DNA of 64,000 nt from an uncultured candidatus Porisulfidus sp. GTDB taxonomy: Bacteria > Pseudomonadota > Gammaproteobacteria > Poriferisulfidales > Poriferisulfidaceae. Under the pieces are notes generated by a model. The model was not told the origin of the DNA. It saw nothing but the letters and a program-made list of their open reading frames with translations, and searched no databases. Below are positions 1 to 64,000 of this stretch, one piece after another (the first letter of the stretch is position 1; the number at the start of each line of letters is the position of its first letter). The stretch covers positions 1,120,001 through 1,184,000 of the forward strand of contig OZ220480.1 of the NCBI GenBank assembly GCA_965116025.1, in the 5' to 3' direction. Both the position numbers and the translations under genes were made by a program.

Positions 1-767
1 GATCGCGTCCACTTCTTGATGGAATTTATATCTTGGTTGGACTTCGTGAGGATCGATTCAACAAGGCTCGCTCGTTGGGTCATCCATGCTTGATCTTCGG
101 CGCATTCTTCCATAATGGCGCTACGGGCGATATGAATTAAACCTTTAGTCTTATTGCTGGGCGACCAGTGGCGTAGCTTTAGCGTTGTCCAGAACACTTT
201 TCGGCTGAAGCTGATAACCAGAGCTGAGCCGGGCCTGTCCCCGAGATGTTCTCTACGCTTTTTCCTTGCGGAGTGGAGAGCGGCCACTGAACGCCAGATT
301 AATTCCAAACGGCTTTGGCTAAGTTCGCGTGGACGCCTTCGCATGATGGTGTCGTAAAGAGTTTCCAACGTGGTTTGGCCTGTTTCATCATGGACTCTCG
401 TCGACCCGAAATCCAGACCGTCCGCCACAATCATGGCGAGGTGAATCGGGCCATCAAACCTTTTCGATAGATCGAGCACTAGCCGCCATAATGCATCAGG
501 CAAGGCATGGTGCCGTTCGGCCGAACACTCTTCGAGCCCTGCCGTATAGGCGAAGGCATCCGTCGCGTCGAGGAGAGGTTCCTGTGTTCGAGCGTCGCGC
601 GCCGAGGCAAGCGCTTGCCCGCCGAGCAGCCAAACGTCTTGATGGCGATACAGACAAGAGCGGAATCCGAGAGTGGTGGTTCGCGCTATGCCACCCGCGT
701 CAGTTTGTTGCCCAACCACGAGGTGATCAAGCCATCCATTCAGGTCGACGATGACGAAGCGGTCCAC
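1..767 (-). CDS. Partial CDS (runs off the left edge), divergent Hsp70/actin-like ATPase-fold protein (CnuD-like)
   Basis: Not in the ORF track. Hand translation from GTG at 767, immediately after the upstream TGA, is open to the window edge: MDRFVIVDLNGW...HLAMIVAD...LELIWRSVAAL...SALVISF. This echoes the order of Hsp70 motifs GIDLG / AVITVP / LINEPTAAAL / VLVFD. Confidence 0.55.
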   Translation of the reverse strand, partial: MDRFVIVDLNGWLDHLVVGQQTDAGGIARTTTLGFRSCLYRHQDVWLLGGQALASARDARTQEPLLDATDAFAYTAGLEECSAERHHALPDALWRLVLDLSKRFDGPIHLAMIVADGLDFGSTRVHDETGQTTLETLYDTIMRRRPRELSQSRLELIWRSVAALHSARKKRREHLGDRPGSALVISFSRKVFWTTLKLRHWSPSNKTKGLIHIARSAIMEECAEDQAWMTQRASLVESILTKSNQDINSIKKWTR

Positions 768-768
768 G

Positions 769-2250
769 TCAGGAAGCGATTTGGGCCGCCCATTCGCTAA
801 GCCTCGCGTCCCATTCGTGCTCTGGAATCCAAGGCAGTTCTCCGACTGCGACATCCGCATTCATGCGTTCCGAGGAATCAATCGCGTCCCACCATATTCC
901 TGCCCCGGGCTCCATTTCGGCTATTGCGCCCAAACGGTTCTGGTTCCCATTGGACTCATATCTGAGGAACTTGGTGGAGTCAGAACCGGATTCCCCAAAA
1001 GTGCATTGAATGCCTCCGCGCAAATAACGCCCCTTCGAAGGGGCGTCCTTCTCTCGTAGCATCGGACTATGGGCGAGTATGTCAAAGCCCTTTTCGCGAA
1101 GTTTCATGGCCGCGCGCAGTCCTAACAGCTCCATGAACGTCCGATGTTGCCACATCCATTCAAGCTCGGTGGCCGCGCTCCTCGCTCGCAAGTCTTGCCA
1201 AGCGCGCCAAATGTTCCGATATCGTGGATCGAATCGAAGAGGAAAATTGGGTTTGACCGGTGCTATTGCCTTAGGAACCTTCCGCGCTCTAAGCGTGGCC
1301 TCAATCTGCCGAGCACGGAGTTGATGCGCTTGGATGATGGTGAAGTTGGGTTCACCTTTTTGGCGACTGACAAGCCAATTCTCCGCCTCACGTATCGTCA
1401 ATGCGGCGAATGCCCGCAAAACCTGATTTTCCAGCGTTGAGATCGTTTCATACCGTTTTGGGGCCTTAATGCGTTGCCGCCCCCCGGCGCGTTCGGCAGC
1501 ACTTTTTCCTGGTTGGGCGGAGAGCCAGCGTAGCGTCTTCGCGTCGATGCGACGAGCGTCCTGCAACTTTAACATTCGGTGTTCCGTGCTCAGCACCGAT
1601 CTGGGGCGGGCACCGAGGTCGTCCAGCGTACCCTTCAGCCTTTTAGCCTGCGTTACCAACAGTTCCCCAAGAGGGTCAGCATCTCCGTATCTTTGATCGC
1701 TCCAGATCTCCTCCAGTCGCTCATACGCGACTCCTATCGATGGCTGAGCGGAGAAAGCGTCCGGCACCATATCGAGAACGCATGCGGCGCGCCTTAATAT
1801 CCTCAATCGTCCAGCATTCGCGTTGTCGCATTCGTTAGATGAGCGTTCCGGCCAATCGGATACGTCGATTTTGAGCACCGTTTTCGGGTCTGGGCATATG
1901 GTGATGATTAAGATTCGGTCTGCTCCAGCGCGCCACGGCGCGAGCCACGCTTCCAACTCATCGCAACTACGCTCGTCGCCTTCGCTGATGCATCCAGCTG
2001 ACAAAGTGCCTCGGATCTTCCCTGGCGCTTGGGGAAGGGTTTGGCGAAACCGCCCCTCCAAAACCGGAAACTCTTTCGGTAGCGCGCCAAGGGTCGCTAC
2101 GATGACTGGCGGGCCGGATAACCGAAAAGATGCTGTTTCGCCTAACTTAATCTCCTTAATGCCCTCATATTTTTCGCCCATGGCTTCACGACTGAATGCC
2201 CGAAAAGAAGGGTAGATCCATATGCCGCTATTTTTCTGATCTTTCCTCAT
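769..2250 (-). CDS. DUF2357 (McrC N-terminal-like) domain protein, CnuC-like
   Basis: Motifs TLENQVLRAF and PNFPLRFDPRYRNIW are typical of DUF2357. Lies directly after the McrB-like gene. Start placed at ATG 2250, overlapping the upstream stop. Confidence 0.7.
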   Translation of the reverse strand: MRKDQKNSGIWIYPSFRAFSREAMGEKYEGIKEIKLGETASFRLSGPPVIVATLGALPKEFPVLEGRFRQTLPQAPGKIRGTLSAGCISEGDERSCDELEAWLAPWRAGADRILIITICPDPKTVLKIDVSDWPERSSNECDNANAGRLRILRRAACVLDMVPDAFSAQPSIGVAYERLEEIWSDQRYGDADPLGELLVTQAKRLKGTLDDLGARPRSVLSTEHRMLKLQDARRIDAKTLRWLSAQPGKSAAERAGGRQRIKAPKRYETISTLENQVLRAFAALTIREAENWLVSRQKGEPNFTIIQAHQLRARQIEATLRARKVPKAIAPVKPNFPLRFDPRYRNIWRAWQDLRARSAATELEWMWQHRTFMELLGLRAAMKLREKGFDILAHSPMLREKDAPSKGRYLRGGIQCTFGESGSDSTKFLRYESNGNQNRLGAIAEMEPGAGIWWDAIDSSERMNADVAVGELPWIPEHEWDARLSEWAAQIAS

Positions 2251-4645
2251 AAGTGTAGCCTGGCCAATTGAATATCTGGGTCGTTTGGGAGCTTTTGAGT
2301 GCTTCCCTAAGCGTTTCCGCGAAAGATGAGTCGTCGAGGTCATCCTCCGTTAACGTTAAGAGACCCTCGATTTGTTCATTACAGTCATGCATTTCCGCGC
2401 CTGCCAGTTTTGGCAGAAGGCGCATGTTGATCTGATCGATCATTGGCTCCCGCCAATCTTTGCCGGGATATCGATCAATGTAAGCCTTGATGCTTTGGGC
2501 GATCCGGTAGCCAAATCCTCGTCCGGCATTCTGCATAAGATCAGCGAGTTGTTTCAGCGTCTCATCCACTTTATTGTCGCCCTTAGTTTTCGTGATATCA
2601 GACCAGCTGAGCCATCGCTCGTAAGGCAAATAACCTTCAGACGGGCGAAAGTCACGTTCCGGTGGCTTGCTATGCTTGCAAAGCGCGTCAGGCTTCGGTG
2701 GCGCGAAGCGGATAGAATTCGCTCGATCCAATACTTTGTCGGATAACGCTTGGGTGGTCTCATCTTCATTCAGCGTTCCCACCCACAAAACGTTGTGAGG
2801 AATATGCAGATGCTTTGGCTCTTCCTCCTCGGCGTAGGGCATATCGATCGCAATTCGTGAATCGTGATGGTTATCGCTTGAAGCATCGTCGTCCGAGATT
2901 TCGCGAGTTCCACGCATTTCTAACCGTGACAAAAACTCCGAAAAATAATATTCCGTTCGCGCCAAATTCATTTCATCCAACAGAATGATGAGCATCCGTT
3001 TGCGCCAGTCTCTATCGTTCTCGTTCTTGATCCCAATGTCTTCCATGAAATCCTTGTCGAAATGACCAAGAGCGCGGGCGCGGTCAGTTGGGCGGTAACG
3101 CTCCGCGACAAAGTCGTAGAAGCCTAAAAGGTCTTGCGGAGAGTCCCAGCCAGGCTCGACAGGAACATGCAGAAAGTGAATTCCGAAAAAGCGAGCATAA
3201 GCCCGTGGCAATTGGCTTTTTCCTGTGCCACTCAGGCCACTCAGTACGGTCAGTGGAGATAAGTCGTTCACTTTCAAGGCCGTGTGGAAAGCTCGAATGA
3301 TTCGCTTTGGATAGTACAGATTTTGCTTTTCTAGGCCCGACATGAATTCGCTGAGCATAGTGTCTTCCTTTTTCTCTTCGCTCGCTTCCTCGAATTGTTT
3401 CACAAGACAGTCTGGCGGAGACTTAAACATGCTGAGTTTGTCTTTCGGATCGGTTTTTCCGGGGACTTCCTTGACCGCGACATTGAGCGAATGATCCGGG
3501 AACTGAATTTCTGTCTTCTCGATGGTTCTTGTTACCGCTTCGATTGCCTCATGCTTCTGTTTCGTCTCGGCAAGACTTTTCTTCGCGCCACCAAGATCCT
3601 GTTTCGTTTTATCAAGGCTATGCTGAAGTCGATTTCGCTCCTCCTCCAATTCTTGAATCTCGCGGTAAAGCTGGTCCCGCCAAGACTTCTTTCCTTTCAC
3701 ATCTGTTTCCAGTTCATCGAATTCTTTCTTGCGCTTCTCGAGATATTCTTTCCAATCCGCTTCGGGCGCGGCGATTTCTGGCGGATACTTGCTACCCAAG
3801 ATGGATTGGATTTCATCCAGCCTGCGCGCGGCCTCTGCTCGCCTGACTTCTAATTCGGTGATTTTCTTCAACTCTTCCTTCTCGAACAGCTTCTTTTGGT
3901 CTTCCAGCCGTTCCATAGCGGTTTTCATCTCATCATGCTCTTGCTTGCGCCGCTCGAGATATCCCTTCCAATCTGCTTCGGGCGCAGCGATTTCTGGTGG
4001 ATATTTTCCCAAGGCTGATCGGATATCATCCAGCCTGTGCGCGGCTTCCGCGCGCTTGAGCTCTAACCCGTTGATTCGCTCAGACCACTCTTTCCCTATC
4101 TGTTCTCTTCGGGCCTTTAACTGCTCCATAGCAGTTCTCAACTCATCGTGTTCTTTCTTGCGTTTCTCGAGATATTCTTTCCAATCCTCTTTGGCCTCAA
4201 TAATTTCTGATGGGTACTGATCCAATGCGGATTGAATATCATCCAGTCTGCGGGCGGCCTCTTCGCGTTTAATTCCCAAATCGTCGATTCGCCTCGATTC
4301 TTCCCGCTCGAATTCTTCCAACTCTCTTTTCATTCGCTCTAGGTTCTGGTGGTCCTGTCTCACCGTTTCCCATCGTTCTATGGCTTCTCGGGCCCTGAGT
4401 TCTTTCTTCTGCAGGGTATCCAGATGTTCCATTTTTCCTTGCTCTTCCTCTTGGATAGATTTGCGCAGGCTTTCTAATCGAATGTGTTTTTCCTCAAGGA
4501 GTTTTTCCAACTCGTCGATTGATCTCTCTTTCGTCGTTATGCGTCGCCAGTAATCTGATCGGCCTATAACAAAAATAGCTGTCAGCACGGCTATGAGTGC
4601 CAGAATAAGCATAAGGAATAAACCGAAGAGCTCGTTATTAATCAT
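2228..4645 (-). CDS. McrB-family AAA+ GTPase with N-terminal TM helix and long coiled coil (CnuB-like)
   Basis: Walker A GLSGTGKS, Walker B ILLDEMN, VEPGWDSPQDLLG and signature GTLNEDETT (NxD form). Hydrophobic residues 5-27, then about 350 aa of E/K/R-rich coiled coil. Confidence 0.85.
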   Translation of the reverse strand: MINNELFGLFLMLILALIAVLTAIFVIGRSDYWRRITTKERSIDELEKLLEEKHIRLESLRKSIQEEEQGKMEHLDTLQKKELRAREAIERWETVRQDHQNLERMKRELEEFEREESRRIDDLGIKREEAARRLDDIQSALDQYPSEIIEAKEDWKEYLEKRKKEHDELRTAMEQLKARREQIGKEWSERINGLELKRAEAAHRLDDIRSALGKYPPEIAAPEADWKGYLERRKQEHDEMKTAMERLEDQKKLFEKEELKKITELEVRRAEAARRLDEIQSILGSKYPPEIAAPEADWKEYLEKRKKEFDELETDVKGKKSWRDQLYREIQELEEERNRLQHSLDKTKQDLGGAKKSLAETKQKHEAIEAVTRTIEKTEIQFPDHSLNVAVKEVPGKTDPKDKLSMFKSPPDCLVKQFEEASEEKKEDTMLSEFMSGLEKQNLYYPKRIIRAFHTALKVNDLSPLTVLSGLSGTGKSQLPRAYARFFGIHFLHVPVEPGWDSPQDLLGFYDFVAERYRPTDRARALGHFDKDFMEDIGIKNENDRDWRKRMLIILLDEMNLARTEYYFSEFLSRLEMRGTREISDDDASSDNHHDSRIAIDMPYAEEEEPKHLHIPHNVLWVGTLNEDETTQALSDKVLDRANSIRFAPPKPDALCKHSKPPERDFRPSEGYLPYERWLSWSDITKTKGDNKVDETLKQLADLMQNAGRGFGYRIAQSIKAYIDRYPGKDWREPMIDQINMRLLPKLAGAEMHDCNEQIEGLLTLTEDDLDDSSFAETLREALKSSQTTQIFNWPGYTYEERSEK
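3715..4270 (-). repeat. Three tandem ~71-aa (213-nt) repeats inside the McrB-like coiled coil
   Basis: RxEAAxRLDxIxSxL..YPxEI....DWKxYLExRKxExDE occurs three times and is also visible at DNA level near 3729, 3945 and 4158. Confidence 0.9.
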
Positions 4646-4710
4646 GGAATTGGCATAGTGCCTTCAGCACAAAAGTTCCGTGTGAATCAGGAGTAGGGAT
4701 ATCACGTTGA

Positions 4711-5553
4711 TCAGCTATTCTTATTTGGTCCATAAAGGGAATCAAGGGTTTCAATCAATCGTCGAATTTTCTCGCGAGCTCTTTTCTCGTCATTTGCCAA
4801 CATCTGCAGTTGATCAGACTCTATCTCGATTTTATTTTTCAATTTCCGCAATTGGTCGGACGCGGTTACCACGTCATTGATCAAGCTGTTCAGCTCGGTT
4901 CGTTTAGCGCGCAACCGACTATTGACGTCATCCAACTCAGATTCGACTTGTGCTAAATCATTTTTGGTAGCTGTGGTATCCTCTTTCACCTGAGCCAATT
5001 CGCGTTTCTTCGTGTTGATCAGACCGTGTATCTCATTCAGTTTCGTTCGGGAATCGTCCGCGCGATTCGAATAATTCTCTATCGCATTTCGGTATTCTGT
5101 GGTTTCCGCGTTTAGTTGGTCAACTTTGGTTTTCAGTGCCGACTTATCGGACATCAACTGGTCAACCTCTTTAACCAGCCGGTCCTTCTCTGCCCGAGTT
5201 CTCGATTCTTCAGCTTGCAAGCCTGGGAGCTTCTTGGCGAGACGGTCTGCTGCTTTCTCTTCCACACGGAGAGAGGATAGGTTTGATTGGATTTGTGCCA
5301 TCTCGCCGGTAAGCTGATCTCTCTCTGCTCTGAGCTCGGTCAGGTCGTTGGTAAGCTGGTCCCTCTCCGCTCTGAGCTCAATCAGGTTTTCGGCAATACG
5401 CTTGGCTTCTTTGCGGTCTTTAGGCAGAGTCACAACTTCCGCAGCGACTCCGACCCCGGCGATAATAAGCAATATCGCGGTCAGCAACAATAACGCCGTG
5501 CCAAACGTACGCAGACGGTCCGACTTGAGCGCATTAGATTTCGATTGGGTCAT
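4711..5553 (-). CDS. Membrane-anchored coiled-coil protein (CnuA-like)
   Basis: N-terminal TM segment (FGTALLLLTAILLIIAGVGVAA) followed by a heptad-rich region including a 14-aa duplication ELRAERDQLT. Confidence 0.75.
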   Translation of the reverse strand: MTQSKSNALKSDRLRTFGTALLLLTAILLIIAGVGVAAEVVTLPKDRKEAKRIAENLIELRAERDQLTNDLTELRAERDQLTGEMAQIQSNLSSLRVEEKAADRLAKKLPGLQAEESRTRAEKDRLVKEVDQLMSDKSALKTKVDQLNAETTEYRNAIENYSNRADDSRTKLNEIHGLINTKKRELAQVKEDTTATKNDLAQVESELDDVNSRLRAKRTELNSLINDVVTASDQLRKLKNKIEIESDQLQMLANDEKRAREKIRRLIETLDSLYGPNKNS

Positions 5554-6469
5554 CCTTCATCTCCCATGCTGAGGTTTTTCTTGTCCGTGGTTCTGGGGAA
5601 GCCATATCCGCAAGGACGCGCGTGAGACACGCATCTTGGTCTCTCTTGATTTCATCCGCCCAAAAGCGAACGGGGCGCCAGCCCAAGCGCCGGAGCGCCC
5701 GGTCTCTTTTTTCGTCCTGAGGCCGAAGATGCCCCGGTAATTCCTCATGCCAAAACCGCCCGTCGACTTCGACATCCAGCCTCACGGGGAGCCCGCCCGA
5801 CGTTCCAAGCACGGCGAAATCCAGATAGTAGCCCGCGACTGGCATTTGGGGAATCGGGTTGATCCCCGCGTCTTTCAGGCATTCGCCAAAATCTCGTTCT
5901 ATACGGGAAGTATGCGGTGCGGGCCCCAGCATGGGATCCCGCGAGAGTCTCCACCGTCTGCGAGCTTCCGCGAGAAACTTGTCGCCGTCGCCATGCCGCG
6001 TTCCGAACGCCGCGACGATGTGCACCGTTATCCCACGTTGCCGGGCCCCATGAATCATGCGAGCGAACGCGGGGCATTCGCCAGGCGCTTGGCTCCAGTC
6101 TCGTAGCGCGAATAGCAAATCCGACCGTTCCAGGCCGGCGTTGATACGGGTTGCCGTTTCTTCCGCGCGTCGCTCGTCGGTCATGGCTATGGATATGTCT
6201 CCCGCCTCGCGTCGCGCTACCGCGCGTTCCATTGATGCCGTATCGTTTGTCGATCCGGGCTCAGTGAATGTCCAATGCACTCCCGCCGTCCTGTTCTTCA
6301 GCAATTGCCATCGATTAAACGAGTTGACGACAAGTTCGCCACGAAGCATGGCTTTTCGGATGCGGTTCAGTCGCTCTGCCGGAGCGGCTCGAGATTGAGC
6401 AGGGCGATAGGTTCGCAATCTGCCGCCCAATGGCCGTCGCAAGTAGTGGTTTCCCGATATCCGATCCAC
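5534..6469 (-). CDS. DUF559/Vsr-like PD-(D/E)xK endonuclease domain protein
   Basis: C-terminal SRIE...PQMPVAGYYLDFAV...LDVEVDGRFWH...DEKRDRALRRLGWRPVRFW. Overlaps the next gene. Start uncertain. Confidence 0.8.
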   Translation of the reverse strand: MDRISGNHYLRRPLGGRLRTYRPAQSRAAPAERLNRIRKAMLRGELVVNSFNRWQLLKNRTAGVHWTFTEPGSTNDTASMERAVARREAGDISIAMTDERRAEETATRINAGLERSDLLFALRDWSQAPGECPAFARMIHGARQRGITVHIVAAFGTRHGDGDKFLAEARRRWRLSRDPMLGPAPHTSRIERDFGECLKDAGINPIPQMPVAGYYLDFAVLGTSGGLPVRLDVEVDGRFWHEELPGHLRPQDEKRDRALRRLGWRPVRFWADEIKRDQDACLTRVLADMASPEPRTRKTSAWEMKDDPIEI

Positions 6470-6539
6470 GTTTTCGCTCGCGCCGTTTCAATTCACAAGG
6501 GCGAGAGATTGTAAATCATCGGGTGAACGGCATTCGATT

Positions 6540-7838
6540 CTACTGATTCGTCACGAGCAACGTCTGGTTTCGCCCGCGAACGGCCGCGAGACGCTTCTCA
6601 ATCCGCTCGCGAATATCTTCTTGGACCTCCAGTTCTCGCGCGACCGTTGGCCATTGAGCCACCGCGTCCACGATCCGGTCGACTACGTCTTTCGCCTCTC
6701 TCCAGTTCTTGAAACCCGCGAGCCGGGCGAGCTGGCGCGCCGCTTCCAAAGGTGGGTTCTTTCCATGCCCCAAAAAAGCGGTCGCGTGCTCGCCATGGGG
6801 GTGCGGACTGAAAGTCGCGTCGTAGAACGGAGCGGGATTCCATTTTCCGTCGTCGTCCATGAGGAAGGACCAGTTCTTGCTATGGTCGTCTTGGTTGCAG
6901 GCGAACAGGTTGAACATGGCTCGCGCGAACTGGGCGCGCCCAGCGGCCGGACTTCGGCAAAGGGATAGGCTGGCCTTGATGACGGTCTCATAGTCGAGGG
7001 AGGGCTGTCTGAAGTCAGCGTCGAGAAGGCCGCATAGGGTTTGCATGTGGAGGCGACCGGTCTCGGGGCGAGTGGGATGGCAGTCGAAGCGGCGCAAGGC
7101 CAGCCAGGCGGGAGCCGGAAGATCCGCCGGGGGATCGATCAGGCGCCATTCGGGCGTTTGGATGCCGCAGTTTTCCGCGAGAGTCAGGTACGCGGCCTCG
7201 CATAGTCCTTCTTGGTGCCCCAGCGGCAGGTGTTGCGAAGTGAACTTCACGATCCATGGTTCCAGACCGGGCCGGGATTTCGTGGAAGCGTGAAGGGTTT
7301 CCTCTGGAGATAGATAGATTTGGGCTTTCGGCCGAGAACCGCCGGGACTGCCGCCATGGCGGGCGAGCGCATCTGTGACCGTCGCGGTCGATCCCTCGAA
7401 GAACTCCACGGCGCTCCTGCCGAGGTCCGCGACATCAATCGAGTCGTCCGGCGCGTCTGGCGAGATTTCCGAGACCGGATCGTACGCGAGGGCTCCAAGA
7501 CCATGCTCGCCGACGTACGCCAGTCGGTCCAGAGCCGAAACCTGATCTTGAGCCAATCCGTGGCGCGCGAAGACTCGATTCATCAACGACAAGCCCCAGC
7601 TATCCGGAAGCGAATCGGCGAACGCGCCGTGCAGTCCGCCGTGAGGGCTCGCGGGGGCCTGTCGCAACTCGGCGTTGAAGGGGAGGGTGAAAGGGGATAG
7701 GCTGGAGAAGCGATCGACGTAGTCCGGGCCATATTGAAAGAACGTCGCGTCGCGGTTCCGCGCGAGCTCGCCAACCTGAACTCTCCGACCGTCGCTCAGT
7801 CGGCTAAAGACCCGAAGTTTCTTGATGGGCCGGAACAT
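6540..7838 (-). CDS. hipA: HipA family toxin (Ser/Thr kinase)
   Basis: DSLPDSWG, GGSPGGSRPKA, NQDDHSKNWSF, PAPFYD. ATG at 7838 overlaps the upstream TGA. Confidence 0.9.
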   Translation of the reverse strand: MFRPIKKLRVFSRLSDGRRVQVGELARNRDATFFQYGPDYVDRFSSLSPFTLPFNAELRQAPASPHGGLHGAFADSLPDSWGLSLMNRVFARHGLAQDQVSALDRLAYVGEHGLGALAYDPVSEISPDAPDDSIDVADLGRSAVEFFEGSTATVTDALARHGGSPGGSRPKAQIYLSPEETLHASTKSRPGLEPWIVKFTSQHLPLGHQEGLCEAAYLTLAENCGIQTPEWRLIDPPADLPAPAWLALRRFDCHPTRPETGRLHMQTLCGLLDADFRQPSLDYETVIKASLSLCRSPAAGRAQFARAMFNLFACNQDDHSKNWSFLMDDDGKWNPAPFYDATFSPHPHGEHATAFLGHGKNPPLEAARQLARLAGFKNWREAKDVVDRIVDAVAQWPTVARELEVQEDIRERIEKRLAAVRGRNQTLLVTNQ

Positions 7839-8125
7839 CAGGATTCGACCACCTCGGAGATTTTTCGGGGTGCCGGCTTCGGAGGGTCCGCCAGGATGGC
7901 CAGAGCGTCCAGTCGGTCCACGCACTGCCAAAGCAGGAGGAACTGGCGTAGCGAAATCTCCCCGGTGGTTTCGAACCGCTTGATGGTGGGCGCGGGCACC
8001 GCGCTACGCTCGGCCAGAGCCTCGCGGGAGAGTTTCCTCCTCTTGCGTCGCGTTCGCGTGGCGCGGGCCAGTTTTTGCTGGACCTCGAAAGGGCTATGCA
8101 GGGAAATCAACGTCATGGAATCCAC
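7838..8125 (-). CDS. XRE-family HTH antitoxin (HipB-like)
   Basis: RKRRKLSREALAERSAVPAPTIKRFETTGEISL HTH; translationally coupled to hipA. Confidence 0.85.
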   Translation of the reverse strand: MDSMTLISLHSPFEVQQKLARATRTRRKRRKLSREALAERSAVPAPTIKRFETTGEISLRQFLLLWQCVDRLDALAILADPPKPAPRKISEVVES

Positions 8126-8130
8126 CTAAA

Positions 8131-8148
8131 TAGATATTATTATATCTA
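8131..8148. promoter_or_regulatory. Palindromic operator candidate for hipBA autoregulation
   Basis: TAGATAT-TATT-ATATCTA, a perfect 7-4-7 inverted repeat in an AT-rich stretch just upstream of the antitoxin. Confidence 0.6.
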
Positions 8149-8304
8149 AAAGTATTATATTTTTCTTATTGTAGATACCATAATACCCATAAAAATTCTA
8201 GAGCATTGAATTGTGAAGGCGGACAAAAAACTGCCCGTCTCGACCCGTGAAGAGCTCGCGGTGGCGTTTCCTGGAGTTGGCTCCGCTCTCGGCGAGCTCG
8301 CGGA

Positions 8305-8751
8305 CTACCGATCGTCGGAGTCTTTGGAGTCGCGCTCGACCTCTCCCTCAATGACGCGCCCGCGCGCTTTCGGATTGGAGCGTTTCTTCTGGGATCGCGG
8401 ACTGACCGCGCGCATCAGCCAGAGCAGAAGCGCATGCAGTTTTGGCAGGATCAGCAGGGCCGCGGCGATGCCGTCGGTTATGAATCCCGGGAGAATCAGG
8501 AGGATTCCGCTGATCGTGACGCGGGCGCTCGTGAGCAGGGCGAACCTCAGATTGACGGGAGCGCCTCCGGTCGCCTGTCGCAAGATCTCGCGCGTTTGTT
8601 CACGGTTGGCCTGGATCAACGCGATGCCGAGGAGCGCGGTCGCCACCTCGATCCAGAACACGCCCCAGCCCAAGCCGTTCTCGATGGCGATCATCACCAT
8701 CAGGAACAACTCCAGAAAAAAGAACAGGACGAAGAAGGCGAAAATTGGCAT
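8305..8751 (-). CDS. fxsA: FxsA family membrane protein
   Basis: GILLILPGFITD motif and C-terminal GRVIEGE. Confidence 0.85.
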   Translation of the reverse strand: MPIFAFFVLFFFLELFLMVMIAIENGLGWGVFWIEVATALLGIALIQANREQTREILRQATGGAPVNLRFALLTSARVTISGILLILPGFITDGIAAALLILPKLHALLLWLMRAVSPRSQKKRSNPKARGRVIEGEVERDSKDSDDR

Positions 8752-8755
8752 GAGT

Positions 8756-9736
8756 CTAGGGAATGTGACGCTCGATCAGGCTCGCTAGGGCGCGTATGTG
8801 ATTGGGGCTATCGTTGAGAGCGGGAATATACCGAAACGTTCGTCCGCCCGCCTCAAGGAACACGTCCCGATTTTCTTGGGCGATCTCCTCCAGGGTCTCC
8901 AGACAGTCGGCGGAGAAGCCCGGGCAGAACACGTCGACCGAGCGCGCGCCGCCCGCGGCCAGTTCGCGCAACGTCTCGTCGGTGTAGGGATTCAGCCATT
9001 CTTTGGGGCCGAAGCGAGACTGGAAGGTCATGCGCCATTGGCTCTCCAGCAGGCCCAGCGCCTGAGAGATTCTATAGGCGGTATTGTGGCATTGCCGGGC
9101 ATAGGGGTCTCCCCGCTTGATCGATTCCTTCGGCAGTCCATGGAATGAGAGAACCAGCAACTCGCTGGGGCCGTTCCGCTCCCGGAAGTCTCGAATTTGG
9201 GAGACGCAGGAGCTCAGGTAGGCCGGATCGTCCGCGTAGTGGTCGATGAACCGGATTTCTGGAGCGTCGCCTTTCTGACTGAGCGCGTTGTCCAGAGCGT
9301 CGCGCGTGGAAACCGTCGTGGCGTTGGAGAATTGCGGATAGAGGGGCAGGACGATCAGGACGCGAGCTCCTTCCAGCTCCTTGATCGCCCGTGCGATGGA
9401 TGGCTGGCCGTAGCGCATTCCCAGCGCGACTCTCGTTGAGTGTCCGCGCCGACCGAGCTCCTCCCGTAACGCGTCGCGCTGGCGTTCGCTGTAGACGAGC
9501 AGAGGCGAGCCTTCCTCCATCCAGACTTTCTGGTACAGGCGGGCGCTACGCTGGGGACGGACGCGCAGAACGATGCCGTGCAGGATCGGTTGCCAGAGTA
9601 ACGGAGAAAGAGGAATCACGCGGCGGTCCGACAGGAATTCCGCGAGATAGCGGCGAACCGCTGGCGGGGTCGGCTCGTCAGGGGTCCCGAGGTTGGAAAT
9701 CAGGACCCCGACGCGGGACCCCGGCTCTTCCGTCAC
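8756..9736 (-). CDS. hemH: Ferrochelatase
   Basis: NLGTP, PLYPQFS, SFHGLP, FQSRFG, DCLETLEEI. GTG start at 9736 overlaps the HNH gene stop. Confidence 0.95.
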   Translation of the reverse strand: MTEEPGSRVGVLISNLGTPDEPTPPAVRRYLAEFLSDRRVIPLSPLLWQPILHGIVLRVRPQRSARLYQKVWMEEGSPLLVYSERQRDALREELGRRGHSTRVALGMRYGQPSIARAIKELEGARVLIVLPLYPQFSNATTVSTRDALDNALSQKGDAPEIRFIDHYADDPAYLSSCVSQIRDFRERNGPSELLVLSFHGLPKESIKRGDPYARQCHNTAYRISQALGLLESQWRMTFQSRFGPKEWLNPYTDETLRELAAGGARSVDVFCPGFSADCLETLEEIAQENRDVFLEAGGRTFRYIPALNDSPNHIRALASLIERHIP

Positions 9737-10320
9737 TTCTCGGTCCGCTCGCGCAAGGGGCTGGTGCGGGGGAAGTGGGCGCGCAGGAATTCCATCTGGT
9801 CCGCCAGCACCCGGCGGCCCTGCAGATAGATGTACTCGGCGTGGGTCGGCACGAAAGGAATCGCGAGCAGATGCATTCCGGCCTCCTCCGGAGTCCGGCC
9901 CGCTTTCTGGTTGTTGCAGCGCTTGCAGGCGGTCACCACGTTGTTCCACTCATCCGCGCCGCCCAGACTCAGGGGGTGGACGTGGTCGCGGGAAAGCTCC
10001 CGGCGCTCGAACGAGCCTCCGCAGTACAGGCACAGCCAAGCGTCGCGCTTGAACAGGGTTGGGTTGTTCAGCGGCGGCGTGTAGGTCTCCCGCAACGTAT
10101 GGTTGTTGCCATAGGTCGCGATGATGGAGTTGAGGGTGAGGATGGTGCGCCGTCCAGTGATGGCGTTATGCCCTCCTCGCGCGCGCAGAATGTCTTGGCC
10201 GCTAACATAGGCGACCTGTCCCGCGTAATGCAGGCGTACCGCCTCCTGGTAGCCGATCCACTCCAGAGGCATTCCAGAGATATCGGTGCGGAGGATTTGC
10301 TGCGTCAACACGTCCAACAT
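9733..10320 (-). CDS. HNH endonuclease
   Basis: RDAWLCLYCG, DHVHPLSLGG, NVVTACKRCNNQK. Confidence 0.9.
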   Translation of the reverse strand: MLDVLTQQILRTDISGMPLEWIGYQEAVRLHYAGQVAYVSGQDILRARGGHNAITGRRTILTLNSIIATYGNNHTLRETYTPPLNNPTLFKRDAWLCLYCGGSFERRELSRDHVHPLSLGGADEWNNVVTACKRCNNQKAGRTPEEAGMHLLAIPFVPTHAEYIYLQGRRVLADQMEFLRAHFPRTSPLRERTEK

Positions 10321-10340
10321 GACTGCGCTCGCTCCATTTT

Positions 10341-10379
10341 CGCGCCTCACTTTATACCGATTCGCCCGACTTTACAACT
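10341..10379 (-). repeat. 39-bp imperfect direct repeat, copy 1 (sigma70-like promoter)
   Basis: Matches 11693-11731 at 34 of 39 positions. Minus strand reads TTGTAA-N17-TAAAGT. Confidence 0.7.
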
Positions 10380-10409
10380 CGGAATCAACGAGAGAGTCGG
10401 GCTCCGAAC

Positions 10410-11564
10410 TCACGATAGCGCGATTTCAACCTCGCGGGCGTACTCTTGGAACGCATCGCCATACAGCCCGGTCAGGTCATAAGCTTCCTTGAAGCTGACG
10501 CGTCCCTCCTGGGCCGCTCGGGTCAGGTGAGAAGCGAACAGCCGACCAACACGATTATCCTGATTGTCGCGGAAGCTCCCACTTTGCCGTTCCGTTCGCT
10601 TTCGGCATTCTCTTCGCGTATAGCCGTGGTGGAAACGAAAAAAATCGTCACGCCCCATCAAGTCAAGATCCATCGCTCTTCGTCCAATCGCGACGGGGCT
10701 GACTTTGAAGCGCTCGGCCAGCTTTTCCAGAGACGTTGCATCGTTGGCGACCGAGCGCCAAGCGGCGCGCATCTCGGTGGAAGGGATGAGGAGTTCGGCT
10801 GCCGCATGATCGCAAAATCGCTCTATCTCTCCGTCGCCGGGCTGCAACCCTTGGAAGCCGGACAGGCCTTCACCCATATCGCCCAGCCACAAATGCGCGA
10901 ATTCGCGCGCGAGGGTAAACATTTGGGTGGATTTCGCGTCAGCCCCATTGATGAAAATCAATGGAGCATGGGGATCACTCAGGGCGAAGCCGCGAAATTC
11001 GTTCACATTCAGCTTGCGATAGTCGTCATTTCCGACGATGCCGTTGATAATCGCCATGACGCCAAGTCGCTCAATGGCTTCACGTAGTTCGCTCACGGCG
11101 ACGGTCCGGGTTCGCGCCAGCTTTGCCCAGCCATCAACTAGCCCAAGCGCTCGCTGCATTTCCTGACCGATAGATGCCGGGTTGTCCGAAAGCGAAGCGG
11201 TTCCGACGAAACCAACCGGTTCCGCGTCGGTTTCCATTCGCTCTTCCCGTAGCCATGCCTGCCGGCGCCGCATGAGGTGGACGGTATCCATCAGCTCCGG
11301 GCTTATGCTTGGAGGACGTTGACGTTTGATCGCGCGGAAGTCCGCGAGTGGAAAACGGATTACCGGTGGTTCTGGCAGGAAAAGAAATCCGTACGGCACC
11401 CGCATCGCTTTGGCGAAAGCTTGCAACTGTTTCATCGTGGGCTGGATGGATGCGCTTTCCCAGTCAGCCAACTTCGGGAACTTGTTTCTCAGGTCCGCCA
11501 ATTCGAATCCGGCGCGTTCCCGGGCCCAGCTAAGAACTTCTGGGCTGACCGCTACCCGGGTCAT
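10410..11564 (-). CDS. XRE HTH plus ImmA/IrrE-family metallopeptidase-like protein with degenerate active site
   Basis: LSWARERAG HTH, EFRGFAL, IFINGAD. FTLAREFAH stands where FTLAHELAH is expected. Confidence 0.85.
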   Translation of the reverse strand: MTRVAVSPEVLSWARERAGFELADLRNKFPKLADWESASIQPTMKQLQAFAKAMRVPYGFLFLPEPPVIRFPLADFRAIKRQRPPSISPELMDTVHLMRRRQAWLREERMETDAEPVGFVGTASLSDNPASIGQEMQRALGLVDGWAKLARTRTVAVSELREAIERLGVMAIINGIVGNDDYRKLNVNEFRGFALSDPHAPLIFINGADAKSTQMFTLAREFAHLWLGDMGEGLSGFQGLQPGDGEIERFCDHAAAELLIPSTEMRAAWRSVANDATSLEKLAERFKVSPVAIGRRAMDLDLMGRDDFFRFHHGYTRRECRKRTERQSGSFRDNQDNRVGRLFASHLTRAAQEGRVSFKEAYDLTGLYGDAFQEYAREVEIALS

Positions 11565-11692
11565 GTTGGAACTGCAGGCTTCTTGATTTCGCGCGTTGTT
11601 CCGGGACGCTACCGGGCCAACGACGCGCGCTTTTCAGGAATCATGCTTTCTTTGGAAGATATTCGTTCCAGTGGAGTTCCAGAGGAATCTTC

Positions 11693-11731
11693 CGCGCCTC
11701 ACTTTATACTGATTCGCATGGCTTCACAACT
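11693..11731 (-). repeat. 39-bp imperfect direct repeat, copy 2
   Basis: cgcgcctcactttatactgattcgcatggcttcacaact; compare 10341-10379. Confidence 0.7.
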
Positions 11732-11993
11732 TGGGCGCGACGGTCGACCGGGAGAATTACGGAGATGGCGATGGTGGGGGAGGGTGGCATGGTTCGGTTC
11801 GCGCGGAATCTCACTCCACGCTGAGGTTCATGGATATTCGACGGTTATCAACAATTCGTCATGCGAAGCCAGCCATTCGCATTCAACGAAGCGAGTGCGC
11901 CGGGATAATGGCGGAGAATAAACGCGAACGTTATGAAAGCTATTCACTTTTTCGGATCGTTACGGAGAGGGGAGGGAGTTCTTGGAAACGCCC

Positions 11994-12047
11994 TTATCCA
12001 AAGCTTATCCCTCTCGCTTCCCCTGGTTATCCCCAGAGTTGTCCACA
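11994..12047 (+). promoter_or_regulatory. Cluster of DnaA-box-like 9-mers upstream of priA
   Basis: TTATCCAAA (11994), TTATCCCTC (12005), TTATCCCCA (12027), TTGTCCACA (12039), each 1-2 mismatches from TTATCCACA. Confidence 0.5.
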
Positions 12048-12071
12048 TCCCGAATTTCTTCGCGTGATCCC

Positions 12072-14237
12072 GTGACCGAGCTCTGTCTGCACGTGGGCGT
12101 GGACGCCCCGATTCGCCATGGCTACGATTACCTGCCGCCGGCGCGCGGGCCCATGCCGCCGCCAGGCGCGCGGGTGCGAGTGCCTTTCGGTCCCCGCAAG
12201 CAGGTTGGCGTGGTCTTGGAGCTTCGTCCCCGGCCCTCTGGCGGGCCGGAACTCAAGCGGGTTAGCGGGGTGCTGGACGAGATTCCGGTGATCGATTCGG
12301 ACGTTCTGCGGTTGCTGATCTGGGCGGCGCGGTACTACCAGCACCCGATCGGGCAGGTCGTTCACGCGGCCTTGCCGAGACGCATGCGGAGGGGTGAGGA
12401 AGCTGAGCTTTCCGGGACGACCATATGGCGCTTGACGGCGGCTGGCCGGGAGGAAGACCCCGATGCCCATCGGCGCGCGCCGGTTCGGCGGACTCTTCTG
12501 CAGGCGTTTCAGAACCATAAGGAGGGTTTGGACCTGCGGCAACTACGAGATTTGTGCCGCGATCCCTCAGCGCCGCTCAAGGCTCTGGTCGGGCAGGGCT
12601 TGGTGGAAGCCGACTTTCGGTTGCCACCTCTTCCCGTTCCCGTCGTGCCCGAGGATGTGACGCACAACTCGCACCAGCGCGAGGTTGTGGAGGAGTTGCG
12701 AGAGAGGCTGGACTCGTTCCGTTGCACTTTGCTGCACGGCGTGACCGGCAGTGGCAAGACCGAGGTCTATCGGGCCGTGATCCGCTCAGTTCTGGATCGT
12801 GGCGGACAGGTTCTGGTGATCGTCCCGGAGATCGGTCTCGCGCCCCAGTTGCGCGATCGGCTGGCGCGAGACGCTCGAACCCGAATCGCGGTGTATCACT
12901 CCGAGCGCACGGAGCGCGAGCAATACTTGACTTGGCTTCTCGCGCGAAGCGGCAAGGCGGACATCGTGGTGGGCGCCCGCTCGGCGGTGTTCTTGCCGTT
13001 TCGGGACCTGCGGCTGATCGTGGTCGACGAGGAGCACGACCCTTCCTTCAAGCAGCAAGAAGGCTTTCGCTACCATGCCCGGGATGTCGCGGTCTATCGA
13101 GCGCATCACGCTGGAATTCCAATCATTTTGGGCACGGCGACTCCGTCGATTGAGACTTGGCGCAACGTGCGCGCGAAAAAATACCGGCGCCTGCGCTTGC
13201 CGACGCGCGCGGGCGCCTCGATCTTGCCGAACACGGAGCTGATCGACCTCAATCGCTACCTGGCGGAAGATGGGCTTTCGGAACCGCTTTTGGCAGCCTT
13301 GCGCGAGACGCTGGACCACGGAGACCAGGCTTTACTGTTCCTGAACCGGAGAGGCTTCGCCCCGGTGCTGTATTCGCCGCGGACGAAGGAGCCGATGGCG
13401 TGCCCGGACTGCCAGGTCAGCTTGACGTACCACCAGCCGCGTCAACTGCTTGTTTGCCATTATTGCGGCTTCCGTCAGTCCGCTGAGCGGGAGCTTGAGG
13501 GAGGGGCGGTTCCACTGGGCGCGGGGACGCAACGAATCGAGGAGCGCTTGCGCGCGGAGTTCCCGGATTGTCCGGTATTGCGCCTGGACCGGGACCGGAT
13601 CCGGGGCCGCGGGGAATTGGAGCGCAGCATAGAGAAAACCCGTCGGGGCGATTATCGGATCGTGGTCGGTACGCAGATGTTGTGCAAGGGGCACGATTTT
13701 CCCGAAGTCACGCTGGTCGGGGTCATCAATATTGATTCCCAACTGTTCAGCCCTCGCTTGAGAGCGCCGGAGCGAATGGCGCAGATGCTGGTCCAGGTAT
13801 CAGGCCGCGCCGGGCGCCGGGTCAAGCCGGGCAGAGTGCTGCTTCAGACCTGCTTGCCAAAGCATCCGGTGCTGCGACAGTTGTTGAGCGAGAGTTACGA
13901 GAGCTGGCTGGAACGCTTGTCAGACCGTCGGCGCGAGCTTGGCCTTCCGCCGTACAGTCATTGGGCGGTCTTGCGGGCCCAGCATAAGGATTACCGGCAA
14001 GCGGAGACTTTTCTGTTGGACGCGCGGAATCGGATGAGTGAGGCTGAAGGCGTTTCCGCGCGCGGGCCCGCTCCGGCCATGATGCCGAAGCTCGCGGGGG
14101 TCTGGCGCGCCCAGTTGCTACTGCAGGCGGTTTCCCGAAAAGCGTTGGAGCGTTGCCTGGATAACTGGCTCCAAGGCCTGGGGAAAAAGGGGCGGGTGAG
14201 CTGGACGCTGGACGTGGATCCGCTGGATATCGCGTGA
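12072..14237 (+). CDS. priA: Primosomal protein N' (replication restart helicase)
   Basis: [37 protein letters not shown]-terminal LDVDP. GTG start assumed at 12072. Confidence 0.95.
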   Translation: MTELCLHVGVDAPIRHGYDYLPPARGPMPPPGARVRVPFGPRKQVGVVLELRPRPSGGPELKRVSGVLDEIPVIDSDVLRLLIWAARYYQHPIGQVVHAALPRRMRRGEEAELSGTTIWRLTAAGREEDPDAHRRAPVRRTLLQAFQNHKEGLDLRQLRDLCRDPSAPLKALVGQGLVEADFRLPPLPVPVVPEDVTHNSHQREVVEELRERLDSFRCTLLHGVTGSGKTEVYRAVIRSVLDRGGQVLVIVPEIGLAPQLRDRLARDARTRIAVYHSERTEREQYLTWLLARSGKADIVVGARSAVFLPFRDLRLIVVDEEHDPSFKQQEGFRYHARDVAVYRAHHAGIPIILGTATPSIETWRNVRAKKYRRLRLPTRAGASILPNTELIDLNRYLAEDGLSEPLLAALRETLDHGDQALLFLNRRGFAPVLYSPRTKEPMACPDCQVSLTYHQPRQLLVCHYCGFRQSAERELEGGAVPLGAGTQRIEERLRAEFPDCPVLRLDRDRIRGRGELERSIEKTRRGDYRIVVGTQMLCKGHDFPEVTLVGVINIDSQLFSPRLRAPERMAQMLVQVSGRAGRRVKPGRVLLQTCLPKHPVLRQLLSESYESWLERLSDRRRELGLPPYSHWAVLRAQHKDYRQAETFLLDARNRMSEAEGVSARGPAPAMMPKLAGVWRAQLLLQAVSRKALERCLDNWLQGLGKKGRVSWTLDVDPLDIA

Positions 14238-14348
14238 TCTGGTCGCGATCTATATCGGGCGGGGCCGGGCCGATCTCCGCTCCGTTTTTGAAAGGCGCGC
14301 GGAATGATGCCGATGATTTGGGCTTCAGGCTCGCGGGCGGTCGTCAGG

Positions 14349-15386
14349 TCAGTGAGCGGTGAACTCGATCATTCTTCGGGTTGAGCGCAAGGCGCGAAGA
14401 CGGATGTCCTCGTCGACGTGAATCTCGCCGCTTCCAGTCTCTAGGGCCTGGATGACCCTATTGAGGTCGTTCATGGCCATCCAGGGGCAATGCGCGCAAC
14501 TTTTGCAAGTGGCGCCCTCGCCACCGGTTGGGGCCTCGATGAACGTTCGGTCCGGTGCGGCCTGCCGCATCTTGTGAAATATCTGGCGGTCGGTCGCGAC
14601 GATGAAGGTCGGGTGGGGAAGCTCTTGGCAAGCTTGGATCAGGGCGGTCGTGGAGCCGACCACGTCGGCCATATCGATGACTTCCTCAGGAGATTCCGGG
14701 TGCACTAGCACGGCCGCCTCCGGATGCTCGGCGACCAGCTCGCCGAGCATCCGGGACTTGAATTCGTCGTGCACCACGCAGTGACCTTGCCATAGCGCCA
14801 TGTCGGCCCCGGTCACGCGTCGCAGGTAATGGCCGAGGTGACGATCTGGAGCCCACAGGATTTTCTCTCCCTGATCCATCAGGTGCGAGATGATTCGCGC
14901 CGCGCAGCTTGAGGTCACCACCCAGTCGGCGCGCGCCTTGACGGCCGCGGACGTGTTGGCGTACACCACGACGGTCCGGTCCGGGTGCTCGTCGCAGAAC
15001 GTGGAGAACGGCTCGACCGGACAGCCGAGATCCAGCGAGCATTCCGCGTCCAGCGAGGGCATCAGGACGCGTTTCTCTGGATTCAGGATTTTCGCGGTCT
15101 CACCCATGAAACGGACTCCGGCCACGACCAGAGTCCGCGCCGGCTGGGTCGTGCCAAAACGGGCCATTTCCAAAGAATCGGCGACCCGCCCGCCGCTGAG
15201 GTCCGCTAGCTCCTGCAGATCCGGGTGGGTGTAGTAGTGGGCCACCAGCGTCGCGTCCTCCCGGTCCAGAAGCTCGCGCGCCCGATCCATCAATCGCGCC
15301 CGTCCCTCCGGGCCATAGCCGCCCAGTCCCTCCTCGATGACCCGAGTTTCGGGGTAGTCGAAAGTGACCGCGAGTGCTCCCGCCAT
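14349..15386 (-). CDS. nadA: Quinolinate synthase A
   Basis: [46 protein letters not shown]. Confidence 0.95.
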
Positions 15387-15405
15387 CGCTATGGGCCTCG
15401 CCGCC

Positions 15406-15564
15406 TCATGGCCGGAAGATCGAGACGACGCTGAGCGCGATGCCGGCCGCTACCAGCGCCAGTCCCGTCCAGATCGCCCATCCCGCTCCAGACGTTACGC
15501 TACCGAGCAGCAACACCAGGAATCCGACCACGCCGAGCGTGATGGAGAGTTTTACGTCATTCAT
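15406..15564 (-). CDS. Small two-TM membrane protein, unknown function
   Basis: [21 protein letters not shown]...[23 protein letters not shown] has two hydrophobic helices; directly upstream of nadA. Confidence 0.55.
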
Positions 15565-15956
15565 ATCGAAAACAATCGCCCTTTCCGCTTCCATTATAAA
15601 ACTCGCCTCGCGCCCATTCGGTCTTTCAGGCGACGCGGTGATGTCGCTGGGAACGGAGGAGCGCGGCGAACGCCCGCGATGCCTATCACGCCTCCCGGGA
15701 CGTTCGCTTTATTCCAGCCTCGGGCCTCGAATTCTCGCGGGCGAAGAGCGATTTCTTCCAGTGGAATGTCACTTTCTCTCCGTTCGCTTGGTGAGGCCGC
15801 CGATGTCTGGATAACGGGGGGAAATCCTCGGCCCGGGAGATTTCTGGGCGTGGTTGAGTGGCTGGCGTTTCGCGAGGGAAAACGCTACCGGTCTCGCGAC
15901 CCGGCTGGACACCGGGAGGTTTGACGTGGCATCACTATAGTTTATATTTAAGCCGT

Positions 15957-15989
15957 AAATCTTAATAGCGGGGCGTGCTATTCAGATTT
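15957..15989. promoter_or_regulatory. Inverted repeat (operator candidate) upstream of the Fic gene
   Basis: AAATCTTAATAGC-N7-GCTATTCAGATTT (1 mismatch), downstream of TTGACG (15921) and TATATT (15943). Confidence 0.55.
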
Positions 15990-16010
15990 TGATAACAGGG
16001 CATCCATACA

Positions 16011-17186
16011 ATGCGACGAGGCGAAACGGGCAGATACGAGGTTACGGCGGCCCACGGCGAGACCGTCCGGGCGTTCGTGCCCTTCAAATTGCCACCGGAT
16101 CCCTCCTTGCGCCTGTCGGCCCTGCAAGATCCTTTGGAGAAAGCGTTGCTCGCGCTGGGTCGCTTGGATAGTCTTTCGACCTTGCCCTTGCTTCCTGACC
16201 CTCATCTGTTCCTTTACCGATACATCAGAAAAGAGGCGGTTCTGTCGTCGCAAATCGAGGGCACGCAATCGTCGCTGTCGGATCTTCTGCTGTTCGAAAT
16301 GGATGAGGCGCCCGGCGTTCCTCTCGATGACGTGGTCGAAGTCTCTAACTACGTGATAGCTCTGGAGCATGGGTTGCGGAGGCTTCGGGATGGCTTTCCG
16401 CTCTGCAACCGCCTGATCCGTGAGGTGCATGCCAAACTGCTGAGCCGGGGTCGTGGTGGCGACAAGAAGCCAGGCGAGTTTCGGAGATCCCAGAATTGGA
16501 TTGGCGGCTCTCGTCCGGGAATCGCGAATTTCGTTCCGCCACCGGCCAGCGCGGTGTCCGACTGCATGTCCGATCTGGAAAAATTCTTCCACAGGCCGGA
16601 TTCTGGACTGCCCGCGCTCCTGCGGGCGGGGCTCGTTCACGCGCAATTCGAGACCATACATCCCTTCCTTGATGGCAATGGCCGGGTCGGTCGCTTGCTG
16701 ATCACGTTGATGCTATGTCACGACCGCGCGTTGCGGGAACCGTTGCTGTATCTGAGTCTCTACTTCAAGAGATATCGAAGCGATTACTACGAGTTGCTCA
16801 GCGAGGTGCGGAAGACAGGGGACTGGGAGGCGTGGCTCGCGTTCTTTCTCGATGGCGTGGCGAATACTTCCGAAGAGGCGGTTTCTACCGCGCGACGGCT
16901 TCAGTCGTTGTTCCAGAAGGACCGAGATCGAATCCAGAAGAAAGGCCGCGTGGCGGGATCGGCGTTACGCGTCCACCAAGCTCTGCAGGAGCGTCCGATC
17001 ATATCGCTTCCCAAGCTAGTCGATCATGCTGATCTTTCCTTTCCAGCGGCTTCCAGCGGCATGAGGATTCTCGAGGAGATGAACGTCGCGCGGGAATTGA
17101 CTGGACGGAAGCGAAACCGCCTGTTCGGTTATGACCGCTACCTTGCCATTCTCAACGAGGAAACCGAGCCATTAGGATCGACCTGA
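16011..17186 (+). CDS. Fic family protein (AMPylase) with N-terminal inhibitory motif and C-terminal HTH
   Basis: HPFLDGNGRVGR Fic motif; SSQIEGT inhibitory motif. Confidence 0.92.
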   Translation: MRRGETGRYEVTAAHGETVRAFVPFKLPPDPSLRLSALQDPLEKALLALGRLDSLSTLPLLPDPHLFLYRYIRKEAVLSSQIEGTQSSLSDLLLFEMDEAPGVPLDDVVEVSNYVIALEHGLRRLRDGFPLCNRLIREVHAKLLSRGRGGDKKPGEFRRSQNWIGGSRPGIANFVPPPASAVSDCMSDLEKFFHRPDSGLPALLRAGLVHAQFETIHPFLDGNGRVGRLLITLMLCHDRALREPLLYLSLYFKRYRSDYYELLSEVRKTGDWEAWLAFFLDGVANTSEEAVSTARRLQSLFQKDRDRIQKKGRVAGSALRVHQALQERPIISLPKLVDHADLSFPAASSGMRILEEMNVARELTGRKRNRLFGYDRYLAILNEETEPLGST

Positions 17187-17364
17187 TTTCCGGGGATGCC
17201 ATGGGAGCGACCCGCCACGCCGCGGGTCGAACGGAGATCGACAGGATCCGCTCGGGATCGTGGTGGACCGGCGCTAATTTCCAGAAGCGCGCGAGCCATG
17301 CGAAGGAGGAAGCGTGGCGCGTGCCGCGGTGCCCTTCGCTTCTCGAGTGGCGTTTCTCGTTCCG

Positions 17365-17670
17365 TCAGGTCTTGAATTCTCGTGGACGCTGGGCACGGCC
17401 TTCCAGCAGACCCTCCACCCGCGCCATCCTTTGGCCAAGGGCCGCGATATCTCGGCTCGTCTCCTTGCGGTGGTCGGCCATATCCTCTCGGAGGCTGGCG
17501 ATATCCCGGCTCGTCTCCCTACGGTGGTCGGCCATGTCCTTGTGAAGTTCGGTCATATCCTTCCGGAGCTCGGTCATGTCCCGGTGAAGTTTGCCGGAGT
17601 CCCGATGCAGGCTCCAAAGAAATGCCAGAATGGCGGCTGTGGTGCCCAGTTGAATCGCGGTCTCGATCAT
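17365..17670 (-). CDS. Small membrane-anchored coiled-coil protein, copy 1 (101 aa)
   Basis: MIETAIQLGTTAAILAFLW, 7- and 11-aa repeats, RMARVEGLLEG; AAGGA RBS. Confidence 0.75.
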   Translation of the reverse strand: MIETAIQLGTTAAILAFLWSLHRDSGKLHRDMTELRKDMTELHKDMADHRRETSRDIASLREDMADHRKETSRDIAALGQRMARVEGLLEGRAQRPREFKT

Positions 17671-18285
17671 GATTTCGTTCCTTAGAGTTCTTGGCCGGAC
17701 CGTCTTAAATTCCAACCGTCGGTTAGTTCGGAATGCCCACTTGATGAACTCCGCTTGCCGAAGGCGTGTGGCGACACTCTAGCCGAACATATCCGGCATC
17801 GCCATGCGCGCCTGAACGCGCGCGTGGCCCGTCAATCTTGAAGCTCTGGAGGTTGGTGCGCGGCGATGCCTTCCAGCAGACCCTCCACCCGCGCCATCCG
17901 CTGGCCGAGGGCGGCGATATCCTGACTCGTTTCCTTGCGATGATCAGCGATATCCCGGCTCGTCTCCTTGCGGTGGTCGGCCATGTCCTCTCGGAGGCTG
18001 GCGATATCCCGGCTCGTCTCCCTACGGTGGTCGGCCATGTCCTTGTGAAGCTCGGTCATATCCTTCCGGAGCTCGGTCATGTCCCGGTGAAGCTTGCCGG
18101 AGTCCCGATGCAGGCTCCAAAGAAATGCCAGAATGGCGGCTGTGGTGCCCAGTTGAATCGCGGTCTCGATCATGATTTCGTTCCTTAAGAGTTCTTGGCC
18201 GGACCGTCTTAAATTCCAACCGTCGGTTAGTTCGGAATGCCCTCTTGATCAACTCCGTTTGTCGAGGGCATGTGGCGACAGTCTA
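17398..18285. repeat. Tandem duplication of a ~0.4-kb block (gene plus ~110-nt upstream leader)
   Basis: 17398-17782 aligns by eye with 17868-18285. Confidence 0.9.
17832..18173 (-). CDS. Small membrane-anchored coiled-coil protein, copy 2 (113 aa)
   Basis: Near-identical to copy 1, with one extra 11-aa unit and a different C-terminal tail. Confidence 0.75.
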   Translation of the reverse strand: MIETAIQLGTTAAILAFLWSLHRDSGKLHRDMTELRKDMTELHKDMADHRRETSRDIASLREDMADHRKETSRDIADHRKETSQDIAALGQRMARVEGLLEGIAAHQPPELQD

Positions 18286-18452
18286 ACATGGCCCGGACCA
18301 AGCCAGACGCCCGGATCGAATCTTGGCCTGAATTGAAGGGTGGCGCGGGGATCGGCTCCCGATCTTCCGCGAGATATTTTCGCTGACGATACTTGAAAAG
18401 TCTTGGCGGAAGCCGCAATTTAAGCGCTGTCGAAGCATTTTGGTGAGTTTTC

Positions 18453-20318
18453 GTGACCGAACTGGAGAAACAGCGTCACGCCTTTGAGGCGGAAGTCGAT
18501 CAGGTGCTGCATCTGGTGGCCCATTCCCTGTACTCGCACAAGGAGATTTTCCTGCGCGAGTTGATCTCCAACGCGGCGGACGCGCTGGACCGTCTCCGCT
18601 TCGAGGCGCTGTCGAACGATGGTTTGTACGATGGGGACAGCGAACTGGGAATTCGCATCGAGGTGGACGCGAAAGGCCGAACCCTGACTATTTCCGATAA
18701 TGGCATCGGCATGAGTCGCGAGGAGGTCGTCAGCAACATCGGCACCATCGCCCGCTCCGGCACGCGCGCGTTCTTGCAGTCGCTCGACAAGGAGAAGCGG
18801 GGCGAGATCAGCCAGATTGGGCAATTCGGGGTCGGCTTCTACTCGGCGTTCATCGTGGCCGACCAAGTGACCCTGCTCACTCGTCGCGCGGGCGAGGATC
18901 AGGGGACGCGTTGGGAGTCCGACGGAAAGGGTGGGTACGATCTCTCCCAAGCGGATTCGCTTCCACGCGGCACTTCGGTCGCCTTGCGTTTGAAAGAAGA
19001 CGAATCCGAGTTCTTGGAGGATTATCGGTTGCGCGAGGTGATCAAGCGGTACTCGGATCATTCCCCGTTCCCTATCCTCCTGCAGTCGCGCGACGATAAG
19101 GGAGAGCCCACGGGCGATTGGGACACGGTCAATCAGGCGAAGGCGCTGTGGACGCGCCCGAAGAAAGATTTGAGCGACGAGGATTACCGCGAATTCTACC
19201 CGCATGTCGCGCATGACTCGAACCCGCCGCTGGCTTGGACGCACCACCGGGTGGAAGGGCGGAACGAATACAGCTTGTTGCTGTATCTGCCGAGCAAGGC
19301 CCCGTTCGATCTGACGGATCCGAATCCGCGGCACGGCGTCAAACTGTACGTGCAGCGGGTCTTCATTCTGGACGATCCGGACAAGCTCATGCCGCGCTAC
19401 CTGCGGTTCGTGCGCGGGGTCGTCGATTCGAGCGATTTGCCGCTGAACATCTCCCGGGAGTTGTTGCAGAGCAACCGCGTGCTGGAAACCATCCGCAGCG
19501 CCTGCGCGCGGAGGGTTCTGGATCTACTAGAGGATCTGAGCGAGAACCGAAAGGAGGACTATGCTGAGTTTTGGGCGGAGTTCGGTGGCGCGCTGAAAGA
19601 AGGGGTTATCGAGGATGTCGGGAACCAAGCGCGAATCCTGAAACTATTGCGCTTCCACTCGACCCATGGCGATGACGGCGCGCCGGAAGTCGCCTTGGAC
19701 GACTACATCGGGCGCATGGGGAAGGGACAGGAGAAGATCTATTTTCTGACGAGCGACAGCTTGGTGGCCGCCCGGAACAGTCCACATCTGGAGGCGTTTC
19801 GGGAGCGGGGCGTCGAGGTGTTGCTTATGACGCATCCGGTCGATGAGTGGATGATGAGCTGGGTGCGGGAATATGAAGGAAAAACCTTTCGGTCTATCGC
19901 CGAAGGAGAGCTTGATCTGCCAGGGGCGAAGGAGGGGAAACCGGAGAAGGAATCCGCTGGCGACGATCCGTTGTGCGAGCGCATCAGGGAAGTTCTTGGC
20001 GACGAGGTGGAGGAAGTGCGCCGCTCTTCGCGGCTGACCGATTCTCCGTCCTGCCTGGTTCGTGGCGAGAACGAGATCTCACCGGCATTGTGGGATCTGA
20101 TGCGTCGGCAAGGGCAGACCTTACCGAAGCCGAAGCGGATTCTCGAGGTCAACCCGGAGCACGGTTTGCTACAGCGGATGCGAGACGACGAGGATCGGTT
20201 TTCGGACTGGTCGCGCTGGTTGCTGGATCAGGCGGTTCTGGCGGACGGCGGGACGCTTGAGGACCCCAGCGCGTTCGTGGGCCGGATGAACGCGTTACTG
20301 GCATCGGGGTCGGAGTGA
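18453..20318 (+). CDS. htpG: Molecular chaperone HtpG (Hsp90)
   Basis: EIFLRELISNAADA, DNGIGMS, IGQFGVGFYSAF, LPLNISRE. Confidence 0.97.
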   Translation: MTELEKQRHAFEAEVDQVLHLVAHSLYSHKEIFLRELISNAADALDRLRFEALSNDGLYDGDSELGIRIEVDAKGRTLTISDNGIGMSREEVVSNIGTIARSGTRAFLQSLDKEKRGEISQIGQFGVGFYSAFIVADQVTLLTRRAGEDQGTRWESDGKGGYDLSQADSLPRGTSVALRLKEDESEFLEDYRLREVIKRYSDHSPFPILLQSRDDKGEPTGDWDTVNQAKALWTRPKKDLSDEDYREFYPHVAHDSNPPLAWTHHRVEGRNEYSLLLYLPSKAPFDLTDPNPRHGVKLYVQRVFILDDPDKLMPRYLRFVRGVVDSSDLPLNISRELLQSNRVLETIRSACARRVLDLLEDLSENRKEDYAEFWAEFGGALKEGVIEDVGNQARILKLLRFHSTHGDDGAPEVALDDYIGRMGKGQEKIYFLTSDSLVAARNSPHLEAFRERGVEVLLMTHPVDEWMMSWVREYEGKTFRSIAEGELDLPGAKEGKPEKESAGDDPLCERIREVLGDEVEEVRRSSRLTDSPSCLVRGENEISPALWDLMRRQGQTLPKPKRILEVNPEHGLLQRMRDDEDRFSDWSRWLLDQAVLADGGTLEDPSAFVGRMNALLASGSE

Positions 20319-20450
20319 CGCGATAGTCGCTTCTGCCCGCGTCTCGGCCTGAAGCGAGGACTCTTGCCCCTCGGAGTCCATTCACTGGAATAATGTTTTC
20401 GCCGCGACGGCCGGGAAGGCGTCGTGAGGTCGCGGAAGGTCAGGGATAGA

Positions 20451-21518
20451 ATGAGCGGGCAGGCGCCCATCATGGAAAATCTGGAATTATTCGGAAATTC
20501 GCGCTCGCGAAAGAGCCCGAGAGTGGAGGTTTTGTGTGGCGACGCGCTGGACATGCTCAAAGAGATTCCCCCATCGTCGATCGATTGCCGCGTCACGTCT
20601 CCTCCCTACTGGGGGCAGCGAGAATACAGCAATGGTGGCGTCGGGCTGGAGTCCAAGCCTGATGACTACATCGACCGCATTTGCCGAATCGCTTCGGAGA
20701 TTCGGCGCGTCCTCACTCCGGCAGGATCGTTTTGGCTGAACATAGGTGACGCGTATCGGGATAAATCTCTCGTCGGGATACCTTGGCGCGTCGCGATAAA
20801 GCTTATGGACGAGCAAGGCTGGATATTGCGGAACGACGTTATTTGTCACAAAGTGAAGGGCGCGCCCGACAACTCCAGAGACAAGCTCAGGCACGTCTAC
20901 GAGGACATGTTCCATTTCGTGCTTAGTAAACAGTGTTACTACGACATAGACTCGATCCGCTCAAAGCCTCGCCGCACCACAATCAAGAATGGGGCGGTCA
21001 TTTCCGCGACCGGCGTGTCGGGAGTTCGGTATAAGAGACAAATCGAGTTGTCTACCGCTTTGACCGACGAGGAAAAGAAAAACGCGCTTTCGTCGCTTGA
21101 CGATATTTTGTCGGAGATGGCGGCGGGCCGCTTGTCGGATTTTCGCATGATAATTCGTGGCCAACAGCGGGCGACGCACTCGGACAGCGAACGATTGTCT
21201 GGACGAGCGAAAGAACTGCGGAAGAAAGGGTTTTATTTCCTGAAATATCATCCAGACGGAGCGAAGCCGCCAGATGTGTGGGACATCATTCCCGAAGATA
21301 CGCAGAAGAGAGCGAATCACTTCGCGCCATACCCGGAAGACCTGTGCCGAATACCCGTGATCTCTACGTGCCCGCCTGGCGGGGTCGTTCTTGATCCGTT
21401 CTGCGGCACGGGAACCACTCTCGCCGTGGCTATCAGGCTTGGAAGGGCTGGTATTGGCATCGACATTTCGCCAGAATACGTGGAGATGACTAAAGCCCGT
21501 ATCGCTTCGTTGCGATGA
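20451..21518 (+). CDS. Site-specific DNA methyltransferase (N4-C/N6-A, beta order)
   Basis: TSPPY (motif IV) precedes VLDPFCGTGTT (motif I). Start uncertain. Confidence 0.9.
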   Translation: MSGQAPIMENLELFGNSRSRKSPRVEVLCGDALDMLKEIPPSSIDCRVTSPPYWGQREYSNGGVGLESKPDDYIDRICRIASEIRRVLTPAGSFWLNIGDAYRDKSLVGIPWRVAIKLMDEQGWILRNDVICHKVKGAPDNSRDKLRHVYEDMFHFVLSKQCYYDIDSIRSKPRRTTIKNGAVISATGVSGVRYKRQIELSTALTDEEKKNALSSLDDILSEMAAGRLSDFRMIIRGQQRATHSDSERLSGRAKELRKKGFYFLKYHPDGAKPPDVWDIIPEDTQKRANHFAPYPEDLCRIPVISTCPPGGVVLDPFCGTGTTLAVAIRLGRAGIGIDISPEYVEMTKARIASLR

Positions 21519-22373
21519 GTAAAGTCGTGGACCTGTTCGGAGTAGATGTCGCCGCGAGTCGTGGCGTGGACTGGGAGCGGTTGCTTGCGGATCAGCAGTG
21601 CCCTTTCATAGAGAAGAAATGTCACAAGGTAAGGAAGTCCCAACCCGAAATCTCCATCGGAATATGCGCGGTAAGTCATGGGCGCGAATCCGTTCCAATC
21701 ATTATTTGTCCGAATCGCTTTCTTGAACGACGGCAGATTTTCGTTGATTGTCTACATCTATTGAAAGCCCATTCGCCGGGCCAAGAGTTGCACGTTGTGC
21801 CTGAGGTTGGCGTTCCAGGCGGCAGTGTGGATTTTCTTCTCGCTTCTACTCTGGATGGGCGCGTCAGGGATTTTGTCGGGATCGAAATTCAAGCGCTGGA
21901 TACTACCGGCACTGTATGGCCGGAGCGGCAACGTTTGCTTCGCGATTTGGGGTTCGACGTTGAAGATGCTGATATCCATTCAGACAAGCTTTATGGCATG
22001 AATTGGAAGATGACGGCCAAGACTCTACTGGTGCAACTTGCATCATAAGGCGCGTACCTTCGAGCATTTGAACAAGCATCTTGTGCTGGTGGTTCAGGAC
22101 CAGCTTCTGGGCTACATGAATCGAGAATTTAGATTTGAGCATCTGAATGCGGCCCGAGATGCTGATTCCAGGCACTTTCACTCCTACCGCTTGGCGGAAA
22201 ACCCAGGGGGACACCGGGTCGCTTTGTCAGAACGCTACAGCACAGATACCGAGGGAATCGCCGTTTGTTTAGATCTTCGGGCCGATGCGAGCGTAGACTT
22301 GGCGCATATCGTGGCAGGCGTCGAGTCGAAAATATCAGAGGATACTCTGCTCGATTTCGCTGGCGATGATTGA
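21515..22373 (+). pseudogene. NotI-like type II restriction endonuclease, frameshifted near 22038
   Basis: Cys pattern CPF..KCHK..ICAV..IICPNRF and VDF..GIEIQALDTTG. Frame breaks at GTG CAA CTT G CAT CAT AAG and continues as HHKARTFEHLNKHLVLVVQD in another frame. Confidence 0.8.
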
Positions 22374-22522
22374 TGCGGGAATCCAGAGGCGAATATAGGG
22401 CGATTTTGAGAAGGCGCGGAGGCTGTAGAGCCAAAGCTGAAAAATCCGCCACTTCCAGATTAGCGCCATCCGCGATCAAACGAGATTGATTTCGAGCCGA
22501 GTCGTCGAGACCGGACTCTCGC

Positions 22523-22732
22523 TCACCTCAATCTATCGTAGCGATAGTTTCCCTTGATCGCGCTGTTGAAATATTTGCCCTTGGATTCCGCTTGCAGGAA
22601 ATCCTCGAAGACCGAAGAATCAACGTCGTAATAGACATAGACGCGACGGGACTCCAGAAAGCGCACGCAAAGTACCATGGAGGTGGGATCATAGCCGATC
22701 TCCTCGACGCTGGATGATGTCACGCGACGCAT
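22523..22732 (-). CDS. KTSC domain protein
   Basis: VTSSSVEEIGYD...YVYYDV...FLQAESKGKYFNSAIK. Confidence 0.85.
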   Translation of the reverse strand: MRRVTSSSVEEIGYDPTSMVLCVRFLESRRVYVYYDVDSSVFEDFLQAESKGKYFNSAIKGNYRYDRLR

Positions 22733-22781
22733 GGGCGGTATGGCTTTTCCCGATCTCAAAGGGCGGGTTATTCTAGGGCTT

Positions 22782-23144
22782 TTAGACGTCCAGCATCAGC
22801 TTGAGCGGTTTTCGCATCCCCGCGATCTTGCAGGCTTGCTGCCCATAACCGAACGGAAACAGACTGTACAGATACCGGCGGGAAGCTTTGTCTTCCTCTC
22901 CGTTCGCCCGTTCCTTCAGGTGCTTCAGGACGGCGCGGGCCTCCGGCACAACGTGCCGCTCCTCGTAGCGCTCCCGGACGAAGTCGATCACCACCCAGTG
23001 TTCCGGAGTGAGGAGGATTTTTTCCTCGGCCGCGATCTCCAGGGCGAGCTCGCGGCTCCACGCCGCCGGGTCAAGCAGGAAGCCCTCGTTATCCTTTTCC
23101 GGGATTTGAGAGCGAGACGGGTTGTTGGCTTTGGGATCGCTCAT
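22782..23144 (-). CDS. TusE/DsrC-family protein lacking the C-terminal cysteine(s)
   Basis: DNEGFLLDP..WS..LA..IA..E.I.LT.EHW.VI.FVR; LYSLFP; ACKIAGMRKP followed by LKLMLDV. Confidence 0.85.
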   Translation of the reverse strand: MSDPKANNPSRSQIPEKDNEGFLLDPAAWSRELALEIAAEEKILLTPEHWVVIDFVRERYEERHVVPEARAVLKHLKERANGEEDKASRRYLYSLFPFGYGQQACKIAGMRKPLKLMLDV

Positions 23145-23147
23145 GGG

Positions 23148-23567
23148 CTATCCGACCAGTTTCAGCAAGGCCGCGCGAGGCGTCACGATATCGGCGATCG
23201 TGCGCTCGTCCAGCGCGGCCAGAAATTTGTCCGTCGCGTGATCGATCACTCCTCTCAAGGCGCAGACCGGAAGGATTGGGCAGGGCTTCGTATCGCAGTC
23301 GACGAGATTCAGGGTCGATTCCATGTCTCGAACCACCATGCCGACCGTGATGTCTTCTGCGGGTCGGGCTAGTTGGACCCCGCCGCCGCGCCCTTGGACC
23401 GAAAGGACGTAGCCAAGGGACGCCAGCCGGTTTACCACCTTCGTGAGCAGGTGGCGATTCATCCGGAATTTCTCCGCGATCTCATCGATCGTCGACGCGC
23501 TTTCCGGCCGAAGAGCCAGGCACATCAGGACGCGCAGGGCGTTGTCGGTGTATCGGGTCAGTCGCAT
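23148..23567 (-). CDS. nsrR: Rrf2-family NO-sensing repressor
   Basis: MRLTRYTDNALRVLM, QGRGGGVQLARP, three Cys in LVDC..PC..PVC. A matching box lies upstream of the operon. Confidence 0.85.
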   Translation of the reverse strand: MRLTRYTDNALRVLMCLALRPESASTIDEIAEKFRMNRHLLTKVVNRLASLGYVLSVQGRGGGVQLARPAEDITVGMVVRDMESTLNLVDCDTKPCPILPVCALRGVIDHATDKFLAALDERTIADIVTPRAALLKLVG

Positions 23568-23579
23568 GGCGCGCCAAGA

Positions 23580-24152
23580 TCAGGAATAATGGGCTCGTGG
23601 CCGCGCCAGCGATTGAACGTTCATGAACAGGGGCAAGGCCCAGATCATGCAGAGCGCCGCCGCGACGATCAGGAGCCCTTGGCCGAGCAGAATCTGGTCA
23701 TCCAGCAAATAACTGTTGCAGAGTCTGTCCGGGGAAATCAGGTAGATCCATCCCAGCCGGGCCAGCATGACGAGAAACTCGATTTTCAGCAGCGCGGCGA
23801 CGATGGGATGCAGGGCGGGCCAGCTCAGCGACAGAGGAAACCCGACCAGAAAGGCGAGGGAGAGGTATTTCAGCCAAGCCACGCTTTCGTATGCCAGCGA
23901 GTAGTCCAGCCATTTCGGGATCATCCAGAACGCCAGCGCGAAGCTCGCGATCAGGACTCCCGGCGCGCCGCCACGATTGAGAACGCGCAGCGCCTTGGAC
24001 CATCTTTCCCGAAAAGGATGGGCGATGAGGTAACCGGCCAAGGCGAGCAGGGGCAACTGGACCATGACGTGACTGGTCATGGCGCTCTCGAGGAATCCTC
24101 TCGCCGGCGTGGTCAGCGTCAGCGCGAGGATGGCGACTCCGGCCCACGCCAT
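23580..24152 (-). CDS. Multi-pass membrane protein (CtaG-like / sNOR-cluster accessory protein)
   Basis: LESAMTSHVMVQLPLL, FWMIPKWLD, RLCNSYLLDDQ; several TM helices. Confidence 0.7.
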   Translation of the reverse strand: MAWAGVAILALTLTTPARGFLESAMTSHVMVQLPLLALAGYLIAHPFRERWSKALRVLNRGGAPGVLIASFALAFWMIPKWLDYSLAYESVAWLKYLSLAFLVGFPLSLSWPALHPIVAALLKIEFLVMLARLGWIYLISPDRLCNSYLLDDQILLGQGLLIVAAALCMIWALPLFMNVQSLARPRAHYS

Positions 24153-24153
24153 T

Positions 24154-24774
24154 TCAGGAGCCTTTGGCGCGTTCCGAGATCTCGTCGACGATGGACCGGA
24201 CGTCCGCGTAATCGTAAACACCGATGAGCCGATTGGACTCGACCAGGTGGAACGCGGCGTTGTGGACGAATCCCCCATATCCGTCGGGGACGATCGTCAC
24301 GCCGAATTCCTTGAGGAGCCGTCGTTCCGGCTCGGGGTCGGAAAACCGCAGGGCCTGCCACAGATCCGTCTCGGCCGCGTGCCGATCCAGATAGGCCGCC
24401 AGGGTTCGCGGCGATTCGTTCCTCGAATCGAAACTCACGCTCAGTAGTTCCACGCGGTCCGACAGTTCCCGCTCTTTCAGGGCGGCCTGCAACTGGGCGA
24501 ATTCCCGCCCCATCGCCACGCATGTCGTTGGGCAGCGCGTGTAGATGAAGCCGACGACCTGGTGGCTTCGGCCAGGCCGGCCGAGCGCGCGCGGCGTTCC
24601 TTCGTGATTCTCTAGAAGGACGGGCGTCAGCTCTCGCGGCGTTTCTTGGAGCGCGACGCGCCTTTCGGTCTCGGTGGTGAACGCGCGTAAGCCGGACGTT
24701 CCGGCCCACAGCGCGCTTGAGCCGGCGAGGATGACCGCGCAGGAGGCCAGAATGGTGGGCAGGAGCGATTTCAT
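24154..24774 (-). CDS. SCO1/SenC copper chaperone
   Basis: FIYTRCPTTC (CxxxC) and FVHNA. ATGA overlap with subunit I. Confidence 0.9.
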   Translation of the reverse strand: MKSLLPTILASCAVILAGSSALWAGTSGLRAFTTETERRVALQETPRELTPVLLENHEGTPRALGRPGRSHQVVGFIYTRCPTTCVAMGREFAQLQAALKERELSDRVELLSVSFDSRNESPRTLAAYLDRHAAETDLWQALRFSDPEPERRLLKEFGVTIVPDGYGGFVHNAAFHLVESNRLIGVYDYADVRSIVDEISERAKGS

Positions 24775-26216
24775 TCCGGGTCGACTCTGCCAAGCCGGGC
24801 GATGAGCGAACTCAGGAAAACCACGATACCGGCCAGGACCGCGGCGCCGAACACGGAGGCGAGTTGGTCGTGCGGGAGCCATTCCGGGTAGTGGACGGCC
24901 CAGCGACGGGGGACGCTCGCGCTGCCGCTGACCAGAAACGTGAGGCAGAACCCGAAGCCCCCGCCCGCGAAGAGCCAGAAGCCGACGCCGTCCATTTTCG
25001 ACACGCGCGCGTCGGGATGGGCGCGGGTCGCGTAGTACATGAAGCCGAATAGCATGGCGACCAGCCCCAGGATCAGGTACATGTGAAAGTGGCCAGGCAC
25101 CCACATCGTGTTGTGCATCACGCTGTTGACCATGATGGTCCCGTCGATCACGGCCGGGATCACGCCCGCGGCCCAGCCGAACATGGACAGGAACAGAAGG
25201 CCCGACGCCATATCCCATCGGATGCCCGAGCGGTGGACGAGCATCATGGCTCCGTAGACCGTCACGACCAGCACCGGCAGGCCGCTCGCGTAAGAGATGA
25301 CCTGTCCCATAACCAGCATCCAGGTTGGCATGACGAAGTCCATCAAGAGATGGTGGGGATAGACGATCATGACCATCAGGGTCGACGCGGTCCAGGCGGC
25401 CAGGAAGACCCGGCTGACCTTCCAGGGACGTTTCGCGTATTCGGGAAGGATCTCGTAGACCGCGACCACGGCCTGATAGATGGTCGCGTTGATGAACACG
25501 TGCCCGAAGAAGTACGTCAGGTTCTTCGCGAGCAGCGGGTCGAGCTGAAACGCGGGGAGAAACAGGTTGAGCAGGATCAGCGCGAGGACGATGGCGCCGG
25601 CGGCGATGCCCGCGATGTTGACGATCAGCACCATGGTGGCCGCGACCACGGTGGCGGGCGGCGCTTCCTGATCGCTTCCCCGGAACAACTGTGGCCAACC
25701 CAAGCTTTTGCCAAAATTTCCATACTTGGCGAGAATGGCCCGAGCCACATCCAGATACAGTAGCAGGAATCCCGTTCCTATGGCTAGCAAGCCAGCGAGA
25801 TAGGAGGCGGCGCCGACGGGGCCCCACATCCCGAGCCCGTGGGAAGGCAAGGGAAACAGGAAGGTCCAGCCGCCACCGAATCCGCCGAGGAAGATCCCGC
25901 CCAGAACCAGGATCGCGCCGATCAGGAACAGCGCCAGATTGAGGAGAAGCACGGCGGCGCTCAGTGCCACGTACTTTCGCAGAAAGTACCACAGGACGGC
26001 GCTGGCCGCGAGCCCGACCGCGCCGACCAGCCCGGCGCCGTGGGCGGTCATCGCTTGGTAGAACAAATCGGGCGGCAGGCTCAACCATCGCGCTTGGGCC
26101 AGTCGCATGAGCACGCCGACCCCCATCATCAAAACGAAGATGGTGACGCTCACCGACAAGTAGGCGATCAGCGCGTTTTTGCTGACGCGGGTCAGGTTCC
26201 CGTGCGTTCTGAACAT
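24771..26216 (-). CDS. Heme-copper oxidase superfamily subunit I, sNOR (NorY)-like nitric oxide reductase
   Basis: Six His ligands: TAHG, FFGH, PHH, GHFH. Asn in HVFIN replaces the cross-linking Tyr of O2 reductases. Confidence 0.8.
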   Translation of the reverse strand: MFRTHGNLTRVSKNALIAYLSVSVTIFVLMMGVGVLMRLAQARWLSLPPDLFYQAMTAHGAGLVGAVGLAASAVLWYFLRKYVALSAAVLLLNLALFLIGAILVLGGIFLGGFGGGWTFLFPLPSHGLGMWGPVGAASYLAGLLAIGTGFLLLYLDVARAILAKYGNFGKSLGWPQLFRGSDQEAPPATVVAATMVLIVNIAGIAAGAIVLALILLNLFLPAFQLDPLLAKNLTYFFGHVFINATIYQAVVAVYEILPEYAKRPWKVSRVFLAAWTASTLMVMIVYPHHLLMDFVMPTWMLVMGQVISYASGLPVLVVTVYGAMMLVHRSGIRWDMASGLLFLSMFGWAAGVIPAVIDGTIMVNSVMHNTMWVPGHFHMYLILGLVAMLFGFMYYATRAHPDARVSKMDGVGFWLFAGGGFGFCLTFLVSGSASVPRRWAVHYPEWLPHDQLASVFGAAVLAGIVVFLSSLIARLGRVDPE

Positions 26217-26243
26217 GCTCTTTCCTCCAGCGCGTCGGCCGCT

Positions 26244-26774
26244 TTATCGAGCTTTCTCGATCACGGTGAGCTCGGCCACCATGGCGTGGTGGGCGAGGCC
26301 GCAAAGCTCGAGGCACAGGATCTGATAGACGCCCGGCTCCTCGAACGTGTATTCCAGCTGGTTCACGTAATTCGGCATGGCTTGGGTTTGCGCCACCAGG
26401 ATCAGGTCGTCGTCGTAGATTCCTAGGCCGTGGTTGACGTCGGCGCTAGTGACGTTGAAGACGACGGGTTCTCCCGCCGTGATATCGGTCTCGCTGAGGG
26501 TCCAATACCACTGGTGCCCAACCACGTCGATGGTGGTGGGAGTGGCGGCGCTGGCGTGGCCCGGATACGGAAGTCGTTGCAGGGTCGCGGTGGTGACGAC
26601 CACGCCGAGGGCCACCAGGATCCAAAACAGTTTCGCTCGAAAACCCAGGCCCCGCGCCTGTATGGACGCGTATTCCCGCGTTTTTCCAGATCCCGCGACG
26701 ACGTACGCGAACGCCAGAAGCAGGATCAGGATCAGCGCGACGGTGACCGACAGGGTCAGAGCGTGAAGCGTCAT
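26244..26774 (-). CDS. CuA-containing subunit II (NorS-like)
   Basis: Two TM helices, GHQWYW, ADVNHG, CLELCGLAHHAM; GAGGAG RBS. Confidence 0.88.
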   Translation of the reverse strand: MTLHALTLSVTVALILILLLAFAYVVAGSGKTREYASIQARGLGFRAKLFWILVALGVVVTTATLQRLPYPGHASAATPTTIDVVGHQWYWTLSETDITAGEPVVFNVTSADVNHGLGIYDDDLILVAQTQAMPNYVNQLEYTFEEPGVYQILCLELCGLAHHAMVAELTVIEKAR

Positions 26775-26790
26775 TGGGCTACCCCTCCTC

Positions 26791-26815
26791 AAACATGCAT
26801 TTAAAATGCTTGTTT
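26791..26815. promoter_or_regulatory. NsrR binding site
   Basis: AAACATGCATTT-A-AAATGCTTGTTT, a 12-1-12 inverted repeat with 1 mismatch, resembling the proteobacterial NsrR consensus; 16 nt upstream of the subunit II start codon. Confidence 0.85.
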
Positions 26816-26985
26816 CATTGTACGCTCGCGGGCGGACGCGTCAAGTCTCGGCCTCCTAGGATTGAAACGACCGCCGCTCGGTTGCGGGACTCCGAAAACG
26901 GCCAAGGTGGCAGATTCCAAGGTCCGGAGCGTGATGCCATGCGCCGCATATGTTCGGGAAGGTCGGGAGCCGGGGCAGGTGGGAG

Positions 26986-28053
26986 TCAGTCTTCCTCGCG
27001 CGCGAGGCGCGCGACGAGGTCGTCCGCCATCCGGATCACCTCCTCCACGGTGATCAGGCCCATCACGTCCGGGTCGTGGATCTTGTGGCCCCAGCGCAGT
27101 TCGGAGACGCTTTTCCCAAGCCGGTACGCGGCCGCGTCCTCATAGCGATCCACGCACCACTCAAGGCTGCGATAAGGCCCCGTGCGGCGGGGGTTGGAGT
27201 TCGCGTACAGGCCGATCGCCGGAATGCCGGCGATCGCGGACATGTGGATCGGGCCGGAGTCCGGGCCGATCATGAATCTCGCGCGGCGCAATACCGCCAG
27301 CAATTGCCGCAGACTGGTGCGTCCCGCCAGATTGATCGGCGGCTCTCTCATCCGGTCGCATATCCTGTTGGTGAACTTGATCTGCTCCAGATCCCCGGAG
27401 CATGTGGTCACGATCCGCATTCCATGCGTTTTGACCAGATGGTCCGCGACCTCGGCGTACCGCGTCGCGCGCCAGTTTCGCTCTGGGTTTCCGGCGCAGG
27501 GGCTGATCACCACGATCGGAGGACCATCCGGGATTCGCTCTTCCATCCAAGCGCGCGCCAGCGGATCTTCAGGAACATTCCAGTGGTACCGAAACCGCTT
27601 GGGTGGAATGCCGCTGGCTTTCAGAAACCCCATGAAGCCGTCGAGGACGTGCGCTTGGGCATCTGGATCGATCCGATGGTTGACGAACAGGCCGTGACCA
27701 TCCCGGGCGCGAGCGGAATCAAAGCCGATCCGCACCTTGGAGCGCGCGCATAGGCTGGCCAAGCCGGCGCGCAACGCGACCTGCATCAGGAACAGGCCGT
27801 CAAACCGCCGATTTTTCAAGGTCCGGGACAGTTCCAGAAAGGCTCGCCCTCCAAGGCTTTTCCGGAAGACCACGAGCTCGATTCCCGGGAAGCGTTCCAC
27901 CAGCGGGGCCTCGGTTTCGCTAATGATCCAAGTCAGGCGCGTGTCTGGCCAGCAGTGACGCAGAGTGTGCGCTACCGGCAACATGTGACAGATGTCGCCG
28001 AGCGCCGACAGCCGTAGTAGGCAAAGAGTCTTCGGTGGGTAGGGCAGGGTCAT
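26986..28053 (-). CDS. GT9-family LPS heptosyltransferase (OpsX/WaaC-like)
   Basis: LLRLSALGDICH, NLAGRTSL, IGPDSGPIHMS, NPRRTGPY. Confidence 0.9.
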   Translation of the reverse strand: MTLPYPPKTLCLLRLSALGDICHMLPVAHTLRHCWPDTRLTWIISETEAPLVERFPGIELVVFRKSLGGRAFLELSRTLKNRRFDGLFLMQVALRAGLASLCARSKVRIGFDSARARDGHGLFVNHRIDPDAQAHVLDGFMGFLKASGIPPKRFRYHWNVPEDPLARAWMEERIPDGPPIVVISPCAGNPERNWRATRYAEVADHLVKTHGMRIVTTCSGDLEQIKFTNRICDRMREPPINLAGRTSLRQLLAVLRRARFMIGPDSGPIHMSAIAGIPAIGLYANSNPRRTGPYRSLEWCVDRYEDAAAYRLGKSVSELRWGHKIHDPDVMGLITVEEVIRMADDLVARLAREED

Positions 28054-28239
28054 GCGATACGTCGGGATTCAGGATCCTCAAAGGAACAGGTCTATCGCTA
28101 GAGCGGCCTTCCGTGGCGGGCGTCGCCGCGCACATGGTACCAATTCCAGCGGTATTGATATCGCCAACTTCCGTGTCTGTCGGGCTTTTGCAGGATCGTT
28201 AAGCGTCCGCGCGGTATGGGCGAATTCAAAGCGAAATGC

Positions 28240-28440
28240 GGGCGAGACGATTCTTGAGAAAATCCGGCGGCGCCTTCCCGAGCGCCCGATCCTGACGCTG
28301 GCGAACAAGCATGATTTGCTGCCTGACGGCGCCGCGGCGCCCGGACCGGAAGGCGCCATTCTCCCGTCCGCGAAGTTCGGAAACGGGATCGACGCGCTCA
28401 AGGAGCGGATCGTCGAGTCGCTGGAATTCGAGCGCGCGCG
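28240..28440 (+). pseudogene. Remnant of a TRAFAC GTPase C-terminal part (G4/G5 motifs)
   Basis: PILTLANKHDLL (NKxD) and SAKFGNGIDALKERI (SAK). No G1-G3 motifs upstream in frame. Confidence 0.5.
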
Positions 28441-29033
28441 CCGGGTTCGGCCAGATACGAGCGCAACGCGGCCCGGGCGGCGTCCAGCCCCGCGCCCGTT
28501 CGGGCCGACGCCAGGCCGATCGGAAGGTCGTCGCCTCCCTCCAGCTCCCGCCGCGCGTCGGCGAGCGCGCGCAGTCCCCGGGAGCGCGACAGCTTGTCCG
28601 CCTTGCTCAGCAGAACATGCGCCGGCAGGCCGGCGGCGCCGCACCACTCTAGCAACCGCCGGTCGCCGTCCCGCAAGGGGTGGCGGACATCCATCACCAG
28701 CATCAGGCGGACCAGGCCGCGCCGACCCCGGAGATAGCCCTCCACCATGCGTCGCCAGTTGGCGCGCTCGGCCTTGGAGGCGCGCGCGAAGCCGTAGCCC
28801 GGCAGGTCCACCAGGCGGCGCGCGTCGTCCACGGCGAAAAAGTGCAGCAGGCGCGTCCGGCCCGGCGCCGCGCCGGTTCGCGCCAGCGCCCGCCGCTCGC
28901 ACAGGGCGTTGATCAGGCTGGACTTGCCGGCGTTGGAGCGCCCGGCGAACGCGACCTCCACCCCCCGGTCCGGCGGGCAGTCCTCCACACGGGGGTGGCC
29001 AGAGAGATAGACGGTCTGGCGCAAGTCCAACAT
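28398..29033 (-). CDS. yihA: Ribosome biogenesis GTPase YihA/EngB
   Basis: EVAFAGRSNAGKSSLIN, PGRTR, LVDLPGYG, SKADKL. Confidence 0.93.
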   Translation of the reverse strand: MLDLRQTVYLSGHPRVEDCPPDRGVEVAFAGRSNAGKSSLINALCERRALARTGAAPGRTRLLHFFAVDDARRLVDLPGYGFARASKAERANWRRMVEGYLRGRRGLVRLMLVMDVRHPLRDGDRRLLEWCGAAGLPAHVLLSKADKLSRSRGLRALADARRELEGGDDLPIGLASARTGAGLDAARAALRSYLAEPGARARIPATRRSAP

Positions 29034-29373
29034 CGATCCGGGGTCCCGCCCGGCGCCGGCCTTCCAAAAGCGGGCGGGCGGCGAGAGCTTCGCGTCGGGA
29101 GGGGATTGTACCGCCTGGACGATCGCGCGGCCAGATCGGTTTCCCAAGCGAGCCGCGTTGGCGAGACGGATGCCGAATCCAAGATCACGCCAGAAACCCT
29201 CGGCGCCGGCGAAGATCAGGCGGTCCGGCTTCTCGCCGACCCGCCGCGAGCCGCTCCGTCCAACGGTCTATGGATAGGTTTCGAGGCCCGCCCCCGCCCG
29301 CGCTCGGCGCGGGAGCCAGCCCCGCTCGCTCATCGTGGCGGCGCGTCCGTCCCGACGCCTTGGTCCACCACGC

Positions 29374-32300
29374 TCACCACCGGAGGGAGGCGCGCAAGGC
29401 GATCCGGCTCTCGTCGCCGGTCTCCGCCTCCAGCGCCAGCGCCAGCGTCTCGCCACGGCGGTAGCGCGTCCCCAATCGCAGCAGCGCCAACCCGGACTCC
29501 TCCACCGACAGCCCCGCGTACGGCGTCACCAGCGACGCCCACGGCCCCGACAGCCCCTGACCCACCTCCGCCTCCAGCCGCGTCCGAGCCTCCGCCTCCC
29601 CCAGCCTCGCCGACGACCCCTCCCGCGCGAACAGCCGCGCCAGCCCGCTCCCCGCGTCGCCCCGACCCAGCGACAGCCGCAGCGACGGACCCCGACCGCT
29701 CGCCTCCGGCGTCACCGACATCCGCGCGCTCGCGCTCCACTCGTCCCGATCCGCCTCGTGCGCCACCAGCGCCCGCGTCCGAAGCTCCACCGACATCCGA
29801 CCCGTCCCATCCAAGTACGACACGCTCGCCCCCAGCTCCGCCCCCGCCCCGTCCGTCGCGTCGCCCCCGTCGTAGCGCGCCCCCGCCTCCAGCGCCGGCG
29901 TCAGCCGGCCCCCGTCCTCCAAGACCCGCTCCCGCGACCCCTCCAGCGCCAGCCGAACACGGCTCGCGTCCACCGACAGCCCCTCCAGCCCGTCCTCCGC
30001 GTCCGTCCGCGCCCGCGCCAGCGAGCCCTCCCCCCGCAGCGCCAATCGCAGAACGTCTCCTCCCGCGCCCGAGCGCTCCGACAGCGTCCGCCAGCCCCCC
30101 GCCGACGCGCTCCGCGTCCGCAAGTCCGCCTCCCGCGTCGCCTGACCGTCCTCCCGCACCCGAACCTTCCCGCGCCCGTAGCTCGCGCTCGCCCACACGC
30201 TCGACCCGTCCTCCAAAAGCCACGCCACATACGGGCGCACCGACGCCAGCCGCGTCTCGTGCCGCCCCCGAACCCCGTCCGCCTCCGTGTCCAGATCGCC
30301 CTCCGCGTAGGACGCCGCCACCCCCGCCAGAACGTCCGGGCGCGCCCGGAAGTCCACCCCGGCGTGCGCCGACCACACCTCCCCGTCCCAGGACACCCCG
30401 TCCTCCGACCCGTCCAGCGACGACAGCGCCCCGCGAACCCACGCCGACGCCACCCGGCTCCCGTCCGCCCCGGTCAGCCCCGTCGCCAGCGCCATCCCGG
30501 ACAGCGCCGCCCGCCAGTCCAGCCCGGCCCCGTCCGCGCCCGCCCCCGACGCCAGCGCCGCGCCCAGGTCCAGCGCCTCCGGCTCCACCCCCGACGCCGC
30601 GAGCTCGATCCGCTGGGCGATCACCCCGGTCGCCTGCGCCACCGCCGCCGCCAGCGCCTGCGGCAGCGCCGCCGCGTTCACCCGGCTCGCCCGCGCCGCC
30701 GCCCCCAGCCGGTCGCTCACTATCCCGTCCGCCAGGGCGTCCGCCCCCACCGCGTAGCCCGTCCCCGCCAGCAGCTCGACCCGGTACGCCTCCTCCCCCT
30801 CCGACCCCTGATCTCCTGCCGTCGGGATCAGTACGATCCCCGTCATCCCCGCCTCCGCCCCGAAGTCCGCCTGGAAGTCCCGCGGGCCCAGCCCGCCCTC
30901 CACGTCCTCCGCGTCGAAGCCGCTCTCCTCCCGCGCCGACAGCCTCAGGCGAACCGTCAGCATGCCCGTCACCGCCTTGTCCGACGCCACCGTCAGCCGG
31001 ATCGCCTCCCCCTCCGCCGTCACCGACGGATCCATCGATAATTGCAGGATCGGGGTCGTCTCCGACACCGACACCGACACGGCCGACAGCGTCGCCGCGT
31101 CGTAGCCCCCGCCCGCGATCGCGTGCGTCAGCGTCACCGCCGCCTCCGCCTCCGCGTCCTCGTCCGGCGCCGCCGACACCGTCACCGTCCGCGCCGTCGA
31201 CCAGCTCGCCGCCGTGAACGTCAGGCTCGTCGGCGCCGCCGACACGTCCCCCGACGCCCCGCTCACCGACACCACCACGTCCCCCGCCTCCGGCGGCGGA
31301 ATGTGCAGAACCACCGTGTACGCCGCGCTCCCGCCCTCCACGACCGTCAGCTCCGTCGGCGCCACCGTCCCCCCGGGATCGTCCTCCGTCACCGACACCG
31401 ATACCGACCCGAACGCCACCGCGTCGTAGCCCCCGCCCGTCGCCGAGTGCGTCAGCCGCGTCGGCGGGTCCGGCATCGTGTCGTCGTCCTGCGCCGCCGA
31501 CACCGTCACCGCCTGCGCCGTCGACCAGCTCGCCGTCGTGAACGTCAGGCGCGTCGGCGTCGCCGACACGTCTCCCGACGCCCCGCCCACCGACACCGTC
31601 ACCGCCGCCGACGGCTCCGCCCCCAGAACCACCGTGTACGAGCCGCTCCCGCCCTCCGCCACCGTCAGCGCCGCCGTCGACACCGTCGCGCTCGCCGCGT
31701 CGTCGTCCTCCACCGTCACCGTCACGCTCCCCGCCGTCACGCTCCCGTAGCCCGACACCGCGTGGCTCACCGTCACCTCCTCGTCGCCCACGTCGTTGTC
31801 CTGAACACCGGACACCGACACCGTCTGGGCCATCGACCAGTTCGCCGTCGTGAACGCCAGCGACCCCGACGCCGTCGCCGCCCCCGGGTCCGAGCTCGAC
31901 GGCGCCACCGTCACGCCTCCCTCCGGCTTCGCGTTCAGCCGCACCGTGTAGGTCTTGGTTCCGTCCTCCGCCACCGTCAGCTCCGAGCGCGACAGGATCA
32001 CCCCCGGCGCCGCCGTCGGCGTCGCCTTCACCTCGTTCGACCAGACCGACCTAAGGGTCGACGCGCCACTGCCGGCACTGGCGTACAGCCGAAACGTGTA
32101 TTCCGTCCCGTTCGTCAGACCCGATACCGTCGCGCTCGTCGCGCCGCCGTCCGAGACCGTCCCGGGCGTTGTCGCGCTCGGGCCCCAGACATCCGAACTC
32201 TCCTTGTATTCGTAACCCCAGCTCGTGATCGTGAAACCCGGCAGCGCGTTCCAACTCAGCGTCACCTGGCCGTCGCCCGCCATCGCCACGAGACCGGCCG

Positions 32301-34131
32301 GCTTCGCCGGACGCCCTCCCGCCACCGTCGCCGTCGGCGTCGCCGACTCCTGGTTCGACTGTGGGCCCGCGCCAGCGGAGTTCCTCGCCCGAACCCGAAA
32401 CGTGTACTCCGCGTCGTTGTCCAGCCCCGTCACCGCGTGGCTCCGGGTCGTCGCCCCCGAGCCCGGAACGTCGGTCCATCCGCCCCAGCCGCCGCTTCCC
32501 TTCCTTTGCCGGTATTGCCAAGCCGAGATCGTCGCGTCCTCCGGGTCGGTCCAGGACAAGGTCACCCGCCCGTCGCCCGCCGTCGCGGTGAGACCTTTCG
32601 GCTTGGCGGGCTTGCTCGAGAGCGTGGGATCGACCAGCGTCCCGTCCGCTTCCACGTCGTCCCCGACCGCGTACCCCGGACCGTCCTCCAGCGCGATCCG
32701 GTAGTCCTGATTGGTCTCCGCCTCCGAATCCAGCACCGTCTCGATCATCACCGTCGCCGTCATGACCATGCTCGTCCCGAACTCCGCGACGAAGTTCCTC
32801 AGACCCAGCGCGCCCTCGATATCGGCCGCGTCGAAACTGCTGGAACCCCCCCGGGCCGCCAGCCGCAAGCGCACCGTGAGGTCGCCCGTCCGTGCCTTGT
32901 CCGACGTGATCGTCAGGCTGATATTCTCCCCCTCCGTCGCGTCAGCCGGATCGGTCAGCAGCTGCAGCGTCGGCGTCACGTCCGACACCTCCACCTCCAC
33001 GGAGTCGACGCTCAGCGAGGAGCCGTAGGCCGCGTCCCCGCTGGACGCCGCGTGCGTCAGCTCCACGTTCTCGTCGTCCGCGTTCTCGTCCGCCGCCGCC
33101 GACACCGTCACCGTCTGGGCCACGCCGTAATCGCCGGTGGTGAACGTCAAGCTCGAAGGCGAGGCCGTCACCCCATCCCCGGCCCCGCCCACCGTCACCG
33201 TCACCGCCGCCGCTGGCTTCGTGTCCAGCTTCACCGTGTACGTCCTGCTCTCGCCCTCGCCCAGCATCAGCAACGTCGGCGAGACCGTCACGCCGAGGGG
33301 CAGGGTAGCCGTCGCCTCGAAGGAACGGGGTCTCGCAAACGTGAGCCCCGCGCCGGGCAGAGTATCCGCGCGTATGACATAGAAGGTGTACGTGGCGCCG
33401 TTGGTAAGACCCGTCACGGTGTGTGTTCGAATCGCCGTACCGCCGGGAATTGGCTGATGGTCGCCGTAGGCGCCATCGCCCTCCTTCTGCCGGTACGCCC
33501 ACCGTTCGAAACCCGAGGAGCCCGTGTAGGTCCAAGCTAATGTCACCTGCCCATCGCCCGCCGTGGCGGTCAGGGGCGGGCTCGAGGTGCCGGTCGGCGT
33601 CGCCGTCTTTTCCGTGATCGCGCCCTTGACGCCGTTTTTCACGGCGCGCAGCCTGACGGTGTAAAGCAGACCAGCGTGCGCGTTCTGGATATTCAGGAAT
33701 TTAACAGTAGTGGTGAAAGTCGGGATGGAGATCCAGTCTCCATAACTGCCCGTTCCGAACTTGTACTGATATTCCCAGCCGGTGACGCCGGCTATTTGGT
33801 TCCATCGCAATTGCACTGTATAGTCGCCCGACGTGAGGCTCAGCGTCGGCGCGGCGGGCTGTTGCTGCGCCCGCGCGTCCTGCGGCGCGAGAGCGGCGGC
33901 GAGGGTCAGCAGAAGAGTAGCGGCGCATGCCGCTGTCAGGCGTCGGGCGACCCTCCAGATGCCGCGCGCCGGCTCAGGCTCGCGCGCGGACACGAGATAT
34001 AGGGGGGGGGGGGGGGGGGGGGCGAGCGAAGCCAGAGCGCCAGCGCGCTTCCTGGCGACGATGTTCCGCATTGCGAATTCGTCCGTCATCATGCTCATGG
34101 CTTCCTGTTCGTCACGGACTTCCGTCGCCAA
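29374..34131 (-). CDS. Large autotransporter adhesin with fibronectin type III and Ig/Calx-beta-like repeats
   Basis: Signal-like segment ending AxA (DARA); four FN3 units (e.g. LTATAGDGxVTLxW); repeated VxEGxSxxYTVxL units; C-terminal barrel-like region ending in Trp. Start uncertain. Confidence 0.85.
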   Translation of the reverse strand: MATEVRDEQEAMSMMTDEFAMRNIVARKRAGALASLAPPPPPPLYLVSAREPEPARGIWRVARRLTAACAATLLLTLAAALAPQDARAQQQPAAPTLSLTSGDYTVQLRWNQIAGVTGWEYQYKFGTGSYGDWISIPTFTTTVKFLNIQNAHAGLLYTVRLRAVKNGVKGAITEKTATPTGTSSPPLTATAGDGQVTLAWTYTGSSGFERWAYRQKEGDGAYGDHQPIPGGTAIRTHTVTGLTNGATYTFYVIRADTLPGAGLTFARPRSFEATATLPLGVTVSPTLLMLGEGESRTYTVKLDTKPAAAVTVTVGGAGDGVTASPSSLTFTTGDYGVAQTVTVSAAADENADDENVELTHAASSGDAAYGSSLSVDSVEVEVSDVTPTLQLLTDPADATEGENISLTITSDKARTGDLTVRLRLAARGGSSSFDAADIEGALGLRNFVAEFGTSMVMTATVMIETVLDSEAETNQDYRIALEDGPGYAVGDDVEADGTLVDPTLSSKPAKPKGLTATAGDGRVTLSWTDPEDATISAWQYRQRKGSGGWGGWTDVPGSGATTRSHAVTGLDNDAEYTFRVRARNSAGAGPQSNQESATPTATVAGGRPAKPAGLVAMAGDGQVTLSWNALPGFTITSWGYEYKESSDVWGPSATTPGTVSDGGATSATVSGLTNGTEYTFRLYASAGSGASTLRSVWSNEVKATPTAAPGVILSRSELTVAEDGTKTYTVRLNAKPEGGVTVAPSSSDPGAATASGSLAFTTANWSMAQTVSVSGVQDNDVGDEEVTVSHAVSGYGSVTAGSVTVTVEDDDAASATVSTAALTVAEGGSGSYTVVLGAEPSAAVTVSVGGASGDVSATPTRLTFTTASWSTAQAVTVSAAQDDDTMPDPPTRLTHSATGGGYDAVAFGSVSVSVTEDDPGGTVAPTELTVVEGGSAAYTVVLHIPPPEAGDVVVSVSGASGDVSAAPTSLTFTAASWSTARTVTVSAAPDEDAEAEAAVTLTHAIAGGGYDAATLSAVSVSVSETTPILQLSMDPSVTAEGEAIRLTVASDKAVTGMLTVRLRLSAREESGFDAEDVEGGLGPRDFQADFGAEAGMTGIVLIPTAGDQGSEGEEAYRVELLAGTGYAVGADALADGIVSDRLGAAARASRVNAAALPQALAAAVAQATGVIAQRIELAASGVEPEALDLGAALASGAGADGAGLDWRAALSGMALATGLTGADGSRVASAWVRGALSSLDGSEDGVSWDGEVWSAHAGVDFRARPDVLAGVAASYAEGDLDTEADGVRGRHETRLASVRPYVAWLLEDGSSVWASASYGRGKVRVREDGQATREADLRTRSASAGGWRTLSERSGAGGDVLRLALRGEGSLARARTDAEDGLEGLSVDASRVRLALEGSRERVLEDGGRLTPALEAGARYDGGDATDGAGAELGASVSYLDGTGRMSVELRTRALVAHEADRDEWSASARMSVTPEASGRGPSLRLSLGRGDAGSGLARLFAREGSSARLGEAEARTRLEAEVGQGLSGPWASLVTPYAGLSVEESGLALLRLGTRYRRGETLALALEAETGDESRIALRASLRW
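34002..34022. repeat. G21 homopolymer (poly-C on the coding strand, Pro7)
   Basis: 21 consecutive G in the 5' part of the autotransporter ORF. Confidence 0.95.
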
Positions 34132-34387
34132 ACGCCGAGCGGCAGTCTCGCCAATGAATTGTAGCAGAATGAATCCGCTCGCCCAGGCCCTTTTTCAGGC
34201 GCCGAGGGGGGGGTCAGGGCGTGTCGTCGTGGGATGGGCGCGAGGGGTCCGCAGCAGCGCTCAGTTGACGAACTCCACGTCCTCTTTCGAGAACCGCGAC
34301 TCCACATCGCGCGCGTGGCGAACGATCTGGGCCGCAAGCCGCAGGCAGCGCCGTCGCGGCGGGTATGATGGGCGTGGGAATCGGCGC

Positions 34388-35119
34388 ATGTGGCGAAAGG
34401 CGACAGAGGAAGGGCAGGATCATATCGAATATGATCCCAAGTGGATTTCCCGAGCGTCGCCCGATCTGTTCGATCCGCGCTACCTGGAGGCGCGAGGCAT
34501 GCTGTCGAGCGTTAGCGGGGGTCGGGGCACGGTCCGACTGTTCTCTTATGAGGATAGGTTGTACGCCTTGCGGCACTACTACCGGGGCGGTTGCATGGCG
34601 CGTCCCTTGGGAGATCGCTATTTGTGGACCGGCCCGTATCGGTCGCGTCCGGCGCGTGAGGCGCGGCTTCTGCGCCATCTGGCGAGACAGGGCTTGCCCG
34701 TGCCCCACCCGGTCGCTTGGCGGGTGGTCCATGATCGCCTTGTGTATCGCGCCGACTTGATCGTCACCGGGATCGCGAGCGCTAGCTCCCTCACCGAGCG
34801 CTTGCGCGAGCGGGCCATACCGGTGGAAGCATGGGAAGACCTCGGCGCGTCGTTGCGGCGGTTTCATAACCTGCAGGTTTGGCACGCCGATCTCAATCTC
34901 GGCAACATCATGATCGATGCCAAGAGTCGGTTTTTCCTGATCGACTTCGACCGATGCCGGATTTTATCCGGAGATTTCTGGAAGCGGAGCAATCTCCGGC
35001 GCCTTCACCGGTCGTGCCTCAAGGAACGGTCGAGGAATCCAGGGTTTCGTTTCCGGGATCAGGATTTTGACGCTTTGTTGCGGGGATACGCCCGAGGGTG
35101 GGCGCGGTCCGATTTGTAG
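34388..35119 (+). CDS. kdkA: 3-deoxy-D-manno-octulosonic acid kinase
   Basis: GGRGTV, LRHYYRGG, YRADLI, WHADLNLGNI, LIDFDR. Confidence 0.92.
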   Translation: MWRKATEEGQDHIEYDPKWISRASPDLFDPRYLEARGMLSSVSGGRGTVRLFSYEDRLYALRHYYRGGCMARPLGDRYLWTGPYRSRPAREARLLRHLARQGLPVPHPVAWRVVHDRLVYRADLIVTGIASASSLTERLRERAIPVEAWEDLGASLRRFHNLQVWHADLNLGNIMIDAKSRFFLIDFDRCRILSGDFWKRSNLRRLHRSCLKERSRNPGFRFRDQDFDALLRGYARGWARSDL

Positions 35120-35316
35120 CGGGAGGACTCTGCCTGAGGTCTTGTGGGCGATTCAGTGTCGCGTCACGGGAGGCATGATGGCGAGAATCACGACGCGCTG
35201 AAGGCGCGGTTCGAGAAGCGCGGGTCAAATTCCAGCCGTTCTCGCCGGAAGCCGTCTTGGCGCCGCGGGGGTTATGGAGGAGGGAAGCGAGGCCGATTCT
35301 TTCGCCCGGTGGGCGT

Positions 35317-36567
35317 TCAGTCCAAAACGGAATGGCGGCGTAAGGCCTCGATATAGCGCGGAATCAGCTGGCCGCCCTCCCGGCTCCGCGCCCGCGCCCG
35401 CTCGCCGATCCGCTGGGCTTCCCGCGGGCGCTCGAGCCATCGGGAAAAAATCTGGCCCAGCTCATCGATGTCACGCGCTTGCCGCAGTCCGTCGCAGGCC
35501 AAGAGCTCCCGAACTTCCGCTTCGAAATGATCCGTGTGGGGCCCGACCGAGCAGGCCTTGCCGAGCATCGCGGGCTCCATCACGTTGTGCCCCCCGCGCG
35601 GAACCAGGGAGCCTCCTACGAACACGAAAGCGGCATGCCGGATCCACCACGGCGCCTCGCCCAGGGTGTTGGCGAGATAGATTTGGTCGCCGTCGCGAGG
35701 CTGCCGGTCGCGGGTGTGCAGTCCAACCCGAAAGCCGAGCTCCTCTAGCCGTTTCAGGATGTCTGGGGCGCGATCTGGATAGCGCGGCATCAGCGCCAGC
35801 AGCTGGCCTCGGGAGTCGAGCGTCTTCCAGAGTCGGGCGATCGCTTCCTCCTCGCCCTTGTGCGTGGAAACGGCCAGGACGTAAGGGCGGTGGATCGGGG
35901 CGCCGTCGGGGAGGTCGTCGACGCTCGCCGCGAGTTTGATATTCCCTAGATTCTCGATTCGCTCGGGTGACGCGCCCAAGGCGGCGAAACGCTTGGCATC
36001 CTCGTCGCCGCGCGCCAAGATGCAGCGCGGCTGGCGGGCCGCTTGGCGTAAAGCGGAGCGGAGCGGAAAAGGAGGAGTTCGCGTTCGCCGCGACAGACGG
36101 GCGTTCACCAGCGCCATGGGGATGTCCAGCCGTCGCGCGGCGCGAAAGAAATTCGGCCACAGCTCGGTCTCCAGGATCAGGATGGCCTCAGGCGCCAGAC
36201 GCTTGAGCCATCGCCGGACGACCGACGGGTGGTCGAGCGGAAAATACACGCAAGGAAGCCCGCGCATTAGCGCGCGCGCCATGCGTCGTCCGGTCGGCGT
36301 CGTGACGCTGACGAGAAGATTCCGTCCGCTTTCCCGCAACGCGCGAGCGAGGGGAAGCGCCGCGCGCACTTCGCCAACCGAGCAGCAATGCAGACAGATT
36401 CTGCCTTTCAGGTCGTTGGGCAGCTTTCGCGCGTAGCGCTGTGCCAGGTACTTCCCGCCGCCGTCGCGCGCGGCGCGCGCGAGGGTGTACAGAAGGGCGG
36501 GGAGGACGGCGGCGAAGGCCAGCGCGCGATAGATGAGAGGGACGGAGCGCCCCGGCTCTGGCTTCAA
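35317..36567 (-). CDS. waaA: Kdo transferase
   Basis: HCCSVGE, TTPTG, ETELWPN, NARLS, VGGSLVPRGGHNVMEP. Start uncertain (TTG). Confidence 0.92.
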   Translation of the reverse strand: MKPEPGRSVPLIYRALAFAAVLPALLYTLARAARDGGGKYLAQRYARKLPNDLKGRICLHCCSVGEVRAALPLARALRESGRNLLVSVTTPTGRRMARALMRGLPCVYFPLDHPSVVRRWLKRLAPEAILILETELWPNFFRAARRLDIPMALVNARLSRRTRTPPFPLRSALRQAARQPRCILARGDEDAKRFAALGASPERIENLGNIKLAASVDDLPDGAPIHRPYVLAVSTHKGEEEAIARLWKTLDSRGQLLALMPRYPDRAPDILKRLEELGFRVGLHTRDRQPRDGDQIYLANTLGEAPWWIRHAAFVFVGGSLVPRGGHNVMEPAMLGKACSVGPHTDHFEAEVRELLACDGLRQARDIDELGQIFSRWLERPREAQRIGERARARSREGGQLIPRYIEALRRHSVLD

Positions 36568-36572
36568 GGCGC

Positions 36573-37913
36573 TCAGTCGAGCAGGCCGTTGACCCACTCG
36601 ACGTCTTCCACGCTGAGCTGGCCGGTGGCGTGGCGCAGGCGCAGCGTGTCGATGATGTAGTCGTAGCGGGAGCGAGAGTAGTCCCGCTCGGCGGCGTAGA
36701 GCCGGCTGGTCGCCTGCACCACGTCGACCGTGTCGCGCGTGCCCGCCTCCAGGCCCGCTTGGTGCGCCTCCAGATCCACCCGAGCGGATTCGAGCGCGCG
36801 CTCGAACGCGCTCACCCGCGAGGTCCCGGCCGTGACGTCGCGGTAGGCGGAGCGCGCCACCCTCTCGATTTCCCGCCGCGTGGCCAAAAGCTCAGCCTGG
36901 GCCGCCTCTCGCTCGAAGATGGCTTGGCGGGTGCGGTAATACGTCGTGCCCCCCGCCAGCAGGGGGATCCTCAGTCGAAGCGAGATTCGGTCGGTTTTCT
37001 GCGTGTTCCCTCCCGGGATGAACACGCCGCCGGTGTCCGTGGAGTCCTCCAGAGACGCCATCAGGTCCAGGGTCGGCCAGTGCTTCGCCTCCTCGAAGCG
37101 CACGGAATGCTTGGCGACGCTCACCGCATGTTTCTGAATCAGGTAGTCCAGGTTGTGCAGTAGCGCCGCGTCGGCCCACTCTTGGATGTTGGCGGGTTCC
37201 GGGGCGGTCGGGCGAAGCCGCTCCGACAGGGAGGACAGGAGCTCGTGCGGGTGCGCCGTGAGCGTCGTCATGACCTCCAATTGGTTCTCCAGGTCGTTCT
37301 GGGCCTCAATCTCCCGGGCGACCGCCAGATCGTGGGACGCTTGGGTTTCCTTGACTTCGACGATCGCCGCGAGTCCGACCTCGAAGCGGGCTTTGGCTTG
37401 CTCCAGCTGCAGGGCGATGGCGTCTTTCTCCTTGCGGGAGAACAGCACGGCGTCTTGCGCGGCCAGAACGTCGAAATAAGCTTCCGCCGTCCGCATGATC
37501 AGCCACTGCCGGACCGCGTCGCGTCGCGCCAGCGCTCGGGCCGTGTTGGCCTCGGCGCGGTCCAGCTCGACATACAGGTCGTGGTGGTACAGCGTCTGCG
37601 TCAGGGTCAGCCGCTCGCGCTGGTTCGTATAGCGGTCGCGGCCGCCGCCGCGCGTCGCCGCGTAGACCCTTTGGGTCGATTGCCGAATCTCGGTGAGGTT
37701 GTACTCGAGACCGATGTGCGGCAACCAGTTCGCCCGAGCGATGTTATCTCCTTGTGCGACCGCCTGGAAGCGGGCCTCGGCGATCTGCAGCTCGGCATCG
37801 TTCTGCTGGGCGAGCAGATAGACGTCGAGCAGCTTTTCGGCGGCGTGGGCGGTCCCGGTCAGGACGCACGCGAGGACGAACGCGATGTTTCGTAGAGTTG
37901 GCATTTGGTTCAT
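36573..37913 (-). CDS. tolC: TolC family outer membrane channel
   Basis: LLDVYLLAQQND, RFEVGL, GLEAGTRDTVDV, RYDYI. Confidence 0.9.
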   Translation of the reverse strand: MNQMPTLRNIAFVLACVLTGTAHAAEKLLDVYLLAQQNDAELQIAEARFQAVAQGDNIARANWLPHIGLEYNLTEIRQSTQRVYAATRGGGRDRYTNQRERLTLTQTLYHHDLYVELDRAEANTARALARRDAVRQWLIMRTAEAYFDVLAAQDAVLFSRKEKDAIALQLEQAKARFEVGLAAIVEVKETQASHDLAVAREIEAQNDLENQLEVMTTLTAHPHELLSSLSERLRPTAPEPANIQEWADAALLHNLDYLIQKHAVSVAKHSVRFEEAKHWPTLDLMASLEDSTDTGGVFIPGGNTQKTDRISLRLRIPLLAGGTTYYRTRQAIFEREAAQAELLATRREIERVARSAYRDVTAGTSRVSAFERALESARVDLEAHQAGLEAGTRDTVDVVQATSRLYAAERDYSRSRYDYIIDTLRLRHATGQLSVEDVEWVNGLLD

Positions 37914-37918
37914 TGGTA

Positions 37919-38242
37919 TTAGTATGTGGGACAGTTCGGATCGATCTCGCGCGCCCAGGCATCGATGCCTCCGCTCAGGTTCAGCACCCGGGAGAATCGC
38001 ATGCGCCGCTCGAGAAACAGGCAGACCGAGCGGCTGCGGACGCCGTGGTGGCACAGCACCACGGTCTCCCGATCGGGGTCCAGCTCCGGCAATCGGGCCG
38101 TCAGCTCCCTCATGGGGATGCGGTGGCTGCGCGGCAGACTCGCGCGCTCGATTTCCCAGGGCTCGCGGATATCCAGAAGCAACGGTGGCGGGGCGTCCGA
38201 GTCTAAGCGTCGCCGAAGCTCGGCGGGAGAGATCTCTCGCAT
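37919..38242 (-). CDS. Rhodanese-like sulfurtransferase
   Basis: LLDIREPWE, CHHGVRS, NLSGGIDAW. Confidence 0.9.
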   Translation of the reverse strand: MREISPAELRRRLDSDAPPPLLLDIREPWEIERASLPRSHRIPMRELTARLPELDPDRETVVLCHHGVRSRSVCLFLERRMRFSRVLNLSGGIDAWAREIDPNCPTY

Positions 38243-38244
38243 GG

Positions 38245-38919
38245 CTAGCCGATGGCGGATGGAGGGGCGATGGGATCCAGATCCAGCTCGAACAGGCGCT
38301 TCTGATACGTTTTGCCGGGCGAATGCTGCCGGACCAGACGGGCCTCCATCACGGGAGGGCGCCCGACCACGACGAACAGGCGCCCCTCGGGCTTCAGCCA
38401 TCGCTCGAAATGGGGGTCATAGTCTGGCATTGACGCGGTGATCGAGACCGCATCATAGCGGATATCCGTCTGGTAGGACCAAGCGTTCATGGCGCGCGTG
38501 GAAACCCAGGGGGATTCCGATTCCCCGACTTGGCCGGGCTCGCCGTTCCACGGGGTCGAGGCGAGCGCCTTTCCCGCGGCTTCCGCGAGCTCCGGATGAA
38601 GCTCGAGGCTGTCGACGCTGGCGCCGAGGTGGCGCATGCAGGCGGCCAGGAATCCCGACCCCGTTCCGACCTCCAGGATCCGCTCTCCTGGGCGTGGAGC
38701 GAGGGATTGCAGCAAGAGCCCCTGGTCGCGGGGCGACATCATGCGTTGCCCGCAAGGCAGGGGGATGGCCATGTCGGCGAACGCCTGGCCGGAATGCTCG
38801 GATGGGACGAACTTCTCCCGGGGAACGCGCAGGAACGCGTCCAGCGCGCGCGCGTCCAGCACGGAGCCTCCGCGCAGTTGCCGTTCCACCATGTTGTGGC
38901 GCGCGGTTTCGATGTTCAT
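38245..38919 (-). CDS. pcm: Protein-L-isoaspartate O-methyltransferase
   Basis: ARHNMVERQLR, VPREKFVP, ILEVGTGSG. Confidence 0.88.
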   Translation of the reverse strand: MNIETARHNMVERQLRGGSVLDARALDAFLRVPREKFVPSEHSGQAFADMAIPLPCGQRMMSPRDQGLLLQSLAPRPGERILEVGTGSGFLAACMRHLGASVDSLELHPELAEAAGKALASTPWNGEPGQVGESESPWVSTRAMNAWSYQTDIRYDAVSITASMPDYDPHFERWLKPEGRLFVVVGRPPVMEARLVRQHSPGKTYQKRLFELDLDPIAPPSAIG

Positions 38920-38990
38920 GGGCGAGGGGGATGGTCGAGCGCCTTCGAGGGCGCGTCATTTTACAAAGGTCGCGGAGTCGCCGCCGGCGG

Positions 38991-40892
<1,902 letters not shown>

Positions 40893-41083
40893 TTATACAA
40901 GCCGGAAGCGTTCCACCGGATGAGCGGGGCGCGAACTCTCTCCTGGATCTCTATGGAATCCCCGACGAGGAGGCGGGATTCGTCTCGTAGTCAGAGAGCG
41001 GTCCGCCCCGAGCGATGAGTCCGGGAAAGCCGGGCTCGCCTGTGCTACACTCTCAAACCCGGAATTCTCGCGAGGAAACGACG

Positions 41084-42151
41084 ATGGCGAGCAATCTGAA
41101 GCATATCCGTGGCGACTGGTCTCACGAAGTCCTGCGCGGCACCGCGGCTTCCGAGTATATCAACGGCGAGGGTGGTGACGACTATATCTTCGCCGGCGAC
41201 AGTTTTGACACGATCTGGGGCGGAAGTGGCGACGACTGGCTCTACGGTCAAGGAGGCAACGATGACCTGACGGGCGAATCGGGCGACGATAATCTCGCTG
41301 GCGGCAAAGGCAACGATTGGCTCAATGGTGGCGAAGGCGCCGACAGGTTCGCGTTCCGCCTCGGCGACGGCTTCGACTACATCTACGATCTGCAAGCGGA
41401 CGACACGATCGTGTTCGTCTGGGGCGACGGGGACGCTGGTCCCCTCAAGTTCACGGAACGGGATGGCGAGGCGGTCATCGTCTATGGCGATGGCGGCACC
41501 GACGATGGCTCCCTGAAAACCCTCTTCTATAGCGAGACCGACGAGAACGGGAAACTCTGTTACACCCGCGAGAAGGCGGTTGGTGGCGACGGAGGAGGCA
41601 CCGTCACGATCGGCGGAATGTCGCTGGCCGAATTCAAGGCCCTCGGCATGGGCATCACGGCCCATGGTGGCGATGGCGACAACACGCTGCACGGCACTTT
41701 CGGCCGCGATACGCTCCACGGCGGCAAGGGCGACGACAAGCTAAAGGGCAAAAGCGGCAATGATCGACTGCATGGCGAGGAGGGCGACGATAAATTGATG
41801 GGACATAAAGGAGACGATATGTTGGCCGGTGGTGGTGGCGACGATATCCTCAGGGGTGGCAGAGGCGACGATTTGCTCGCTGGCATGACTGGCGACGACA
41901 TGCTGTGGGGCGGCCGAGGTGCCGACCTGTTCTCGTTCCGCAAGGAGGACGGCGCCGACATCATTCGCGACTTCCAGGATGGCGACAAGATCCGCTTTGT
42001 CGAGGTCGGGCATGGGTACGATGGGCTGACGATCACCAACGACGCCAACGGCAACGCCGTGGTCACCTACGGAGGTGGCCAGGGCGGAACCATCACGTTG
42101 CTGAACGTTGATTCGGAGTCCCTGACCGAATCCGATTTTCTGTTCGCCTGA
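41084..42151 (+). CDS. RTX / hemolysin-type Ca2+-binding repeat protein (probable T1SS substrate)
   Basis: Many GGxG(D/N)DxL nonapeptides; C-terminal ITLLNV..LTESDFLFA; GAGGA RBS. Confidence 0.88.
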   Translation: MASNLKHIRGDWSHEVLRGTAASEYINGEGGDDYIFAGDSFDTIWGGSGDDWLYGQGGNDDLTGESGDDNLAGGKGNDWLNGGEGADRFAFRLGDGFDYIYDLQADDTIVFVWGDGDAGPLKFTERDGEAVIVYGDGGTDDGSLKTLFYSETDENGKLCYTREKAVGGDGGGTVTIGGMSLAEFKALGMGITAHGGDGDNTLHGTFGRDTLHGGKGDDKLKGKSGNDRLHGEEGDDKLMGHKGDDMLAGGGGDDILRGGRGDDLLAGMTGDDMLWGGRGADLFSFRKEDGADIIRDFQDGDKIRFVEVGHGYDGLTITNDANGNAVVTYGGGQGGTITLLNVDSESLTESDFLFA

Positions 42152-42457
42152 GGCTCCGCGCCAGTCGGGGCGCTCGGTGGTACTTTTCGCTGGGCGTGAC
42201 CTTAGCGTTAGCGAATCGGTCTAGGGGTGCGCCGGCTCAGGGAGGGCGCGACGCTCCCTTTTCGAGTCTCCAGAGAATCCGCCAATCCGAATGGCTGGGG
42301 CGAGCAGCGGTTGGGACAAGCTGGCGAAAACCCTCAAGGCCGAAATTCATCCCGGCCTGATCAGGCTTATCGTGACATCCGTTCTCTCTTTATTCGCGCA
42401 CGCGGTCAAGATCGTGGGTGATCGAGACGTCGAGAGCTTGAAAATAGTGGAGCTGGA

Positions 42458-42811
42458 ATGATGGGCCAGTCGGTTGGAGATTTGCAGAGCGAGAACCGGG
42501 CGCTCGCGCGAATCAAGGTGTCCCAAGATGTGGTCGCGGAATTCTGCCAGCGTTGGAAGATCACGGAACTGTCTTTGTTTGGCTCGGTTCTACGCGAGGA
42601 TTTCGGCCGTGAAAGCGACATTGACGTTCTCGTTTCGTTCAAGCCTGGCAACGTTCCGGGACTGGGGTTCGTCAGCATGGCGGATGAGTTGGAAAGCCTG
42701 TTCGGACGGTCGGTGGATGTCCTTGCGAGGTCCGCGGTGGAGCGAAGCCAAAACCGTCTTCGTCGCAAGGAAATTCTGGGATCGGCCAAAGTCATCTATG
42801 CGGAAGAATGA
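42458..42811 (+). CDS. Minimal nucleotidyltransferase (MNT antitoxin)
   Basis: LFGSVLREDFGRESDIDVLV, LESLFGRSVDV. Confidence 0.88.
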   Translation: MMGQSVGDLQSENRALARIKVSQDVVAEFCQRWKITELSLFGSVLREDFGRESDIDVLVSFKPGNVPGLGFVSMADELESLFGRSVDVLARSAVERSQNRLRRKEILGSAKVIYAEE

Positions 42812-42893
42812 AGTCTACCTGCGCGATATGCTTGTCGCGTCCAGCAATGCTTTCGAATTCGCGCGAGGCATGACCTATGAGGCCCGAACGTGA
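42798..42893 (+). pseudogene. Truncated DUF86/HEPN toxin
   Basis: MRKNEVYLRDMLVASSNAFEFARGMTYE resembles a DUF86 N-terminus and overlaps the MNT stop. It ends after 31 aa with no RX4-6H motif. Confidence 0.65.
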
Positions 42894-43078
42894 GCGTGAT
42901 CGAGCCGAGTTCGATTGTCTTGACGAATGCGCGCGCGCCGTCAACGCGCAGGGTGGATTTGGCCGCTGGGACCGGCTGATATCGGGAGGATCAGACGAAA
43001 CGCGGGATATTCTCGCGACGCGCGCCGGCCAGCGAGTCGCCATCTTGAATGATCAAGAAATCGAAAGCTACCCTCGAA

Positions 43079-44236
43079 TCAGTGTCGTCCTCGCCAGCCA
43101 TTTTCTGATTCCCGTCCATCATCGCGCAAGACGCTTTCCACCCGAGGATTCAGTAATTTCCACTTCTGGCCCGTTCGCTCAAGATCGCCCTTCAGCGTAA
43201 CCATGGCACCCTCGCGGGCTTGTATCGCCCGCTCGTAATCCGTTCGCTCCAAATCCGCCGTGACCATTAGCTCCCGTCCGTCCATCTTGGTCTTCAATTT
43301 GATCTTTCCGCCAGCGTCCTCGTCCGCTCGCGCCAAGACGTGAACGAAGCCATGGAGTCTCGCGTCGAATCGTGGCGCGCGCTTCCGAAACGCGCGCGCC
43401 ACCTCGTGCAGCATCGCGGCATCTGGTCGACCGAACCGGAATATGGACCTTGGTGGTGTCATCGGTCGCGTTCGCGCCCATTCGATGCCTACGTCCAGCG
43501 TCGCGAAAGGCTCGATCATCTTGACCAGCGCCTCGCAAAAATTGGCGCTCAACTCCCCTGGTAACGACATCTTCGAAGGCGTCTTTCTCGCCGGCGCTCC
43601 GCTCGCTCGTTCCGTCACTCGGCGCGCCGCGTCAAGAGCTTCGACGAGCCGTCTCGTCATCCGCCGCGCGTCTGGCGCGTCCGGGTCTTCTGGATCCTCG
43701 ACTGGTGACGGAAGGGACGATGGTATGGCCGGCGTCAGCAATGTCACGGCCAATCCGCCTCGGCTCGCTGGCCCAAACCGCATCTGTCTCAGCAGTTCCG
43801 TAGTTTCCCGATTCGCCCTTTCTCGGTATGCCGGGCGAGGTCCACGGAGCGAGCGGGTCGTGGATAGCACCATGTCCCGAACGCCCTCGAAAAGCCTCAA
43901 GCCGTCGTCGAGAGGAAGGCCGCCATGGTTCCTTTCTGGCGTTTGAACGCGAATAACGTCGCGGTCCGCCGTCACCAGCGAGTGGTACACCGTCAGCTCG
44001 TCCTGACGGGAAACTCGCGCGAAGGTCTCGATCAGTTCCGCCACCACGCTCGCGTAGTCTCCAAGGCGCGTCGTGCGCGGCACGACGATTTCCGGCAACG
44101 CGTCGCTGATGTAGATGTCCGAGCGCTCGCGGTACGATGCTCGCTGACTCCAGCCAGTGGCGCGGGCGTATGCGGACAGCGCCGCTGGCGAGATCGCCAG
44201 TAGCGCGTCACGGTCGCGAATGCTGACCTGCATCAA
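43079..44236 (-). CDS. Hypothetical protein (385 aa)
   Basis: Long ORF with normal composition; no motif I can name. Confidence 0.65.
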   Translation of the reverse strand: MMQVSIRDRDALLAISPAALSAYARATGWSQRASYRERSDIYISDALPEIVVPRTTRLGDYASVVAELIETFARVSRQDELTVYHSLVTADRDVIRVQTPERNHGGLPLDDGLRLFEGVRDMVLSTTRSLRGPRPAYRERANRETTELLRQMRFGPASRGGLAVTLLTPAIPSSLPSPVEDPEDPDAPDARRMTRRLVEALDAARRVTERASGAPARKTPSKMSLPGELSANFCEALVKMIEPFATLDVGIEWARTRPMTPPRSIFRFGRPDAAMLHEVARAFRKRAPRFDARLHGFVHVLARADEDAGGKIKLKTKMDGRELMVTADLERTDYERAIQAREGAMVTLKGDLERTGQKWKLLNPRVESVLRDDGRESENGWRGRH

Positions 44237-44526
44237 GATTTCTTTCTCAAGACTCTCGTCATCAGTTTTCGCGGACGCTCTGGAAGTCGGGCGCTTTCCG
44301 CCGTGATCGTTCCAGCCATCACCTCGTGGAACTTGGGCGCCGGACCGAGGTAATTGAGGAATTCGAAAGTCGACGCGACCTGGGGCTCGTCGGCACTTGA
44401 ACGCTCACTCTACCACGCGCGGCTTTCCCTTGAGCTTGGTGGCGCGAGCCCGCCATGATTCTCGCTGGATTTGCGCTGGAGCGCGGTTTCTGATAAAGTG
44501 CGCCGCGCAAGAACGGACCTTATCCC

Positions 44527-44763
44527 ATGTCTCGAATCTGCCAAGTTACCGGCAAGCGCCCGATGGCGGGCAACAACGTCTCGCACGCGCACAACAAGAC
44601 GCGGCGGCGTTTTCTGCCGAATCTTCACACCCAGCGCTTCTGGGTGGAGAGCGAGAATCGCTGGGTGAAGTTGCGAGTCTCCCGCAAGGGGATGCGCGTC
44701 ATCGAGAAGAAGGGCATCGACGTGGTGCTCGGAGAGCTTCGCGCCCGCGGCGAGCGGGTCTGA
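44527..44763 (+). CDS. rpmB: 50S ribosomal protein L28
   Basis: [33 protein letters not shown]. Confidence 0.97.
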
Positions 44764-44768
44764 CGGTC

Positions 44769-44936
44769 ATGGCCAAGGCGGTTCGGGAGAAGATCAAGCT
44801 GGTGTCGAGCGCCGGCACCGGGCATTACTACACGACCACCCGAAACAAGCGAACGGCCACCGGCAAGATGGAGATCAAGAAGTACGATCCGGTCGTGCGC
44901 AAGCACGTCCTCTATAAGGAAGCGAAAATCAAGTAG
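44769..44936 (+). CDS. rpmG: 50S ribosomal protein L33
   Basis: [23 protein letters not shown]...[19 protein letters not shown]. Confidence 0.97.
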
Positions 44937-44940
44937 GAAT

Positions 44941-44975
44941 CCTGACCGCTTTCGGTCCGGCGTTTTTCGTTTTTC
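44941..44975 (+). terminator. Probable intrinsic terminator after rpmG
   Basis: GACCG-CTTT-CGGTC hairpin followed by T runs. Confidence 0.55.
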
Positions 44976-45001
44976 CTGGTCCCGCGAGAAAGCGGGATTC
45001 G

Positions 45002-45298
45002 CTACTCGGGACAGGGACAGGCGCAATCGCCTCGGTTGTTCCAGCAGCACCCGCCCCGCATTTCCGTTTTCGCGTCTTTCCAGATCCCGCAACTCCCTCC
45101 GGTCGTCCTCTGGCCCAGCGGGTCCTTGACGCGGAACCCATACCGGTCCTTGACGGTCACGGTCACGTATTTGATGGATGGCTCCTCGGCCACGGTCCCG
45201 GCGCGCGCGTCCTCGTCATCGAACAGGGAGCCGACGGTCTCGCAACCGGCCAGGGCGAGGGGAAGAAAGAGTGCCAAGGTCCAGGAATATCTTTTCAT
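45002..45298 (-). CDS. Small lipoprotein with Cys-rich C-terminus (98 aa)
   Basis: MKRYSWTLALFLPLALAG-C lipobox; ends SCGIWK..GGCCWNNRGDCACPCPE. Hidden inside a longer spurious ORF of the track. Confidence 0.75.
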   Translation of the reverse strand: MKRYSWTLALFLPLALAGCETVGSLFDDEDARAGTVAEEPSIKYVTVTVKDRYGFRVKDPLGQRTTGGSCGIWKDAKTEMRGGCCWNNRGDCACPCPE

Positions 45299-45339
45299 TG
45301 TCAGGGAAAGCGAGGATGTTTGGTTCAGGGGAATGACGC

Positions 45340-46563
45340 TCAGGCGGGTCGCAGCGAGTAGCGGCACAGATGACGCGCGAACCGCTGGAGCCCGGCGATG
45401 CCGGTGCGCTCGGCCTCCGCGCACCATTCGTCGAGCCGCCCGCGCATGATCCGGTATCCCTCGTTCCGCGCGCGGATGATCTCTTGCAGCTTGCGCTGAT
45501 AGCGAATGACCTCGCGCAGGCGGGGATGTCGGGACAGAAGTTGCTGGAGCTGGCTGTGATCGAGGGGCGTCAGTCGGTGCTCCAACGTGGGCAGCATCTT
45601 GCCCAAGCGCTTGAGCCCAATGCGGTAATGGCCGGTGGCGCTCCGCATCTCGGCGCGCAACGTCGGCATCAGCACCTTCCGGGCGTACTGGCCCATGACC
45701 ATGATGCGGCTGGAGATCAGAGCCTGCATCGTTTTCTGGTCGATCTGGGTCTGCGCCCGCCGCAGCTCGAGCCGGGGAGCCTGACGCAACACTTTCGCCA
45801 TCCGCAACGCGCGGAGCAGGCGAATGTACATCCAGCCGATGTCGAATTCCCACCAGCGCATCGAGAATCTCGCGGAGGACGGGAAGGCATGGTGGTTGTT
45901 GTGCATCTCCTCTCCGCCGATCAGGATGCCAATATTGGCGATGTTGGTGGAAAGGTCGTCCGTGGCGAAGGATCGGTAGCCGAATCTGTGCCCAATTCCA
46001 TTGATCACACCGGCCGCGAAAAACGGAATCCACGTCATCTGGATCGCCCACATGGCGAGCCCTGGCAACCCGAACAGAACCAATTGCGCCAGCAATAGCA
46101 GAACGATTCCCAGATTTCGTTGGCCAGCGTACAGATGGCGCTCCAAGAAGTCGTCTGGCGCGCCGCTCCCATAGCGACGCAGAGTCTCTTCCCGCGCGGC
46201 TTCTTCCTGGTACAGGCGCACGCCGGACCACAGCACGGCGCGAAGGCCGGAGACGGCCGGGCTATGCGGGTCGCCGGCGGTCTCGCAGGCCGCGTGGTGC
46301 TTGCGGTGCACCGCGATCCACTCCCGGGTCACCATGCCGGTGGTCAGCCAAAGCCAGAAGCGGAAAAAGTGCCGGACCGGTGGGCTAAGGCGCAATCCGC
46401 GGTGCGCTTGCTCTCGATGCAGGAAAAGCGTGACTGAGACGATGGTGATGTGCGTCAGTCCCAGAATCAGCAGGAGGTAGCCCCAGGCTGGCATCAGGAA
46501 CAGGCCGTGCCAGAGGGCGATCAGTTCGCTTGTCAAGGCGGCGGGGATATTTGGAAGAATCAA
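45340..46563 (-). CDS. desA: Delta-9 acyl-lipid/acyl-CoA fatty acid desaturase
   Basis: His boxes HREQAH, HRKHH and HNNHH. Confidence 0.9.
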   Translation of the reverse strand: MILPNIPAALTSELIALWHGLFLMPAWGYLLLILGLTHITIVSVTLFLHREQAHRGLRLSPPVRHFFRFWLWLTTGMVTREWIAVHRKHHAACETAGDPHSPAVSGLRAVLWSGVRLYQEEAAREETLRRYGSGAPDDFLERHLYAGQRNLGIVLLLLAQLVLFGLPGLAMWAIQMTWIPFFAAGVINGIGHRFGYRSFATDDLSTNIANIGILIGGEEMHNNHHAFPSSARFSMRWWEFDIGWMYIRLLRALRMAKVLRQAPRLELRRAQTQIDQKTMQALISSRIMVMGQYARKVLMPTLRAEMRSATGHYRIGLKRLGKMLPTLEHRLTPLDHSQLQQLLSRHPRLREVIRYQRKLQEIIRARNEGYRIMRGRLDEWCAEAERTGIAGLQRFARHLCRYSLRPA

Positions 46564-48515
46564 GGATCGGTTCGCAGTCGGATATTACCATAGGTGTCCA
46601 CCCTCGCCCGCCAGCGAGGCGAGACCCGGATCGTGGCGGTGTCCTCGAGAATGATGGCGGGCCCCTCCACCATCTGGCCGGCCGCCAGCTCGGCGCGCGC
46701 GTAGACCGGAACCGGTCGATCCAGGCCATGCACCGTCGCGTGGTCGAGAGGCGCCGCCGGGTCTCGCGCCGGCCAGGGAGGCAGGGCTGGCGGAGAGGAC
46801 GGATCTATCAGGCTGATCCGAAGGCTGACCAGTTCCACCGGCATGTCGAGCGCGTAGCCGTAACGCTCGCGGTGGCGGGCGTGAAAGCCTTCTCGCGCTT
46901 GGGCCACTGAGGTCCAGGGCAGGCGCAGGACTTCAGACTGCCCCTCGTAGCGCAAGTCCAGATCGCGCGACGAGAGCCAGGATGCCGAGATCTCCCTCCC
47001 GACATCCTCGTGGACCCGCTCAGCGAGCTCATGGAAGCGGCGCTCGATTCCGATATCGTCGAAGTCCGCTAGCCGTCCAGGAACGCTCCGGGACAGTTCC
47101 CGCCCCCGCGGCGCCAGCAACAGGCCGAGCGCGGAGAAGATCCCGGAGTGGACCGGAACCATCGCCCGCGTCATCGATAGCGCGTCGGCCAGTTCGCACA
47201 GATGCAACCCGCCGGCCCCGCCAAACGCCATCAGCGTGAAATCTTTCGGGTCGTGGCCCTGGCGCACCGAGACGACCCGCAAGGCTTGGGCCATGTTCTC
47301 GTTCACCAGACGCTCGATGCCCAGGGCGGTCTCACGCGATCCCATCCCCAATTCTCGCGCCAGTCGTTCGAGCGCCGATTCGGCCGCCTCGACATCCAGG
47401 GGCTGGTCGCCTCCCAGCCGGGTTCGCGCCGGCAACCAGCCCAGCGCGACGTTCGCGTCGGTCACGGTGGGTTCCACGCCGCCGCGGGCGTAGCAGGCGG
47501 GGCCGGGTCGGCTTCCGGCGGAGCGCGGGCCGACCCGGAGCAGTCCTCCGGCGTCCCGGTACGCCAGCGACCCTCCGCCAGCCCCGATGGTATGCATGTC
47601 CGCCATCGGCACCGAGACGGGAATGTTTCCGATCTTTCCCCGGGACGTGATCCGGACTCCCCCGTCCAGCAACGCCACGTCGGTGGAGGTTCCTCCCATG
47701 TCCAGGCTCAGGACGCGCGCGTCCCCGGACTGTCGTCCGATCTGAAGGGCGGCGGCCAGTCCTCCGGCTGGGCCTGACAGCAGCAGTCGCACCGCGTGCC
47801 GCGATGCCAGCCGACCCGGTAGCGTGGCGCCGTGGCTCTGCATGACGTCAAGCTGGGCGTTCGGCAGGGATTGGCCCAGGTCGTCAATGTAGCGCCCGAC
47901 CCGCGGGCCGACGTAACTGTTGAGCCAAGTCGCCATGCCACGCTCGTATTCCCGGATCTCAGGCAATGTCTCGGACGAGCGGGAAATGAACAGATCACCA
48001 GGCAGGGCGCGCGCGATCCGCCGTTCGTGGCGGTCGTCCAGAAACGAGAACAGAAGGTTGATCGCCACCGCCTCGGGATTCAGCTCCTCGATTTTCCGGC
48101 GCAGATCGTCCAGATCCTCCTCGGTCAGGGGCTCCAGCTCCTCCCCCTTGAAGGAGACGCGCCCCCCGATCTCGACGCGAAGCTCCTCAGGCATGGGCGG
48201 CTCCTCGGGCGTTGGGGTCAGGTTGTAGAGCTCATCGCGCGCTTGGCGGCCCAGACTTAGGATGTCGGCGAACCCGCGATTGGTGATGTAGGCGCACCGC
48301 GCGCCTTTGCGCTCCAGGACGGCGTTGGTCGCGACGGTGGTTCCGTGGACCAGATGAAACGCTCGCCGTGGGTCGATGCCCATCTCCCGTAATCCGCGCC
48401 GGATCGCCCGCGCCGGAGAATCCGGGTCGGATGGAACCTTGTGAACCCGCCAGGACTCGCCGTCCAGCATCACGAAATCCGTGAAGGTTCCCCCGGCGTC
48501 AATGCCGACGCGCAT
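46560..48515 (-). CDS. Hydantoinase A / oxoprolinase family ATP-binding subunit
   Basis: GIDAGGTFTD, HGTTVATNA, LSGPAGG, DMGGTSTD, IGAGGGS, FGGAGGLH. Confidence 0.92.
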   Translation of the reverse strand: MRVGIDAGGTFTDFVMLDGESWRVHKVPSDPDSPARAIRRGLREMGIDPRRAFHLVHGTTVATNAVLERKGARCAYITNRGFADILSLGRQARDELYNLTPTPEEPPMPEELRVEIGGRVSFKGEELEPLTEEDLDDLRRKIEELNPEAVAINLLFSFLDDRHERRIARALPGDLFISRSSETLPEIREYERGMATWLNSYVGPRVGRYIDDLGQSLPNAQLDVMQSHGATLPGRLASRHAVRLLLSGPAGGLAAALQIGRQSGDARVLSLDMGGTSTDVALLDGGVRITSRGKIGNIPVSVPMADMHTIGAGGGSLAYRDAGGLLRVGPRSAGSRPGPACYARGGVEPTVTDANVALGWLPARTRLGGDQPLDVEAAESALERLARELGMGSRETALGIERLVNENMAQALRVVSVRQGHDPKDFTLMAFGGAGGLHLCELADALSMTRAMVPVHSGIFSALGLLLAPRGRELSRSVPGRLADFDDIGIERRFHELAERVHEDVGREISASWLSSRDLDLRYEGQSEVLRLPWTSVAQAREGFHARHRERYGYALDMPVELVSLRISLIDPSSPPALPPWPARDPAAPLDHATVHGLDRPVPVYARAELAAGQMVEGPAIILEDTATIRVSPRWRARVDTYGNIRLRTDP

Positions 48516-48592
48516 GATTCTCCCGCGTTTCGCCGCCCGATGTTAAAATGAGAATGCCTCTGGGAGGCCGCTGATTCCGGTCGTATCCATCC

Positions 48593-49579
48593 ATGTCCTC
48601 GATCTCGCCGGGCTTTCGAATCGAATATTTTTCGGGTCCGGCTCCTCCCCGACACTCCGAGCGGACCCTCGCGCGTATCTTATACGGCGCGCGCTCGTCG
48701 GCCAGCGATTCCGCTCTAGAGCTGGCGTTGCCACCGTTGGGTCGATCGATCCTGTGCGAGCGTTGGACCAGCGACCGAATTGAGCGACGCGGAAAAGCCC
48801 GTGGATTTCGATTCGTTCGCTTCGGCTCGCGAATGCTGGCTTACGCGACGTTCGAAGAGGACTCGCCGGACTTGCGCCCGCTAGCGCGGCGAATCTACCG
48901 GGATTTGCTCCAACTCGCGCGCGAGCAGGGGTGTCCCTGGATTCTGCGCGTATGGAATCACTTCCCGAACATCGTCGAGTCAGCGGGCGGCCTGGATCGC
49001 TATCGCTCCTTCTGCGAAGGCCGCCGCCAAGCCATGCTTGAGGACGGGCGGGAGACCAGCCGAATCTTGCCGGCCGTCACCACCACCGGCAGCGTCGCGC
49101 CAGGGTTCGCGGTGTATTTTCTGGCGGGCGTCGAGCCTGGAAACCCGATCGAGAATCCCCGGCAGACGGCCCCCTCGAACTATCCAGAGCACTTGGGTCC
49201 GCACGGCCCCTCGTTTTGTCGGGGGGTGTCGCATGTCGCGGACGGACAGTCCGCCCTGTATCTGTCCGGCACCGCCAGCATCACGGGGCACGCGACGCGC
49301 CACTCTGGCGACGCCGCGGCCCAGGCCCAGGAAATCCTGCGCAATCAGGCGGCCGTGATCGAGCAGGCCCGCATTCAGGGCGCGCGAGACCCGGAGCGGT
49401 TGCGTCAGCTCCCGTTCCAAAAGATCTATTTGGAGAATCCAGAAGACCTTCCGGCCGTCCAGCGCGAGGTGGAGGCCGTCATGGGGAAGGGCTTTCCCTG
49501 CCACTTTCTGCGCGGCTCCCTGTGCCGGCGCGATCTTCTTCTGGAAATGGAGAGCGCTTACCTGCATGAGCCTGACTGA
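48593..49579 (+). CDS. FkbO/Hyg5/XanB2-family chorismatase
   Basis: LRVWNHFPNI, RYRSFCEGR, IENPRQ, GPSFCRG, LSGTASITGH, CRRDLLLEME. Confidence 0.8.
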   Translation: MSSISPGFRIEYFSGPAPPRHSERTLARILYGARSSASDSALELALPPLGRSILCERWTSDRIERRGKARGFRFVRFGSRMLAYATFEEDSPDLRPLARRIYRDLLQLAREQGCPWILRVWNHFPNIVESAGGLDRYRSFCEGRRQAMLEDGRETSRILPAVTTTGSVAPGFAVYFLAGVEPGNPIENPRQTAPSNYPEHLGPHGPSFCRGVSHVADGQSALYLSGTASITGHATRHSGDAAAQAQEILRNQAAVIEQARIQGARDPERLRQLPFQKIYLENPEDLPAVQREVEAVMGKGFPCHFLRGSLCRRDLLLEMESAYLHEPD

Positions 49580-50378
49580 CTTCCCGCACGCCGTTCCCCG
49601 GCTGATTCTGTTCGATTGGCACGCGACGCTGGTGGACACCCACGACGCGATGTATCACGCGGTCGACGATATTCTGCCGAAACTGCAGGAACTGGGTCTG
49701 TTCGATCGGATGGTCCCGATCAAGGAGAGCCGCACTCTTGAGGATGCCAAGCTGGTTCGCTACGTCCGCGAGCACAGACGGCTGCACCCCAAAATCCGCG
49801 AGGCTCGGGCGGTTTCCCGGACCGATATCTTCGAGGTGCTTTTCGGTCGCGATCAAGAGGCCAAGGATCGCGCGCATCGCGCGTTCGACGCCGCGTACCG
49901 AAACCACTGCGGATCGGTGACTCCGCTGGAACCGGACGCTCTGAGAACCTTGGGCCATCTGCGAGACATGGATATTCGTCTCGGCATGCTGAGCAACCGG
50001 AATCGGGAGTTCGTGGTTCGGGAGATGGATCTGCTTGGGGACCGTGGCTGGCGGGAGGCGTTCGAGGTGGTCGTGTGTGGCGACGACGCGCCGCGACGCA
50101 AGCCCCACCCGGATCAGATACGGGAAGCGCTACGGCGTCTTGGCGAGTGCCCGGGCATGCATTGCTGGTACGTCGGGGACAGCACGACCGACGTGGCCGC
50201 CGCTCGCGAAGCGGAAGTGGCGGCGGTGTTCTACAACGGGGCCGGTTGGGAGCGGGACTGGATCGACCGGATCTTCCCTGGTACCGTCAGCTACCCGTAT
50301 CGCCCCCACGCGGTGGTGGCCAACCTGCATGAGTTGCTGCATCAGGCGCGGACGTTGCGGTACGCGGTTTCCGAGTAG
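49566..50378 (+). CDS. HAD family hydrolase
   Basis: LFDWHATLVD, KPHP, YVGDSTTD. Confidence 0.85.
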   Translation: MSLTDFPHAVPRLILFDWHATLVDTHDAMYHAVDDILPKLQELGLFDRMVPIKESRTLEDAKLVRYVREHRRLHPKIREARAVSRTDIFEVLFGRDQEAKDRAHRAFDAAYRNHCGSVTPLEPDALRTLGHLRDMDIRLGMLSNRNREFVVREMDLLGDRGWREAFEVVVCGDDAPRRKPHPDQIREALRRLGECPGMHCWYVGDSTTDVAAAREAEVAAVFYNGAGWERDWIDRIFPGTVSYPYRPHAVVANLHELLHQARTLRYAVSE

Positions 50379-50385
50379 CCACCGG

Positions 50386-50730
50386 TCAGGAATCCGGGAT
50401 TTTCAGCCGAGTCCGCCACTCCACGTGCAACGCGTTGTCCCTGAGGTTGGGTCCTTTGGGACCGCCGTGCGAGACGCTGTGGCTTTGCGGTCCGTACACG
50501 TAGTCCAGGTAGGCGAACACCGCGTCCGCCAAGCCCTCGCAGGGGAGTCCGAAGTCGCTCGTCACCCGGGGAAGCTTCTCGCCATCGACCTGGATGACGT
50601 GCGCCATATGGTGGGCGTGCAGCTTCCCGCGATACTCGACGTCGAACAGGACCTTCGAGACCAAGGTCTGGCCTTCCTGGCGTATCTCGTCCGGGAAGAG
50701 GCCGTGGAAGGTGAGCAGGGCGGTAGCCAT
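50386..50730 (-). CDS. Hypothetical protein (114 aa)
   Basis: ORF with plausible composition filling the gap between genes. Confidence 0.55.
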   Translation of the reverse strand: MATALLTFHGLFPDEIRQEGQTLVSKVLFDVEYRGKLHAHHMAHVIQVDGEKLPRVTSDFGLPCEGLADAVFAYLDYVYGPQSHSVSHGGPKGPNLRDNALHVEWRTRLKIPDS

Positions 50731-50759
50731 GGGAAGCGGAAGGCGTTACTATAAAGAGA

Positions 50760-50981
50760 ATGATATACCGACTGCGAACGGATATCGCCGTTTTCGAGTT
50801 GCGACAGGAGCCGCTCGGCATGTGGGATTTGTGGGTGGATGGCACGCCGACTCTGACGTTTCCCATCCCCGAGGAGGCGGCCCAGGCGGTGGTGGATCGG
50901 AAATCTGGTTATTCCGTTTGGGACAACGAGGGACGCGACGCTCCGGCGGACCTGTCTGGCTGGGAACGGGTCGAGGAGTAG
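50760..50981 (+). CDS. Hypothetical protein (73 aa)
   Basis: MIYRLRTDIAVFEL...GMWDLWVDG...ADLSGWERVEE; AAGAG upstream. Confidence 0.6.
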   Translation: MIYRLRTDIAVFELRQEPLGMWDLWVDGTPTLTFPIPEEAAQAVVDRKSGYSVWDNEGRDAPADLSGWERVEE

Positions 50982-51012
50982 CCGCGAAGACCGCTTCTTT
51001 GAGATAAAGGAA

Positions 51013-51030
51013 AGGCGCCCGGAGGCGCCT
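51013..51030 (-). terminator. Hairpin between convergent genes, after amtB copy 1
   Basis: AGGCGCC-CGGA-GGCGCCT followed by T residues on the minus strand. Confidence 0.55.
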
Positions 51031-51054
51031 CTCCAATCTCCGAAGACGGACGGA

Positions 51055-52690
<1,636 letters not shown>

Positions 52691-53129
52691 CTAGTGTTGG
52701 TTCCCTGATGTTGGCGGCCCGTGGCCTTGATCTCTATCATATAGCATCAACGGATCCCCTTCCTTGGATCCGGGCGCCCAGAAGCGCGCCAAAACCGGTT
52801 TGTCCAGGCGCTTGGGACTCTTCGCGTATTGGAATATTGAGAAGGAGCGCGAGAATGGGTGGCCTTGATGTCAACCGCGTTGCCGGTGATTTCCTGGCGC
52901 GCCGTCGGAGGATGTCCAGATGCGCGCCCTTACCCCTTTGGCGTAGCCTGTTTAGATCGGATATCGGGGATAATTCCGCACGTCATGCTTTGCCTGCGCT
53001 AGCATCACTTTCGTAGCAATGCCCAATTCCATCCTCATGATTGAGACCATGGGGCGAAGATTCTACGCGGTTGCTCAATGTCGATTGGATGGTTGAGCGA
53101 TCAGGCTCTCGTTCTAGTAGGATGGCGTA

Positions 53130-53363
53130 ATGATTGATATGAAGAACGCCCGAGATTTCCTCAATCCGCAGGATCGTGCACGCCTCAGTGAAGCTGAGAT
53201 ATTTCAACTTCTTCAAGAGGCGGCGCAGCAATACGCGGAATATAGGCGTCTTTCGGATATTGCTGATATTTCCAAAGTGAAGGAAGTCAGACATCCCAGA
53301 TACTCTTGGGATGATCCGATAGGGTTGGCAGTAACGGAACGGGAAAGCGGCGGACTGGTCTGA
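53130..53363 (+). CDS. Hypothetical protein (77 aa) in a lower-GC spacer
   Basis: Helical-looking ORF with AGGA upstream; no recognisable motif. Confidence 0.4.
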   Translation: MIDMKNARDFLNPQDRARLSEAEIFQLLQEAAQQYAEYRRLSDIADISKVKEVRHPRYSWDDPIGLAVTERESGGLV

Positions 53364-53700
53364 TCTTCAGATGGAATTGAATGGATTTGACCCCGGTGAA
53401 TGAGGCGACCAATTATCTAAAGATGGAGGGCACGGAATAGAAGCTCGTGAGCTGGGGTCCACCAAAATGGTAAGCGAGGCCACGAGCGGATCGTGGACAC
53501 GATGGCGGGCATCAAGCGGGAATTATGGAAGATGCCGCCACCTGCTTGGATGGACGATCACTTGAGGAATGTCCTTGCTTTCCGCGCTTGCTGGAGCGAT
53601 GGACCGCGGCGACTCCATCTCGCTGATCCGTCACGCGGCTGGCTGACCGTCTCGGTTAGGTGGTTCGTCCAAGGCCGATTCCGGCGCTCCCAAAAATGAG

Positions 53701-53723
53701 AAGGGGCGCCGCGGGCGCCCCTT
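53701..53723 (-). terminator. Hairpin after amtB copy 2
   Basis: AAGGGGCGCC-GCG-GGCGCCCCTT perfect stem. Confidence 0.6.
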
Positions 53724-53744
53724 CCATAAGCGGTTCGAGCTCGA

Positions 53745-55590
<1,846 letters not shown>

Positions 55591-55661
55591 TCAACTCCGG
55601 CCAATGGCCGCGTCGTCTCCTGAAATCCTCGCCCCAGAGCTGGCGGCTCTGGCGAGGTCCC

Positions 55662-56729
55662 CTAGCGGTCGCTGGATCCGCGGCGCGAGTATCCCGCCCG
55701 CGTCAGCAACTCGTAGGGAATTGTACCACTTTTCTCGGCGACTTCCCGGACTGGCATGCGCGCGCCCCATAGTTCCACCAAGTCCCCGATGGCGACGGAG
55801 CCGCGCGCGAGGTCGATGGCGATCAGGTCCATGGAAACGCGGCCCAGGATCGGGAAGCGCTGGTCCCCGACGGCGACCTCCGCGCCCCCGCTCGACGCCC
55901 GCGGGTAGCCGTCGGCGTAGCCGGCCTCGACCAGTCCGACCCGCATGTCCGAGGCGCATTCGTAGTCCGCTCCGTACCCGATCCGCTCGCCAGCGCGACA
56001 TTCGCGGATCGTCAGCAGGGGGGCCTCCAGAGTCATGACCGGGCGCAGGTCCGCGGCGGGACAATGCGACGGCGCGACTCCGTACAGCATCAGTCCGGGG
56101 CGGATCCAGTCCAGATGGCTTTCGGGGTGACGTAGCACGGCGGCGGAGTTGGCGGCCGAGCGCTCCTCAGGCGCCGAGATCCTGGCGAATCGCTCCAGTT
56201 GCGCGGTGGTCTCGGCGTCGCCGGGCTCGTCGGCGCAAGCCAAGTGCGTCATCAGTCCGATCGGTCCGGCGCGCCACGGCAGGGCGCGCATGCGCGCGAG
56301 ACAGGATTCCGCCATCTCCAGGTCGACGCCGAGTCGGTTCATGCCGGTGTTTACTTTCAGCCAGAGCCGGAGGTCCGTGGTGGGGGTCCGGGCGCGCTCC
56401 AGCAAGGCGAGTTGCTCGAGGTCGTGCGTGACCGGGGAGAGGTTTTGGGCGACCGCCGTCTCCAGTTCCGCGGGGGTCCGGACTCCGTGCAGCAGGACGA
56501 TGGGGTCCGGCACGCCGCCGTCGCGCAGTTCGGCGCCTTCGCCTAGGGTCGCGACCGCGAGCGCGTCCGCGTGTCCGCGAAGGGCCCGGGCGCAGGCGAG
56601 GGCGCCGTGTCCGTAGGCGTTGGCCTTGACCACCGCCATCAGCGAGCCGTTCGGCGCGCGGGCGCGCGCTTGTCCGCAGTTGTGGACCAGATTGGGGAGG
56701 GAGACGCGGACCCGGGCGGGCCGGCTCAT
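55662..56729 (-). CDS. alr: Alanine racemase
   Basis: AVVKANAYGHG, NTGMNRLG, GYADGYPR, GRVSMD, GTIPYE. Confidence 0.95.
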   Translation of the reverse strand: MSRPARVRVSLPNLVHNCGQARARAPNGSLMAVVKANAYGHGALACARALRGHADALAVATLGEGAELRDGGVPDPIVLLHGVRTPAELETAVAQNLSPVTHDLEQLALLERARTPTTDLRLWLKVNTGMNRLGVDLEMAESCLARMRALPWRAGPIGLMTHLACADEPGDAETTAQLERFARISAPEERSAANSAAVLRHPESHLDWIRPGLMLYGVAPSHCPAADLRPVMTLEAPLLTIRECRAGERIGYGADYECASDMRVGLVEAGYADGYPRASSGGAEVAVGDQRFPILGRVSMDLIAIDLARGSVAIGDLVELWGARMPVREVAEKSGTIPYELLTRAGYSRRGSSDR

Positions 56730-58159
56730 GGGGAGGAGTCGTAGTCGGGCGGGGCTACGTCGTGGTAGTCGTCCGTTCCATGCTGCGTGAAGTGGTAGTG
56801 CTTCTTGGTGAAGACCAGATTCATGTCGAAGCACGGGCCATTCCGGTTTTTCGCCACTTTCAGCACCGCGTTGGCGATATCGGGGCTCGACATGTTTTCG
56901 TCACTGGTGGATTTGTACAAGAACATGACGATGTCGGCGTCCTGCTCGATGGCTCCGGAATCGCGCAACTCCTGCAGCTTGGGCGCGTCGCCCGCCTCGC
57001 GCCCGGCCCCTTGGCGGTTGAGCTGAGACAGGCACAGCACCGGAGCGTTCAGCTCGACGGCGATCGCTTTCAGCTCTCGGGTGATGATGGCCAGCTCGGC
57101 GTTGCGATTGTTGGCGTCCCGGCCCTCTCCAGGGATCAGCTGCAGGTAGTCGATGACGATCAGGTCGAGCTTGTTGCCGTGTCTCGCGCGCAATCTCCGC
57201 GCCATGCGACGGATCAGGGCCGGAGTGGGGGAGGACACCTCGTACACGTACAGGTTGGGCTTGGTCAGCATGGTGAGGGCTCCCTCGATAGCTTTCCAGT
57301 TGGCGTCCTCCAGCCGTCCTCCGCGCAGCTTGTTCTGGTCGACTTGGGCGACCATGGCCAGCAGGCGGTCGGCGAGCGCTCGCGCCGACATTTCCATGCT
57401 GAAGACCGCGACCACGTCCTCCTCGTGATCCTGAATGCCTCCGGCGGCGACGTTGAACGCGATGTTCATGGCCAGACTGGTCTTGCCCATGCTGGGACTC
57501 GCGGCGAGGATGACCAGTTCGCCAGGTTGCAGCCCAAACGTTTTGCGGTCGAAGGCGTCAAAACCGGTTGGCGTGCCGGTCAGCAATTGCTTTCCGGGGT
57601 TGTCGCGCAGCCACTCTTGGCAAGTCTCGATCATTCCGCTGGCTTCGCCCGCCGCTTTCCCGATGCGCGTGAAATCGTCGCGCCCATGCCTTTCGGTGTC
57701 GGAGACCTGCAGGATCAGGCGTTCCGCCTCGCTAACGATCTCGTCGGAATCTCTCCCGCGCGGGTCGTTGATCAGGGCGATGATGTCGGCGCAGGCCCGG
57801 CGCAACTGGCGTTGCGTCGAGCATTCCTGCACGATGCGAACGTAATGCTCGACGCGCTCGGACATGAAGTTCTCGTCCACGATGTGGCAGACGTAGTCCA
57901 GGATTTCCGGATGGTCTGAGTAGTCCGCGTGGCGGCGCAGTCGGTCCGAGGCGGTGACGAGGTCGACCGCCTTGCCCTCGCTCTCCATGGAGTGGATCGC
58001 GTCGAAGATCACGCGGTGGCTGGCTTCGCCGAAATCGCGGGCCTGGAGGTACCCGATCTTGTCCCAAGCGCTCTCGTCGTTGATGAGCGCGCCGAGCACC
58101 GCGCGCTCGGCATCGATCGGCTCGACGGCGGAAAGGGCTAGGGGAGCGTCTTCGTCCAT
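56726..58159 (-). CDS. dnaB: Replicative DNA helicase
   Basis: AERAVLGAL, PSMGKTS, FSMEMS, IDYLQL, LSQLNR, LRDSGAIEQDAD, KNRNGP. Confidence 0.95.
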   Translation of the reverse strand: MDEDAPLALSAVEPIDAERAVLGALINDESAWDKIGYLQARDFGEASHRVIFDAIHSMESEGKAVDLVTASDRLRRHADYSDHPEILDYVCHIVDENFMSERVEHYVRIVQECSTQRQLRRACADIIALINDPRGRDSDEIVSEAERLILQVSDTERHGRDDFTRIGKAAGEASGMIETCQEWLRDNPGKQLLTGTPTGFDAFDRKTFGLQPGELVILAASPSMGKTSLAMNIAFNVAAGGIQDHEEDVVAVFSMEMSARALADRLLAMVAQVDQNKLRGGRLEDANWKAIEGALTMLTKPNLYVYEVSSPTPALIRRMARRLRARHGNKLDLIVIDYLQLIPGEGRDANNRNAELAIITRELKAIAVELNAPVLCLSQLNRQGAGREAGDAPKLQELRDSGAIEQDADIVMFLYKSTSDENMSSPDIANAVLKVAKNRNGPCFDMNLVFTKKHYHFTQHGTDDYHDVAPPDYDSSP

Positions 58160-58316
58160 TCCAGAGAGATTCTAGAGATCGACGGGCTTGAGGCGCGAGC
58201 TCGCGGCGATTCGGTAGCTCATACTGTCGCGGACGCGGGAGGCGTTGTCAATAGAGCGATTAGTACGAAAACCGGGGGGAAATCCGTGGGACGCCTGTGG
58301 AAAAACCGTGGACAAC

Positions 58317-58877
58317 CTACTGGGACGCTCGTTCCGCATCGCCCGAGCTCTCTTCCGCGGCATCCGGCGCGGCGTCCGCCTTCGCCGAGGCGGTCTCCTC
58401 CTCTTCCAGCTCGACCGGAGTCTCGACCACGGCGCCGGATTCCACGACGATGAGCATGGTCGTCTCGACGTCGGTATGCAGGCGCGCGGTGACCGAATGC
58501 TCGCCCAGGCCGCGCAACGGGCCATCGGGCAGCCGCACCTCATGGCGCTCCAGCTCCCCGCCCGCCTCGGTGGCGGCGCGCGCGATGTCGCCGGCGCCGA
58601 CCGAGCCGAACATCTTGCCTTCCTGGTTGGTCTCCACCTTGACGGTGATCCGGAGCCCGTCCAGCTTCTCTTTCCGACGCTCCGCCAGCGCCAGCGTCTC
58701 TCCCGCCTGGCGCTCCAGCTCTTCCCGGCGCTCCTGAACCTCGGCCAGGTTGGCCTCGGTCGCGTATTTCGCCTTGCCGGCCGGAATCAGGTAGTTGCGC
58801 GCGTAGCCGGGTCGCACGCGCACCACGTCGCCAAGCGAGCCGAGTCGCTCGACGCGTTCCAAAAGAATGACATCCAT
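58317..58877 (-). CDS. rplI: 50S ribosomal protein L9 with acidic C-terminal extension
   Basis: MDVILLERV..LGSLGDVVRVRPGYARNYLIP, GKMFGSVG. Confidence 0.95.
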   Translation of the reverse strand: MDVILLERVERLGSLGDVVRVRPGYARNYLIPAGKAKYATEANLAEVQERREELERQAGETLALAERRKEKLDGLRITVKVETNQEGKMFGSVGAGDIARAATEAGGELERHEVRLPDGPLRGLGEHSVTARLHTDVETTMLIVVESGAVVETPVELEEEETASAKADAAPDAAEESSGDAERASQ

Positions 58878-58894
58878 CTCGTTGTCTCCGATTT

Positions 58895-59788
58895 CTAGGA
58901 AAGGTCTTTGTCGTTCGCCGTCCGCTCGCGCCATCCTAGCAGGTCTCCGGCCGCGCCGGCCACGGCCACGGCCAAGAGCGCTTCCTGCACGCTCAGCAAC
59001 ACGACGTAAAAAGGGATCAGGGCCGCCGGCCGGTAGCGAATCCGGTCGGCCAGCCGGTGCGCGGCGGCGACTCCCGGGAACAGGAACGCCGCGGTCAGGC
59101 ACAGGGACAGGCCCAGCATGAACGGGGTTGGGAACGCCCAGGACATGGCGAGGACCGCCAAAAACATGGCGCTCGCGGCCCGCCCGTGGTGGAGCGCCCG
59201 GAATTCCCGCGCGAAGAACGGGGTCTCCACCAGCGCGCTCTGCCAGCGGCGGGCGAGCAGAAGCAGCAGGCTCGACAGTAGCGCCAGGCTGGCCATCATC
59301 AGCTCGTTCCCGATCTGGATCAGCAACTCCGTGGGCAAGCCTCGGAAGGGCTCGGGGCGCTCCCCGCGAAGCGTCTCCAGGGTTTCTCTCCAGGCCTGAT
59401 CCAGATCCAGCGGCAACAGGTCCATCGCGTGGGCTCCGGCCCAGGCTCCCAGAAAGCCGCCCAAAATCGCCAGGGACAGGGAATCGGTCCAGCGCAGGAA
59501 GGCGGCGAGGAGCGCCGGGGCGCCGAGAAACAGCAACGGAATCAGGGCCGCCATAGGGTCGCCCAGGTAATACTCGCCCAGGGCCGCGTAAGCCATCCCC
59601 GACGCCGCCAGGATCACGGTGGCGTCCCGCGGGGGGCGCGCCAAGACCATGAACGCCGCGGCGACGCCCGCGAGCAGGATGCCGAACAGCATCGCCGGCA
59701 CATGGATGGCCACCACCTGCAGCGCGATCAGGCCCCCGACGATCGGAAATGGAGGCCCGCGCAGGAACCGCCCGAGCGTGGCGAGCAT
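58895..59788 (-). CDS. Membrane protein (DUF2232/YybS-like)
   Basis: Multi-TM protein with LLLARRWQSAL..F..EF; typical position between rpsR and rplI. Confidence 0.75.
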   Translation of the reverse strand: MLATLGRFLRGPPFPIVGGLIALQVVAIHVPAMLFGILLAGVAAAFMVLARPPRDATVILAASGMAYAALGEYYLGDPMAALIPLLFLGAPALLAAFLRWTDSLSLAILGGFLGAWAGAHAMDLLPLDLDQAWRETLETLRGERPEPFRGLPTELLIQIGNELMMASLALLSSLLLLLARRWQSALVETPFFAREFRALHHGRAASAMFLAVLAMSWAFPTPFMLGLSLCLTAAFLFPGVAAAHRLADRIRYRPAALIPFYVVLLSVQEALLAVAVAGAAGDLLGWRERTANDKDLS

Positions 59789-60018
59789 CAGTGGTTGTCG
59801 CAGTACGGCAACAGGCTCAGATAACGGGCGCGTTTGATGGCGGCGGACAGCCGGCGCTGAAACCGCGCCGGAACGCCGCTGACTCGGGCCGGCATGATCT
59901 TCCCGGTCTCGGTGATGTAGTCGCTCAGCAGATCCAGGTCCTTGTAGTCGATCTCCGACGGGTCGCTTCGCGCGAGGCGACGCGCGCTCTCGCGTTTGGG
60001 TTTGTGGTGACTGGGCAT
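59788..60018 (-). CDS. rpsR: 30S ribosomal protein S18
   Basis: [41 protein letters not shown]. Confidence 0.95.
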
Positions 60019-60023
60019 GGTCG

Positions 60024-60602
60024 TTACTCTCGGGTTTCGGAAGGTGGGGGCGCGGGCTTCCCGGCGGCCGGGTCCTCGCTCGCCTTGGTCTCGGGTCCGG
60101 GTTCCGTCGCGCTCTCGTCTGGCGCGGGCTCCTTGGCCGGGGTGGACCGTGGGGACGCTTTCTCCTCGCTCTCTTTCTCGTCGGTGGGCTCTGGCGACGA
60201 CGCTTTCCTCGGAGCTTCGTCCGAGGCGGGCTTTCTCGATTCCTTCGATCCGTCGCGCCACTCTTTATCGGATCCTTCCTCCTCGTCCGACTTGGCGAGC
60301 GGCGAGGGCTCGGTGATGGCGCGGTCCTGGTGGATGATCAGGCTGCGCAGCACGGCGTCGTTGAACCGGAACGCGTGCTGGATCTCCTCCAGCGCCTTCG
60401 AATCGCACTCCACGTTCATCAGGACGTAGTGGGCTTTGTGCAGCTTGTCGATGGAATAGGCCAGCTGACGTCGGCCCCAGTCCTCAAGGCGATGCACCTG
60501 TCCGTCCCTGCTGGTCACCATTTTCATGTACCGCTCGATCATTTGCGGTACTTGGTCGCTTTGGTCCGGATAGACCAGAAACACGATCTCGTAATGTCGC
60601 AT
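60024..60602 (-). CDS. rpsF: 30S ribosomal protein S6 with long acidic/Pro-rich tail
   Basis: [38 protein letters not shown]. Confidence 0.96.
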
Positions 60603-60675
60603 GCGCGCTCTCCCTTCGGGTTGTCAGCCCCCCGCCGGCGCGGTGGGGCAAGGAGTCGTTGTCGGGGCGCGCATT
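60603..60675 (-). promoter_or_regulatory. rpsF leader (S6:S18-type autoregulatory RNA candidate)
   Basis: Minus strand CTCCTT-GCCCC..GGGGC-TGACAACCCG-AAGGGAG: the SD can pair with the upstream CTCCTT and a CCG lies just before it. A TAGAAT -10 sits immediately upstream. Confidence 0.55.
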
Positions 60676-60678
60676 CTA

Positions 60679-61380
60679 TCAGAACCCGCTCTCGCGCCCG
60701 GGCGCCGCCGCGACCGGGGCGACGCTCTTGTGGGGCAGGAACAGCCCGCAACCGAGCAGGCGCCCGGGCCCAAGCCCGTGGCACTGCAGATTCAGGGACG
60801 CTTCCGGCTCGAGCCCGTCCAGCATCAGGCTGCGGCAGCGCGCCGTGGCGTCGCCGCTTCCGCGGACGGGGTGGGTCCGTCCGGCCATCATGCGCGGCGC
60901 TTGGACGCCGATGGCTTCCAGGCGCTCGGCGCACAGATCCAGAAACTCCTCCTCTTCCTCAGTCTCGATCGCCACGTACCGGGCGAACGCCGTGCCCTGC
61001 GGCTGCAGCGCGCGCGGCTTGCCATCCTCGATTCGCATCCGGTCCGGTCCGACCCGCAGGGTGGTTCCGGGCAGGGCTCGCGCCTCCTCCAGCCGGTGGC
61101 GCGGAAGCCGCAGCGCCAGCCGGGCGCGCCGCGACAACGGCAGATAGGCGGCCGGGTCGTCCGGGCGGATCCAGCCGTTTCCGGATTCGGCGCCGTGGAC
61201 GGTGTGGATGCCGGCGAGCGGCTCGTCTTCCAGCCAAGGCCAGACCGAAAGCAACGCCGCGCGGAGATCCTGGGCATGGTCGACCGGCAAGGCCGCGCAA
61301 CGCATCCGATAGCGAACGTCCACCACGTCGGACGCGGCGGCCGGCGGCGGAGCGTCTGGTTCCCGCCAGCGCGCGGTCAT
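60679..61380 (-). CDS. cas6: Orphan Cas6-family RAMP endoribonuclease (Cmx6 / type I-MYXAN-like)
   Basis: LPVDHAQDL, GIHTVHG, LPLSRRARLALRLP and C-terminal G-rich loop LQCHGLGPGRLLGCGLFLPHK. ATGA overlap with the upstream gene. Confidence 0.85.
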   Translation of the reverse strand: MTARWREPDAPPPAAASDVVDVRYRMRCAALPVDHAQDLRAALLSVWPWLEDEPLAGIHTVHGAESGNGWIRPDDPAAYLPLSRRARLALRLPRHRLEEARALPGTTLRVGPDRMRIEDGKPRALQPQGTAFARYVAIETEEEEEFLDLCAERLEAIGVQAPRMMAGRTHPVRGSGDATARCRSLMLDGLEPEASLNLQCHGLGPGRLLGCGLFLPHKSVAPVAAAPGRESGF

Positions 61381-61568
61381 GGGCGGCGGGCCGTGAAGAA
61401 ACTCTCCAGGCGCTCCTCCCAGTCGTCTGGAGTGTCGGGGAACGGAGGGCGGACGTCCAGACTGAGGAAGCGCTCTCCCGCCTCGATGCGGTCCGCGATC
61501 AGCTCCTTCAGGCTCGCGAAGGAATCCAGGTCGGGACGGGCGATCAGGATCTCGCTCAGGGTTAGCAT
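61377..61568 (-). CDS. Small acidic protein (63 aa), unknown function
   Basis: MLTLSEILI..SF..L...GERFLSLDVRPPFPDTPDDWEERLESFF; overlaps both neighbours. Confidence 0.75.
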   Translation of the reverse strand: MLTLSEILIARPDLDSFASLKELIADRIEAGERFLSLDVRPPFPDTPDDWEERLESFFTARRP

Positions 61569-62440
61569 GGGAAGGTGGCGCGGTCCGTGTAGCGGGCTCG
61601 GTACAGCAGGCGGGGGCGGTCCGCGGAATCGGTATAGGCGCTCCGGCAATGCAACGCATTATGCGCGATCAGCCCGCACCCCGCCTCCAGACGGAGCGCG
61701 CGCCGAGCTTGCGGCAGGGTCTCCAGCAGTTCCCGGATTCGGTTTCGGGCGGCCTCGGCCTCGGGACGCCAGCGGACGTGGATGGCGCGCTCGGTGTAGC
61801 GCGCATGCAGGCGTCCATCGTCGAGGGAGAAGACCGGACCACGGAATTCGGCGCGGCGCTCCGCGCCGCTCTCGTCGTGGGCGGGCACCGCGAAGGCCCG
61901 CGGGTGCGCCAGGGCTTGGACCATAGCCGGGTCCTCGTCGCGCAGGGCGATGTACAGAAGGCGCGGATCCAGCAACCGGTTGACGCCGCCGTCCAGCGCC
62001 GGGCGGACGCAGTGCAGGATGAAGCTCCGGATCTTGCGCGAGTCCGGCAGGTAGTAGCCGTCGGTGTGCCACCGCAGACGGTTTCGGGTGTACGGGATGA
62101 ACCGCCCGGCCGCGTCCTCCCGCGCCGTCAGCCGGGCCACCCCGTCCGCCTCGGCGCACTGGTGATGGTCGAGATTCGCGAGCCCTAGTCGCTCGCCCAA
62201 GGCCAGAACGTCTTGTGGAGCGAGGGCGCGGTCCGTGGCGTAGTGGACGATACCGCTTGCGCGCAGACGAGAGATCAGGGCGCGGGCTTCCGCGTCGCTT
62301 AGATGGGCGGGGTCGCGCAGCGGAACGGGCGCGAGGTCCGCCACGCTCTCGTCCAGCGTTCGCTCTCGCCACGCGCGATAAGCGTCCGCGCGATCAAGAT
62401 CCCACCAGTCGGGACGCGCGGGAAAGGAGGGGTCAGGCAA
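61562..62440 (-). CDS. TauD/TfdA-family Fe(II)/2-oxoglutarate dioxygenase
   Basis: WHTDGYY (HxD), FILHCVRPA..GG.N, HNALHCRSAY, LLYRARY. TTG start overlaps the aspC stop. Confidence 0.85.
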   Translation of the reverse strand: MPDPSFPARPDWWDLDRADAYRAWRERTLDESVADLAPVPLRDPAHLSDAEARALISRLRASGIVHYATDRALAPQDVLALGERLGLANLDHHQCAEADGVARLTAREDAAGRFIPYTRNRLRWHTDGYYLPDSRKIRSFILHCVRPALDGGVNRLLDPRLLYIALRDEDPAMVQALAHPRAFAVPAHDESGAERRAEFRGPVFSLDDGRLHARYTERAIHVRWRPEAEAARNRIRELLETLPQARRALRLEAGCGLIAHNALHCRSAYTDSADRPRLLYRARYTDRATFPC

Positions 62441-63614
62441 GAAGGTCGCGCAGGCGCGAGACGCCTTCCTCAAGGGTCGGCATGCCGGTGGCGAACGAGA
62501 CCCGGACGTGGCCGGGCGCGCCGAACGGGAGTCCGGGCACCACGGCGAGACGCGCCCGGTCGAGCAGCAGGGTGGCGAACGCGATGTCCGTGGGGCAGTC
62601 CAGCCGGCGCATGGCCTCGCGGACGTTCGGCAGGCAGTAGAACGCGCCATCGGGCTTGAGGCAGTGGACGCCAGGCAGCTCGTTGAGCGCCGCCACGACG
62701 TAGTCGCGCCGGCGCTCGAAGGCGGTCACCATCTCGGGCACCGAGGACTGGTCTTCCAGCAAGGCGGCGCGGGCGGCGGCCTGGGCGATCGAGCAAGGGT
62801 TGGACGTGCTCTGCGACTGGACCGTGAGCATGGCGTCGATCAGGCTCGCCGGTCCGGCCGCGTAGCCGATCCGCCAGCCGGTCATGGCGTAGGCCTTGGA
62901 GACGCCGTTGACGATCAGGATGCGGTCGGCCAGATCCGGCGCGACCTGCGCCAGATTGTGGAATGGCGCGCCGTCGAACCGGATCAGTTCGTAAATGTCG
63001 TCGGACGCCACGAGCACGCGCGGGTGGGCGCGCAGCGCCTGGGCGATTCCCTCAAGGTCCTCCCGGCGCAGCATGACGCCGCAAGGGTTCGAGGGGCTGT
63101 TGAGAATCAGCAGTTTCGAGCGCGCGGTGACCGCCCGGTCCAGTTGCTCGGCGCTGGGTCGGAAGTTTCGCTCCAGGGTCGTCTCCAGAAACACCGGCTC
63201 GCCGCCCGCCAGCCGCACCATGTCGGGGTACGAGGCCCAGTACGGGGTCGGGATGATCACCTCGTCGCCGGGATCGATCAGCGCCTGCAGGCAGTTGTAC
63301 AGGATCTGCTTCGCGCCCGCGCTGACCAGGATCCGCTGAGGCTCGAAAAGCAATCCGTTGTCGCGCTGGAACTTGTGCGCGATGGCCGCGCGCAAGGCGG
63401 GCGTGCCGCCGACCGCGGTGTAGCGGGTCTGTCCGTCCCGGATCGCCTGGACCGCCGCGGCGCGAACGTTCTCTGGCGTGCCGAAATCCGGTTCCCCGGC
63501 GCTCCAGTCGATGATTTCCTGCCCCGCCTCGCGCAGGCGGCGGGCGGTGGCGGAGACGGCCAGCGTCGCGGAGGGCTCGCAACGTCCGACCCGTTTCGAG
63601 AGGGCGTGTTCCAT
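62433..63614 (-). CDS. aspC: PLP-dependent class I (aspartate-type) aminotransferase
   Basis: AGEPDF, NSPSNPCG, SDDIYE, NGVSKAYAMTGWRIGY. Confidence 0.92.
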   Translation of the reverse strand: MEHALSKRVGRCEPSATLAVSATARRLREAGQEIIDWSAGEPDFGTPENVRAAAVQAIRDGQTRYTAVGGTPALRAAIAHKFQRDNGLLFEPQRILVSAGAKQILYNCLQALIDPGDEVIIPTPYWASYPDMVRLAGGEPVFLETTLERNFRPSAEQLDRAVTARSKLLILNSPSNPCGVMLRREDLEGIAQALRAHPRVLVASDDIYELIRFDGAPFHNLAQVAPDLADRILIVNGVSKAYAMTGWRIGYAAGPASLIDAMLTVQSQSTSNPCSIAQAAARAALLEDQSSVPEMVTAFERRRDYVVAALNELPGVHCLKPDGAFYCLPNVREAMRRLDCPTDIAFATLLLDRARLAVVPGLPFGAPGHVRVSFATGMPTLEEGVSRLRDLLA

Positions 63615-63713
63615 CGCGCGGGGTTTCGGTAGCGCGTTTCCGGTGGCGCGTAGTGTACCGCACCCGCGACTCGGTATACACTTATAAGGTTCCACTCTAC
63701 GGAGGCGATTCGA

Positions 63714-64000
63714 ATGCCATCCGCGTTTGACCTGCAGGCGGATTTCGATCCGGCGGGCGACCAGCCCGACGCCATCGCGGGCCTGGTCGCGGGCCTGGCC
63801 GACGGCCTCGGCCACCAGAGCCTGCTCGGCGTCACCGGCTCCGGCAAGACCTACACCATGGCCTGCGTCGTCGCCCAGGTCCAGCGCCCGACCATCGTGC
63901 TGGTCCACAACAAGACCTTGGCCGCGCAGCTGTATGGAGAGATGAAGGAGTTCTTCCCGAACAACGCGGTGGAGTACTTCGTGTCGTACTACGATTACTA
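63714..64000 (+). CDS. uvrB: Excinuclease ABC subunit B (partial, 5' end)
   Basis: Hand translation: [49 protein letters not shown]. Confidence 0.96.

Follow-up and report, generated by a model that had tools for sequence, protein, structure and literature searches.

The window analysed here is a 64,000-nt stretch of a contig from an uncultured candidatus Porisulfidus sp., and at its left end lie five co-oriented open reading frames of a cassette of approximately 8 kb with the gene order nuclease-cnuA-cnuB-cnuC-cnuD; coordinates below are window positions and all features are on the minus strand. In order, the genes encode a short protein that is probably a derivative of the helicase-nuclease CnuHE (ORF1, 5534-6469, 311 aa, with GTG 6469 or TTG 6442 as its uncertain start codon), CnuA (ORF2, 4711-5553, 280 aa), CnuB (ORF3, 2228-4645, 805 aa), CnuC (ORF4, 769-2250, 493 aa from ATG 2250) and CnuD (ORF5, GTG 767 start), of which the first 255 of 837 residues fall within the window (1-767). 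In the ORF list of the window all five frames are open and lie where the preliminary description had placed them, and its wording of co-oriented, mostly overlapping genes is exact as to orientation and approximately right as to overlap, the junctions being, in order, a 20-nt overlap, a 65-nt gap, a 23-nt overlap and a 1-nt gap. That description had read the genes as a DUF559/Vsr-like nuclease, a TM plus coiled-coil protein, a coiled-coil McrB GTPase with NxD motif, a DUF2357 protein with no obvious PD-(D/E)xK tail and a partial Hsp70-like ORF, and each of these readings is borne out by the evidence below. Its assignment to the type III CoCoNuT architecture is likewise right and narrows to Type III-B, as defined by Bell, Sahakyan, Makarova, Wolf and Koonin, eLife 2024 (PMC11090510). 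Of the two sequence results that would have spoken against the assignment, neither was obtained: ORF5 has the actin/Hsp70 fold and ORF4 matches DUF2357.

The cassette is a patchy, low-GC insertion absent from the host's close relatives, with a GC content of 52.7% against 62.7% for the genome and no CnuD found in 40 relatives. It is flanked by a desuccinylase-like gene on one side and by hipBA-fxsA-hemH on the other, with no TerY-P triad. No integrase adjoins it, an imperfect 22-nt direct repeat flanking it (77%) was within chance, promoter and terminator scans gave counts not above those of shuffles, no minus-strand promoter-like site was found between hipA and the cassette, and a search for CnuD in plasmids returned no match. 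The preliminary description had remarked on hipBA, rather than an SF1 helicase, lying upstream; the helicase is truly missing, a trait common to a whole branch of relatives, but the co-oriented hipB-hipA pair (6540-8125; hipB 8125-7838, hipA to 6540) was ruled out as a component of the system, since there was no HipA match in 160 related loci and three congeners carry a hipA orthologue at the same site with no cassette. The pair is a resident neighbour that marks the right edge of the insertion.

CnuA, encoded by a separate gene preceding cnuB, has an N-terminal hydrophobic helix (aa 16-38, about 5508-5440) followed by a coiled coil, gives profile matches to coiled-coil families only and carries a 42-nt tandem duplication at 5308-5387. 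CnuB combines an N-terminal membrane helix (aa 7-29, about 4627-4559), a coiled coil with SMC-type matches over aa 35-405 (by profile search rather than a dedicated coiled-coil predictor) and an NxD McrB GTPase with Walker A at 470-477, Walker B at 555-560 and N626-E-D628. The GTPase matches PADLOC PDC-M26A (E 4.8e-38) and, weakly and below cut-off, Pfam AAA_5 (E 0.003). A threefold repeat of approximately 213 nt (71 aa) per copy at 3695-4312, present as a single copy in most relatives, lengthens the coiled coil here. Kyte-Doolittle 19-mer peaks reached 2.75 in ORF2 and 3.23 in ORF3, corresponding to one hydrophobic helix each, and did not exceed 1.2 in the other five proteins. The membrane tethering of both coiled-coil proteins had previously been called unusual; the hydrophobic helices are present, but they recur in 131/141 CnuB and 108/113 CnuA proteins of related loci, compared with 2/132 CnuC, 0/117 CnuD and 0/72 CnuHE, and the predicted membrane anchors characterize Type III-B in general and are not specific to this locus. 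The Type III-B representative of Bell et al. (L024; TBW38397/38399/38400), recovered with the McrB alignment, also has membrane helices, as in the cassette here, and the main text of PMC11090510 does not mention membrane anchors. Counts of K+R within five residues of the helix favoured the N side in 71 of 108 CnuA proteins (the C side in 13) and the C side in 108 of 131 CnuB proteins (the N side in 4), the CnuA bias being small at a 15-residue window (2.72 vs 2.44). With hydropathy and these charge counts as the only basis, opposite topologies are predicted, CnuA being N-in/C-out with its coil outside and CnuB N-out/C-in with its GTPase inside. Signal-peptidase-like -1/-3 residues, found in CnuA at 8/11 loci with the short nuclease gene vs 8/97 others, mark a possible signal-peptidase site.

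CnuC, the McrC homologue, contains DUF2357 at about 1662-1348 (Pfam E 3.5e-6, above cut-off), and a search of its profile against PDB sequences gave nothing meaningful. The Type III-B CnuC is characterized by an inactivated nuclease fold with a retained Ig-like domain (PMC11090510); across 26 aligned homologues the tail showed no conserved acidic/lysine motif and no active PD-(D/E)xK. This C-terminal nuclease-fold region is shortened by approximately 60 aa, the tail after the WxWQ motif being 125-158 aa in nine core short-form loci vs a median of 193 in 74 helicase loci. The CnuD frame is complete in the genome and ends at about position -1746, approximately 1.75 kb beyond the left edge of the window. 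Searches with the CnuD sequence gave no match in Pfam or NCBIfam and no significant one among PDB sequences, and its fold became apparent only from the structure model (pLDDT 90.5). This comprises an Hsp70-like nucleotide-binding domain (1-376), a beta substrate-binding domain to about residue 511 and HEAT-like helices (533-837), with a Foldseek match to DnaK 4b9q (E 4e-11), a top fold match to the ribosome-associated Ssz1 5mb9 (Z 20.4) and a match to importin beta over 533-837 (Z 12.4). Its nucleotide motifs are degenerate, phosphate-1 reading VDLNG and phosphate-2 being degenerate, and together with the short CnuC tail this could reflect reduced function.

ORF1 gave Pfam matches above cut-off to MTES_1575 (E 6e-13) and DUF559 (E 1.5e-8), and was modelled with pLDDT 79. 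It has no Walker A and no AAA_11 or AAA_12 match, whereas L024 has both. Residues 186-293 (5591-5914) form a Vsr/DUF559 domain of PD-(D/E)xK fold, matching 3hrl (Z 12.6, rmsd 1.9, 90 aligned) and Vsr 1cw0 (Z 11.3, rmsd 2.5, 107 aligned), in which E191, Q208, D217, D232, E234, D236, H241 and R255 are invariant in 60/60 short proteins; this is the only predicted nuclease of the cassette. Ahead of it, residues 62-178 (5936-6286) fold as a RecA-like alpha/beta domain, likely the degenerate RecA2 of a helicase, with matches to Upf1 642-844 (Z 7.0), Sen1 (6.9) and Ighmbp2 (6.8), and thymidine kinases match as well as Upf1 (Z 7.2-7.7). Sequence profiles gave no significant indication of a RecA2 origin (P 0.033, with an unrelated control at P 0.047), and the middle parts of 0/60 short proteins exceeded the 99th percentile of shuffles against the RecA2 profile. 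Residues 14-62 (6284-6430), modelled at low confidence (pLDDT 30-66), are, tentatively, a likely remnant of the CnuHE N-terminal winged helix: their best local match in the 1051-column CnuHE profile is to its first 65 columns (P 0.013), and against the winged-helix region alone the match has P 2.4e-4 and a probability of 44%. Scored against the winged-helix profile, only 17/57 short-protein N-termini exceed the 99th percentile of shuffles. The front part of the short protein probably holds winged-helix and RecA-like helicase remnants, and a helicase-nuclease gene was probably cut down by internal deletion to a motor-less Vsr-like protein. Such deletions do occur, as seen from P0192 (365 aa), in which a clearly recognizable CnuHE winged helix (E 1.5e-13) is combined with the helicase tail and Vsr, while the motor is missing.

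The proposed check for a helicase gene left of the window was run, and none was found among the ORFs in 10 kb, nor does one flank the cassette or a full-length CnuHE match occur in the host genome. Across 158 loci with a GTPase match longer than 300 aa, the position upstream of the GTPase was occupied by a Walker-A helicase ORF in 78, a short Vsr protein in 13 and neither in 15, with 52 at contig ends. An alignment-based profile of the short protein retrieved 60 clusters at E <= 1e-30, whereas a single-sequence search with its N part found two proteins only. Of the other 59 clusters, 24 agree with a listed McrB in the length of their longest contig. The 12 distinct short-form GTPases fall on one side of a branch (bootstrap 94, SH-aLRT 92; core nine 100/100) that neighbours the helicase-bearing loci L012/L013 (96/97). 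As the GTPase trees have no outgroup, with the midpoint root on the short branch in one tree, the case for helicase loss depends on the remnants together with the near-universal presence of the helicase in Types II and III (PMC11090510). The distribution is patchy across Alpha- and Gammaproteobacteria and the neighbouring genes are not conserved, a pattern that defence cargo would be expected to show.

With moderate confidence, the cassette is likely an anti-phage system with a predicted motor-less Vsr-like nuclease and an McrB GTPase with a predicted inner-membrane tether. In McrBC, McrC stimulates the McrB GTPase, and CnuB would form a GTPase ring on the cytoplasmic membrane face that is similarly stimulated by the DUF2357 of CnuC. 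Without the helicase, CnuB is the sole remaining motor. It would engage DNA as this enters at the membrane and would allow the separate Vsr-like protein, which would take the place of the inactive McrC nuclease, to cleave DNA. CnuA would hold its coiled coil outside the membrane, where the attachment of a phage, or injection, might be sensed, and CnuD, which is fused to CnuC in Type III-A, may act as a near-inactive ATP-binding scaffold or sensor.

PMC11090510 argues for RNA, not DNA, as the CoCoNuT target, and the same cassette could instead cut RNA and lead to dormancy or cell death, with the Vsr-like protein as an RNase and CnuD as the component that binds RNA or ribosomes at the membrane. 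The degenerate Hsp70 domains would suit RNA binding (PMC11090510 section 9), the top fold match of CnuD is the ribosome-associated protein named above, and RAP-type domains, those of FASTKD4 and mitoribosomal proteins, are likewise among the fold matches of the nuclease model (Z 10.8-11.2). However, the RNA case for Type III-B in PMC11090510 is similarity to III-A only, the UPF1-like helicase and OB-fold that are the main RNA-linked parts are missing here, there is no HEPN domain, and Vsr and I-Bth0305I, both DNA enzymes, are among the best matches of the nuclease; this reading is considered unlikely, though the likeliest of the rival readings. A change from defence to an envelope role, in which the two membrane coiled coils might serve to sense stress or to control DNA uptake, for example, would account for the parallel trimming of helicase and CnuC tail and the signal-peptidase-like residues concentrated in short-form CnuA, and such a shift is proposed in PMC11090510 for Pseudo-Type I-B. 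It appears improbable given the nuclease residues invariant in every short protein and the patchy distribution among unconserved neighbours.

The defining gene is two-thirds gone, CnuB is split in the short-form locus L011 and the CnuC/CnuD region of L014 is irregular, which might point to a decaying, non-functional Type III-B copy that has lost its helicase. Against this, none of the five frames is interrupted in this copy or in most relatives, the short form has been kept through 40-55% protein divergence, and dN/dS was well below 1 in every unsaturated pair. For the short protein, of which 5 of 45 pairs were unsaturated, the values were 0.13-0.48 in the N part and 0.17-0.29 in the nuclease, and the other four genes gave 0.17-0.41. 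Recurrence, confinement to one branch and purifying selection indicate that the short form is a variant, and decay is very improbable. Least probable of all is that a helicase from elsewhere in the genome supplies the missing motor: the host encodes the SF1 helicase-Vsr protein ProA approximately 790 kb away (NCBIfam 1950.8 bits vs a cut-off of 1500) and G042 encodes a full CnuHE, but ProA is of a different family, approximately 31% identical over part of its length and with nothing relevant in the literature search, the G042 CnuHE sits in its own complete III-B operon, and 9/10 short-form genomes gave no full-length CnuHE match (by one query, with completeness known for the host only).

The favoured anti-phage reading can be taken further, to a speculative and rather unlikely extension in which Type III-B is a trans-envelope immune sensor: the outside CnuA coil would sense phage docking or injection and signal via the paired membrane helices to the McrB ring, and the nuclease would be fired at the entry site, the helicase-less branch being the smallest form that still works, in which signal peptidase may process CnuA. 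The opposite CnuA and CnuB topologies predicted for the whole subtype conflict with the suggestion in PMC11090510 that CnuA pairs with cytoplasmic coiled coils of the system. CoCoNuTs are widespread but only predicted in the open-access literature searched, which showed no experimental test of one. The natural 8-kb helicase-less form suggests that one branch can do without the helicase and, as one motor and one nuclease are left, makes the questions of DNA or RNA target and of restriction or cell death easier to test.

In comparison with known systems, the cassette shares with Type III-B the gene order, the NxD coiled-coil McrB, a separate CnuA, a DUF2357 CnuC without catalytic motif, a separate Hsp70-SBD-HEAT CnuD, a Vsr-like effector and the absence of TerY-P. 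The nearest GTPase relatives found were III-B-type loci including TBW38399, in a tree without other CoCoNuT types. The cassette differs from Type III-B in having a 311-aa protein in place of the UPF1-like SF1 helicase-Vsr fusion (approximately 1,050-1,200 aa), a CnuC tail approximately 60 aa shorter, a CnuA in which the signal-peptidase-like site often lies at the end of the hydrophobic stretch and a CnuD approximately 20% identical to canonical CnuD. CoCoPALM (PMC11090510, section 7) similarly has an NxD McrB fused to transmembrane and coiled-coil segments, but includes a SipA-like signal peptidase gene, for which there is no ORF in or beside the cassette, and is not described there with the CnuD or Vsr that the cassette has. 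Canonical McrBC (E. coli K-12; PMC11090510) likewise pairs an AAA+ GTPase with an McrC-family stimulator, whereas the cassette carries NxD in place of NxxD, lacks both a modified-base reader on McrB and an active McrC nuclease, and has three extra genes. The Hhe/ProA helicase-Vsr anti-phage proteins (PADLOC, NCBIfam) carry the same MTES_1575/DUF559 domain (E 1e-8, 5.8e-8, 1.6e-6), but are single large DUF4011-helicase-nuclease proteins, and the matches cover the nuclease domain only, far below cut-off. The cassette is a derived Type III-B CoCoNuT without the helicase motor; its architecture is mostly already known.

The five minus-strand ORFs of the preliminary description were confirmed in position. 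ORF1, proposed as a DUF559/Vsr-like nuclease, and ORF4 (CnuC), proposed as a DUF2357 protein, matched the Pfam families MTES_1575/DUF559 and DUF2357, respectively, above cut-off. ORF2 (CnuA) matched coiled-coil families and ORF3 (CnuB) matched AAA_5 weakly, with the Walker A, Walker B and NxD signature of the suggested NxD McrB GTPase all present. ORF5 (CnuD) extends in the genome to its full length of 837 aa, from GTG 767 to a point approximately 1.75 kb left of the window, and its designation as Hsp70-like is borne out by a model (pLDDT 90.5, from a 76-sequence alignment) that matched DnaK (E 4e-11, fold search) and the Hsp70-family protein Ssz1 (Z 20.4, rmsd 3.8 over 316 aligned residues); residues 533-837 were modelled as HEAT-like helices. 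Inspection left of the window for a helicase gene, as had been advised, revealed convergent housekeeping genes, the nearest being desuccinylase-like, and no helicase gene among these genes flanking ORF5.

In the portion of PMC11090510 available, Type III-B comprises the helicase-Vsr fusion CnuHE, coiled-coil CnuA, NxD CnuB, nuclease-dead CnuC and Hsp70-like CnuD, and is represented by TBW38397, TBW38399 and TBW38400, all encoded at locus L024. A search with the McrB alignment as query provided a sample of at least 80 genome and at least 80 metagenome loci. Among the matches listed, 158 loci had a GTPase match of >300 aa, including the window's locus; of these, 78 had an upstream helicase ORF with a Walker A motif (split in a few cases), 13 had the short Vsr protein alone, 15 had neither (four of them with a helicase ORF downstream instead) and 52 were cut by contig ends. 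The short protein is also present at L010 and L011, which fall outside this count as their GTPase is cut or split. At L061, L082, L131 and L148, a helicase-Vsr gene lies downstream of cnuD, not upstream.

The 12 distinct short-form GTPases formed one side of a branch adjoining helicase-bearing L012/L013 in all three trees, built without an outgroup from all 103 distinct non-truncated rows and then from subsets of 51 and 32, with support of at best 94/92 (100/100 for the core nine). With a single query, no full-length CnuHE was detected in nine of ten short-form genomes; the tenth has a complete helicase-bearing Type III-B operon (L177:3219-14718) in addition to the helicase-less form. Neither a helicase-less variant nor an experimental test of any CoCoNuT is reported in the open-access literature searched. 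Separately, a distinct branch of III-B-like loci (L049:6017-8380, L092:5406-8147, L132:5826-8540 and L134:5086-7800) has a 787-913 aa protein lacking Walker A in the helicase slot, possibly another effector, with no Pfam match in the three scanned.

A profile search recovered 60 short proteins of 206-365 aa; beyond this family, 92 of the 150 best matches (50%-identity representatives) had an SF1 Walker A and are long helicase fusions. The model of the window's short protein (pLDDT 79) has a C-terminal Vsr fold, at Z 12.6 against 3hrl and Z 11.3 against Vsr. The acidic and histidine residues of this domain are invariant in 60/60 sequences and, from what is established for the Vsr/DUF559 family, are presumably catalytic. 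Residues 62-178 were modelled as a RecA-like domain (Z ~7 to RecA2 of Upf1, Sen1 and Ighmbp2), which thymidine kinases match at least as well, and residues 14-62 best matched the CnuHE N-terminal winged helix (P 2.4e-4 against that region). Each of these remnant signals is weak when taken singly. However, the order winged helix, RecA-like, Vsr is that of CnuHE, and P0192, seen as a protein sequence alone, has the same deletion and a clear winged helix (E 1.5e-13); the short protein is therefore read, with moderate confidence, as CnuHE after an internal deletion of ~750 residues. Two helicase proteins of ~1,400 aa (P0189, P0191) have a duplicated C-terminal RecA2-Vsr-like unit. Elsewhere in the host genome (~334-340 kb), a 1784-aa DUF4011-type helicase-Vsr protein (L164:8310-13664) scores above the NCBIfam ProA anti-phage cut-off and is divergent from a Cas4-Cas1 fusion gene (L164:13954-15705).

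CnuD had no match in a set of 40 relatives that included 15 congeners. At 3 of 11 congener loci examined, a hipA orthologue (72-73% identical) directly abuts the desuccinylase-like gene; in the host genome, the stop codons of these two genes lie ~8.4 kb apart and the DNA between them is of lower GC, the cassette genes having 52.7% GC versus 62.7% for the genome. The placement of hipBA (6540-8125) upstream of the cassette stands, but the pair is not tied to the system: none of the 160 related loci listed gave a HipA match. Neighbouring genes vary from one short-form locus to another, and putative read-through from hipBA into the cassette is possible. What follows the desuccinylase-like gene varies across the genus (congener loci L166-L176): the same hipA in three, fxsA directly in two and, in several, another HTH-hipA-like pair that is oppositely oriented. 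The window also has an HTH plus IrrE/M78 peptidase gene (10410-11564) and an HNH gene (9733-10350) between hemH and priA, and a very GC-rich 1585-aa surface-protein-like ORF (29374-34131) with 324-nt repeats and, by eye, fibronectin-type and autotransporter-like features.

A hydrophobic helix occurs within the first 110 residues of 131/141 CnuB and 108/113 CnuA proteins and is near-absent from CnuC (2/132), CnuD (0/117) and CnuHE (0/72), so this putative anchor is a general III-B trait. The membrane tethering suggested for CnuA and CnuB thus agrees with the helices in both, but is not peculiar to this locus. In the available portion of PMC11090510, none of six 'transmembrane' passages concerns III-B, and the coiled coil is given as the sole recognisable domain of CnuA. 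By simple counts on related sequences, which are neither topology predictions nor independent trials, the balance of basic residues within five positions favours the N side in 71/108 CnuA (the reverse in 13) and the C side in 108/131 CnuB (the reverse in 4), and positions -1 and -3 of CnuA are small residues in 8/11 short-branch loci versus 8/97 elsewhere. These opposed charges predict, by the positive-inside rule, a cytoplasmic CnuB GTPase, the location required of it, and an outward-facing CnuA coil.

In the core branch, ~60 C-terminal residues of CnuC have been lost. For all five genes, Nei-Gojobori dN/dS fell within 0.13-0.48 wherever a pair was unsaturated; comparisons involving the copy in the window were saturated, so probable selection on that copy is read from its open frames. 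Slightly favoured is a mechanism in which CnuB, CnuC and CnuD would form a membrane-tethered assembly that encounters DNA on entry and then permits the separate, free Vsr-like protein to act. The main rival, in which the outcome would be RNA cutting with dormancy, is considered rather unlikely. The cassette is predicted to work as canonical Type III-B does, minus the helicase; it shares all genes of Type III-B CoCoNuT in the same order except the helicase, and is set apart from the canonical form because that component is missing.

What the first reader, a model, noticed from the sequence alone, without database searches (positions are those of the whole stretch)
60679..62440. Orphan Cas6 coupled to a TauD-like dioxygenase and a small acidic protein, with no CRISPR
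Seen: aspC, the TauD-like dioxygenase, the 63-aa protein and cas6 all have overlapping stop/start codons, so they look like one translationally coupled unit among housekeeping genes (uvrB, rpsF operon). The Cas6 G-loop and N-terminal His residues are intact. No array or other cas gene occurs in the 64 kb. Known: Cas6 RAMP proteins bind and cleave RNA hairpins. Inference: a domesticated, non-immune Cas6 acting in RNA processing, regulation or modification together with the dioxygenase. I recall similar trios near sulfur-oxidation genes in Gammaproteobacteria but cannot verify that here.
Basis: partly seen in the sequence, partly recalled or inferred. Interest (0 to 1): 0.82.

Follow-up and report, generated by a model that had tools for sequence, protein, structure and literature searches.

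The report
Cas6 relative tied to sulfur oxidation
This gene encodes a Cas6-fold protein that has left CRISPR immunity and travels, together with an oxygen-dependent dioxygenase and a tiny acidic protein, with the reverse sulfite-reductase genes of sulfur-oxidising bacteria, so its database label as a CRISPR protein is misleading.

Summary
On the minus strand a TauD-like Fe/2OG dioxygenase, a 63-aa acidic protein and a PF09559 Cas6 have overlapping stop and start codons, and I found no array in the window. The genome does hold a complete type I-G CRISPR-Cas locus 835 kb away, but it has its own processing enzyme, Csb2.

The Cas6 gene follows dsrAB, not CRISPR.
- In 41 genomes of the order, 40 have it, 40 have dsrA (one genome lacks both), and 18 have cas1.
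- In 401 genomes of the class: 118 have both, 7 Cas6 only, 6 dsrA only, 270 neither. Most exceptions are contig ends.

Outside this genus the usual order is dsrCBA, then divergently TauD-like, small, sometimes a TPR-like gene, Cas6, and a cysteine-less DsrC homologue.

The protein keeps the Cas6 fold, G-loop and Asp-His motif. It is acidic and keeps only 4 of the 28 basic columns of true I-MYXAN Cas6. On a tree it is separated from them by one long, fully supported branch.

The dioxygenase gene is already known as dsrQ, function unknown. I found no paper noting its Cas6 partner.

Verdict: a non-immune, vertically inherited Cas6 derivative that serves as a Dsr accessory. The mechanism is inferred, and an RNA role is now doubtful.

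The parts
60679..61380 (-). Cas6-fold protein (233 aa), dsr-linked clade of PF09559/TIGR02807 (Cas6/Cmx6)
   Evidence: Pfam E 1e-51. TIGR02807 114.1 bits, cut-off 98.85. AlphaFold2 model pLDDT 87.8, pTM 0.83. Best PDB fold matches are the type I-B CAST Cas6 chains 8fcu_B/8fcj_B, E 1e-17, TM 0.73-0.79. Single copy in the genome.
61377..61568 (-). 63-aa acidic protein with no known family; the best-conserved member of the trio
   Evidence: No Pfam or NCBIfam match. It is 45-63% identical to the window's copy across the other families of the order, against 35-51% for Cas6 and 27-44% for TauD-like. Invariant S5 E32 D38 P41 D45 T46 P47 W50 E55 F58 in 46 sequences. Median pI 4.6. Not related to DsrC by hhalign, probability 0.1-0.3%.
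61562..62440 (-). TauD/TfdA-family Fe(II)/2-oxoglutarate dioxygenase (292 aa). It matches what the literature describes as dsrQ.
   Evidence: PF02668 E 6.5e-19. H125, D127, H264, R277 are invariant in 46 sequences. WHTDGYY and NNVLHxR are at least 90% conserved in 76 sequences. AF2 model pLDDT 94; the nearest folds are BBOX1 and TmpA. The name dsrQ comes from Lenk et al. 2012 as reported in PMC7596348.
62433..63626 (-). aspC-like class I/II aminotransferase. A flanking gene, not part of the conserved unit.
   Evidence: PF00155 E 4.6e-78. NF004769 aspartate transaminase E 5.6e-136, below that model's cut-off. It neighbours the trio only within the genus.
60603..60678 (-). 76-nt spacer between cas6 and rpsF that folds into a stable stem. 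Probably the rpsF leader and not part of the module.
   Evidence: MFE -38.2 kcal/mol, z -2.74. No Rfam match at E <= 1. The core sequence recurs upstream of rpsF in two genus relatives (L031 and L034).
60024..60602 (-). rpsF (ribosomal protein S6) with a long acidic C-terminal tail. A flanking gene.
   Evidence: ORF list. tblastn finds it conserved next to the trio only within the genus.

Best explanation
The gene encodes a Cas6-derived protein that no longer belongs to CRISPR immunity. It is a vertically inherited accessory of the reverse dissimilatory sulfite reductase (rDsr) pathway of sulfur oxidisers. It is co-translated with a catalytically intact Fe(II)/2-oxoglutarate dioxygenase (the gene called dsrQ in the literature) and a 63-aa acidic protein. 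In most lineages this operon also carries a TPR-like acidic protein ('X') and a cysteine-less DsrC/TusE/RspA-family protein ending in ...RKGGY, and it diverges from the dsrA promoter. In this genus (Candidatus Porisulfidus by record titles) the five genes are scattered, but all are retained.

Shown: family and fold, phyletic coupling to dsrA, independence from cas1, synteny, separation from true I-MYXAN Cas6 on a tree, and loss of most of the basic surface.

Inferred (about 0.5): the protein now serves as a partner-binding or ligand-binding subunit of a DsrQ-centred, oxygen-dependent complex. Its clade-specific invariant arginines would bind the acidic partners or an anionic ligand, and the complex would tune or service rDsrAB/DsrC under oxic conditions, possibly through the DsrC look-alike.

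Second choice (about 0.3): it still binds, and perhaps cuts, one specific host RNA such as a dsr transcript.
For: Family and fold.
- PF09559 and TIGR02807 score above their cut-offs. All 46 aligned clade members match PF09559.
- The top PDB fold matches are Cas6 structures.

Phyletic pattern.
- Order sample of 41 genomes: Cas6 homologue in 40 and dsrA in 40. The one genome lacking both is the same, G036.
- cas1 is in 18 of 41, and in 0 of the 12 genomes of a family with 0.9-1.2 Mb genomes.
- Class sample of 401 genomes: PF09559 in 125 and dsrA at E <= 1e-90 in 124. That gives 118 both, 7 Cas6 only, 6 dsrA only, 270 neither.
- Of the 7 Cas6-only genomes, 1 is a true I-MYXAN locus. Five are dsr-type genes at contig ends, two of them with a dsrA fragment at the edge. 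One, the unpublished G346, was not examined.

Synteny in 80 named loci.
- TauD-like 74/80, small protein 74/80, X 17/80, Cys-less DsrC-like downstream 61/80.
- dsrA divergently upstream in 65/80, or 53 of the 60 loci with at least 4 kb of upstream sequence.
- Any cas gene: 0/80.
- dsrABEFHCM identities were confirmed by NCBIfam on L016.

Separation from CRISPR-type.
- In a quick IQ-TREE tree, 52 dsr-linked and 40 CRISPR-type sequences are split by one branch with SH-aLRT 100 and length 1.69.
- G020 carries both kinds. Its second copy sits in a full cas6-cas3-cas8a1-cas7-cas5-cas4/cas1 operon and scores 173.7 bits on TIGR02807, against 114.1 for the window protein.

Change of surface.
- Median pI is 5.9 and net charge -5.5 in 46 dsr-type sequences, against 10.4 and +11.5 in 120 CRISPR-type sequences.
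- Of 28 columns that are at least 70% K/R in CRISPR-type, 4 stay basic. Eleven new basic columns appear: R72, R84, R85, R96, R163, R183, K218 and others.

Dioxygenase and partners.
- The dioxygenase active site is intact.
- The partners are acidic: small protein pI 4.6, X pI 4.4, DsrC-like pI 5.2.
- The own genome keeps X at C1:1991795-1992490 and the RKGGY DsrC-like at C1:269843-270178.

Literature (passage read). PMC7596348 reports that Lenk et al. [quoted passage not shown]
Against: No experiment and no expression data bear on the function.

The Asp-His motif (D34, H35), the glycines of the G-loop and C211 are at least 90% identical in both clades. This would be expected if RNA binding or cleavage at the ancestral site were still selected, so it argues against a purely protein-binding role.

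The most conserved clade-specific motif, GAESGNGWxRP, is a low-confidence loop in the model (pLDDT 61), so its role is unknown.

The nearest structural relatives of the dioxygenase act on small molecules and free amino acids: BBOX1, TmpA, AsnO, CsiD, VioC. A purely metabolic role is therefore as compatible as a protein-modifying one.

The link to oxygen rests on the enzyme class and on a statement about Lenk et al. 2012 that I read second-hand.

G279 has 6.5 kb upstream of dsrA without the trio and no PF09559 hit, so rDsr can exist without the module. G279 is 92% complete.

The genomes in the samples are related, so the contingency table overstates independence.
Confidence: 0.55

Rival explanations
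1. It is still an RNA endonuclease or RNA-binding protein, domesticated to act on a host transcript. For example it could process or stabilise part of the long dsr mRNA, or present an RNA to the dioxygenase.
For: The Cas6 fold and G-loop glycines are kept, and D34-H35 are at least 90% identical with CRISPR-type members. Several arginines are invariant. The operon shares a regulatory region with dsrA in most lineages.
Against: Only 4 of the 28 basic columns of the CRISPR-type remain, and the protein is acidic. The R-R-R of the G-loop is reduced to one Arg. By eye I saw no conserved hairpin in the 120 nt downstream of cas6 in 52 loci. The conserved elements found upstream of dsrA look like DNA promoter and operator sites. 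No candidate RNA target was identified.
Confidence: 0.3
2. It is an ordinary crRNA-processing Cas6 acting in trans on the genome's distant CRISPR array, that is, a displaced cas gene.
For: The genome has a roughly 40-repeat array with a strong hairpin repeat and no stand-alone cas6 beside it. NCBIfam's equivalog model for I-MYXAN Cas6 is passed.
Against: The array belongs to a type I-G system with Csb2 present, and Csb2 alone cleaves I-G repeats in vitro (PMC9638904). Of 40 genomes in the order with the gene, 22 show no cas1, including all 12 of the roughly 1 Mb family. None of 80 loci has a cas gene within 8 kb. The clade is separated from CRISPR-linked Cas6/Cmx6 on the tree and in charge.
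Confidence: 0.03
3. The module is purely metabolic. DsrQ releases sulfite from, or hydroxylates, a small organic compound such as a sulfonate or a betaine-like compound that feeds or protects the Dsr pathway. The Cas6-fold protein would be a structural or substrate-delivery subunit with no regulatory role.
For: The facial triad and 2OG-binding Arg are intact. The nearest folds are small-molecule hydroxylases, BBOX1 and TmpA, E about 4e-14, TM 0.66-0.67. Sulfite release from sulfonates is the published speculation (PMC7596348).
Against: TauD itself is not among the 50 best fold matches, which are led by trimethylammonium and amino-acid hydroxylases. This reading does not explain the strict pairing with a Cas6 fold, a 63-aa protein and a cysteine-less DsrC look-alike, nor why the small protein is the most conserved part.
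Confidence: 0.12

Closest known systems
Type I-MYXAN CRISPR-associated Cas6/Cmx6 (TIGR02807, Pfam PF09559)
   Same: Same Pfam family and same NCBIfam equivalog model, passed at 114.1 bits against a cut-off of 98.85. Same length. D34-H35, the G-loop glycines and C211 are shared at 90% or more.
   Different: There is no cas operon or array beside it. Its presence follows dsrAB rather than cas1. It is acidic rather than strongly basic, with 24 of 28 basic columns lost. It lies across a long, fully supported branch from the CRISPR-linked members. A bona fide example in a relative (G020, L022) scores 173.7 bits and sits in a full I-MYXAN operon.
Cas6 of the type I-B CRISPR-associated transposon Cascade (PDB 8fcj/8fcu chain B)
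   Same: It is the closest solved structure, by sequence (E 1.4e-8) and by fold (E 1e-17, TM 0.73-0.79, 22% identity).
   Different: That protein is a crRNA-bound Cascade subunit. Here no Cascade genes, crRNA or transposon context are present.
dsrQ, the tauD-like gene divergently upstream of dsr clusters (Lenk et al. 2012, as reported in Loeffler et al. 2020, PMC7596348)
   Same: The window's TauD-like gene matches that description. In relatives its homologue lies divergently upstream of dsrA. This makes the Cas6 gene part of the dsrQ operon.
   Different: In this genus the operon has moved about 75 kb from dsrAB, to between aspC and rpsF. The passages I could read mention neither the 63-aa gene nor a Cas6 relative: 'CRISPR' and 'Cas6' occur 0 times in PMC7596348. 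Lenk et al. 2012 was not available, so I cannot say whether its 'dsrU' (named in PMC6018796) is this gene.
Csb2, the Cas5-Cas6 fusion of type I-G systems
   Same: It is present in the same genome. Its Cas6 domain is the processing nuclease of the genome's only CRISPR system (PMC9638904).
   Different: It belongs to a different family (TIGR02165), is encoded beside the array, and makes the window's Cas6 unnecessary for immunity.
DsrC/TusE/RspA family (Pfam PF04358)
   Same: The gene that follows the Cas6 gene in 61 of 80 loci belongs to this family. hhalign against operon DsrC gives E 3e-38.
   Different: It lacks both C-terminal cysteines and ends in a conserved ...RKGGY, so it cannot carry sulfur the way DsrC does. 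Calling it RspA-type rests on my recollection of that subgroup's definition. The paper I read gives only the family name (PMC8477390).

Membership tests
Cas6 superfamily (PF09559 / TIGR02807 Cas6/Cmx6) | Sequence match above the curated family cut-offs | tested here: met
   PF09559 176.1 bits (cut-off 26.7), model positions 1-191 of 191. TIGR02807 114.1 bits (cut-off 98.85).
Cas6 superfamily (PF09559 / TIGR02807 Cas6/Cmx6) | Cas6 fold with a C-terminal glycine-rich loop | tested here: met
   AF2 model pLDDT 87.8. The top 45 PDB matches at E <= 0.001 are dominated by Cas6, Cse3 and other RAMP chains. G202, G204, G210, G212 are invariant.
Cas6 superfamily (PF09559 / TIGR02807 Cas6/Cmx6) | Catalytic histidine in the N-terminal domain | tested here: inconclusive
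   D34-H35 is at least 90% conserved in both the dsr-linked and the CRISPR-type clades. That this His is the catalytic one in Cmx6-type enzymes was not established by any search.
Cas6 superfamily (PF09559 / TIGR02807 Cas6/Cmx6) | Basic RNA-binding surface | tested here: not met
   Median pI 5.9 against 10.4. Only 4 of the 28 CRISPR-type basic columns are retained.
Cas6 superfamily (PF09559 / TIGR02807 Cas6/Cmx6) | Sequence-specific cleavage of repeat RNA | not testable with these tools
   This needs a biochemical assay.
Type I-MYXAN CRISPR-Cas system | Encoded in or beside a cas operon (cas3, cas8a1/cmx1, cas7/devR, cas5/devS, cas4-cas1, cas2) with a CRISPR array | tested here: not met
   There is no array in the window. 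The genome's only cas1 is at C1:340680 in a type I-G locus. None of 80 related loci has cas genes within 8 kb. For contrast, see L022.
Type I-MYXAN CRISPR-Cas system | Presence correlated with CRISPR adaptation genes across genomes | tested here: not met
   In the order sample the gene is in 40/41 genomes and cas1 in 18/41. In one family it is 12/12 against 0/12.
dsrQ operon / Dsr accessory genes of sulfur oxidisers | Co-occurrence with oxidative-type dsrAB in genomes | tested here: met
   118 both, 7 Cas6 only, 6 dsrA only, 270 neither, out of 401 genomes. In the order sample the same single genome lacks both. Whether the DsrAB are of the oxidative type was inferred from dsrEFH in the cluster, not from a DsrAB tree.
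dsrQ operon / Dsr accessory genes of sulfur oxidisers | Position divergently upstream of dsrA | tested here: not met
   This is not met in the window itself: dsrAB lie at C1:1103714-1105980, about 75 kb away. It is met in relatives: 65 of 80 loci, and 11-12 of the 14 loci from the other three families of the order carry dsr genes beside the trio.
TauD/TfdA Fe(II)/2-oxoglutarate dioxygenases (neighbouring gene) | HxD...H facial triad and a 2OG-binding Arg | tested here: met
   H125, D127, H264, R277 are invariant in 46 sequences. PF02668 E 6.5e-19. AF2 model pLDDT 94 with BBOX1 and TmpA as the best folds.

The most novel reading that the evidence does not exclude
A Cas6 nuclease was exapted, once and long ago, into a core energy-metabolism module. 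Together with the dioxygenase DsrQ, a 63-aa protein, a TPR-like protein and a cysteine-less DsrC mimic, it would form an oxygen-dependent switch for reverse-Dsr sulfur oxidation. The oxygenase would hydroxylate either the ...RKGGY arm of the DsrC mimic or an RNA or ligand held by the Cas6 fold. This would gate DsrAB activity or dsr expression according to oxygen and 2-oxoglutarate supply.
Probability: 0.2. Interest if true: 0.88.

Novelty: new variant of a known kind. Interest (0 to 1): 0.68.

Why it matters
For CRISPR biology, this would be a clear case of a Cas protein recruited permanently into housekeeping metabolism. It is single copy, retained even in genomes of about 1 Mb that show no cas1, and found in roughly a third of a broad sample of the class.

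For sulfur microbiology, it adds three or four uncharacterised, tightly conserved genes to the dsrQ locus: the Cas6 relative, the 63-aa protein, the TPR-like X and the cysteine-less DsrC homologue. It also gives concrete handles for an unexplained, probably oxygen-linked, layer of the rDsr pathway.

For annotation, source records label these proteins 'type I-MYXAN CRISPR-associated protein Cas6/Cmx6' (names seen). In sulfur oxidisers that label creates false 'orphan cas6' calls and inflates CRISPR counts. In the class sample nearly all PF09559 hits examined were of the dsr type.

Tried and rejected
- Complex prediction of TauD-like + 63-aa protein + Cas6, with Cas6 as the scored partner, gave 'no answer' (ipSAE 0.00 and 0.01). 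It says nothing either way.
- Public sequencing runs: three holders from one study, none on record as RNA.
- Rfam on window 59500-64000 at E <= 1 gave no match.
- Hairpin target search. I folded the 120 nt downstream of cas6 in 52 loci and saw no shared hairpin by eye. This was not a formal motif search.
- Conserved elements upstream of dsrA. A k-mer search of 74 dsrA/tauD intergenic regions found an inverted repeat (TATCNC-N4-5-GNGATA), a CACCCCWWGG box and a TAGACT -10-like box. They look like DNA promoter and operator sites. They are absent upstream of dsrA in the window's own genome, so they do not explain the Cas6.
- Is the 63-aa protein a DsrC fragment? The atlas's automatic cluster names say 'Sulfur relay protein DsrC', but hhalign against DsrC and the DsrC-like protein gives probability 0.1-0.3%. 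Rejected.
- The TPR-like X has no Pfam or NCBIfam family. The atlas gives only weak TPR leads at 0.83-0.84.
- Lenk et al. 2012 could not be read by DOI or PMC id.
- Literature searches that found nothing on a Cas6-dsr link: 'Cas6'+'TauD'; 'Cmx6'; 'Cas6'+'dsrA'+'sulfur' (with three of its papers checked); orphan/solo/stand-alone/Cas6-like terms; 'CRISPR-associated'/'dsrEFH'/'upstream of dsrA'.
- The careful tree search did not finish in 300 s. The tree cited is the quick one.
Full report
**What is in the window**

On the minus strand the order is: aspC-like aminotransferase (62433-63626), a TauD-like gene (61562-62440), a 63-codon gene (61377-61568), a Cas6 gene (60679-61380), a 76-nt spacer, and rpsF (60024-60602).

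- TTGCCTGA between aspC and the TauD-like gene. This assumes the TTG start, which is the only in-frame start nearby.
- ATGCTAA between the TauD-like gene and the 63-aa gene.
- ATGA between the 63-aa gene and cas6.

Family matches:
- Cas6: PF09559 E 1e-51 over the whole model, and TIGR02807 (I-MYXAN Cas6/Cmx6) 114.1 bits against a cut-off of 98.85.
- Dioxygenase: PF02668 E 6.5e-19.
- 63-aa protein: no Pfam or NCBIfam match.

**CRISPR in this genome**

The window is C1:1120001-1184000 of a complete 2.02 Mb genome. A scan for words recurring at CRISPR-like spacing found no array in the window. It found one real array of about 40 repeats of 37 nt at C1:342270-345140.

That array is flanked by Cas4g/Cas1g and Cas2 on one side. 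On the other side are Cas7g (Csb1), Csb2, Cas3g and the I-G Cas3-extension protein. This is a complete type I-G system.

Formally that exists, but I-G systems do not use a stand-alone Cas6. In the Thioalkalivibrio sulfidiphilus I-G system, Csb2 alone cleaved the repeat through its C-terminal Cas6-like domain (PMC9638904, passages read). PF09559 occurs once in the genome.

**What the gene travels with**

In the 41 nearest genomes, including this one:
- 40 have a homologue of the Cas6.
- 40 have dsrA, and the same single genome, G036, lacks both.
- Only 18 have cas1, and none of the 12 genomes of a family with 0.9-1.2 Mb genomes.
- So 22 of the 40 carriers show no cas1.

In an evenly drawn sample of 401 genomes of the class, PF09559 is in 125 and dsrA (E <= 1e-90) in 124. 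That gives 118 with both, 7 with Cas6 only, 6 with dsrA only and 270 with neither. The genomes are related to one another, so the table shows a pattern, not a probability.

I examined the exceptions.
- Cas6-only (7 genomes):
  - G061 is a genuine I-MYXAN locus with cas3, cas7 and cas1.
  - G171, G206 and G296 have dsr-type genes at contig ends.
  - G177 and G332 have dsr-type genes with a dsrA fragment at the contig edge.
  - G346 was not examined.
- dsrA-only (4 of 6 examined):
  - G413 has a TauD-like fragment at the contig end.
  - G331 and G192 have dsrA at a contig end.
  - G279 has 6.5 kb upstream of dsrA without the trio.
  - G133 and G149 were not examined; both are about 80% complete.

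**Gene order elsewhere**

In the order sample I looked at 19 dsr-type loci.
- All three genes are adjacent and co-oriented in 16 of 19.
- One lineage lacks the small gene, one has the TauD-like gene 4 kb away, and one shows no TauD-like gene in the locus.
- aspC and rpsF flank the trio in 5 of 5 loci of this genus and in 0 of the 14 others.

In those others the trio lies divergently upstream of dsrA-dsrB-dsrE-dsrF-dsrH-dsrC-dsrM. These identities were confirmed by NCBIfam on L016.

A scan of named public genomes returned 80 loci. The scan used two peptide patterns typical of this clade, so the loci are dsr-type by selection. Record titles give this genus as Candidatus Porisulfidus. They also include Thioalkalivibrio denitrificans, Thiothrix eikelboomii, Thiogranum, Thiohalobacter, Sulfuricaulis, Candidatus Parabeggiatoa and others.

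In these 80 loci:
- TauD-like gene upstream on the same strand: 74.
- Small gene: 74.
- An extra gene 'X' of 227-272 aa between the small gene and cas6: 17.
- A DsrC-family gene just downstream: 61.
- dsrA divergently upstream: 65, or 53 of the 60 loci with at least 4 kb of upstream sequence.
- Any cas gene: 0.

The two extra genes:
- X has no Pfam or NCBIfam family and is very acidic.
- The downstream DsrC-family protein (PF04358) lacks both C-terminal cysteines and ends in a conserved ...RKGGY.

The window's genome keeps both, but elsewhere: X at C1:1991795-1992490 beside dinB, and the RKGGY protein at C1:269843-270178. Its dsrAB are at C1:1103714-1105980, about 75 kb from the trio.

**How it differs from a working CRISPR Cas6**

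The AlphaFold2 model is confident (pLDDT 87.8, pTM 0.83). Its best PDB matches are Cas6 proteins, led by the type I-B transposon-associated Cascade Cas6 (E 1e-17, TM 0.73-0.79). That protein is also the only PDB sequence match (E 1.4e-8).

One relative, G020, carries both kinds of gene. Its second copy lies in a full cas6-cas3-cas8a1-cas7-cas5-cas4/cas1 operon and scores 173.7 bits on TIGR02807.

Using that copy as a query gave 120 listed CRISPR-type family members.

In a quick maximum-likelihood tree of 92 sequences, the 52 dsr-linked and 40 CRISPR-type sequences are separated by a single branch (SH-aLRT 100, length 1.69). The tree is unrooted, so I cannot say which clade is derived.

The two groups differ sharply in charge:

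| Group | n | Median pI | Median net charge | pI > 8 |
|---|---|---|---|---|
| dsr-linked | 46 | 5.9 | -5.5 | 4 of 46 |
| CRISPR-type | 120 | 10.4 | +11.5 | 120 of 120 |

A joint alignment shows the same thing:
- Of 28 columns that are at least 70% Lys/Arg in the CRISPR-type group, 4 remain so in the dsr-linked group.
- The Arg-Arg-Arg of the G-loop is reduced to one Arg.
- 11 other columns are basic only in the dsr-linked group, including R72, R84, R85, R96, R163, R183 and K218.
- Shared at 90% or more in both groups are D21, P32, D34, H35, the G-loop glycines and C211.

The most conserved clade-specific motif, GAESGNGWxRP, is a low-confidence loop in the model.

**The partners**

The dioxygenase keeps H125, D127, H264 and R277 invariant in 46 sequences, so it looks catalytically competent. 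Its model (pLDDT 94) is closest to gamma-butyrobetaine hydroxylase and TmpA. Next come amino-acid and glutarate hydroxylases. TauD itself is not among the 50 best matches. The best NCBIfam and PDB sequence hits agree.

The 63-aa protein is the best-conserved of the three. In the approximately 1 Mb lineage it is 53-55% identical to the window's copy, against 34-36% for Cas6 and 27-29% for the dioxygenase. It has ten invariant residues in 46 sequences.

**What is in print**

Loeffler et al. 2020 (PMC7596348, passage read) state that Lenk et al. 2012 named a tauD-like gene transcribed divergently from dsr clusters dsrQ. [quoted passage not shown] That paper contains neither 'CRISPR' nor 'Cas6'.

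Hausmann et al. 2018 (PMC6018796, passage read) list 'DsrQ/DsrU (unknown functions)'.

Lenk et al. 2012 is not held, so I cannot say whether dsrU is one of the genes described here. Five further searches found no paper linking a Cas6 relative to dsr genes.

**Interpretation**

Shown:
- The gene belongs to the Cas6 family and fold.
- It is not part of a CRISPR system.
- It is inherited with, and usually encoded beside, the rDsr genes.
- It forms a conserved unit with DsrQ and the 63-aa protein.

Inferred: the mechanism. Three observations make me favour a partner-binding or ligand-binding subunit of an oxygen-dependent DsrQ complex that services or tunes rDsr (about 0.5). These are the loss of most of the basic surface, the gain of a new set of invariant arginines, and the uniformly acidic partners. 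The cysteine-less DsrC look-alike is an obvious candidate target or effector.

Retention of the Asp-His motif and the G-loop keeps a specific RNA role alive (about 0.3). A purely metabolic role gets about 0.12, and crRNA processing about 0.03.

**Verdict**

The sulfur-oxidation link it recalled is real and much stronger than it supposed. The RNA-processing inference is weakened.

The dioxygenase gene was already named. The Cas6 identity of its operon partner, that partner's divergence from CRISPR Cas6, and the near one-to-one phyletic coupling to dsrAB appear not to be in the literature I could search.

Noticed in passing
own genome C1:339954-351917 (outside the window; loci L002 15954-19000 and L003 1-8917): A complete type I-G CRISPR-Cas locus: Cas4g/Cas1g, Cas2, an array of about 40 repeats of 37 nt with a 9-bp palindromic stem, Cas7g, Csb2, Cas3g and the Cas3-extension protein.
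   Followed up: yes
L002 10310-15664 (-), own genome about C1:334310-339664: A 1784-aa helicase-like protein beside the CRISPR locus. It matches the anti-phage protein ProA (NF058533, 1950.8 bits, above its cut-off) and more weakly Hhe. This looks like a small defence island.
   Followed up: no
dsrA/tauD intergenic regions of related loci, e.g. L105, L110, L111, L113, L127, L143 (about 160-230 nt upstream of dsrA): A promoter-like architecture is shared across distant sulfur oxidisers. It has an inverted repeat TATCNC-N4-5-GNGATA, then a CACCCCWWGGRKRGG box, then about 17 nt after a -35-like TTCTC a TAGACT -10-like box. At least one of the two searched motifs (the CACCCC box or the TAGACT box) occurs in 40 of 74 regions. 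It is absent upstream of dsrA in the window's own genome. It may be an operator for an unknown dsr regulator.
   Followed up: partly
window 60603-60678 (-): The spacer between cas6 and rpsF folds into a stable stem enclosing a GC-rich hairpin (-38.2 kcal/mol, z -2.74). Its core recurs upstream of rpsF in two genus relatives. There is no Rfam match. From memory, S6:S18 autoregulatory leaders sit at this position; I did not verify that here.
   Followed up: partly
window 60024-60602 (-): rpsF encodes 192 aa with a long, low-complexity tail rich in Glu, Asp, Ser and Pro, well beyond the conserved S6 core. Relatives align over only about the first 108-127 residues in several genomes.
   Followed up: no
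window 22815-23099 (-) (own genome C1:1142815-1143099): A third DsrC/TusE-family gene with a single C-terminal-region cysteine (TusE-like). The genome also has the operon DsrC at C1:1102151-1102465 and the cysteine-less RKGGY form at C1:269843-270178.
   Followed up: partly
window 58895-59788 (-): A 297-aa ORF with a hydrophobic, membrane-protein-like sequence lies between rpsR and rplI, inside the ribosomal-protein gene row. The same rpsR-to-rplI gap of about 1 kb is seen in genus relatives.
   Followed up: no
own genome C1:400-710, C1:805050-805400, C1:1324750-1325300: These are coding tandem repeats, not CRISPR arrays, picked up by the repeat scan. They are a lysine-rich KKxxAKKK-type repeat at the start of the contig, GGxGxD-type (RTX-like) nonapeptide repeats, and roughly 100-nt repeats that resemble Sel1/TPR-like units. 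I judged the types by eye from the DNA, not with a family search.
   Followed up: no
L019 / L103 (a 0.9 Mb, 40% GC genome of a separate family): This lineage has the TauD-like gene and the Cas6 gene only about 90 nt apart, and no 63-aa gene was detected. The small protein is therefore dispensable or replaced there.
   Followed up: no
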